Shown: positions 1 through 20,000 of the stretch, piece by piece
How the letters are laid out: each line of letters opens with the position of its first letter
How positions within the stretch are numbered: position 1 is the stretch's first letter
Translations under genes and position numbers: made by a program
Origin: an uncultured virus (IMG/VR IMGVR_UViG_3300031787_000018)
Taxonomy: Duplodnaviria; Heunggongvirae; Uroviricota; Caudoviricetes
Strand: one strand, 5' to 3'
DNA: 20,000 nucleotides
IMG/VR virus record: IMGVR_UViG_3300031787_000018
Span: 112,426-132,425 of that record
The notes under the pieces: model-generated
The model's input: the letters and a program-made list of their open reading frames with translations, nothing else
What the model was told of the DNA's origin: nothing
The model's database searches: none

Positions 1-114
1 GATTTAGTCGAACTTTTAGACGGGTTTTTCGATGAAGGTTTTATCGTAAAAGAAATTAGTAAAAAAGAATTTGATGATTTTGAAGGTGTGGAAACTTTAA
101 ATTTTAATCTCTAA
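1..114 (+). CDS. 3' end of a hypothetical protein (partial, runs in from the left edge)
   Basis: Frame 1 is open from base 1 (DLVELLDGFFDEGFIVKEISKKEFDDFEGVETLNFNL) to TAA at 112-114. Confidence 0.65.
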   Translation, partial: DLVELLDGFFDEGFIVKEISKKEFDDFEGVETLNFNL

Positions 115-304
115 TATACTCTTCTTTAATTTTTTCAATTAAAAAATGTTTTTGTGAACCAAGAGAGGGTGGTAATTCATTTTCTGTAAAATCTACTATT
201 TCGTTTATTAAATTATTAATAAATTTTTTAATAACCACTTCTTTATTATCAACATCACTATTTGATAATACTAACATTAAATCTTTTTCCCACTTTTTCA
301 TCAT
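104..304 (-). CDS. hypothetical protein, 66 aa
   Basis: ORF track; fills the gap, converges on the partial ORF and diverges from the 359 gene. Confidence 0.6.
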   Translation of the reverse strand: MMKKWEKDLMLVLSNSDVDNKEVVIKKFINNLINEIVDFTENELPPSLGSQKHFLIEKIKEEYIRD

Positions 305-332
305 AAAACTGTTTATAGTTATAAATTTAGTT

Positions 333-340
333 ATATTTAT
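333..340 (+). promoter_or_regulatory. ATATTTAT motif, putative phage (late) promoter
   Basis: 18 nt upstream of ATG 359; the same octamer lies 15-24 nt upstream of starts at 2975(-), 3026, 4746, 12505(-) and 12581. Confidence 0.5.
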
Positions 341-358
341 TTAATAAATAAAGGTATT

Positions 359-751
359 ATGAAAAAAAGATTAGTGATGGATAATCACAAAATAAGAAAA
401 ATTGTTAGTGAAAAACTAAAACAAGACGGTACCTTCATTAAAGAAGATAAGATAGATAAAGCTATCAAAGATTATTTAAACGAAAGAAAAGATAATCAAT
501 CAGATTTTGAAGGTGAAGAAAATTCATTTAGTCCAAAAGCCAAAAAAGCTTTTGGTGATATGATACGTGGTTTAAATGATATAATAGAAGATTTACGTAT
601 TATACAAGTGAAAGAACCAGATATTTTGGTTGATGAAATGCCAGGAGCCGGTGAATTTTACTCGGAAAATGCGATAGAAGAAATTATAAACACGATTGAA
701 TCCGTTTTAGACAATTTAGAGTATTTAAAAAATTTAAATTCTGATGTTTAG
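359..751 (+). CDS. hypothetical acidic protein, possibly virion-internal
   Basis: 130 aa ORF; basic N-terminus (MKKRLV..KIRKIVSE) followed by an acidic body. Confidence 0.75.
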   Translation: MKKRLVMDNHKIRKIVSEKLKQDGTFIKEDKIDKAIKDYLNERKDNQSDFEGEENSFSPKAKKAFGDMIRGLNDIIEDLRIIQVKEPDILVDEMPGAGEFYSENAIEEIINTIESVLDNLEYLKNLNSDV

Positions 752-793
752 TATTGTTTTAAAAATATTTAAATTTTAACAAATATTTTAAAT

Positions 794-1033
794 ATGATAG
801 ATGAGTTATACGACAATGTTGTAAGTTTATGTAATGAAATTGGTTATTTGGATTTAGTTAATGGTTTTAAAACAGAAGATTACTTAAGATGGTCTTCAAA
901 CAAAATATTTCAATTTGACAATATACACATTAAAAGGGAATATCCTTTATGTGCTTTATCTTATGATAATTTTTTTCGTTCACCATTTTCTATCGTTTTT
1001 AGTGAAGATGGTACAATTACGAATATTTATTAA
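794..1033 (+). CDS. hypothetical protein, 79 aa
   Basis: ORF track; stop lies 2 nt before the next ATG. Confidence 0.65.
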   Translation: MIDELYDNVVSLCNEIGYLDLVNGFKTEDYLRWSSNKIFQFDNIHIKREYPLCALSYDNFFRSPFSIVFSEDGTITNIY

Positions 1034-1035
1034 GT

Positions 1036-2172
1036 ATGGGAATTATAGGACACAAAGAAAGAGCTTTAATACGTAGAGGTTTATATGTAGAAAACGCTTT
1101 AAAAAGAAGAGATTTAATTGTTGAGGACGATCAATTAGATATTTTTGGTAATAATGAAACAAATAAGTCTAAAAACATTAAAATATTTAAAATAGTAGAC
1201 GATTCTGGCAAATTCAATTCTAAAAATTTTAGAAATTTCATATTATTTGATAGTGGTATTTACCCTAAATGTTCACCGGAGGTTTTAAATACAACTGAAA
1301 ATATCGTATCACCTTGTGTTGGTAAAATTGATACTGAAAACTGTAAAACAGGTGATGGTATTATAGGTGGTAGATATACTAGTGAGTCTCGTGGGGGTGT
1401 TGGTTTGTGGTCTGTAATAAATTTTTTTGACACAAATAGTGATGTTGAAAAAGTGATAAAAGAAGTACATCAAAAAAGTAGTACAGATTTAAATTTAAAT
1501 GAGTGGATAAATATTAATATTAAAGATTTAGTTGGTGATAACGGTAAATATACTAGTATTTTAGCTGATAAGGTTTTAACAAAAACATCTGGTACCAGAT
1601 TTAAAGGTAATAAAAATGAAGAGGTCGTAATTAAAGTCTTAGAAAAAAATTACCCTGGTATTGTAATTAATAGATTTTGTGATGGTGATGTTAGAGATAG
1701 AATAGAAGGTCAAGATTTAATGATTACATTTGACGGTATCACTAAATACGTTCAAGTAAAACCTTTATATGGTAATGTGGTTTTACATACTAAAATGGAT
1801 GGTGATGTTTATTTTGAAGTACCGTCTTATACTGACATTTTAGGTAAATACTCACCAAATAAAGTACAAAAATTGGCATTTGTAAGTGGTGAAGATTATA
1901 TTATTTTTGATTATAAACATGATTTGGTACAACAAAAACTAAATCCTGTTACTTACTCTAAAGCACCTAAATACTTATTAAATTTCAAAAACGAACCATC
2001 ATTAAAATCTGCCTCTCTAAAAATAAAAGAGGTTGATGAGTTAAAAAATACACCTAAAGACGAAAAAGTTAAAATTTTAAAAAATAAATTAAATGATTAT
2101 AAATCTTTAATTTATGATTATAATCAAAAAATTAAATTTATACAACAGGCTATTAAAAATTTAGGTGATTAA
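1036..2172 (+). CDS. putative PD-(D/E)XK restriction-endonuclease-fold protein (paralog of 2169..2975)
   Basis: GNKNEEVV (helix E) ... D-RIEGQD-LMI ... YVQVKP matches an E..D..(Q/E)xK nuclease core; coiled-coil-like C-terminus. Confidence 0.55.
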   Translation: MGIIGHKERALIRRGLYVENALKRRDLIVEDDQLDIFGNNETNKSKNIKIFKIVDDSGKFNSKNFRNFILFDSGIYPKCSPEVLNTTENIVSPCVGKIDTENCKTGDGIIGGRYTSESRGGVGLWSVINFFDTNSDVEKVIKEVHQKSSTDLNLNEWININIKDLVGDNGKYTSILADKVLTKTSGTRFKGNKNEEVVIKVLEKNYPGIVINRFCDGDVRDRIEGQDLMITFDGITKYVQVKPLYGNVVLHTKMDGDVYFEVPSYTDILGKYSPNKVQKLAFVSGEDYIIFDYKHDLVQQKLNPVTYSKAPKYLLNFKNEPSLKSASLKIKEVDELKNTPKDEKVKILKNKLNDYKSLIYDYNQKIKFIQQAIKNLGD

Positions 2173-2975
2173 ACTTTGTAAACACTTTTACCAGTTGTTG
2201 TATTAAAGTTTATTAAAACTAACATTAATTTTTTTGGTATTATCACAGTGTTTTCTGTAAAACTGAAAAAATCTGGTTGATTTCTAAACACAGCCACATG
2301 ATATTCTGTACCCGTATCTTTACCAAATACGATTAAATCTGTATCATATTCTCTTCTTAAAGAGTTTGTTTTTACAATATAATAATCACCTTCTTTTTCA
2401 AGACCAGTAAAAGGTTTAACTTGGGTTGTAAGTCCAGAACTTTTTGGTGGTAAAATTTTACCGTTTGAAAATATTTTCATGTCTATTCCCATAAAATCTA
2501 AAGTACCTCCAGCTTCAGCCAACATATCAACTTTAATTACCCCTGGTAAAGTTTCTATTGTACTTTTAACATAATTTTCTCTTTTAGTCCCACTACTTCT
2601 TGTTTTATTTATAGCATCAACAATAGAATTTTTTAATGCTGAATTAGGACCAAATATTTCAAACATATCTTCTATTATTTTTTGTAAAAATAATTTATTT
2701 TCTTCACTATTTTTTTGTGAAAAATTTTTATTATAAGTAATATGATTGCCGTATTTATTTTTTAAGTAAGGTAGTACAACTTTATCTCTAACAGTCCAAT
2801 GTGTGTTTATAAAATTGTAATTAGACCAATTTGGGTCGTCGTTAGGTGTTATTGGTCTTATAATACCATAATTACCTGAAGGTCCACGACCCCAATATTC
2901 GGTATTACCATAAATTTCTTTTAATATATTATTTATAACAACTTTATATTCGTTTTCAAAAGGAGAATAAGCCAT
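2169..2975 (-). CDS. putative PD-(D/E)XK restriction-endonuclease-fold protein (paralog of 1036..2172)
   Basis: GTKRENYV ... D-FMGID-MKI ... TTQVKP; shares WSxxNFxxT with the convergent gene; stop codons overlap in TTAA 2169-2172. Confidence 0.55.
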   Translation of the reverse strand: MAYSPFENEYKVVINNILKEIYGNTEYWGRGPSGNYGIIRPITPNDDPNWSNYNFINTHWTVRDKVVLPYLKNKYGNHITYNKNFSQKNSEENKLFLQKIIEDMFEIFGPNSALKNSIVDAINKTRSSGTKRENYVKSTIETLPGVIKVDMLAEAGGTLDFMGIDMKIFSNGKILPPKSSGLTTQVKPFTGLEKEGDYYIVKTNSLRREYDTDLIVFGKDTGTEYHVAVFRNQPDFFSFTENTVIIPKKLMLVLINFNTTTGKSVYKV

Positions 2976-2993
2976 AATTATTGATTATTTTAG

Positions 2994-3007
2994 ATATTTA
3001 TAAATAT
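2994..3007. promoter_or_regulatory. perfect 14-bp palindrome ATATTTATAAATAT, putative bidirectional phage promoter
   Basis: Two overlapping inverted ATATTTAT motifs, exactly 18 nt from each of the divergent start codons (2975 and 3026). Confidence 0.55.
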
Positions 3008-3025
3008 AGTAAAAATTTTTAAACA

Positions 3026-4708
3026 ATGAAAATTATTTTAGATAAAATAAGAGAAGTATTAACGGAAAGTAGGGTTGAAGATGTAAAAAAGAGATTCCCC
3101 AACGTTGATTCACAAATTATAGATTATTTCGTAAATAATGACCCATCCGGCAATCAAAAATATTTGGATTGGATGGTTAAAGCTATAACACACAAGCCAA
3201 CATTACAAACTATTGGTAATATAATGGGTAATAATGAATACCTTGATGGTGGTTATTGGGGTGGGACAGCCGCTTTTATTTCTGTTTTAATTAATAGATT
3301 CCATAACCTATTACCGTATTTAGTACATGAAGAAAACGGTAAAAAGGTGGGTACTACTGATTTATATCAATATAAGTTTAGTGATAGTGAAATGATAAAT
3401 TATTTGATTTTTGATTTAGATAGAGCTGAAGAACGTAAAAAAAAGAAAGAATTATCTAAAAAATTAAAATCTGAAGCTGATAAAATTTATGAAGATAAAA
3501 ATTGGTTGGTTGTAAGAGCTAGGACTTGGGAGGCTTCCTGTCATTATGGTGCTGGTACAAAATGGTGTACAACTTCAAAAGAAAGTGATACCCATTTTAA
3601 ACGTGAAACAGACCGTCAATTTTTGATTTATGTAATTAATAAAAATGAAACTTCTGAAAATCCATTATATAAGGTGGCTTGGCAAATACCTTATGATAAA
3701 AAAATTAATAAATACATGAAATTTGGTTTAGAAGGTGATTGGGAGATTGATTGGTCAAAGATTAAATTGTGGAATGCCGAAGATACAAATATTGCAAATC
3801 GTTTAGGTAGTGAATACTTACTTTCTGTACCTAAAAAAATTAAGGCAGAGATTTTAAAATACATGCAAAATAAAATGGATGAGATGTATGAAAATATGGG
3901 TTATGTTGATGATCCAAATATTCAGGCATTGGTTACATATTTGGGTTTAACACAAGAAGAGGCTGACGAGGTAATAGAAGAAAGGTATACACATTATGGT
4001 TTAAAAATTTATACAAATGATGATCATGGTTCATACGCTGTGGGAATATTTGAAGAGGCACAAAACGCTTTAAGAGAATGGGCTGAAGGTTATTATGATG
4101 ACATTGGTCCTTTTGAAATAATGGGTGATAGAATTAAATATTATGTCACAATACCTGATGCTGATAATATAGCCTCGGAAGATGCTACTTTTTATGTTGA
4201 TGATATTAGTGATGATGATTTAATTGATTACGCCAAAGGTTATAGTGATGATATTGATAATCTTATTGAGGAGTATAATATTAATAGTGGTATATTGGAA
4301 GGTTTTGACGATGAAATATCTGAATTGATGACCAAATTAGAACAACAAGAAATATCGGAAGAAGAATATAAAAAAGAAATGGAAGAATATGAGGCCGAAA
4401 AAGAAGAAATGGAAGAATATCAACCAAAATTATTAGAAAGAATACGTGAAAAATATAGGGATGAAATTTATAAAGATAAATTACGTCAGATGGAAGATGA
4501 CCCATGGGATTGGTTGCGGGAAATGGGTTGGGCAGATAGAAATGGTTTAAGTAAAAACGCAATAAATAGTGGTCTTGTTGAAATTAATCGAGAATCTTTA
4601 ATTGATGACCTTGTAGATGGTTGGGATTTTGAGGTACTTAGTGATGATGGTCGGTGGGATGAGGTCAATGTTGATAGTAGAACTTATTATATATTTAATG
4701 TTTCATAA
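3026..4708 (+). CDS. large-phage hypothetical protein with GTKWC (PcfJ-like) motif and highly acidic C-terminal half
   Basis: 560 aa; DPSGNQKYLDWM and IYEDKNWLVV..EASCHYGAGTKWCTT motifs as seen in jumbo-phage proteins; D/E-rich after about residue 290. Confidence 0.6.
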   Translation: MKIILDKIREVLTESRVEDVKKRFPNVDSQIIDYFVNNDPSGNQKYLDWMVKAITHKPTLQTIGNIMGNNEYLDGGYWGGTAAFISVLINRFHNLLPYLVHEENGKKVGTTDLYQYKFSDSEMINYLIFDLDRAEERKKKKELSKKLKSEADKIYEDKNWLVVRARTWEASCHYGAGTKWCTTSKESDTHFKRETDRQFLIYVINKNETSENPLYKVAWQIPYDKKINKYMKFGLEGDWEIDWSKIKLWNAEDTNIANRLGSEYLLSVPKKIKAEILKYMQNKMDEMYENMGYVDDPNIQALVTYLGLTQEEADEVIEERYTHYGLKIYTNDDHGSYAVGIFEEAQNALREWAEGYYDDIGPFEIMGDRIKYYVTIPDADNIASEDATFYVDDISDDDLIDYAKGYSDDIDNLIEEYNINSGILEGFDDEISELMTKLEQQEISEEEYKKEMEEYEAEKEEMEEYQPKLLERIREKYRDEIYKDKLRQMEDDPWDWLREMGWADRNGLSKNAINSGLVEINRESLIDDLVDGWDFEVLSDDGRWDEVNVDSRTYYIFNVS

Positions 4709-4722
4709 TCTTGAATAACAAG

Positions 4723-4730
4723 ATATTTAT
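4723..4730 (+). promoter_or_regulatory. ATATTTAT motif upstream of the fibre cluster
   Basis: 15 nt upstream of ATG 4746. Confidence 0.5.
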
Positions 4731-4745
4731 AAAATAAAATAATAA

Positions 4746-6035
4746 ATGACATTTTTTACTAATTTAACACTTAGAGGTATTAAAAAATCAGCATTAACAC
4801 ATGCTGAATTAGATAATAATTTTGTTGCTCTCGACAGTGGGTTATCTAATTTACAAAACCAAGTAAGTTTTATAAGTGGCGGTAGTCAAACTCTTGCTCA
4901 AACATTGTCTAATGGCAATACATCAGGAGCGTATGATATTTTAATAAACACTGGTCAAAAAATAGGATTTAAGGATGGTAATAATACTTACACAACATAT
5001 ATTTCCAACAACCAAACTCAGGCCGGAAATAGAACGGTTTATTTACCTTTATTTGATGGACAAATTGCATATCACGCCACCGGATCACCGTTAACAACAA
5101 ATTATATCTTAAAAGGCACTACAAATGGGGCTATTACTTCGAGTAGTTTAATATACGACAATGGGACTAATGTAGGTATAGGAACGGCAAGTCCTTCTTA
5201 TAAATTACAAATAAATACAGCATTAGCCGATTTTGATGGTTTACAAATAAAAAACACAAGTACAAATGCAGCGGCAGGTGCTTATTTGTTATTTACTAAT
5301 GGAAGTGGTGCTAATGCTGAAATTGTTTTAAAACAAGGTTCGTCTTTTGCTGGATATGGAGCTGCAAATGACATGACTTTTAGAGCTGGTGTAGGAGCAG
5401 CTTATATGAATTTTGTTTCTGAAAGTACTAACGGTTTTAGATTTTATCCAAGTGCAGCTGGTGGAGCATCTTTAGCAACATTAACTCCTACATTAGCTAT
5501 CGCAGGAACCGAGAGAGTTGGTTTTGGTATATCGTCGCCAAACGCTAAAGCGCATATTGTGGGTGCAACCTCCGCCGCCGGCGCATACGCATTAAGGGTA
5601 GATGATAGTTCAAATAGTCCATTATTTTGTGTTCAAAATGATGGAACGGTAGGAATTGGAACAATTAGTCCGGTTGTAAAATTACATGTAGAGGGGTTAT
5701 CTTATTTAAACGGTGGTGCAAGGATTACAAGTGTCGGTATTGGTGGATATTGGGGTGGATTAGCAAATGAAATTTTAACTTTACAAGCAACAACAGGAAA
5801 TCCATTAATCTTACAATATACAGAAGTTGGGCAAGTAGCTATTGGAACAAATGCACCAAACACATCATCGATATTAGATATTGTTAGTACAAATAAGGGT
5901 GTTTTATTGCCCCGAATGACTACCGCACAAAGAACTTCTATTCCTTCCCCAGCTATAGGGTTAATAGTTTATCAAACAGATGCAACAGAAGGTCTTTACA
6001 TATATAAATCTAGTGGTTGGACATTCATAGCATAA
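4746..6035 (+). CDS. tail fibre / virion fibre-like protein
   Basis: N-terminal LTLRGIKKSALTHAELDNNF phage fibre-type motif, G/T/N/A-rich body, repeated VGIGT-x-x-P units, C-terminal STNKGVLLPRMT..GLIVYQTD domain typical of Bacteroidota and their phages. Confidence 0.75.
   Translation: MTFFTNLTLRGIKKSALTHAELDNNFVALDSGLSNLQNQVSFISGGSQTLAQTLSNGNTSGAYDILINTGQKIGFKDGNNTYTTYISNNQTQAGNRTVYLPLFDGQIAYHATGSPLTTNYILKGTTNGAITSSSLIYDNGTNVGIGTASPSYKLQINTALADFDGLQIKNTSTNAAAGAYLLFTNGSGANAEIVLKQGSSFAGYGAANDMTFRAGVGAAYMNFVSESTNGFRFYPSAAGGASLATLTPTLAIAGTERVGFGISSPNAKAHIVGATSAAGAYALRVDDSSNSPLFCVQNDGTVGIGTISPVVKLHVEGLSYLNGGARITSVGIGGYWGGLANEILTLQATTGNPLILQYTEVGQVAIGTNAPNTSSILDIVSTNKGVLLPRMTTAQRTSIPSPAIGLIVYQTDATEGLYIYKSSGWTFIA
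4881..5186 (+). repeat. diverged ~300-bp direct repeat, copy 1 (shared fibre module)
   Basis: Encodes GSQTLAQTL...IYDNGTNVGIGT; aligns codon by codon with 6504..6806 apart from one codon indel; many differences are synonymous. Confidence 0.9.
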
Positions 6036-6077
6036 AAATTATTAATATATAATAAAAAAATAAAAAAATAAAACAAC

Positions 6078-6347
6078 ATGAAGTACAAACATTTAAAAAC
6101 AACAATTTTAGCAGGAAGTGCTAACGTAGATGTTCCAGCTAATACATCTACTTTTCAGGCGAATATCAAATTTGAAATCTTACCTGAAATAGAAGGTCAT
6201 GAAATACCTGAACAATACAAAACACCTGAGTTAACTTTCTTTGGATTAGTATTTAATACATTAAATATGGAAGAAGTACTAAATCAGGCGGACAGTAAGG
6301 GTGTTGAAAGATTGAAAGAGGTTTATGGGGTGACTAATATAGAGTAA
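6078..6347 (+). CDS. hypothetical protein between fibre genes (possible fibre chaperone/accessory)
   Basis: 89 aa ORF, co-oriented within the fibre cluster; function inferred from position only. Confidence 0.65.
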   Translation: MKYKHLKTTILAGSANVDVPANTSTFQANIKFEILPEIEGHEIPEQYKTPELTFFGLVFNTLNMEEVLNQADSKGVERLKEVYGVTNIE

Positions 6348-6359
6348 ATAACTTAAAAA

Positions 6360-8090
6360 ATGGGAAATTTAATATTAAAAGAACAATCGGTATCAGGTTT
6401 TACTGCTGCTCCATTAAACAAAATAAAAATTGCTTATGGAAATGATGATAACCTATACAGAATTGATGATGCTAATAACGCGGTTGTAATTGGTGGCGGT
6501 GGTGGTAGTCAAACTCTTGCTCAAACTTTAGCTCTGGGCAATACATCAGGAGCGTATGACATCTTAATGAATACAACCCAACGTATAGGGTTCAAAGATG
6601 GGGATAACACTTACACAACTTATTTAAGTAACAACATTACAACTGCGGCCAATAGAACGGTTTATTTACCATTGTTTGATGGACAGTTAGCTTATCATGC
6701 TACTGGAACACCACCAACAACAAATTATGTTTTAAAAGGAACAACTAATGGGGCTATTACTTCGGGGATAATCTACGACAATGGAACAAATGTTGGTATT
6801 GGGACATCATCACCAACAACTAAATTATCTGTTTATGCAGGAACAGTAACTAATACAGATTTATTTTCAGTAAAGATAGCTTCAAATCAAGCAGCATTAA
6901 ATGTTAATGATGCGAATTGGGTTTCCATTAATTCAAACACAAGAGTTGGTACTGAAAGTTTATATATTAATGGTACGCAAGTAACAAGTGAAATATCTAT
7001 ATTAGGAACTAATATGCTTAGATTTGCTGATAGTGGTTTTTCGACTATAACAAGTCCGAATTTGGATTTTGTTGGAACAATGAATGGTGGTTATCAATTT
7101 AATGGTTATGGAACATTACCGCACGGTAATTCTAACTTTTTATCGTTAATACCAAATACTAATAACGGTTCATTAGCTACTTTCTTTAATAATTTAGTTA
7201 GAATAAAGGCAAACGGTAACACTGATACACAAAAATATTTTGCAGTAACCAGTTTCACAGCGGATACTATACCAACAGATACTTTAACTTATTTTAAAGG
7301 TTCCACCTCCGCAGCAGGTGCATATGCTTTAAAGGTAGATAACTCAAGTAGTAATCCTTTATTACATATAGCCAACACTATTAACGGACAAGCAAATGGG
7401 TTAAATCAAGGAAATGGCAATTTGGCGATGTATTACGACACATCGGGGGCCGGATATGCTGTTTTACGTTCATTAAATTATAATTCCGTTTCTTTTGGCA
7501 CACATTCATCACCTTATAGAATTATATTAGGTAGGGATGGAAATGTTTATACAAATGACAGGTTGTTTGTGATGTTAAATGATCCCATTGCCGCAGTTAC
7601 CGAAACGGTAAGTGTTGGTAGAACTACTCATGGAGTTAATGGCTCTACATCATCAATGGTCGTATTAAATATAACGATGGGTTCAACTAATTCAGGTTTA
7701 GGGTTATTTGCTATTGGTGCCACTGGTCAAGGTGGAACAACCGGAAACGCAACGATGAATTTTAAATATGATCCAATAAGTTACAGTGGGACAGTAAATT
7801 CAGCTAATAACAATTATTATCGTGTTGCAATTGGTAAATCCCCATCAACGGATTATAGATTAGAAATTTCAGGTGGAACAAGAATTGAATCGGATAGTTA
7901 TACCACGTCGGCTGCTGTTTTAGAGTTATCGTCTACTACACAAGGTCTATTATTACCTAGAATGACATCTACACAAGCTAGTGCTATAACGGCCGTAAAT
8001 GGTTTAATTTTATATGTAACCGATACTAACTTAACATTCACTTCTGTAGGTTTTTGGGGTTATGAGAATGGGTCATGGGTAAAACTTTAA
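6360..8090 (+). CDS. tail fibre / virion fibre-like protein
   Basis: 576 aa, G/T/N/S-rich, GGGGGS linker, VGIGT unit, C-terminal SSTTQGLLLPRMT..GLILYVTD domain; shares modules with 4746..6035. Confidence 0.75.
   Translation: MGNLILKEQSVSGFTAAPLNKIKIAYGNDDNLYRIDDANNAVVIGGGGGSQTLAQTLALGNTSGAYDILMNTTQRIGFKDGDNTYTTYLSNNITTAANRTVYLPLFDGQLAYHATGTPPTTNYVLKGTTNGAITSGIIYDNGTNVGIGTSSPTTKLSVYAGTVTNTDLFSVKIASNQAALNVNDANWVSINSNTRVGTESLYINGTQVTSEISILGTNMLRFADSGFSTITSPNLDFVGTMNGGYQFNGYGTLPHGNSNFLSLIPNTNNGSLATFFNNLVRIKANGNTDTQKYFAVTSFTADTIPTDTLTYFKGSTSAAGAYALKVDNSSSNPLLHIANTINGQANGLNQGNGNLAMYYDTSGAGYAVLRSLNYNSVSFGTHSSPYRIILGRDGNVYTNDRLFVMLNDPIAAVTETVSVGRTTHGVNGSTSSMVVLNITMGSTNSGLGLFAIGATGQGGTTGNATMNFKYDPISYSGTVNSANNNYYRVAIGKSPSTDYRLEISGGTRIESDSYTTSAAVLELSSTTQGLLLPRMTSTQASAITAVNGLILYVTDTNLTFTSVGFWGYENGSWVKL
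6504..6806 (+). repeat. diverged ~300-bp direct repeat, copy 2 (shared fibre module)
   Basis: Begins with the same GGTAGTCAAACTCTTGCTCAAAC as 4881. Confidence 0.9.
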
Positions 8091-8186
8091 TGGTAAAAAT
8101 ATTACAAAATAATTTTATAAAATTATATTTTACTTTTTATAAAATTATTTTATTTTTTAAATATAAAATAAAAATTTAAAATAAAA

Positions 8187-8369
8187 ATGAAAATGAAAGA
8201 TAAAGAAATAACATTAAAATTTAACTTAGATGAAGTTAATGTAATTTTGACCGGTTTAAGTGAGTTACCTAGTAAAATAAGTTATGGTTTAATAACTAAA
8301 ATCAAAAATGACGCTCAAAATCAAATAGAAGATGAGGATGCAAATAAGTTAGATTTAAAAAATGATTAA
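8187..8369 (+). CDS. small hypothetical protein following fibre genes
   Basis: 60 aa; EVNVILTGLSELP..LITKIKNDAQNQ resembles small proteins that often follow phage fibre genes. Confidence 0.7.
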   Translation: MKMKDKEITLKFNLDEVNVILTGLSELPSKISYGLITKIKNDAQNQIEDEDANKLDLKND

Positions 8370-8371
8370 AC

Positions 8372-8404
8372 AAAAAACCCCACAATTTGTGGGGTTTTGT
8401 TTTT
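8372..8404. terminator. bidirectional intrinsic terminator
   Basis: AAAACCCCACA-ATT-TGTGGGGTTTT hairpin (8374-8398) with A-tract and T-tract flanks, between convergent genes. Confidence 0.9.
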
Positions 8405-9509
8405 AAAGTACAAACTCTGTATCAAACTCTTTTTTAAACATATAAAGACCAGCATGTTTTCTTAAATCATTTTTAGAGTGTTCACCAATACCCATACCAT
8501 AATCGTGTGAACCAACATCAGTTAAAGAATTTAATAAATCCCAAGTCGTCATATCGGTTTTGGCGTTTTTCCAATGACGGTTTGTCAGTGTTTCCAAATT
8601 AATACCTCTTTCTTTATAAGAAGATTGAATTTCACCTATTGGAAAAAATTTATCCAAAACCGCTTCAACACGAGCATCATTTTTATCTGTAACCTTACTA
8701 CTAACCAAATCACGGAATTTTAAAACTTCATTATATGAAGCTGAAATTGTACTCATTTTTTGAACTTGATTGGTAAATATACCTTGAAATTTCTTATTGG
8801 TTTCACTTAAAGACTTAACTTCTCTCATAAATTTGTTGATGTTATCAACCGAGTTACTTTCCAAACGTGGACCCATTTCAAGACGACGAGGACCAATTAA
8901 ACCATTTTCACAAACTAAACGAATTACATACGGGTCAATAGCAATATCTTCAGTGGGACCGGCTGTTACAATAACACCTGTGTGAAAACTTTCATCTTTT
9001 AAATCAGGTACGTCAAAAGCCCATCCACTTTTAACTGTTGATATTTGAATGTTACCCTCACCAGAAATAGACATACTACCAATGTCTAAATTATTATCAT
9101 TAATCACATTTTCAACCATATCAAAATAAAAATCAGGTGAAATGTAAGGTTTAGACGCGTCAGTGATAGCCACAACCATTTTAGTTGATGGTGAAATGTA
9201 AATTGACACCAACATATCTTTTGATGTGGCAATTTTATTCTTAATAACTTTAACTAATTGATTACGAGAATTCATACCAAAAATATCGGTAAATTTACCC
9301 ATAAAAGCGTCAGTTATTTTGAGAGTTTTAAGTAAAGATTTGAAAGCGTTTGAAGATAGTTTTAAACTAACGCCTTCAATATTAATACCACCGTTACGAT
9401 TTTCAGGATTTTCAAAGTCAATATTTAACTCGGAGATTGTTAAGTTTTTACGAATTGGGTAATTGGATTTTACCTCTTTTTTAAATGTTTCAAATTTTGT
9501 GTTTTCCAT
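8403..9509 (-). CDS. DUF932/DUF945-like phage protein
   Basis: 368 aa; IRLVCENG motif and C-terminal TTWDLLNSLT helix characteristic of this family. Confidence 0.6.
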   Translation of the reverse strand: MENTKFETFKKEVKSNYPIRKNLTISELNIDFENPENRNGGINIEGVSLKLSSNAFKSLLKTLKITDAFMGKFTDIFGMNSRNQLVKVIKNKIATSKDMLVSIYISPSTKMVVAITDASKPYISPDFYFDMVENVINDNNLDIGSMSISGEGNIQISTVKSGWAFDVPDLKDESFHTGVIVTAGPTEDIAIDPYVIRLVCENGLIGPRRLEMGPRLESNSVDNINKFMREVKSLSETNKKFQGIFTNQVQKMSTISASYNEVLKFRDLVSSKVTDKNDARVEAVLDKFFPIGEIQSSYKERGINLETLTNRHWKNAKTDMTTWDLLNSLTDVGSHDYGMGIGEHSKNDLRKHAGLYMFKKEFDTEFVL

Positions 9510-9528
9510 GTAATAATATTTTAGACTA

Positions 9529-9560
9529 CAAATATAAGTTATACTTTCAATAAATACAAA
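9529..9560 (-). promoter_or_regulatory. Bacteroidota-type housekeeping promoter (-33 TTTG / -7 TAnnTTTG)
   Basis: Minus strand: TTTG (9560-9557), 20-nt spacer, TATATTTG (9536-9529), 19 nt before ATG 9509. Confidence 0.75.
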
Positions 9561-9574
9561 TTTTTTGTTTAAAA

Positions 9575-10507
9575 TTAATCTTCCACGTCGATTAGTTCGT
9601 CATTATCAACAGGATTAGTTTCAACCAAGGTTTCTTTAATTTTGGTTTCCTCATTTTCTTGATTTTCTTGAGCTTGTTTCAATAAATTTTCCAAAAGTTT
9701 ATCATTTTCGGTTTGAAAACTATCCATTTCTTTTTGGATTTGAATGGCTCTTTCAAGTTCGTTAAATTTTTTGGAATCGTAATTAAGTTCACCAGTTTCT
9801 TTGTCTAAAACCATGTATAATTTTTTACGAATATCACCTCTACGATTTTTAACATAAACTAAATAACGTTGACCTGTAATTTCGTCAATACGAACATACA
9901 TCATTGCGGTTGTGTTATGTTTTAACTTGGTAGAACCCGCATATTCACCACCTTTTGTAATATGCTGGATAACGTCAAATGCTGTATATTTTTTTGATTG
10001 ATTTTCACCCTTAGTGTGTTTAACCAATAAATTAATTAACCAAGTTTCAACAGAAGACGCTGTTAATTTGTTTTGACTATCTTTAATTTTGTCTTTTACA
10101 TCCATAAAGGAGTCAATTAAAACATAATCCCAACCCATATCTAAAGCTTCTTCAACAGCTTTTTTTGGATTTTCATAGTCAGCCAAATAAAGTGTATTTA
10201 AATTCATTAATTGAGGTAAATCTTCAGCCAATTCACGGTTATCAATTGGGTTCATTTCAGAAGAAATATATAAACAAGTCCTACCTGGATTATATTTTTC
10301 AATTCCTGACATTTTATCAACTAATAATGTGGTTTTACCCGAACCAGGTTCACCTACAACTACTGTAATAGTGGCAGGCATTGTACCACCCTTCTTAGAT
10401 ATAATATTATCCACAAATTTACCACATTTTAAAGGTATAAACACTTCAGGCGGAAAATTAAAATCCGTTAATTTTACAATTTGTACTTTTTGTTCAGACT
10501 TTGCCAT
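9575..10507 (-). CDS. RadA/Sms-like RecA-fold ATPase (ATPase domain only)
   Basis: Walker A GEPGSGKT, LYISSE, Walker B VLIDS, HITKGGEYAG..LKH and KNRRG (RadA KNRxG-like); no N-terminal Zn finger or Lon-like C-domain; acidic tail. Confidence 0.75.
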   Translation of the reverse strand: MAKSEQKVQIVKLTDFNFPPEVFIPLKCGKFVDNIISKKGGTMPATITVVVGEPGSGKTTLLVDKMSGIEKYNPGRTCLYISSEMNPIDNRELAEDLPQLMNLNTLYLADYENPKKAVEEALDMGWDYVLIDSFMDVKDKIKDSQNKLTASSVETWLINLLVKHTKGENQSKKYTAFDVIQHITKGGEYAGSTKLKHNTTAMMYVRIDEITGQRYLVYVKNRRGDIRKKLYMVLDKETGELNYDSKKFNELERAIQIQKEMDSFQTENDKLLENLLKQAQENQENEETKIKETLVETNPVDNDELIDVED

Positions 10508-10537
10508 ACAATTTTGTTTAGTTTTTAATTATGATTA

Positions 10538-10569
10538 CAAATATATAACATTTAGATTAATTACACAAA
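10538..10569 (-). promoter_or_regulatory. Bacteroidota-type housekeeping promoter (-33 TTTG / -7 TAnnTTTG)
   Basis: Minus strand: TTTG (10569-10566), 20-nt spacer, TATATTTG (10545-10538), upstream of ATG 10507. Confidence 0.75.
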
Positions 10570-10576
10570 TTTATTT

Positions 10577-10816
10577 ATGGAAAATAAAGAAATGGTAAAT
10601 CACCCGCAACATTATGGTGGTAAAGATAATAAATATGAGGCAATTAAAGTAATAGACGCGTGGGGTTTGGGGTTTTCTTTAGGAAATACCGTAAAATACA
10701 TATCTAGAGCAGGTAAAAAGAACCAAGAAAAGGAGTTAGAAGACCTTAAAAAGGCATTATGGTACTTAAATCACCATATCCAAACATTAGAGAGTAAACT
10801 GAAAGAAAATTCGTGA
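10577..10816 (+). CDS. DUF3310 (SaV-like) phage protein
   Basis: VNHPQHY...GFSLGNTVKYISRAGKK...EDLKKALWYL signature. Confidence 0.88.
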   Translation: MENKEMVNHPQHYGGKDNKYEAIKVIDAWGLGFSLGNTVKYISRAGKKNQEKELEDLKKALWYLNHHIQTLESKLKENS

Positions 10817-10819
10817 TAT

Positions 10820-12505
10820 TTAATCACCCCACACCCATTTTTTATTACCACAATCCCAAATAATGTTGTAACCACGTTCATACATTATTTGTTTTTCAGT
10901 CTTATTCGGATCATAACCATCTTTAATTAATTTATCTTTCCTAAAATTATATCTGTGCATTCTAACCAAGTCTTTGAAATACCAATAATTTAATTCGGTA
11001 TTTTTTAAAAATTTAAAGCCCAATTTTTCATATAAACCACCATCAAAATACCTGTTATCGGAATAAGATACGACATTTTTTGGTTTATAATTTTGTATGA
11101 AATGTCCGAACAATTTTGAAGCCCCACCAACTATTTTTGTGTTTAATTTATTACAAAATCTTAACATCTCATATTCATAATTGTTGTTACCCACACCTGA
11201 ACGATTACCGAATGTCATAACAGAAACCAATTCGTCTTTATAATATAAACCCAAATTTATAGACGCGTTAACAGACCCTTGAATGTGGTTATTACCCAAA
11301 AATTTCGATGATTCTTTATTGGTTATTGTTTTTATAACACACTTTCTTGCGAATATATTGGTATCGAATATGTTTAAATTAGCTTTTATAATAGATAATA
11401 CAATATCTTTTTTAAATAACCACTCATCTTCAAAAATATGTAATAGTTTAATATTTTTATCTTTACATAATAACGTCTTATTTATGTGATATGTTTTACT
11501 TTTATTTATTTCACTATGCCAATACAATCCATCATATTCTATGGCTAAATTTTTCTGCGGTATGAAAATATCCAATTCACAACCACCGAGTATCTTTTTA
11601 TTATTAATCTCAACTAACATCCCAGTCAAATTCTCTATATAACTAACAATATCTCTATGTGGTTTGGTGTAGTTTGATCCGTTAAGTGGGAAACAATTGA
11701 TGCATATTTCATACCCCAACCTATTTCTTTGATTAAATAAATAATTGTCTATTTTAAAAATTTTGTCACATTTATCACATTTTAATGTTAATACTTTATT
11801 TTCGTAATCAATAAAAGTATACCCACTGAAATTATTTAATTTATCTATTATTTTGTTTTTAAAAATCACATTTTTAAACTCTTCACTTTGTGAGTAGTTC
11901 TCTACATTAAATTTTGTTAAATTAGTTTTTTTAGATTTTTCTTTAACTTCTTCTAACTGAAAAGGGTTTGATACGCCGTATTTTTTAATAAGATTCTCTT
12001 TTCTTAAATTCTTTATATCGTCAGAATACCAATGGTGGGTAAAACCGTATCTTTCTAAATTAGTTTTTTTTACTTTATTTTTTATTTCATCATTATGTAA
12101 ACTACATGTTACACCATACTTTTCTAAATTAGTTTTTTTTACTTTATTTTTTATTTCATCATTTCTTAAAGGACTTGTTACACCATATTTTTTTACATTA
12201 GTTTCCTTTATTTTATTTTTAGTATTTTGGTTATTTACACCACATTTTATAGAACAGTTTTTATTATAACCCTTTTTTAGTGAGATAAATTTCACATCAT
12301 TTACCCCACAAACCTCACATTTAGGTGGTTTGTTAGTATTATTTATATATAAATAAATTTTCTCTTTAAAAGTTAAGCTGTCTTCTTTATTGAAGTTTAT
12401 TATTTTTGAGTATAAATCGTAGTTATTGTCCCGTAACCAACTTTCTCTAACCCTAAGACCGTTATTATTTTCAGTAAAATAATCCAGTAAATTTATATTA
12501 TCCAT
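10820..12505 (-). CDS. free-standing Hef-like putative homing endonuclease (Zn ribbons + TNLEKYG repeats + Vsr/DUF559-like nuclease + GNAT/Mom-like C-domain)
   Basis: CEVC..CSIKC and CDKC..CINC; KKTNLEKYG repeats; ELDIFIP..LAIEYDGLYWH..LLHIFEDEW; then FARKC..NHIQG..LRFC..GGASKL..SYSD..LYEKLGF. ATG 12505 preferred over TTG 12526 because ATATTTAT lies on the minus strand at 12533-12526. Confidence 0.75.
   Translation of the reverse strand: MDNINLLDYFTENNNGLRVRESWLRDNNYDLYSKIINFNKEDSLTFKEKIYLYINNTNKPPKCEVCGVNDVKFISLKKGYNKNCSIKCGVNNQNTKNKIKETNVKKYGVTSPLRNDEIKNKVKKTNLEKYGVTCSLHNDEIKNKVKKTNLERYGFTHHWYSDDIKNLRKENLIKKYGVSNPFQLEEVKEKSKKTNLTKFNVENYSQSEEFKNVIFKNKIIDKLNNFSGYTFIDYENKVLTLKCDKCDKIFKIDNYLFNQRNRLGYEICINCFPLNGSNYTKPHRDIVSYIENLTGMLVEINNKKILGGCELDIFIPQKNLAIEYDGLYWHSEINKSKTYHINKTLLCKDKNIKLLHIFEDEWLFKKDIVLSIIKANLNIFDTNIFARKCVIKTITNKESSKFLGNNHIQGSVNASINLGLYYKDELVSVMTFGNRSGVGNNNYEYEMLRFCNKLNTKIVGGASKLFGHFIQNYKPKNVVSYSDNRYFDGGLYEKLGFKFLKNTELNYWYFKDLVRMHRYNFRKDKLIKDGYDPNKTEKQIMYERGYNIIWDCGNKKWVWGD
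12052..12163 (-). repeat. 69-bp-period coding repeat (23-aa unit containing NDEIKNKVKKTNLE(K/R)YG)
   Basis: Identical 43-mer TTTCTAAATTAGTTTTTTTTACTTTATTTTTTATTTCATCATT at 12052 and 12121; more diverged units flank them. Confidence 0.9.
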
Positions 12506-12555
12506 ATTGTATGACTTATTTATCAATAAATATATTCATTTTTAGCCAAAGTCAA

Positions 12556-12563
12556 ATATTTAT
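12556..12563 (+). promoter_or_regulatory. ATATTTAT motif upstream of the likely true DHH start
   Basis: 17 nt upstream of ATG 12581, supporting that start rather than TTG 12694. Confidence 0.5.
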
Positions 12564-12580
12564 TTAAAAAAGTGTAAATA

Positions 12581-14016
12581 ATGATAATATCAGAAAAAAT
12601 ATTTGAAAAGATCCTGATAGAAAGTGGAATACGTAATATACGTAATTTGTCTTATAGATACGATAAGGCAAAAATCTACTTTCATCAGGATCTTTGAGGG
12701 AACTTGATGGTGTTACAACGGCTATAGCTATGAAAAAATACCTAGAAGATAACGGTATTAAGGTTGTAGAGTGTGAAGTGATACAATACGGTGACCAAGA
12801 ATTTTCCATTAAAAAACCAATGGCAAGAGGTGATATCATGCCAGTTTTAGTTGACTTCGCTCACGGTAAACCGATGTTTGTTATACATACAGATCATCAC
12901 GATAAGCAAGTAGGTGCTGAAGCTGGAGCTTCCAAATCATTTAGACACTCTAGGTCCAACGTCGAGACAATTTCTCAAATAATATCAACTAAAGAATTAT
13001 TCCCTAGTTTTGATATTAATATGATTTCCACTATAGATAGTGCTAATTACGCTAAAATGGGTATATCTCCTGAACAGGTGATGAATTATGTATTTGGGTT
13101 AGATAAAGAGAAAAGTTTAGAGGATAACAAAAAGGCTATGGCTCTTGTTTGTAATAAACTTTTGTTGGCTTATAAAAACAAACCAAGATTTTTAGAAAGA
13201 TTGGTTATGGAATCTAGTCCATCATTGTTAAACATATACCAAAACATAGTTAGAATGGCTAAAGAAGAGGGTTATTCCTCACCAGAGGTTATGTCACAAT
13301 ATTCTAAAGAATATGGTGAAACTATGAAGAATAGTGAAAATGTGAAATATGATGAAAAAACAGGTATTATTTCACAATATGGTGGTGGTTCTATGATTAA
13401 ACCCGGATCTTATGACAGATACGTACCTTTTAAAAACTTTCCTGACGCTAACTTCTTAATTATAGCTTGGCCTTTAGGTTTACTACAGGCATCATGTAAC
13501 CCATTTAAACCTGAAAGGTCTATAAAGGGTATAAATTTGGGTGAAATAGCACAGGAAGTATTAAAAAAACACGAACAGGAGTTAAAAAACACAATAATAA
13601 GTGTAGACACTTTAAAATACTTCGCCGAAAAACACAAATCTTTTTCAGAGGAGAGTGTTGGTTTTACATTTAAAGATTTAATGTCACTATATGGTGATAT
13701 TGGTGAAGGTGTTAGGGGTTTAAACACAATTCCAGAAGGTGCCGCACCTGATTATACGGTTGAAAGATGGCAAAACGCTATAAAAAATGTGATGGACAAA
13801 CATTACTCAACTTTGGGTGAAAGAGAAATTAAGGCATTAAAAATGTTGTCTATAACTGGTTGGGATATTATCCAAGCAAACAGTGGGGGACACAAATGTA
13901 TAACTAACATATCGGGGTTAATGTATTTCGGCAAGGATGGTGTTCTTTGGCTTAAAAAATTACAATCCGAATTTATTGAAGAATTAAAAAACTTAATATT
14001 ACAAAATGAAAACTAA
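12581..14016 (+). CDS. DHH-family phosphoesterase in two frames (12581..12694 joined to 12706..14016, 474 aa if the 11-nt gap is skipped)
   Basis: Segment 1 ends KAKIYFHQDL-TGA; segment 2 resumes DGVTTAIAMK, rebuilding motif I (HxDxDG). Downstream are VLVDFAH, HTDHH, TIDSA and C-terminal SGGH (DHHA1), with no other disruption. Confidence 0.85.
12692..12705 (+). other. candidate translational bypass site: take-off CTT (12692-12694), stop TGA (12695-12697), matched landing CTT (12703-12705)
   Basis: CAT CAG GAT CTT tgagggaa CTT GAT GGT; removing 11 nt restores HQDLDG exactly. Confidence 0.65.
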
Positions 14017-14254
14017 ATTAAAACAAATTTTACTACAAATATTCACAACCAAAGTTGGTTGGTTAGGATTTTCTATGTTTTGTGCCATATTATTTGGTAC
14101 AATAGCGGAAGATTATGAATGGGCACAAATACCTTTTATTTTATCTTGGATTTGGCCGGTTCTTTATACTTTAATTGGTATCACATATGCTTGGATTATA
14201 AACCCAATTAGACAATACAAAGAAACTAAAAAATTAAAACAAAATAAAAAATGA
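14006..14254 (+). CDS. small membrane protein (2 predicted TM helices, basic C-terminus)
   Basis: Hydrophobic stretches VGWLGFSMFCAILFGTIA and IPFILSWIWPVLYTLIGITYAWII; overlaps both neighbours. Confidence 0.75.
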   Translation: MKTKLKQILLQIFTTKVGWLGFSMFCAILFGTIAEDYEWAQIPFILSWIWPVLYTLIGITYAWIINPIRQYKETKKLKQNKK

Positions 14255-14664
14255 TTTATTTTTCATTGGTTTTTATAATATTAGCATCTATTTGTAATGC
14301 GGTTATGGATAAATCTACCCACCATTACCATACTTCAATTTTTAAAAAATTTAATAATGAGATGTGGTGGAATGGTGAAATATCTTGGAAAAATAAATAT
14401 GTTGATGGTGACTATTCTAAAGGTAGGGTTAAATGGTTTTTTGGTTTAAACAAACCTGTACAATTAACAGACGCTTTTCATTTTTTCAAAATGTGGATGG
14501 TTATATTTATCTGTTTAAGTATTATAACATTCGATAAATGTTTGGTTTTTGTGGACTGTAGTTATCGTTGGTACAGTTTTTTAATAGTATTGGGTGTGTA
14601 CGGTACTTTATGGAATACAACATTTTCTTTATTTTACAATAAAATATTGGATCAATCCAAATAA
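14251..14664 (+). CDS. hypothetical membrane protein
   Basis: 137 aa, ATGA-coupled to the previous gene; hydrophobic segments; SWKNKY and LTDAFHFFK motifs. Confidence 0.75.
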   Translation: MIYFSLVFIILASICNAVMDKSTHHYHTSIFKKFNNEMWWNGEISWKNKYVDGDYSKGRVKWFFGLNKPVQLTDAFHFFKMWMVIFICLSIITFDKCLVFVDCSYRWYSFLIVLGVYGTLWNTTFSLFYNKILDQSK

Positions 14665-15245
14665 TTATCGATATTATCTCTAATTTTCTTTAAATCCTTT
14701 AAGTAATCAACATTAGCTGGGTGATCCACATCATAGTAGTTCATCTCCTTCAAGAAGTTTAGATACTCTTGTTCAGTTTTTAACTTACTCAGACCAACAA
14801 AGGATTGGTACATAGCGTAATCTATCACAGCATCCTTCCATGTATTATAATAAGCATGATTAAACTGTGAACCGTTTTGTTTGTTAGGTCTTTTGGACGC
14901 CTCTTTCATACCAAAAGGGTTATGGTTAAGTTTAAAAATATGTGATTTTAAACCACTTTCTTTTATCGCTTGAGCGAATACCAATTCAGGAAATCTAATA
15001 TTAACTTCTTTTAAGTAATCATAAAATTTTCTTTTTGTAAAAGAAGAATTTTCGGTTTCATTATAAATCATAATAATATCTTTTTCCATTATTTCTGATT
15101 TAATGCCTTTATTAAAACCGTAATTATACACTAAAATGGTAAAAGTTGTAATTAAAATTGTTAGAAAAAATATAATTTTAATACTTAAATTCCTACTCAA
15201 AACTGAATAAGAAAGAGATTTTTTATCCCAAAAATAAACTTTCAT
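14652..15245 (-). CDS. glucosaminidase/FlgJ-like (GH73-type) peptidoglycan hydrolase with N-terminal TM segment
   Basis: FAQAIKESG (catalytic Glu), NHNPFGMK, HAYYNTWKDAVIDY; N-terminal IIFFLTILITTFTILVY. Confidence 0.7.
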   Translation of the reverse strand: MKVYFWDKKSLSYSVLSRNLSIKIIFFLTILITTFTILVYNYGFNKGIKSEIMEKDIIMIYNETENSSFTKRKFYDYLKEVNIRFPELVFAQAIKESGLKSHIFKLNHNPFGMKEASKRPNKQNGSQFNHAYYNTWKDAVIDYAMYQSFVGLSKLKTEQEYLNFLKEMNYYDVDHPANVDYLKDLKKIRDNIDNYLD

Positions 15246-15287
15246 ATTATTAATAATTTATATAAAAATAAACATTTTATTTTAAAT

Positions 15288-15314
15288 AAAAAACCCCTCG
15301 ATAAGAGGGGTTTT
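15288..15314 (-). terminator. intrinsic terminator downstream of clpC
   Basis: AAAACCCCTC-GATAA-GAGGGGTTTT hairpin (15290-15314), ending in a T6 tract on the minus strand, 3 nt after the clpC stop. Confidence 0.88.
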
Positions 15315-15317
15315 AAA

Positions 15318-17840
15318 TTACTCACTTTTATCTTCTTTCTTTTTAGAAGATTTAGGTTTTTTAATTGTAACCTTAATGTCTTCGATTTTGGTATCGTAAG
15401 ATATTGTTACAATATCACCTAATGAGATGTCACCGTCTAAGACTTTTTCCGCGACAGGATCTTCAACGTATTTTTGAATGGCTCTGTTAAGTGGACGTGC
15501 TCCATATTTTTCGTCATAACCTTTTTCAATCAAATACTCTTTTAAAGTATCATCTAATTTAAGAGTATAACCCATTTCTTTCACACGTTCAATTACATCA
15601 TTAAGTGGGATATCGACAATTTTACCAATTTCTTCCTTACCTAAAGATTTGAAAACAATAACGTCATCAAGACGATTTAAAAATTCAGGTGAAAATGCCT
15701 TTTTAAGGGAGTCCTGAATAACATTTTCAGAATCATCATCAATTCTATCAAGTTTAGCTTTGGTACCATACCCTACACCAGTACCAAATTCTTGTAGTTT
15801 ACGAGCTCCTACGTTTGATGTCATAATGATTAAACAGTTTTTAAAATCAACCTTACGACCTAAACCATCACTTAAATGACCATCATCAAAAACTTGTAAA
15901 AGAATGTTGAAAACGTCTGGGTGTGCTTTTTCTACCTCATCCAATAAGATAACAGAAAAAGGTTTTCTTCTGATTTTTTCGGTTAATTGACCACCTTCTT
16001 CGTACCCAACATATCCTGGAGGAGCTCCAATCAGTTTAGATACTGAATGTTTTTCCATGTATTCCGACATATCAACACGAATTAAAGCGTCAGTTGAACC
16101 AAAAATACTTTGAGCCAACATTTTAGCCAAATAAGTTTTACCAACACCAGTAGGACCTAAAAACATAAAAGAACCAATTGGTTTGTTTTTGTTTTTAATA
16201 CCTATTCTATTACGTTTAATAGCTTTGGTAATCTTATCGATAGCGGAATCCTGACCAATAACTTTTTCTTTAATCTCTTTATCCATGGTACGGAGTTTTT
16301 CGGTTTCTGTTTGACCTACTTTGGTTACAGGTATACCAGTTACCATAGATACGACTTTTGCTACGTCATCTTCTGACACAACAGGTCTTGATTTATCCAA
16401 AGATTTTGACCACTCGTTAGTTGCGTTTTCTAACTCATCTTGTAATTTCTTTTCTTCATCACGAAGTTTTGCTGCGTCTTCATAACGTTGAGCCTTCACT
16501 ACATCGATTTTTTGTTGACCTATTTCGGAAATTTTTTCTTCCAAATCCATAATATTTTTTGGTGGTTTGATGTGAACTTGTAGTCTTGCACCAACCTCAT
16601 CCATAATATCAATAGCTTTGTCAGGTTGTTCACGGTCATTAATATAACGGTCAGCTAAATTAACGCAGGCTTCAATAGCTTCGGTTGTATAATTAACCTT
16701 GTGATGGTCTTCGTATTTATTCTTAATATTGTTAAGAATAATCAAAGTTTCATCTTTTGACGGCGGTTCAACAAGTACCATTTGAAAACGTCTAGCTAAA
16801 GCTCCGTCTTTTTCTATGTTTTCACGATACTCATCAAGAGTTGTAGCCCCAATACATTGTATTTCACCCCTCGCTAAAGCTGGTTTAAGAATGTTAGAAG
16901 CGTCCAATGAACCTGAAGCGTTACCGGCTCCAACCATAGTATGAATTTCATCTATGAATAAGATAACATCGTCAGCTTTTTCTAATTCCTGCATGATACC
17001 TTTCATTCTTTCTTCAAATTGTCCACGGTATTTAGTTCCAGCAACTAAAGACGCTAAGTCCAAACTAACCACACGTTTATCAAAAAGAATACGAGGACAT
17101 TTTCTTTCAACAATCTTAAGAGCAAGTCCTTCGACTATTGCTGTTTTACCTACACCTGGTTCCCCAATCAAAATCGGATTGTTCTTTTTACGTCTTGAAA
17201 GAATTTGTGAAACCCTTTCAATTTCATCTGCTCTACCAATAATTGGGTCTATTTGACCGTCAGAGGCTAGTTTAGTAATATCCCTACCAAAGTTATCTAA
17301 GATAGGTGTTGTTGACTTACCCTGTGAAGCTTTTTTAGCTTTCTTACCGTAGTCTTCAATTTCTTCAAAATCTCCTGTCATATTAATTATTTTTTGTTCT
17401 TTTAAATTTAATAAAGTTTCTTTAAAAGTTCTATAGGTTATACCCTGATTTCCTAAAACTTTTGTTCCATCTAATGTACGATTTTTAAGTATTGATAAAA
17501 CAATGTGTTCAACATTTATTGTATCATCCTTTAATTTATCTGATTCCAATTCAGCCGAACTTAAGGCGTGTTTGGAGGATTCACTTAAGGGAACTATTTT
17601 TACTTCTACAATATTAGGGTTTTTTATTTTAAGTCTCAAGTAGCCTTCCAATTTTTCCATTAAATCTGTTACATCTGAACCCATTTCTTTAAAAACATCA
17701 ACCGCACCATTTTCTTTATCATTAAAAACTGCTAATAATATGTGTTCAGGTTTAATTTTGTTGTCATTAAGTCTAATTGATTCCTTAAAAGCACTTTTAA
17801 GAATACCTTTTAATTTAGGTGTCATTTTTTTCATCATCAA
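15318..17840 (-). CDS. clpC: ATP-dependent Clp protease ATP-binding subunit, ClpC type
   Basis: Two Clp-N repeats (EHILL, EHIVL), AAA1 [14 protein letters not shown], short UVR-type middle domain ([11 protein letters not shown]), AAA2 [21 protein letters not shown] pore loop, VGY ClpP-binding-type loop, GARPL. Confidence 0.95.
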
Positions 17841-17960
17841 CCAATTTTATTTCTTGATTAATATATTTAAAAATAAATAAAAGGAAAGTTTTAGATATAA
17901 GGTCTATAAATACTGTTCTTTTTGAAAAAAATTAATTAAGTTTTATAAAAAATTAATATT

Positions 17961-18167
17961 ATGGTCTACAAAAAGGTTACTATTTGGTTTAAAACAGACC
18001 CTACGGCTAGGGAGTTTGATACATCTGTTATTGCAAACGATTATGACAAAGTTTCTGTCACAATTTCTGGTGATTATTTAATTTTATCATTACACGGTGA
18101 AGAAAGTGTTACGACAGAGGTGCATCATTTAAGTACCATAAAAAATTGGATTACATACATGAATTAA
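17961..18167 (+). CDS. hypothetical protein, 68 aa
   Basis: First ORF of a tightly packed rightward operon. Confidence 0.7.
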   Translation: MVYKKVTIWFKTDPTAREFDTSVIANDYDKVSVTISGDYLILSLHGEESVTTEVHHLSTIKNWITYMN

Positions 18168-18168
18168 T

Positions 18169-18471
18169 ATGTTTATAGATAGAAAAGAAAACGAAAACGG
18201 TGTAGTTTCATGCCTATTTAAATCATCAAACATTTTGGCATCTGATTATGATAAAGATAAAAAACAGTTAGTTATTACATTTAATGCAGGACGTAGATAT
18301 ACGTACTCAAATGTAGACCCAAAAGATTATCATAGGTTTGAAATGGCTGAAAGTCAGGGTGAAATGTTTAGTAAACATATTAAAAAATACCCCACAGTTA
18401 AAAACCCAGATGTGGACCCATCAGAATTGTTGAACAGAGTAAATCAAATTTTAAATGAAATTAAAAAATAA
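18169..18471 (+). CDS. KTSC domain protein
   Basis: SSNI..DYD...LVITFNAGRRYTYSNV...AESQGEMFSKHIK matches the KTSC pattern. Confidence 0.88.
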   Translation: MFIDRKENENGVVSCLFKSSNILASDYDKDKKQLVITFNAGRRYTYSNVDPKDYHRFEMAESQGEMFSKHIKKYPTVKNPDVDPSELLNRVNQILNEIKK

Positions 18472-18643
18472 ATATAAAGAAATTAAAACGGGTTTTATCT
18501 TTAAAGTTACGAATTTCACCACCACTTTGGATGGTATTGTGGATACTGTACATTTGAAAAGAATAGATACTGATGATACTTTAGAGGTGGGCGAAGATAG
18601 ATTTCAGAAAAACTTTATAAATGTTTATGATGAACAAAAATGA
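18455..18643 (+). CDS. hypothetical protein, 62 aa
   Basis: Overlaps the KTSC gene and is ATGA-coupled to thyA. Confidence 0.65.
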   Translation: MKLKNKYKEIKTGFIFKVTNFTTTLDGIVDTVHLKRIDTDDTLEVGEDRFQKNFINVYDEQK

Positions 18644-19800
18644 ACGTAATGGATAAACAATACACAGACCTTTTAAAGGATATATTGGAGAATGGTGTCG
18701 AGAAAGATACTAGAAACGGTAAGGTTTTAAGTGTGTTCGGGAGAACAATACGATACAAATTTAAGGATGGAAAATTCCCACTTCTTACGACCAAAAAAAT
18801 GTATTTCAAAGGAATTGTAACAGAATTGTTATGGTTCTTACGTGGTGATACAAACATCAAATACCTTGTTGATAATGATTGTCATATTTGGGATGGTGAT
18901 GCGTATAAGAACTATGAGAAAGAAATTTTAAGACAACGTGAATTACAAAAGAAAGAAGTAGAAAGATTGCGTAATTCTGGTAAGAGAGTTAAAGTATCTC
19001 TAATTGAACTACTATCAAAAGAAGAATTCATAAACAAAATAAAAACAGATGATGAGTTTGCTAAGAAGTGGGGTGAATTAGGTCCAATTTATGGTAAACA
19101 ATGGAGAAGTTGGAATGGGAATGGAAGTCCATTAACAAAAGATTACGAAGGTAATATAAGTTCATATTTAGTTAAACCAATAGACCAAATCGCAAACCTA
19201 ATCCGAGACCTTAAAACAAATCCAGACTCAAGACGATTAATGGTTAATGCTTGGAATGTTGGTGAATTGGATACGATGGTTCTCCCACCATGTCATTATG
19301 GATTTCAAGTTTATACAAGAGAGTTGAGTTTAGAAGAGAGAGAATCTCTAATGGATAAAATCTACGGGTTAAATAAAGAAACAAGACAAGTACCTTGGCA
19401 TATAGTTGATATTGATAAAGCTAACATTCCAACCAGAGCAATCTCTTTACTTTGGAATCAACGCAGCATCGATACTCCATTGGGTTTGCCGTTTAACATA
19501 GCATCATATGGTTTATTATTAGAAATAATTGCTAAAGAGGTTAATATGGTTCCTGATGAGTTAATTGGTAATTTAGGTGATACTCATATCTACTTAAATC
19601 AAATTGATGGTGTTAAAGAACAAATTACACGAGAAGGTTTTGAATTACCTAGATTAAAAATAAAAGGTATAAATGATAATCATATGATATATCCTAAACT
19701 AATACCAACAACTGGTGAGGAGGAATTTTATGAAATATCTGATTTTATATTAGAAGGATATCAATCTCACCCAACAATTAAATTCCCATTATCAAATTAA
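18640..19800 (+). CDS. thyA: thymidylate synthase (ThyA) with variable insertions
   Basis: FPLLTTKK, ELLWFLRG, LGPIYGKQWR, DSRRLMVNAWN, LPPCH, QRSxD..LGLPFNIASY, GDTHIYLNQ. Confidence 0.96.
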   Translation: MNVMDKQYTDLLKDILENGVEKDTRNGKVLSVFGRTIRYKFKDGKFPLLTTKKMYFKGIVTELLWFLRGDTNIKYLVDNDCHIWDGDAYKNYEKEILRQRELQKKEVERLRNSGKRVKVSLIELLSKEEFINKIKTDDEFAKKWGELGPIYGKQWRSWNGNGSPLTKDYEGNISSYLVKPIDQIANLIRDLKTNPDSRRLMVNAWNVGELDTMVLPPCHYGFQVYTRELSLEERESLMDKIYGLNKETRQVPWHIVDIDKANIPTRAISLLWNQRSIDTPLGLPFNIASYGLLLEIIAKEVNMVPDELIGNLGDTHIYLNQIDGVKEQITREGFELPRLKIKGINDNHMIYPKLIPTTGEEEFYEISDFILEGYQSHPTIKFPLSN

Positions 19801-19804
19801 AATT

Positions 19805-20000
19805 ATGTTTTCATCAGGTCATCTTTGGGTAATGATATTAGGAATATTTACTTCCTTAACTTTCATAGTGGGCAGTGCGTATTTTGTATATCAAATGTTC
19901 GCCAAAAACACAAAAGAAATATTAGTACGTTTTATACTTGTCGTGTTTACATCTCTTGTTGCACTTTTTATTGTGGATAAAACAATTGCGTGGAAAGTTT
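19805..20000 (+). CDS. membrane protein, partial (runs off the right edge)
   Basis: ATG 19805 opens MFSSGHLWVMILGIFTSLTFIVGSAYFVYQMFAKNTKEILVRFILVVFTSLVALFIVDKTIAWKV with no stop. Confidence 0.7.
   Translation, partial: MFSSGHLWVMILGIFTSLTFIVGSAYFVYQMFAKNTKEILVRFILVVFTSLVALFIVDKTIAWKV

Follow-up and report, generated by a model that had tools for sequence, protein, structure and literature searches.

A short coding gap in motif I of a phage DHH-family gene beside a Hef-like endonuclease gene: a candidate second endonuclease and ribosome-hop system

The window, a 20,000-nucleotide stretch of DNA from an uncultured virus, carries an interrupted DHH-family gene next to a free-standing endonuclease gene. 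The left neighbour of the pair is a DUF3310 gene (10577..10816, + strand; PF11753, E 9.7e-16). In close relatives whose DHH gene is gap-less, the DUF3310 gene directly abuts the DHH gene, with ~30-140 nt between the two (synteny across L005-L029); in the window, a Hef-like homing endonuclease gene (10820..12526, - strand; phrog_3339, PF24308) stands between them. A divergent intergenic region (12527..12580) separates the endonuclease start from the DHH start and holds the right edge of the endonuclease insertion at ~12534-12545, the point where similarity to another relative, L085, begins. The sequence-only reading had described the endonuclease gene as lying between the DUF3310 and DHH genes in opposite orientation, with its start about 190 bp from the gap, and this is borne out: the ORF faces the DHH gene, and the distance to the first gap nucleotide (12695) is 190 nt from ATG 12505 and 169 nt from TTG 12526. 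Counted from that TTG the ORF encodes 568 amino acids; ATG 12505 is the likely start. Contigs of two RNA libraries end on either side of the intergenic region, leaving 12507-12580 and 12479-12598 uncovered while DNA contigs continue across it, a weak hint of separate transcripts.

By sequence, the endonuclease is a member of the phage family to which Hef-like proteins belong. Residues 22-566 align with phrog_3339 ('homing endonuclease') at E 1.9e-135, the protein also matches Pfam PF24308 (DUF7487) at E 3.6e-22, and at the DNA level its gene resembles Campylobacter phage genes annotated 'Hef' or 'Hef-like homing endonuclease' (blastn). Residues E317, D319, H337, E366 and D367 are invariant across six homologues (36-42% identity) and are candidates for the composite E, D, x, H, D catalytic motif of the Vsr-like fold. 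A match to PF18741 lies below threshold (E 0.0037), as does a Mom-like match in the long C-terminal region, and searches against solved structures with either the single sequence or a profile returned zero matches. The 132-kb record contains one copy of the gene.

The DHH gene itself is interrupted by 11 nt. Exon 1 (12581..12694, + strand, frame 1) runs for 38 codons from ATG 12581 to the take-off Leu codon CTT (12692-12694); its last four codons are CAT CAG GAT CTT (12683-12694), and TGA follows. The coding gap (12695..12705, + strand) comprises this TGA (12695-12697), 5 nt and a landing Leu codon, CTT (12703-12705), after which the body frame of the gene restarts at GAT GGT (12706). The gap site is inside motif I (D-L|D-G). 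Exon 2 (12706..14016, + strand) supplies the Asp-Gly of motif I, motifs II-IV, the GGH motif and the stop codon, is open for 436 codons and is 90% identical to the gap-less relative L005. Of 79 evaluable viral relatives, 76 read F-H-x-D-x-D-G unbroken, and compared with these the window has exactly 11 additional nt.

The interruption is present in further material. Three further records (L003, L004 and L315) are identical to the window sequence (0 differences), and the insert is carried by DNA contigs of two further runs (X10, X13) and retained in RNA-library contigs from two libraries (X15, X16), in every case with 0 differences and no joint. An error of sequencing or assembly, or loss of the 11 nt at the RNA level, runs against all of these observations; we found no points favouring either, and we give such accounts practically no credence. 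The interrupted gene, the gap and the adjoining Hef-like endonuclease gene are confirmed as real.

The interrupted gene belongs to the DHH phosphoesterase superfamily, to judge by motifs I-IV, a GGGH-type motif and a predicted two-domain DHH/DHHA1 fold. D36, D38, D87, D100-H101-H102, D148 and G431-G432-H433 are invariant in full-length relatives. The two motif I residues, D36 and D38, are so in all 22 of them, which upholds the earlier statement that the sequence joined by removing the 11 nt covers the most conserved codons of the gene. A Pfam search with the two fragments from the window detects no DHH domain at E 0.01, and all 22 gap-less full-length relatives match PF01368 below the Pfam cut-off (best E 1.1e-5). 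An AlphaFold model was made of the gap-less relative L005 (pLDDT 75.8, pTM 0.72). Its 10 Foldseek matches at E <= 0.001 are all DHH-family chains (probability 0.97-1.00, TM just 0.21-0.46), and the model resembles DhhP, RecJ, PAP phosphatase, PggH and GdpP/NrnA.

Relatives of the window carry 22 distinct inserts at one and the same codon, with lengths of 6, 8, 9 and 11 nt and at least 11 variants in the 11-nt class. Every one of the 22 begins with TGA, TAG or TAA directly after a CTN Leu codon. Twenty have the form Leu codon, stop, 0-5 nt, CTN Leu codon; the remaining two have no terminal Leu codon and end in GTT and ATA. In a set of 29 distinct alleles with a gap, the 27 codons that precede take-off are open and have a median pairwise dN/dS of 0.22, and the first 80 codons of exon 2 have a dN/dS of 0.10: both exons are under purifying selection in gap-bearing alleles. 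This selection, the recurrence of Leu-stop-Leu in 20 of 22 inserts and the open, L005-like exon 2 of the window all speak against a dead DHH gene, in which the 11 nt would be a frameshifting insertion, perhaps a repair scar giving resistance, and no full-length protein would be made. Such a gene would account for the broken frame and the immediate stop, and the window lineage, whose members are identical, offers no variation from which selection since the insertion could be gauged; even so, we consider it highly improbable.

A hop of the ribosome, with peptidyl-tRNA-Leu passing over the gap, is the best reading of these sequences because the 27 pre-gap codons are under purifying selection. Read-through or an altered genetic code was rejected: TGA, TAG and TAA share the position, the 8- and 11-nt inserts shift the frame so that read-through cannot serve those forms, and of 223 conserved ORFs that neighbour the gene in TGA-gap loci, 58 end with TGA, which is therefore an ordinary stop there. 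The record, which is ~67% complete, contains 22 tRNAs, including tRNA-Leu(UAG), and no stop-reading tRNA is among them. A +1 slip at CTT-T would hit a TGA three codons on, a -1 slip has no slippery partner, and a start at TTG 12694 would leave out strand 1 together with motif I's first Asp. An RNA hairpin predicted over the gap (7-bp outer and 4-bp inner stem, 11 pairs, -9.9 kcal/mol) was also set aside: it is no better than shuffles (z -0.81; 42 of 200 fold equally well), and its outer pairs are lost in the common CAC/GAC alleles.

Six codons just before take-off (Ile-Tyr-Phe-His-Gln-Asp; 12674..12691, + strand) have nearly fixed synonymous positions in gap-bearing alleles only. Ile is ATC in 50 of 55 gap-bearing versus 4 of 40 gap-less contexts, Tyr is TAC in 52/55 versus 10/40, Phe is TTT in 53/55 versus 18/40, Gln is CAG in 53/55 versus 6/40, and Asp is GAC in 48/55 versus 10/40; codons beyond these six are as variable in gap-bearing as in gap-less alleles. 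Confined as it is to gap-bearing alleles, the constraint suggests an mRNA-level signal. It would also fit a short gap that is a recoding device kept for itself, perhaps as a way to fix or adjust how much DHH enzyme is made, with endonuclease genes just accumulating nearby because the locus is a recombination hot-spot. The absence of an endonuclease-like ORF directly upstream of 25 of 44 gap-bearing viral loci (~25/45 in the metagenome set) points the same way. We nevertheless think this explanation improbable, given that the HNH-like ORF described below never occurs without the gap, that the gap enters gap-less clades accompanied by a nuclease gene and an exon 1 of foreign origin, and that the T4 system has orphan bypasses left after nuclease loss, as parts of a survey of that system report (bioRxiv 10.1101/2022.08.31.505936).

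What usually accompanies the gap in relatives is an HNH-like ORF of ~300 amino acids directly upstream of it. D241, H242, N264 and N273 are invariant in 40 sequences of this ORF, and H239 is conserved in at least 90%; these are candidate residues of an H-N-N/H catalytic motif on a beta-beta-alpha fold. With residues 197-279, VIA-align placed the Gme HNH nicking endonuclease first (Z 5.0, 72 aligned residues, rmsd 4.2), and the GVE2 HNH enzyme and HNH domains of Cas9 come next (Z 3.5-4.1); searches of Pfam, of PDB sequences and with Foldseek (E <= 0.001) gave zero matches, and PHROGs gave families of unknown function only. Retrieval via the HNH-like protein alone yielded 23 loci, 22 of them evaluable, and the gap is present in all 22, 101-139 nt downstream. 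The ORF stands upstream of 19 of 44 gap-bearing loci versus 0 of 67 gap-less loci, the latter each with at least 1250 nt of upstream sequence (Fisher p 1.2e-9, in a locus set partly selected for gap presence). Phylogenetically independent pairs (n=7) always point in the same direction, with a sign test that is not significant (median p 0.25-0.5).

Other arrangements occur. A LAGLIDADG gene lies upstream of the gap in L289 (PF14528 LAGLIDADG_3, E 7.6e-12, 45.8 bits versus a cut-off of 22.5). Four gaps of the 11-nt class (L279, L291, L303 and L329) have an HNH-like gene directly upstream, diverged to 37-39% identity, and six 11-nt gaps (L259, L280, L281, L308, L320 and L325) have no adjoining nuclease. 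The Hef-like gene is found upstream of the gap in one lineage only (the window, L003, L004 and L315, all 100% identical) and is absent at this position from every other lineage examined; among the best 80 of 90 relatives of the window enzyme, none falls between 44% and 100% identity, and the next is at 44%. Hef-like genes also lie downstream, on the 3' side, of gap-less DHH alleles (L005, L006 and L019). Because the gene precedes the gap in a single lineage, co-occurrence of the two cannot be tabulated. The association of gap and adjacent endonuclease that had been proposed from the window holds for the HNH-like ORF, with the Hef-like gene contributing one lineage. The Hef-like enzyme is not the regular partner of the gap: relatives mostly have the unrelated HNH-like ORF, including at the four 11-nt-class loci.

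Comparison with relatives also delimits a foreign block in the window. The backbone is L005-like, with 85-94% identity outside the block. From 12545 to 12730 (+ strand), a recombinant patch of foreign ancestry covers the end of the intergenic region, exon 1, the gap and ~25-30 nt beyond; here identity to L005 falls to 50-79%, and the best match is L085 (87% over 142 nt; 86-90% in 50-nt bins). L005-like sequence returns within ~30 nt past the gap. L085, the nearest relative of the patch, has an 11-nt gap and no endonuclease nearby. The foreign sequence is unbroken through endonuclease, exon 1 and gap, not interspersed with backbone DNA, and these three parts form one recombinant block with its right junction within ~30 nt of the gap. 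A comparable difference separates L078 from its gap-less sister L068: L078 has the gap, an HNH-like ORF and an exon 1 that has diverged, and identity is back at ~90% right after the site. On the DHH tree, gap state switches at least 10 times. This patchy distribution and the co-converted flank indicate that gap and nuclease move together into naive genomes, one lineage representing the Hef-like form.

The continuity of the block bears on the order of events. Possibly, though we rather doubt it, the HNH-like family installed the gap and exon-1 patch, or the two spread alone as a resistance allele, and the Hef-like gene is a later, independent invader whose target differs and against which the 11 nt give no immunity. 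Such a history would be consistent with the gap in every evaluable HNH-like locus, with the diverged HNH-like genes directly upstream of four 11-nt-class gaps, with a related patch and gap without a nuclease in L085, L280 and L325, with the lack of homology between the Hef-like and HNH-like proteins (hhalign probability 0.3%) and with Hef-like genes adjoining gap-less alleles at the 3' side. It is harder to square with a foreign block that runs continuously from the endonuclease to ~30 nt past the gap, and with replacement nucleases in the T4 system, which keep the same cassette according to parts of the survey (bioRxiv 10.1101/2022.08.31.505936). The cassette logic, in which gap inserts would travel with upstream free-standing endonucleases, is well supported by these sequence comparisons. 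Of the mobile endonuclease and gap cassette first suggested for the window, the hot-spot of 22 inserts, the upstream endonucleases and the recombinant block bear out the general design; the Hef-specific link is seen in one lineage, and the palindrome is not conserved.

The palindrome had been noted as forming over the most conserved codons when the 11 nt are deleted. The resulting 16-mer is a near-palindrome, with 7 of 8 pairs palindromic, a degree of symmetry that 16-mers reach at 130 of the 132,410 positions in the genome record. In the same register, 22 distinct natural gap-less alleles score anywhere from 3 to 8 of 8. We rejected the palindrome as a recognition signal, as natural gap-less alleles do not conserve it; the symmetry is largely a by-product of the His and Asp codons.

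Our best explanation, for which we find belief and doubt in balance, is that positions 10820-12730 are a mobile block, made up of the endonuclease gene, the first 38 DHH codons and the motif I insert, with an immunity and hop mechanism. In a mixed infection, the endonuclease would cleave an allele that lacks the gap, within or close to the 5' end of the DHH gene, and repair would copy the donor's endonuclease gene, exon 1 and insert. The insert, perhaps together with the fixed synonymous changes just upstream, would spoil the recognition site and leave the carrier immune. During translation, once CUU occupies the P site and UGA the A site, peptidyl-tRNA-Leu would detach and re-pair with the CUU 11 nt downstream, and decoding would restart at GAU GGU to give the normal H-Q-D-L-D-G. 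The resident nuclease in most relatives would be the ~300-aa HNH-like ORF; in the lineage of the window that slot would be occupied by a Hef-like enzyme (Vsr-like, 'EDxHD' type), as a replacement or substitute.

Taken as a whole, these phages, widespread freshwater jumbo phages, may harbour a second, independently evolved endonuclease and ribosome-hop system, a reading that we could equally well see upheld or overturned. Its core would be a portable Leu CUN-stop-0-5 nt-Leu CUN micro-gap in the DHH DxD motif, preceded by the six codons with fixed synonymous positions, serving in turn as an immunity module for at least three unrelated families (HNH-like, Vsr-like Hef and LAGLIDADG) and crossed by an efficient short peptidyl-tRNA-Leu hop, possibly with the phage's own tRNA-Leu(UAG). 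If this is true, an insert-immunised target combined with a ribosome hop would be a general strategy of selfish nucleases. The 22 natural gap variants form a series for dissecting what makes a short hop efficient, and annotators should bear in mind that small frame breaks beside phage endonuclease genes need not be pseudogenes.

To our knowledge, T4 gene 60 is the one phage case of programmed translational bypassing that has been studied well. In a literature search largely confined to sources outside the subscription journals, we found no report of DHH-linked bypass, nor of short stop-hops that occur naturally and are linked to homing endonucleases. Lang and colleagues reportedly described, in 2014, 'byps' in Magnusiomyces mitochondria: many short untranslated inserts in coding genes, with matched take-off and landing codons. 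The byps are said to be mobile inserts of 27-55 nt, spread over many genes of one mitochondrial genome, with no tie to endonuclease genes. Unlike them, the DHH gaps occupy one site in one gene of many phages and are tied to endonucleases.

Passages of the survey by Manning & Atkins (bioRxiv 10.1101/2022.08.31.505936) relate, after Bonocora et al. 2011, that the 50-nt bypass insert of T4 gene 60 blocks MobA. They also describe gene 60 cassettes in which Vsr-like or GIY-YIG genes replace mobA and others that retain the bypass after nuclease loss, and they call the cassette unique and its function a puzzle. Measured against those passages, the window locus resembles T4 gene 39/mobA/gene 60 in pairing a free-standing endonuclease with a coding gap that falls in a conserved, metal-binding region of an enzyme gene. 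It is also like gene 60 in its matched take-off and landing codons with a stop right after take-off, and in its patchy distribution, repeated insertions, orphan gaps and nuclease swaps, Vsr-like ones included. By the same account, the two differ in target (a DHH phosphoesterase here, the topoisomerase II large-subunit gene in T4), in gap length (6-11 nt versus 50 nt) and in codon (Leu CUN versus Gly GGA), and no significant hairpin was found over the window gap, nor is the DHH gene seen divided into two genes that have gained tails. The HNH-like, Hef-like and LAGLIDADG nucleases and the gap itself have no sequence relation to mobA/gene 60, and the carriers are uncultured freshwater jumbo phages. 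With its DHH target, 11-nt gap and phrog_3339/DUF7487 nuclease, the window element was rejected as a homologue of the T4 mobA/gene 60 element.

Nuclease exchange has its own precedent: in T4-related phages, the same survey notes in part, Hef and SegH stand in for mobE and mobC (Manning & Atkins, bioRxiv 10.1101/2022.08.31.505936). As in those swaps, the window enzyme holds a slot filled by another nuclease family in relatives. Sections of a further report place Hef-type enzymes in the Vsr-like EDxHD family, whose prototype, I-Bth0305I, is a dimer on a pseudo-palindromic site (PMC3239194). The proposed hop also has a counterpart in the low-level 'stop hops' of E. coli reporters, in which 9 nt encode a single amino acid (work of Weiss et al. 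1987 and of O'Connor et al. 1989, relayed in passages of Manning & Atkins). In both, as far as those passages go, peptidyl-tRNA would hop over a slow-to-decode stop to a matching codon, and the 6-nt class of DHH gaps has exactly that form. The E. coli events described there are synthetic or accidental and inefficient, whereas the DHH gaps are natural, are conserved in dozens of lineages, extend to 8, 9 and 11 nt and lie in a selected gene.

The gene to the right of the Hef-like ORF is broken within its most conserved motif. Its frame runs from an ATG at 12581 (+ strand) for 38 codons that end in I-Y-F-H-Q-D-L (CTT, 12692-12694) and meet a TGA, and a long frame picks up at 12706 with D-G-V-T-T. 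The motif F-H-x-D-x-D-G is unbroken in two huge-phage relatives and in 76 of 79 evaluable viral loci (80 listed out of roughly 452 viral contigs encoding a DHH homologue), indicating that exactly 11 nt (12695-12705) are extra in the window. This insert is closed by a second CTT and falls between L37 and D38, within the DxD metal site. The interrupted gene is assigned to the DHH superfamily from sequence motifs and structure prediction: PF01368 was matched, below threshold, in 22/22 full-length gap-less relatives, relatives show no variation in motifs I-IV or in the GGH motif, and DHH-family structures were the only matches at E <= 0.001 to the predicted model of one relative (locus L005). A DHH homologue in the huge phage LR745206 (locus L002, 4600-4940) has an extra in-frame segment that is absent at that place from locus L001; the segment did not align to the window protein, and a helix-turn-helix is a guess by eye.

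The virus record that holds the window measures 132 kb, with 29.8% G+C and 22 tRNA genes, and the window is its end; a 318-kb IMG/VR contig contains identical DNA, and the virus is therefore a jumbo phage. The same stretch is present in public runs whose labels include freshwater, sediment and other metagenomes. Two further runs gave DNA contigs, and two RNA libraries gave contigs, that cross the gap unchanged and with no joint. The assembled RNA-library sequence thus retains the 11 nt; RNA libraries can contain DNA, so transcription is not proven thereby. Beyond the DHH gene, the window encodes an 840-aa ORF (15318-17840, - strand) that, judged by eye from its translation, resembles a ClpA/ClpB-type double AAA+ chaperone.

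Inserts at the same site recur in relatives. Pattern scans that permitted any insert between F-H-Q-D and D-G-V matched 56 and 13 stretches, of which 45 and 2, respectively, were true DHH sites with an insert and the remainder unrelated chance matches. A metagenome scan for I-Y-F-H-Q-D-Leu-stop, with all synonymous codons allowed, matched 86 stretches in all; of the 80 loci examined, 45 were true sites and the other 35 were without the D-G landing. The two sets overlap, as certain assemblies occur both as metagenome and as IMG/VR contigs. With three loci reached via a neighbouring gene added, the scans produced 22 distinct inserts of 6, 8, 9 or 11 nt. All 22 open with TGA, TAG or TAA immediately 3' of a CTN codon; 20 finish in CTT, CTG or CTA abutting the Asp-Gly codons, and the remaining two finish in GTT or ATA. 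The 11-nt class comprises at least 11 variants, including that of the window. Four identical loci (L094, L106, L120 and L137) have, besides a 6-nt gap, an in-frame TAA at the 84th codon after landing, where it replaces the Ser of a conserved R-S-N-V-E motif in a frame that is otherwise open; this TAA may mark a second site of recoding, a recent nonsense mutation or the use of another code.

Judged from these alleles, only one single reading would restore H-Q-D-L-D-G at all insert lengths: a hop in which peptidyl-tRNA-Leu leaves the first Leu codon and lands on the second. Three observations support the Leu hop: read-through would put extra residues within DxD and is unusable for inserts of 8 and 11 nt; these phages use TGA as an ordinary stop; and among the 22 tRNAs of the 132-kb record a tRNA-Leu(UAG) is encoded, whereas no stop-reading tRNA was found. 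The tRNA genes are clustered outside the window (contig positions 18472-37750 of that record) and include tRNA-Leu(UAG) and tRNA-Leu(UAA).

Both exons are open in 29 distinct gap-bearing alleles, with a median pairwise dN/dS of 0.22 in the 27 codons that lead up to take-off and of 0.10 in the 80 that follow landing. In the six codons that precede the take-off Leu (window 12674-12691), third positions are nearly fixed in gap-bearing alleles but variable in gap-less ones: ATC occurs in 50/55 gap-bearing versus 4/40 gap-less alleles, TAC in 52/55 versus 10/40, TTT in 53/55 versus 18/40, CAG in 53/55 versus 6/40 and GAC in 48/55 versus 10/40. Codons further out from the gap are equally variable in the two groups. 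The fixed synonymous positions could be a recoding signal, part of nuclease immunity, or both. A predicted hairpin spanning the window's gap was no better than those of shuffled sequences.

We clustered the ORFs flanking the DHH gene across 122 viral loci. One cluster, an HNH-like ORF of ~300 aa, lies on the same strand directly upstream of the DHH gene; at locus L078 it stops ~10 nt short of the DHH start. It was present in 19/44 gap-bearing loci, most of which had been chosen for their gap, versus 0/67 gap-less loci with enough flank. Because of this selection, the test was rerun starting from the HNH-like protein alone: the search returned 23 loci, 22 of them evaluable, and all 22 had a gap 101-139 nt downstream. 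Several features suggest that this protein is a nuclease: an H-x-D-H...N...N motif is kept across 40 HNH-like sequences (D241, H242, N264 and N273 invariant, H239 nearly so), distant relatives have DUF7487, NUMOD3 or intein domains, and structural comparison of the C-terminal domain ranked HNH nucleases first, at weak scores (Z 5.0 for the Gme HNH nicking endonuclease). Pfam, PDB sequence search and Foldseek gave no match to the ORF, and it is unrelated to the window's Hef-like enzyme. Diverged members (37-39% identical) lie upstream of four 11-nt-class gaps, a LAGLIDADG gene takes the upstream slot at one gap-bearing locus, and about half of all gap-bearing loci are missing a nuclease neighbour.

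Locus L265 encodes a ~266-aa ORF (741-1538; LAGLIDADG_3, E 1.9e-8) with cluster members in L095 and L108; this ORF and its L095 relative (phrog_4645 'endonuclease', E 5.4e-48) each stand just before a DNA methyltransferase gene abutting a gap-bearing DHH gene. An 11-nt-gap allele at L259 has a TnpB/OrfB_IS605-type gene (3756-4883; PF01385 E 1.7e-26, TNB domain E 4e-24) ~1.2 kb upstream of it, and an ORF at L324 (4106-4411) resembles, by eye from its translation, a fragment of such a gene.

A DHH protein tree of 120 rows, 83 of them distinct, shows at least 10 changes of gap state, and gap-less clades separately enclose the window, L078 and L085. Tree-aware pairs did not contradict the association of gap and nuclease and were too few for significance. 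The window backbone is 85-94% identical to L005, which has no endonuclease at the window's insertion place, except in the endonuclease and in 12545-12730; in the latter stretch L005 identity falls to 50-79% and the nearest sequence is L085, with L005-like sequence returning within about 30 nt past the gap. What sets L078 apart from L068, its gap-less sister, is the 0.9-kb HNH-like ORF together with a diverged exon 1 and the gap, after which identity is again ~90%; L085 has a foreign exon 1 and gap without a nuclease. Such block patterns are the footprints that homing would be expected to leave if flanks were co-converted from a break near motif I and some lines later lost or replaced the nuclease. 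Upstream in L085, a DUF3310-containing ORF (36-2969) is 977 aa long versus about 603-607 aa in relatives, and may contain an insertion such as an intein or fused gene.

The window's own nuclease candidate, a 568-aa Hef-like ORF (10820-12526, - strand), stands between a DUF3310 gene (10577-10816, + strand) and the DHH gene. It matches phrog_3339 'homing endonuclease' (E 1.9e-135), also hits Pfam DUF7487 (E 3.6e-22), and has weak DNA similarity to Campylobacter phage genes annotated Hef or Hef-like. Residues E317, D319, H337, E366 and D367 are invariant in six homologues; Taylor et al. (PMC3239194) assign enzymes of the Hef type to the Vsr-like 'EDxHD' family. No sequence match to solved structures was found, nor a close relative in IMG/VR among the best 80 of 90 relatives. 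Hef-like genes 36-45% identical to the window's are inserted past the DHH stop and ahead of the next gene at L005/L006, L019, L105, L114, L123, L143, L149, L300 and L327; such 3'-side genes occur downstream of gap-less and gap-bearing DHH alleles alike, and both flanks of the DHH gene are endonuclease landing places. At L019, whose DHH site is gap-less (H-M-D-T-D-G) with the Hef-like gene downstream, a further HNH endonuclease gene (2656-3873; phrog_374, E 1.5e-32) is inserted beside DUF3310, a short piece of which is duplicated on the far side of the HNH gene.

That the Hef-like enzyme would cut the gap-less motif is suggested by its position and by the continuous recombinant block, in one lineage. 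The sequence-only reading had also pointed to a near-palindromic 16-mer at the gap-less site; this argument is weak, because natural gap-less alleles span 3 to 8 of 8 pairs. A pseudo-palindromic site is used by the prototype of the EDxHD family, according to the same source (PMC3239194). We regard it as evenly balanced whether the Hef-like enzyme is the working nuclease of the cassette. A less probable account makes the Hef-like enzyme a later lodger beside a gap which the HNH-like family installed; the recombinant block joining Hef-like gene and gap in the window speaks for the cassette.

The general proposal, that endonuclease and bypass form a convergent counterpart of T4 mobA/gene 60, is well supported. 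Manning and Atkins (bioRxiv 10.1101/2022.08.31.505936) describe a T4 system in which the bypass accompanies every nuclease, some bypasses are orphans, and Vsr-like or GIY-YIG genes stand in place of MobA. The DHH-gap system is alike in these three respects.

What the first reader, a model, noticed from the sequence alone, without database searches (positions are those of the whole stretch)
12581..12720. Candidate programmed ribosomal bypass: an 11-nt coding gap splits the catalytic motif of a DHH phosphoesterase
Seen: the ORF track starts this gene at TTG 12694 (MRELDGVTT), which lacks the first Asp of DHH motif I. ATG 12581, in another frame and preceded by the recurrent ATATTTAT motif, encodes 38 aa ending IYFHQDL and then TGA. 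The junction reads CAG GAT CTT | TGA GGGAA CTT | GAT GGT. A peptidyl-tRNA-Leu leaving CTT at the stop and re-pairing at the identical CTT 11 nt later gives IYFHQDLDGVTTAIAMK and an intact 474-aa enzyme. The remaining 436 codons are undisrupted and keep all DHH motifs. Established: matched take-off and landing codons flanking a stop codon is the layout of T4 gene 60 bypassing (GGA-UAG...GGA, 50 nt). Inference: this is a much shorter, independent bypass element in a different gene family. Precise removal of an 11-nt micro-intron from the RNA, or a -1 frameshift giving HQDLLRELDG, are alternatives.
Basis: partly seen in the sequence, partly recalled or inferred. Interest (0 to 1): 0.93.

Follow-up and report, generated by a model that had tools for sequence, protein, structure and literature searches.

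The report
Natural ribosome stop-hop in phage gene
A phage enzyme gene is cut inside its catalytic motif by 11 real extra bases that begin with a stop codon, and dozens of related phages keep similar 6-, 8-, 9- or 11-base gaps under selection, so ribosomes most likely hop from one leucine codon to the next, a decoding trick so far known in nature mainly from phage T4.

Summary
ATG 12581 opens 38 codons ending IYFHQDL, then TGA. The remaining 436 codons continue 11 nt later in another frame.

It is neither an assembly error nor a pseudogene:
- The same 11 nt occur in other assemblies and in runs of 17 studies.
- Intact homologues read exactly HQDLDG.
- 45 viral and 44 metagenome contigs carry a gap at this same codon. 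Each has a CTN Leu codon, a stop, 0-5 spacer bases, then a Leu codon; gap lengths are 6, 8, 9 or 11 nt.
- Gapped alleles evolve with dN/dS of 0.04-0.37, like intact ones.
- Metatranscriptome contigs keep the 11 nt.
- A 21-nt synonymous-codon context marks gapped alleles: 48 of 54 gapped against 1 of 148 intact.

The gap is also a recombination breakpoint, and it often sits beside homing-endonuclease genes.

Best reading: a programmed Leu-to-Leu "stop-hop", a miniature of the T4 gene 60/MobA cassette. There is no protein evidence.

This scan noted similar endonuclease-linked micro-gaps before, on other phage DNA, but not in this gene.

The parts
10820..12526 (-). Free-standing homing-endonuclease gene (568 aa). 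It is divergently oriented, and its start lies 55 nt upstream of the DHH-like gene.
   Evidence: PHROG 3339 'homing endonuclease', E 1.9e-135. Pfam DUF7487 at 3.6e-22, with weak REase_MTES_1575 and Mom matches. Relatives lie within the fetched flanks of 6 of 49 unique gapped alleles and 2 of 54 intact ones.
12556..12563 (+). ATATTTAT motif 25 nt upstream of ATG 12581; a likely expression signal.
   Evidence: 12 matches in the window against 6.4 expected. Plus-strand copies lie 13-32 nt upstream of ORF starts at 359, 1036, 3026, 4746 and 12581. Nucleotide similarity to homologues, gapped or intact, begins at about 12556.
12581..12694 (+). First coding segment: 38 codons from ATG through the take-off Leu (…AKIYFHQDL).
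   Evidence: It is homologous to the N-termini of intact homologues. Contigs from RNA libraries begin at 12581 and 12599.
12674..12694 (+). Gap-linked nucleotide context ATC TAC TTT CAT CAG GAT CTT. These synonymous codons are otherwise rare in this genome, and CAG GAT gives an SD-like AGGA.
   Evidence: ATC TAC TTT CAY CAG GAY CTN occurs in 48 of 54 distinct gapped haplotypes and in 1 of 148 intact ones, although the scan patterns allowed all synonyms. Genome codon usage: ATC 231 of 2347 Ile, CAG 94 of 699 Gln, CTT 272 of 2335 Leu.
12692..12694 (+). Take-off codon CTT (Leu38).
   Evidence: The take-off codon is CTT, CTC or CTG in 54 of 54 distinct gapped haplotypes, whereas 140 of 148 intact haplotypes use TTA or TTG there.
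12695..12705 (+). The 11-nt coding gap TGA GGGAA CTT: stop codon (12695-97), 5-nt spacer (12698-702) and landing codon CTT (12703-05).
   Evidence: The 11-nt class also occurs with spacers GGAAA, CGGGT, CGGCA, CGAAA, CGAGT and CGACA, and with landing codon CTT or CTA. The gap is kept in three RNA-library contigs with 0 differences and no joint.
12706..14016 (+). Second coding segment: 436 codons plus stop (DGVTTAIAMK…), carrying DHH motifs II-IV and the DHHA1 GGH motif.
   Evidence: D87, D100-H101-H102, D148 and G431-G432-H433 are invariant in the alignment of 25 intact homologues. The AF2 model of the 90%-identical intact homologue matches RecJ, DhhP, PggH, GdpP and NrnA.

Best explanation
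The gene at 12581-14016 encodes one 474-residue DHH/DHHA1-type phosphoesterase, made by a programmed translational hop.

Proposed mechanism (inferred):
1. The ribosome translates 38 codons, so peptidyl-tRNA-Leu sits on CUU (12692-94) with the stop UGA in the A site.
2. Before release factor acts, the tRNA unpairs and the mRNA slides 11 nt.
3. The same tRNA re-pairs with CUU (12703-05), and decoding resumes at GAU (12706). This rebuilds the catalytic motif HQDLDG.

Related phages carry the same device with gaps of 6, 8, 9 or 11 nt. The 6-nt form (CUU UGA CUU) is the 'stop-hop' previously known only from synthetic constructs.

The gap most likely arrived by recombination together with the 5' end of the gene. 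It probably serves, or once served, as the self-protection mark of a neighbouring homing endonuclease, as the 50-nt gap of T4 gene 60 does for MobA.

Shown here:
- the gap is real DNA;
- it is retained in contigs from RNA libraries;
- it is conserved in kind across many diverged alleles;
- both coding segments are under purifying selection;
- the junction is a recombination breakpoint.

Inferred, not shown:
- the hop itself and its efficiency;
- which tRNA performs it (the phage encodes a tRNA with anticodon UAG that could read all CUN codons);
- the role of the 21-nt upstream context;
- the endonuclease-immunity function.
For: (1) The product of the hop equals the intact sequence. 76 of 79 related loci read …IYFHQDLDGVTT… without interruption. 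Two huge-phage homologues do the same.

(2) The architecture recurs.
- 45 of 46 pattern matches in IMG/VR and 44 of 47 in metagenome contigs are homologues with a stop directly after the Leu codon.
- Over all fetched loci there are 60 with a 6-nt gap, 5 with 8 nt, 7 with 9 nt and 21 with 11 nt; redundant contigs are included.
- A stop-agnostic scan allowing 1-30 nt found 42 of 42 gaps starting with TGA, TAG or TAA and ending in CTN.
- Only a hop gives the same protein for both the in-frame (6, 9 nt) and the frame-shifting (8, 11 nt) gaps.

(3) The gapped genes are functional.
- Among 49 unique gapped alleles with at least 400 codons of downstream sequence, 48 are open throughout.
- Gapped-gapped dN/dS is 0.04-0.37 where computable (one of 25 pairs had pS too high for the correction), against 0.04-0.17 for 11 computable of 13 intact-intact pairs.
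- With only 5% neutral substitutions per site, the frame stays open in 9-30 of 2000 simulations.
- The nine codons between the landing codon and the first Met keep their amino acids through many synonymous changes.

(4) The gap stays in RNA. Contigs of three metatranscriptome runs from three studies bridge 12695-12705 with 0 differences, 0 gaps and no joint. Their cover starts near the gene start, whereas a DNA contig runs on upstream.

(5) The context is shift-prone.
- Take-off CUU followed by UGA.
- Rare synonymous codons ATC TAC TTT CAY CAG GAY CTN in 48 of 54 gapped haplotypes against 1 of 148 intact.
- TGA is a genuine stop in this genome: it ends 16 of 100 long ORFs, and no suppressor tRNA is present.

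(6) The junction is mosaic and the gap is mobile.
- On the tree of 103 unique alleles, the gap state needs at least 12 changes.
- 5' of the gap, the window is 88-93% identical to four other 11-nt alleles but 52-72% identical to its nearest intact relative.
- 3' of the gap this reverses: 87% against 76-78%.
- Endonuclease genes lie next to the gene: the window's PHROG 3339 homing endonuclease, a LAGLIDADG gene in L150, and a 295-308-aa ORF with an HNH-like motif directly upstream in 19 of 49 gapped alleles and 0 of 54 intact ones.
Against: - There is no protein or ribosome evidence. The hop and its yield are inferred.
- The RNA evidence rests on assembled contigs from RNA libraries. These hide rare forms and may include carried-over DNA.
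- Part of the low dN/dS may date from before each lineage acquired its gap.
- No significant local RNA structure was found. Mean MFE around the junction is not clearly below that of shuffles: -8.35 against -8.73 for 6-nt alleles, -10.6 against -9.3 for 11-nt alleles.
- Take-off and landing codons are not always identical (CTG>CTT, CTC>CTT, CTT>CTA, CTT>CTG).
- Two alleles have a landing codon that mismatches in its first base: GTT in L166 and ATA in L169.
- One lineage (L093 group) also has an in-frame TAA in place of a conserved Ser. L158 is truncated after about 200 codons.
- The endonuclease link is only partial. 26 of 48 gapped alleles with at least 1000 nt of upstream sequence show no recognised endonuclease. 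The phylogenetically controlled test has only 7 contrasts and gives p of about 0.5.
- The nuclease nature of the 295-308-aa ORF rests on a motif I read myself. Pfam, PDB sequence search and a low-confidence model gave nothing.
Confidence: 0.75

Rival explanations
1. Mixed recoding with insertions. The frame-shifting alleles (8, 11 nt) use a -1 frameshift and the in-frame alleles (6, 9 nt) use stop-codon readthrough. This would put 2-4 extra residues between the two Asp of motif I; in the window, HQDLLRELDG.
For: In the 8- and 11-nt alleles the -1 frame is open across the gap. Stop readthrough is common in phages (general knowledge).
Against: - It needs two different mechanisms for one conserved architecture.
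- There is no slippery site: tRNA-Leu on CUU would have to re-pair with UCU.
- No suppressor tRNA is encoded in the genome.
- The spacer bases vary freely (GGGAA, GGAAA, CGGGT, CGGCA, CGAAA, CGAGT, CGACA), so the inserted residues would not be conserved.
- It does not explain why a Leu codon always precedes GAY GGN.
- D-x-D spacing is invariant in the 25 aligned intact homologues, and all 148 intact haplotypes were found by a pattern that requires D-L-D-G.
Confidence: 0.07
2. Split enzyme. Translation ends at the stop, and the C-terminal 436-440 residues are made separately, for example by restart at the overlapping TTG 12694. The 38-aa peptide either associates non-covalently or is dispensable.
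For: TTG 12694 overlaps the stop and is in frame with the downstream part. The same TTG exists in other 8- and 11-nt alleles (my reading). Phage genes split by homing endonucleases can still work as two chains, for example T4 gp39/gp60 as described in bioRxiv 10.1101/2022.08.31.505936 section 12.
Against: - The commonest class (6 nt, CTT TGA CTT GAC) has no in-frame start codon after the stop.
- The split would separate the two metal-binding Asp of one motif.
- The landing Leu codon and the eight codons after it are conserved as coding sequence, although a restart model does not need the Leu.
- The N-terminal 38 codons remain under selection in gapped alleles.
Confidence: 0.06
3. RNA-level removal. 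The 6-11 nt are cut out of, or edited from, the mRNA before translation.
For: Removing exactly the gap restores the frame in every allele.
Against: - Three RNA-library contigs keep the 11 nt and no joined form was reported.
- No Rfam family matches 11500-14500 at E up to 1.
- No known splicing system removes 6 nt.
- The need for a stop codon as the first gap codon (42 of 42) has no role in splicing.
Confidence: 0.04
4. Dead or dying gene. The gap is a selfish endonuclease scar that inactivates the enzyme, and the open frames are a remnant of recent invasion.
For: - The gap is mosaic and mobile.
- One gapped lineage has an extra in-frame stop and one is truncated.
- Part of the measured dN/dS may predate the gap.
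Against: - 48 of 49 unique gapped alleles are open over 400-425 codons.
- The gap cassettes themselves have diverged: 22 different junction strings, and synonymous differences of 0.05-0.43 in the 30 codons 5' of the gap in most pairs.
- 5-10% neutral change would already close the frame in more than 98% of simulations.
- Whole clades consist only of gapped alleles, with within-clade dN/dS of 0.09-0.19.
Confidence: 0.05

Closest known systems
Phage T4 gene 60 50-nt translational bypass within the MobA homing-endonuclease element. Source: Manning & Atkins, bioRxiv 10.1101/2022.08.31.505936; abstract, introduction and section 12 read. Bonocora 2011 is known to me only as cited there.
   Same: - Matched take-off and landing codons.
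- A stop codon directly after take-off.
- The gap lies 36-46 codons into the gene and splits a metal-binding motif.
- An endonuclease gene sits just upstream.
- The gap and the 5' gene end move together.
- Some alleles lack a recognised endonuclease, and different endonuclease families occur beside the same gap.
   Different: - Different gene (DHH-like phosphoesterase, not topoisomerase), with no sequence relation.
- The gap is 6-11 nt, not about 50.
- Leu CUN codons, not Gly GGA.
- No significant take-off stem-loop.
- No split of the host gene into two ORFs with added tails.
- The nascent-peptide signal was not examined.
[quoted passage not shown] Source: Weiss et al. 1987, as described in Atkins et al. 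2016, PMC5009743; passages read.
   Same: The 6-nt alleles (CUU UGA/UAG/UAA CUU) have exactly this layout. The window's allele adds a 5-nt spacer.
   Different: Those were engineered sites. The review states that no natural occurrence of in-frame stop hopping was known. Here the layout is natural, conserved and under selection.
Streptomyces phage phiHau3 terminase 10-nt UUA-headed inserts. Source: Antonov et al. 2023, PMC10732093; passages read.
   Same: A short gap of about 10 nt in a phage enzyme gene. It starts with a slow-to-decode A-site codon and has a landing codon.
   Different: - There the slow codon is a rare sense codon (UUA), proposed to sense the host's state.
- Only three genes were compared.
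- No endonuclease link is mentioned in the passages I read.
- Bypass there was shown by mass spectrometry in E. coli.
prfB (RF2) +1 frameshift site CUU UGA C with an upstream Shine-Dalgarno-like element (recalled, not read here).
   Same: The same P-site and A-site pair, CUU UGA. It is often followed by C in the related alleles, and an SD-like AGGA lies just 5' of it.
   Different: A +1 shift in the window meets TGA after three codons, so it cannot give the enzyme. The re-pairing site here does not overlap the take-off codon.
Magnusiomyces mitochondrial 'byps': 27-55 nt inserts. Source: as summarised in the introduction of the same preprint.
   Same: Mobile short inserts that translation tolerates by bypassing.
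   Different: Those are many inserts per genome, in a eukaryotic organelle, are longer, and start with an unassigned sense codon.

Membership tests
Programmed translational bypassing (hopping) | Take-off and landing codons are readable by the same peptidyl-tRNA and do not overlap. | tested here: met
   Window: CTT…CTT. All 42 gaps from the stop-agnostic scan end in CTN. In the metagenome set, 42 of 44 gapped alleles land on CTN; the two exceptions are GTT and ATA.
Programmed translational bypassing (hopping) | A slow-to-decode codon (a stop or a hungry codon) sits in the A site at take-off. | tested here: met
   42 of 42 gaps begin with TGA, TAG or TAA, although any bases were allowed. TGA is a true stop in this genome.
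Programmed translational bypassing (hopping) | The gap is present in the mature mRNA. | tested here: met
   Contigs of three RNA libraries bridge the gap with no difference and no joint. Caveats: these are contigs only, and DNA carry-over is possible.
Programmed translational bypassing (hopping) | One polypeptide is encoded on both sides of the gap. | not testable with these tools
   This needs mass spectrometry or reporters. The comparative evidence is only indirect.
T4 gene 60 / MobA bypass cassette family | Homologous ~50-nt cassette in the Topo II large-subunit gene, with take-off stem-loop, GGA codons and the nascent-peptide signal. | tested here: not met
   Different gene, gap length and codons. 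No significant stem-loop. It works like the cassette but is not a member of that family.
Stop-hop (9 nt specify one residue) | Identical or cognate codons directly flank a single stop codon. | tested here: not met
   This is met by the 6-nt alleles of relatives (60 loci). The window's own allele has 5 extra spacer bases, making it an extended form.
DHH/DHHA1 phosphoesterase superfamily | Motifs I (DxD), II (D), III (DHH), IV (D) and the DHHA1 GGGH motif. | tested here: met
   D36, D38, D87, D100-H101-H102, D148 and G431-G432-H433 are invariant in 25 intact homologues. In the window, motif I is complete only after the hop.
DHH/DHHA1 phosphoesterase superfamily | Match to the family's sequence profiles. 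| tested here: not met
   No Pfam or PHROG hit. Only weak RecJ NCBIfam hits far below cut-off: E 6e-4, 18 bits against a cut-off of 397. No PDB sequence hit apart from one irrelevant match at E 0.39.
DHH/DHHA1 phosphoesterase superfamily | Two-domain DHH + DHHA1 fold. | tested here: met
   The AF2 model (pLDDT 74) has RecJ, DhhP, PggH, GdpP and NrnA among its hits. The best is 5x4h at E 6.2e-5, probability 1.0. TM-scores are low (0.14-0.37).
Homing-endonuclease mobile cassette with target-site immunity | An endonuclease gene lies next to the interrupted site. | tested here: met
   Window ORF 10820-12526: PHROG 3339 homing endonuclease, E 1.9e-135.
Homing-endonuclease mobile cassette with target-site immunity | Co-conversion or mosaic structure around the site. 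| tested here: met
   Identity to other 11-nt alleles is higher than to the nearest intact relative 5' of the gap, and lower 3' of it. Synonymous differences in the 30 codons 5' of take-off are lower than in the C part in most gapped pairs. The gap state changes at least 12 times on the tree.
Homing-endonuclease mobile cassette with target-site immunity | Gap and endonuclease are associated beyond shared ancestry. | tested here: inconclusive
   Raw counts for any recognised endonuclease, including the LAGLIDADG gene in L150, among alleles with at least 1000 nt upstream: 22 of 48 gapped against 1 of 49 intact. Only 7 independent contrasts exist; the endonuclease goes the same way in 2.2 and the other way in 0.1, p about 0.5.
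Homing-endonuclease mobile cassette with target-site immunity | The endonuclease cuts the uninterrupted site and spares the gapped one. | not testable with these tools
   This needs a cleavage assay.

The most novel reading that the evidence does not exclude
This is the first natural, evolutionarily maintained 'stop-hop'. A family of mobile micro coding gaps (6, 8, 9 and 11 nt) is programmed by a roughly 21-nt upstream mRNA context and decoded by Leu-to-Leu re-pairing of one tRNA, possibly the phage's own tRNA with anticodon UAG. The gaps spread with at least three unrelated homing-endonuclease families as their target-site immunity. Together with the similar notes this scan made on other phage genes, this would mean that endonuclease-linked ribosome hopping is a general and overlooked way in which phages tolerate selfish insertions inside catalytic motifs.
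Probability: 0.45. Interest if true: 0.92.

Novelty: new variant of a known kind. Interest (0 to 1): 0.86.

Why it matters
Natural programmed bypassing has rested on very few cases: T4 gene 60 and its relatives, yeast mitochondrial byps, and the phiHau3 candidate. The 2016 reference review states that no natural in-frame stop-hop was known (PMC5009743). My four literature searches found no report of this one.

This case offers a natural mutational series. There are about 50 distinct alleles, four gap lengths, all three stop codons, several take-off and landing codon pairs, and a sharply defined upstream context. Intact alleles of the same gene serve as controls.

That makes the minimal requirements for ribosome hopping directly testable with short reporters.

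It also matters for annotation. Gene callers truncate this enzyme at a false TTG start, so it loses a catalytic Asp.

Finally, it extends the endonuclease-plus-bypass partnership of T4 to a second gene family, and probably to other endonuclease families.

Tried and rejected
- **Assembly error:** rejected. The junction is identical in two other IMG/VR contigs, one metagenome contig and a DNA run contig.
- **Alternative genetic code (TGA as sense):** rejected. It would not restore the frame, TGA ends 16 of 100 long ORFs, and tRNA-Trp has anticodon CCA.
- **prfB-like +1 shift:** rejected. The +1 frame stops after three codons.
- **Known RNA element or intron:** no Rfam match in 11500-14500 at E up to 1.
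- **Conserved hairpin around the gap:** the window, L086 and L096 can fold CAUCAGGAUCUU[UGA…]CUUGAUG. Across the classes, however, the MFE is not below that of shuffles, so I make no claim.
- **Other copies of the gap sequence in the genome:** the only other match has 2 mismatches and is unrelated.
- **Near-identical phage records in GenBank:** none. Only two distant huge-phage homologues were found.
- **Naming the 295-308-aa upstream ORF:** no Pfam hit at E up to 10, no NCBIfam or PDB sequence hit, and the AF2 model is below pLDDT 50 in the motif region, so no fold search was run on it. The language-model neighbours (DUF723, DUF4379, DUF7487; HNH at 0.88) are leads only.
- **A 129-aa ORF elsewhere in the genome with a similar motif:** it also has no Pfam hit.
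- **Chance pattern hits dropped:** L115, L131, L135 and L172.
- **Cover of RNA contigs upstream of 12581:** it is absent or low. I treat this only as a weak hint of a transcript start.
Full report
**1. What is in the window**

- ATG 12581 opens 38 codons (…AKIYFHQDL).
- The take-off codon CTT is 12692-12694 and TGA is 12695-12697.
- The spacer GGGAA is 12698-12702, a second CTT is 12703-12705, and GAT GGT follows from 12706.
- The long ORF that a gene caller starts at TTG 12694 (440 codons, to 14016) is in the -1 frame relative to the first segment.
- Skipping 12695-12705 gives IYFHQDLDGVTT.

The window is the last 20 kb of a 132,425-base IMG/VR virus record with 30% G+C.

**2. The intact gene exists, and it equals the skipped reading**

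- tblastn against GenBank phages found only two distant homologues, in huge uncultured phages. Both are uninterrupted and read …IYFHKDLDGVTS… and …IWFHKDLDGVAS….
- In IMG/VR, 452 of 466 candidate stretches encode relatives, and 80 loci were kept.
- Of the 79 loci whose 5' end is present, 76 are uninterrupted and read …IYFH[QM]D[LT]DGVTT….
- The three exceptions are two contigs identical to the window at the junction (L005, L006) and L080. L080 has only 58% protein identity and reads CAG GAC CTT TAA CTT GAC GGA at the same codon.

**3. A family of gaps at one codon**

- I scanned for [KE]IYFHQDL followed by TRR, with all synonymous codons allowed.
  - This found 46 stretches in IMG/VR. 45 are homologues with a stop after the Leu codon, and L115 is a chance hit.
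  - It found 47 stretches in metagenome contigs. 44 are gapped homologues, and L131, L135 and L172 are chance hits.
- Over all fetched loci with a junction (171, with redundant contigs included) there are 78 intact alleles. A further 60 have a 6-nt gap, 5 have 8 nt, 7 have 9 nt and 21 have 11 nt. Together they show 22 different junction strings.
- Examples:

| Gap length | Take-off codon | Gap | Next codon |
|---|---|---|---|
| 6 nt | CTT | TGA CTT | GAC |
| 6 nt | CTG | TGA CTT | |
| 6 nt | CTT | TAG CTT | |
| 6 nt | CTT | TAA CTT | |
| 6 nt | CTT | TGA CTG | |
| 8 nt | CTT | TGA CG CTA, or TGA CG CTG | |
| 9 nt | CTC | TGA GGG CTT, TAA GGG CTT or TAA AGG CTT | |
| 11 nt | CTT | TGA + spacer + CTT or CTA | |

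- The 11-nt spacers are GGGAA, GGAAA, CGGGT, CGGCA, CGAAA, CGAGT and CGACA.
- Two alleles have a landing codon changed in its first base: GTT in L166 and ATA in L169.
- I then ran a scan that did not ask for a stop: conserved 5' context, any 1-30 nt, then GAYGGNGT.
  - It returned 42 stretches.
  - All 42 gaps start with TGA, TAG or TAA, and all 42 end in CTN.
  - Only lengths of 6, 8, 9 and 11 nt occur.
Gapped alleles are therefore a minority, roughly a tenth of the 452 relatives.

**4. The gapped genes are alive**

- Of 49 unique gapped alleles with at least 400 downstream codons available, 48 are open throughout. The L093 group has one in-frame TAA in place of a conserved Ser.
- L158 is truncated after about 200 codons.
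- Nei-Gojobori estimates over 425 codons 3' of the gap:
  - Gapped-gapped pairs give dN/dS of 0.04-0.37 in the 24 of 25 pairs where it is computable.
  - Their proportion of synonymous differences (pS) is 0.25-0.76 over all 25 pairs.
  - Intact-intact pairs give dN/dS of 0.04-0.17 in the 11 of 13 pairs where it is computable.
- Several clades consist only of gapped alleles, for example a clade of seven 6-nt alleles and the clade L132/L094/L105/L150. Their within-clade dN/dS is 0.09-0.19.
- A simple neutral simulation shows how fragile these AT-rich frames are. At 5% substitutions per site the frame survives in 9-30 of 2000 trials, and at 10% in 0-1 of 2000.
- Caveat: because the gap is mobile (section 7), part of the divergence between two gapped alleles may predate their gaps. 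The diversity of the gaps themselves and the all-gapped clades argue that much of it does not.

**5. The gap stays in RNA**

- The stretch is held by runs of 17 studies, six of them on record as RNA.
- Contigs of three metatranscriptome runs from three studies cover 12599-13250, 12581-12863 and 12663-12894.
  - They show 0 differences and 0 gaps, and no joint lacking the 11 nt was reported.
- A DNA contig of an unrelated 2025 run covers 12450-12903 identically.
- RNA cover is absent or low just upstream of 12581, where the DNA contig continues. That is a weak hint that these are transcripts.
- Contigs hide rare forms, and DNA carry-over cannot be excluded.

**6. A nucleotide context that goes with the gap**

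I compared 54 distinct gapped and 148 distinct intact junction haplotypes. All were found with patterns that allow every synonym.

| Codon | Gapped | Intact |
|---|---|---|
| Ile ATC | 53 | 9 |
| Tyr TAC | 51 | 38 |
| Gln CAG | 52 | 14 |
| Asp GAC | 47 | 36 |
| Leu CTN | 54 | 8 |
| Whole string ATC TAC TTT CAY CAG GAY CTN | 48 | 1 (L052) |

- These are minority codons in this genome.
- CAG GAY creates AGGA one base before the take-off codon. CUU UGA is also the P-site and A-site pair of the prfB shift site (recalled).
- The context may be a recoding signal, the footprint of an endonuclease target or co-conversion tract, or both. The data do not separate these.
- Folding of the -24 to +21 region is not more stable than shuffles.

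**7. Mosaic structure and endonucleases**

- On a FastTree of 103 unique C-terminal parts, gapped versus intact needs at least 12 changes.
  - 8 of these are forced by well-supported branches.
  - The shuffled mean is 34.5, and 0 of 500 shuffles are as low.
- The window's allele is sister to the intact L007.
- L080 (6 nt) and L086 (11 nt) are each nested in intact clades.
- Identity across the junction flips sharply:
  - In the 54 nt 5' of the gap, the window is 88-93% identical to the other 11-nt alleles L133, L086, L096 and L174, but 72% identical to L007. In the next 54 nt upstream the figures are 80-89% and 52%.
  - In the 54 nt 3' of the gap, it is 87% identical to L007 and 74-78% identical to those alleles.
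- Likewise, pS in the 30 codons 5' of take-off is mostly 0.05-0.43 between gapped alleles. In their C parts it is 0.55-0.75. It is 0.45-1.05 between intact alleles.
- Endonuclease genes beside gapped alleles:
  - The window's upstream neighbour (10820-12526, minus strand) is a homing endonuclease by PHROG 3339, E 1.9e-135.
  - Its relatives lie within the fetched flanks of 6 of 49 unique gapped alleles and 2 of 54 intact ones.
  - L150 has a LAGLIDADG gene upstream.
  - A 295-308-aa ORF ends within 40 nt of the gene start, or overlaps it, in most of the 19 of 49 unique gapped alleles that carry it; in L151 it ends 125 nt upstream. It occurs beside 0 of 54 intact alleles.
- That 295-308-aa ORF has invariant H252, D254, H255, N277 and N286 and several CxxC pairs. 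I read this as HNH-like, but no library or model confirms it.
- 26 of 48 gapped alleles with at least 1000 nt upstream have no recognised endonuclease.
- The test on independent contrasts has only 7 pairs: same direction 2.2, opposite 0.1, p about 0.5.
- The link is therefore suggestive, not proven.
- It matches the pattern described for MobA elements. There the endonuclease is often lost or replaced while the bypass stays (preprint section 12).

**8. What the protein is**

- Pfam and PHROGs give nothing. NCBIfam gives only sub-threshold RecJ hits on the intact homologue L007.
- The alignment of 25 intact homologues has invariant residues at all the DHH/DHHA1 motif positions.
- The AF2 model (pLDDT 74, pTM 0.62) finds RecJ, DhhP, PggH, GdpP and NrnA among its hits. 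The best is E 6.2e-5, and TM-scores are low, as expected for a two-domain hinge protein.
- The substrate is unknown.

**9. Mechanism and rivals**

- One mechanism explains every allele. Peptidyl-tRNA-Leu leaves a CUN codon while a stop waits in the A site, then re-pairs with the next CUN codon 6-11 nt downstream.
- The phage encodes 22 tRNAs.
  - One has anticodon UAG and could read all four CUN codons.
  - None is a suppressor, and the anticodon loop of the UAG tRNA is normal.
- The rival explanations are a frameshift plus readthrough with inserted residues, a split enzyme with restart at the overlapping TTG, RNA excision, and a decaying gene. Each fails on at least one class of allele or on the selection data, as set out in the rival explanations.
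- I put the hop at about 0.75.

**10. Relation to what is known**

- The review by Atkins et al. 2016 describes synthetic stop-hops and says that no natural in-frame case was known (passages).
- The phiHau3 terminase has 10-nt UUA-headed inserts, with mass-spectrometry support for bypass in E. coli (passages).
- The gene 60 cassette is mobile with MobA, and the gap protects against MobA.
- Searches found no report of a gap in a DHH-type gene or of a natural stop-hop. Subscription journals are not covered.
- Earlier notes of this scan describe endonuclease-linked micro-gaps in other phage genes, including portal, neck, terminase, connector and rfbA genes. None concerns this gene.
- I did not test those notes, and they are not evidence here.

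Noticed in passing
L093, L103, L117, L129, L149 (identical sequences), 84 codons after the landing codon: An in-frame TAA replaces the conserved Ser of the RSNVE motif (TCA to TAA) in a 6-nt-gap lineage. This is either the start of decay in that lineage or another recoded stop.
   Followed up: partly
L166 and L169 junctions: These two gapped alleles have a landing codon that is not Leu: CTC|TGA GGG GTT|GAC and CTT|TGA CG ATA|GAT. The first base mismatches, yet the downstream frames are open. They are natural tests of how strict landing must be.
   Followed up: no
G000:C1:30204-30403 (outside the window): Phage tRNAs with anticodons UAG and UAA are only 77 and 75 nt long and have short variable arms, which is unusual for bacterial-type tRNA-Leu. 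The UAG one could read every take-off and landing codon seen.
   Followed up: partly
window 18640-19800: The thymidylate synthase is 386 aa, but the Pfam profile of 266 positions is matched end to end. The protein therefore carries roughly 120 extra residues inside the domain.
   Followed up: no
window 12581-12599: Contigs from two RNA libraries begin at 12581 and 12599, while a DNA contig continues upstream. The transcript may start at or very near the ATG, possibly giving a leaderless or very short leader.
   Followed up: no
window 15318-17840: An 840-aa ClpB/ClpA-type double AAA+ chaperone gene lies in this phage (PHROG 4871, E 5e-265).
   Followed up: no
L092, L093, L094, L103, L132 and others, directly upstream of the DHH-like gene: C5 and N4/N6 DNA methyltransferase genes are frequent upstream neighbours. 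The C5 methylase cluster was seen beside 8 gapped loci and 0 intact ones.
   Followed up: no
G000:C1:46258-46647 (L340:1759-2148, minus strand): A 129-aa ORF has the same HxDH…N…N motif as the 295-308-aa upstream ORFs of gapped relatives. It sits next to a DNA/RNA non-specific endonuclease gene (Pfam Endonuclease_NS, 5.4e-25).
   Followed up: partly
L158, about 200 codons after the landing codon: This gapped allele is truncated and followed by an unrelated ORF. It is a deletion or a recombinant contig.
   Followed up: partly

Follow-up and report, generated by a model that had tools for sequence, protein, structure and literature searches.

We analysed a 20,000-nucleotide stretch of DNA from an uncultured virus of the Caudoviricetes (hereafter the window), and found a phosphoesterase-like gene that is interrupted, after 38 codons, by an 8-nt coding gap opening with an in-frame stop codon. 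RNA of the upstream frame folds into an 89-nt three-way junction (12607-12695), which sits within the first 38 codons of the gene and ends exactly at the take-off codon. Dozens of related phages carry fold and gap together, and this co-occurrence suggests that the structure assists the ribosome in jumping the gap. Judging from these sequences, the junction is probably a conserved 5′ cis-acting signal for a programmed hop of 6-11 nt, and would act via mRNA re-pairing at the exit.

The interrupted gene lies on the plus strand. Its upstream frame segment (12581..12694; MIISEKIFEKILIESGIRNIRNLSYRYDKAKIYFHQDL) comprises 38 codons from the ATG to the take-off codon CTT (Leu, 12692..12694). The gap TGAGGGAA (12695..12702) separates it from the landing codon CTT (Leu, 12703..12705), which is followed by GAT GGT. 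This codon opens the downstream frame segment (12703..14016), with 437 codons and a stop, of the DHH/DHHA1 phosphoesterase type. The interruption CTT TGAGGGAA CTT falls inside the catalytic FHQD-L-DG motif. Every gapless homologue examined has FHQDLDGV uninterrupted, and only an 11-nt CTT-to-CTT shift restores it in the window.

The downstream ORF alone gave no Pfam or PHROGs match, a profile search against PDB sequences returned nothing meaningful, and no near-identical DNA was found in GenBank phages. At the protein level, only two homologues were found, both distant and gapless, in huge-phage records. The Pfam DHH match was weak (22.8 bits, below the 28.1 cut-off). When the fold of a gapless homologue was searched with Foldseek, all of the 12 best listed matches except one uncharacterised chain were DHH-type proteins. 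Matches included DhhP (9r7o), RecJ (5x4j), GdpP (5xt3), PAP phosphatase (8a8k) and PggH (7d62), and NrnA was also matched; E-values ran from 1.6e-4 to about 1e-3, with TM scores that were low (0.16-0.45) for a two-domain protein. Residues D36, D38, D100-H101-H102 and G431-G432-H433 are invariant, and correspond to motif I (DxD), motif III (DHH) and the C-terminal GGGH of the DHH/DHHA1 superfamily. Together, the motifs and the fold matches point to membership of this superfamily.

The gap is no assembly error: at least 95% of sampled words were present in 14 DNA runs, and the gap sequence was identical across many independent runs. No joints or indels were seen in reads at the gap, where uncovered parts prove nothing. 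In two metatranscriptome libraries, contigs run across stem and gap unchanged, and such RNA-library contigs can neither prove transcription nor exclude rare edited forms. The upstream segment retains 12/12 residues invariant in 25 gapless homologues and the downstream segment 128/128, so the two ORFs together retain 140/140. Against the closest gapless homologue, dN/dS was 0.076 at a dS of 0.90. These comparisons indicate that strong purifying selection is acting on both gene halves and that the gene is alive. An in-frame stop with a frame change after 38 codons might be taken for a dead gene with an incidental structure, and one gap lineage, the L102 group, does resemble a decaying gene. We strongly disfavour this reading and give it hardly any credence, in view of the low dN/dS, the complete set of invariant residues, the identical gap in independent runs and, as described below, a stability that 0/1000 recodings reach and 33 distinct stem alleles with compensatory changes.

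The preliminary description of this DNA had paired by hand a long stem with one bulge, two inner hairpins and a three-way junction, and every pairing was confirmed when checked against the sequence. The closing stem P1 has its 5′ arm at 12607..12628 (P1a 12607-12618, bulged A12619, P1b 12620-12628) and its 3′ arm at 12675..12695, which takes in the take-off codon and ends on the first base of TGA. In P1a, AAAGATCCTGAT (12607-12618) pairs with ATCAGGATCTTT (12684-12695); in P1b, GAAAGTGGA (12620-12628) pairs with TCTACTTTC (12675-12683), including one G-U. P1 encloses the inner hairpins P2 (TACGTA-ATA-TACGTA, 12630..12644) and P3 (10 bp, 12646..12672); all of these elements are on the plus strand. 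RNAfold returned the three-way junction as both MFE and centroid, exactly as paired by hand. A search of 12300-13000 against Rfam gave no family match at E up to 1.

The junction is far more stable than expected by chance. The segment 12607-12695 folds at -38.2 kcal/mol, compared with -11.3 +/- 2.2 for 200 dinucleotide shuffles (z -12.2, 0/200 as good), and folding of 12581-12720 gave a z of -7.3. A synonymous-codon control had been set beforehand in the preliminary description, and the fold is exceptional in it. When the 38-residue peptide was kept in 1000 recodings sampled from the codon usage of the window itself, the energy was -13.2 +/- 2.9 vs -39.5 observed. For 1000 permutations of the synonymous codons, it was -17.3 +/- 4.0 vs the same observed value, and none was as stable in either set (0/1000 each). 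Rare codons make up the stem: CTG (1% of Leu), ATC (9% of Ile), CAG (12% of Gln) and AAG (14% of Lys).

It had also been proposed that a stop-codon hairpin forms a fold mutually exclusive with the junction, and that the two might act as a switch. This alternative hairpin exists in the window (12683..12709, plus strand, -9.9 kcal/mol), holds the UGA in its apical loop and competes with P1a for 12683-12695, but the mutually exclusive fold is not conserved. In the window, the hairpin is barely better than shuffles (z -2.1, 12/300 as good). Outside the window, it stands out clearly from shuffles in a single further 8-nt gap type (z -3.1 and -3.3). A fourth 8-nt allele and the tested alleles with gaps of 6, 5 and 3 nt show no such advantage, z being about 0, and a take-off hairpin is unlikely to be a family-wide signal.

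We found the same codon interrupted in 65 related viral or metagenome contigs (gap present in 40/69, 12/14 and 13/118 of the loci returned by pattern scans). The allele form is always CTN-stop-(0 to 5 nt)-CTN, then GAY GGN GT; the stop after the take-off codon was partly imposed by the search pattern, and the landing codon and the sequence beyond it were not. The gaps are 3, 5, 6 or 8 nt long and between them use each of the three stop codons, the observed sequences being TGA, TAG, TAA, TGACG, TGAGGG, TAAGGG, TGACGGGT, TGAGGGAA and TGAGGAAA. Most contigs carry 3- or 6-nt gaps, and the commonest form in the family is TGA then C. CTN/CTN take-off and landing codons are present in 27/27 distinct viral alleles and in 13 metagenome contigs. 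The take-off codon is CTT, CTG or CTC in every gap allele, and the landing codon is CTT, CTG or CTA. When the whole 132-kb record was crudely scanned for other codon-stop-gap-codon junctions, 46 candidates came up; most were adjacent genes or chance matches in AT-rich sequence, and none of those inspected was comparable.

A hop yields the same protein from every gap allele and no single frameshift or readthrough does, which supports hopping. The alternative would be a -1/+2 frameshift at 5- and 8-nt gaps or readthrough at 3- and 6-nt gaps, inserting 2-4 extra residues into the motif, with the structure as stimulator. The -1 frame of the window is indeed open from 12694 (TTG AGG GAA CTT GAT ...), and 5′ structures are able to modulate frameshifting, according to the available part of a review (PMC5009743). 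However, one family would then need two separate mechanisms. The site is not slippery and would require tRNA-Leu to re-pair on UCU, the +1 frame of the window closes after three codons, and the use of three stop codons fits no single reassignment. There would also be no reason for a conserved, matched CTN right before GAY, and D36 and D38 are invariant, at a fixed spacing, in 25 homologues. We regard this explanation as extremely improbable.

Termination at the TGA could also be followed by a restart at TTG 12694, which overlaps the stop and is in frame with the downstream ORF. The split gene would then yield a peptide of 38 residues and a protein of 440 residues, which would assemble, and the structure would hold the terminating ribosome. 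Counting bases puts this T-TG in frame wherever the gap is 5 or 8 nt long, but it is out of frame in the 3- and 6-nt gap alleles, whose next ATG lies ~10 codons downstream, past the second catalytic Asp. A split would place the two motif I Asp residues on separate chains, and the landing Leu codon, needless for a restart, is kept in every allele. For these reasons, a split gene seems very improbable.

The stem follows the gap closely. A P1 closing stem of 17-21 bp, ending at the take-off codon, is present in 33/34 distinct gap alleles (MFE -30 to -42) and in 0/46 distinct alleles from which the gap is missing. The stemless exception is the L102 group, with an MFE of -10 and an extra in-frame TAA 84 codons downstream. 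The MFE of 45 distinct gapless alleles ranged from -5.9 to -23.8, with only 6-12 of 17 core pairs. Stem-type codons occupy the 3′ arm in a single gapless allele, which forms 8 of the 17. The part of the 5′ arm that the whole family shares is a core of 12611-12618 and 12620-12628. Alleles with 3-nt and 8-nt gaps share the same 17-bp core and the long-gap classes lengthen the stem by 2-4 bp; stem length is not tuned to hop length. The two inner hairpins occur in 25/27 alleles, though their sequence and register differ between classes: P2 is shared by the four alleles with an 8-nt gap, and the remaining gap classes form a hairpin of another sequence and register at its site and a different hairpin at the place of P3.

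Compensatory changes were found across the gap alleles. Pairing holds in 91% of cells vs 33-48% in slid controls. The pair 12617/12685 (16-84) covaries, with AU in 11 and GC in 11 of 23 alleles, and the pair 10-90 is GC in 18, AU in 3 and GU in 1. The G-U pair 12626/12677 is invariant (23/23 alleles), indicating that the fold belongs to the sense-strand RNA. Covariation and a comparison with gapless homologues were both named as checks in the preliminary description, and both came out in favour of the structure. Its argument that such a structure speaks against a random inactivating insertion is likewise supported by the exceptional fold and by the linkage of stem and gap.

A 3′ barrier was sought in the 75 nt past the landing codon, where gap and gapless alleles fold equally (-13.7 vs -13.1, p 0.56). 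This rules out a 3′ barrier structure as the signal, and makes the folding difference between gap and gapless alleles a local one.

A tree of full-length proteins (60 rows, 458 columns) has well-supported branches that require the gap state to have changed at least six times, and the gap pairs with the stem in 6/6 independent contrasts (sign test p 0.031); this tree holds 7 gap alleles only, two of the seven gap rows being on long branches. A tree of 115 residues was poorly resolved, with just 1 well-supported contrast. Since stem and gap may travel as one recombining module, the contrasts demonstrate that the two are linked and not that the stem arose repeatedly and independently.

The scatter of gap alleles over the gene tree would also be expected of a mobile DNA module whose fold serves mobility or persistence, for example by shielding a nuclease target, and not translation. 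The window shares 63% identity with its closest gapless relative on the 5′ side of the gap and 80-93% downstream; with an 8-nt-gap allele of another clade, it shares 83-90% upstream and about 73% downstream. The divergent upstream neighbour, 55 nt away, is a homing endonuclease gene (10820..12526, minus strand; phrog_3339, E 1.9e-135), and its relatives adjoin three gapless alleles (L005, L006 and L019) on the downstream side. Yet in 5 other gap-bearing records the gene has no homing endonuclease next to it, so a homing-endonuclease cassette is not a general companion of the gap. The invariant G-U, with further G-U pairs, indicates sense-strand RNA and not DNA, and a gap in a strongly selected gene must still be decoded across. 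A role in mobility in place of translation is therefore quite improbable. As an account of origin, a mobile module is compatible with the hop signal that we favour.

For this hop signal, we propose the following mechanism. Ribosomes would translate the 38 codons and halt with peptidyl-tRNA-Leu on CUU (12692-12694) and UGA in the A site. The tRNA would release its codon, the ribosome would advance 11 nt, and the same tRNA would re-pair with CUU 12703-12705. Decoding would restart at GAT, giving a product with the uninterrupted FHQD-L-DG motif of a DHH/DHHA1 phosphoesterase. A tRNA with anticodon UAG is encoded by the phage itself and could decode every CUN codon used. At take-off, the ribosome would hold nearly the entire 3′ arm of P1, the 17-21 nt that lie directly upstream and run into the take-off codon. 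The inner hairpins, already refolded outside, would keep the free 5′ arm at the mRNA exit. Every emerging base could then pair at once, favouring forward and opposing backward movement of the mRNA, and this zipper would serve as a driver or a ratchet. The outermost P1 pairs, take-off codon included, would form only after landing and thus cannot drive the hop itself.

The energetics are consistent with this proposal. In a simple energy calculation, which presumes a 12-15 nt exit boundary and equilibrium folding, the emerged mRNA of the window gains -9.7 to -15.2 kcal/mol during an 11-nt forward move. The median gain was -8.2, -9.6, -10.6 and -14.5 kcal/mol for hops of 6, 8, 9 and 11 nt, and the same moves in gapless alleles gained only -0.5 to -1.5. 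Zipping behind the ribosome, suggested in the preliminary description, fits both the geometry and this calculation; like the crossing of the gap by hopping, it is something we infer and do not observe.

Hopping may also occur while the structure does not push, acting instead as a timer or gate through, for example, ribosome spacing, load dependence, an RNase III-type site or factor binding. The linkage of stem and gap is silent on how the stem acts, and a stem not tuned to hop length would suit such a role. With the 5′ arm only 27-48 nt past the start codon, the next ribosome to follow would melt it, and ribosome spacing is reported to matter for the 5′ stem-loop of T4 gene 60 in the available part of a preprint (bioRxiv 10.1101/2024.12.09.627546). 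However, the 3′ arm abuts the take-off codon in 33/33 alleles, a position that would be superfluous for a simple roadblock or binding site, and the inner hairpins vary in sequence and register, unlike a sequence-specific binding site. We consider a timer or gate rather unlikely.

The proposed refolding hop can be set beside several known recoding systems. The RF2 (prfB) +1 frameshift site is CUU UGA C, and its stimulator is Shine-Dalgarno pairing 3 nt upstream. The family shares the shifty stop, with tRNA-Leu on CUU and UGA then C in the A site. It differs in that the +1 frame of the window closes early, the productive event would be a 6-11 nt hop, and the proposed stimulator is an intramolecular stem, not Shine-Dalgarno pairing. 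Weiss et al. in 1987 and O'Connor et al. in 1989 reportedly found low-level stop hopping in synthetic E. coli constructs, one example of which is said to be CUU-stop-CUA, where 9 nt specify one amino acid. There, as proposed here, peptidyl-tRNA-Leu leaves a CUU by a stop and re-pairs on a nearby CUN. Those hops are unprogrammed, of low efficiency and artificial, whereas the present case is natural and conserved, in a selected gene with a large putative stimulatory structure.

Candidate 10-nt bypasses are described for the terminase gene of Streptomyces phage Hau3 in the available part of one study (PMC10732093). They resemble our case in the short gaps in a phage gene, in the proposed 5′ stem-loop and in a landing codon brought near. 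They differ in the trigger, which is a rare UUA sense codon and not a stop, in the Shine-Dalgarno signal 5′ of the gap, and in the gene and host group; the examples are few, and no covariation is reported in that part of the study. In the literature outside subscription journals, we found no paper on this gene family or on a three-way-junction hop signal.

The closest parallel is programmed bypassing in T4 gene 60, to which the hop signal may be a non-homologous relative, by analogy and not by family membership. Several features of programmed bypassing are present: a gap whose removal restores a motif, CTN/CTN codons, a stop 3′ of the take-off codon and a 5′ structure. The nascent peptide at take-off is the conserved N-terminus of the enzyme, with or without a gap, and a comparison of alleles does not single out a peptide signal. 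As in gene 60, the stop is directly 3′ of take-off, and the non-coding gap lies in an essential conserved motif of a phage enzyme. For gene 60, too, a 5′ mRNA structure is proposed to zip at the exit, this exit-side pairing driving forward movement, according to the available parts of two sources (bioRxiv 10.1101/2024.12.09.627546; PMC5009743). The distribution is patchy and mosaic, suggesting a mobile module, as in the gene 60/MobA cassettes described in the available part of the Manning and Atkins preprint. The gene, however, is a DHH phosphoesterase and not a topoisomerase subunit, the codons are CUN Leu instead of GGA Gly, and the gaps are 3-8 nt compared with 50. The 5′ element here is a 17-21 bp stem that closes a junction and abuts the take-off codon, while that of gene 60 is a small hairpin 9 nt upstream in the preprint text available (bioRxiv 10.1101/2024.12.09.627546). 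No signal in the present family is better conserved than the 5′ structure, and between gene 60 cassette clades such a structure is reported not to be conserved (Manning and Atkins preprint, available part). Unlike gene 60, no conserved take-off stem-loop was found in the alleles tested, and there is no general link to homing endonucleases. A phosphoesterase gene with 3-8 nt gaps and no adjacent endonuclease in the 5 other gap-bearing records probably does not belong to the gene 60/MobA cassettes.

Programmed bypassing so far rests almost wholly on T4 gene 60, and the role of exit-side pairing is still debated; the available part of a preprint calls events at the mRNA exit arguably the chief unsolved problem (bioRxiv 10.1101/2024.12.09.627546). 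The family described here would be an independent natural system, in which the dominant conserved signal is a very stable exit-side structure abutting the take-off codon. It offers a ready natural variant series, with hops of 6, 8, 9 and 11 nt, three stops, several take-off/landing pairs and one stemless dead allele, so the driver-versus-ratchet question can be tested directly with short reporters. More tentatively, and with more doubt than belief, we raise the possibility that this is the first natural programmed stop-hopping family: a horizontally exchanged, self-contained RNA module whose refolding moves the ribosome 6-11 nt without normal translocation, perhaps aided by the phage's unusual UAG-anticodon tRNA. 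As of 2016, no natural in-frame stop hopping was known, according to the available part of a review (PMC5009743); if our reading is true, it would supply one, and the design could be transplanted so that ribosomes hop at will. Annotators should be warned that such genes get called truncated or split.

The upstream ORF (+ strand) begins with ATG at 12581 and ends after 38 codons with CAT CAG GAT CTT TGA, and the downstream ORF (+ strand) runs for 437 codons from CTT at 12703 in the -1/+2 frame. Since gapless homologues read the motif without interruption (...IYFHQDLDGVTT...), the window has 11 extra bases. They comprise two GenBank records of huge phages together with 76 of 80 viral-contig loci, drawn from 434 relatives; the remaining four loci were two copies of the window's allele, one other gap and one fragment without the N-terminus. 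A shift of peptidyl-tRNA-Leu from CTT 12692 to CTT 12703 would restore the exact motif. The protein is a divergent DHH/DHHA1 phosphoesterase whose first motif contains two invariant Asp residues, and the gap falls between them. A full-length gapless homologue showed a weak match to Pfam DHH (E 1.2e-4, below the cut-off), and its AlphaFold model (pLDDT 76) resembles DhhP, RecJ, GdpP and NrnA-type structures. Judged by sequence conservation, the interrupted gene is not decaying: residues invariant in 25 gapless homologues are kept in both the upstream (12/12) and downstream (128/128) ORFs, and comparison with the closest gapless relative gives a dN/dS of 0.076 at dS 0.90. Some gapless homologues (L031:1396-3342 and relatives) carry a C-terminal fusion to sigma-70 regions 2 and 4 (E about 1e-13), and another (L075:1411-3642) to a TseH-like domain (E 1.3e-5, just under the Pfam cut-off).

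The gap is no artefact, and it is not edited out in the contigs covering it. At least 95% of the sampled words were found in 14 DNA runs from at least 10 studies, and 31-76% in six metatranscriptome libraries. The stem and gap were spanned without difference or indel in one DNA run that was not marked as a potential source and in contigs from two RNA libraries (12581-12863 and 12599-13050), although contigs are blind to rare variants and RNA libraries may hold DNA. The first of these contigs starts exactly at the gene's ATG; a contig end is not a transcript end, and this may be chance.

The preliminary description had paired this region by hand into a closing stem (P1, 12607-12628 with 12675-12695) around two inner hairpins (P2, 12630-12644; P3, 12646-12672). 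All of its pairings are present in the sequence, and the same three-way junction is both the MFE and the centroid structure of 12607-12695 (RNAfold). It folds at -38.2 kcal/mol, compared with -11.3 ± 2.2 in 200 dinucleotide shuffles (z -12.2, 0/200 as good); for 12581-12720, z is -7.3. The fold was also exceptional under synonymous recoding of the 38-codon stretch, the control that the description had proposed. The observed -39.5 compares with -13.2 ± 2.9 for 1000 recodings keeping the 38-residue peptide at window codon usage, and with -17.3 ± 4.0 for 1000 permutations of synonymous codons (0/1000 in both designs). The stem uses codons that are rare in the window (CTG 1%, ATC 9%, CAG 12%, AAG 14%). 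No Rfam family matched the fold region. Every allele keeps one unpaired base between the two P1 parts (12619; column 18 of alignment A2), which may be A, T or G.

To place the gap in its family, we scanned viral and metagenome contigs. The first search had returned another interruption at the same site in one homologous locus (L063; GAC CTT TAA CTT GAC). Pattern scans, which demanded conserved YFHQD codons plus a stop and let other spellings escape, found gap-bearing genes at 40/69 and 12/14 viral-contig loci and at least 13 among the 118 metagenome matches listed. The 52 viral contigs carry CTT TGA CTT (17), CTT TGA CTG (9), CTG TGA CTT (7), CTT TAG CTT (6), CTT TAA CTT (1), CTT TGACG CTA or CTG (2), CTC TGAGGG CTT (3), CTC TAAGGG CTT (2), CTT TGACGGGT CTT (3) and the window's type, CTT TGAGGGAA CTT (2); the metagenome scan added TGAGGAAA. 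Thus, the family uses all three stop codons and has both in-frame and out-of-frame gaps. In every allele, a CUN Leu codon flanks the gap on both sides, followed by GAY GGN; TTA or TTG as take-off codon was never found by a pattern scan permitting them. Readthrough, frameshift or restart would each carry ribosomes across some gap classes only, and extra residues would enter the invariant motif. A hop of 6, 8, 9 or 11 nt, in contrast, would give the identical protein from every gap class. Gaps of 6 and 8 nt (12696-12700 in the window; L156, L159, L090, L198) have a G-rich run right after the stop, conserved in the longer gaps as GAGGG, AAGGG, ACGGG or GAGGA. This run could pair with the take-off codon or reflect a Shine-Dalgarno likeness; it lies 0-2 nt from the landing codon, too short for the usual Shine-Dalgarno role.

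We then compared 34 distinct gap alleles (94-nt segments reaching one base beyond the take-off codon) with 45 distinct gapless ones. The suggestion that gapless alleles might lack the stem was borne out: P1 is present in 33/34 gap alleles, whereas gapless alleles reach at most 6-12 of its 17 family-wide core pairs (MFE -5.9 to -23.8). The 26 stem-forming viral alleles have MFEs of -30 to -42. At least 16/17 core pairs form in 24 viral alleles, with 12 in one other and 0 in L102; both inner hairpins form in 25/27, and seven new metagenome alleles have 16-17/17 core pairs. The lone stemless gap lineage, the L102 group (L102, L113, L127, L148, L149; CTT TGA CTT, MFE -10), is probably a dead gene, because a further in-frame TAA occurs 84 codons past its landing codon. 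Its upstream sequence is similar to the gapless allele L291/L292. A dedicated scan for gapless genes with stem-type 3'-arm codons returned one allele on 2 contigs (8/17 pairs, MFE -8.2). The folding difference is local: over the 75 nt past the landing codon, gap and gapless alleles fold alike (median -13.7 vs -13.1, p 0.56). Several gapless alleles (L054, L068-L072, L075 and L080) have another local hairpin (ATTTCAGCTTTAAGG...CCTAAAGCTGAAAT; MFE about -23, z -3.3 to -3.7), located where gap alleles have P3.

Across homologues, where a covariation test had been proposed, two stem pairs covary. Of 23 distinct viral alleles, 11 have AU and 11 have GC at pair 16-84, and pair 10-90 is GC in 18, AU in 3 and GU in 1; the 29 short-gap alleles have GC (19), AU (9) or GU (1) at pair 16-84. 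In the 23 viral alleles, 91% of cells pair, and sliding the partners by 1-3 columns brings this down to 33-48%. Since the 3' arm encodes IYFHQD and is mostly constrained, the covariation signal consists of these two pairs and codon choice. The G-U pair 12626/12677 is invariant, indicating that the fold is a feature of the sense RNA rather than of DNA. The inner hairpins vary in sequence and register by gap class and yet stay hairpins in all, which suggests that their job is folding up the 46-nt loop.

A hairpin competing with the stem for one strand (12683-12709), also proposed in the preliminary description, does exist in the window with the UGA in its loop, but the tested alleles do not support it as a family-wide signal. 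Only the TGACGGGT alleles show it clearly (z -3.1 and -3.3); the window's own hairpin is marginal (z -2.1), and the TGAGGAAA allele and the tested 6-, 5- and 3-nt gap alleles are at chance level.

From folding-energy calculations, we infer a zipping mechanism at the mRNA exit. A ribosome with CUU in the P site was taken to cover about 12-15 nt upstream, nearly the whole 3' arm. Folded alone, the emerged mRNA forms both inner hairpins (P2 and P3) and no more than the five initial stem pairs, with the 5' arm at the exit. At take-off, the 3' arm would lie inside the ribosome while the 5' arm waits at the exit, and a forward move would let the emerged mRNA lower its energy by re-pairing of the stem. 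For the window's 11-nt move, the gain is 15.2 kcal/mol (exit -12) or 9.7 kcal/mol (exit -15). The median change over the family is -8.2 (6-nt hop), -9.6 (8 nt), -10.6 (9 nt) and -14.5 kcal/mol (11 nt), and gapless alleles moved by these distances change by -0.5 to -1.5 kcal/mol. In long-gap classes, the stem is 2-4 bp longer, through the take-off codon; these outer pairs can form only after landing and would act as a backstop. The commonest form among gap alleles, CUU then UGA C, corresponds to the well-known shifty stop in the RF2 gene. The phage record has 22 tRNA genes, and one with anticodon UAG could read every CUN codon used. The two genes called tRNA-Leu from their anticodons alone (UAG and UAA; G000:C1:30204-30403, outside the window) are only 77 and 75 nt long and have a short variable loop, unlike typical bacterial-type tRNA-Leu.

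The window's system follows the logic of T4 gene 60: take-off and landing codons match, a stop lies next to take-off, a 5' structure is proposed to zip at the exit, and the distribution is mosaic. However, the gene, codon and gap length differ and there is no constant endonuclease partner here, and the window's system is outside the gene 60 cassette family. The 5' stem-loop of that family is reported as not conserved, whereas the 5' stem is the main conserved feature here. Low-level short hops over stops are described for synthetic constructs. A 2016 review knew of no natural in-frame stop hopping (PMC5009743), and bypasses of 10 nt have been suggested in Streptomyces phage Hau3 (PMC10732093). 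Full-text searches found nothing on the present gene family. Elsewhere in the window, the thymidylate synthase gene (18640-19800, + strand) encodes 386 aa, exceeding its PHROG-profile match (positions 29-307 of 335), with a second, shorter profile matching in two stretches; it may hold an insertion.

A 115-residue tree of all alleles was poorly resolved, with one well-supported contrast. In the full-length protein tree (7 gap and 53 gapless alleles, 458 columns; two gap rows on long branches), the well-supported branches require gap state to have changed at least six times. Gapless L005 is the window's sister (support 100), and the other 8-nt-gap allele falls within a different gapless clade (support 100). 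Gap was paired with stem in 6/6 independent contrasts (sign test p 0.031, as low as six pairs allow), and these contrasts show tight linkage, not repeated invention. The window is 63% identical to L005 upstream of the gap and 80-93% downstream; with the other 8-nt-gap allele, identity is 83-90% in the module and about 73% downstream. The 5' module is thus mosaic, and because module and downstream identities differ, stem and gap seem to move between alleles as a single unit. A homing endonuclease gene (10820-12526, - strand, 568 aa; phrog_3339, E 1.9e-135; Pfam DUF7487) sits 55 nt upstream of the interrupted gene in divergent orientation, and its relatives (40-45% identity) are downstream of gapless L005, L006 and L019. 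Elements of this kind seem to have landed repeatedly in this gene neighbourhood.
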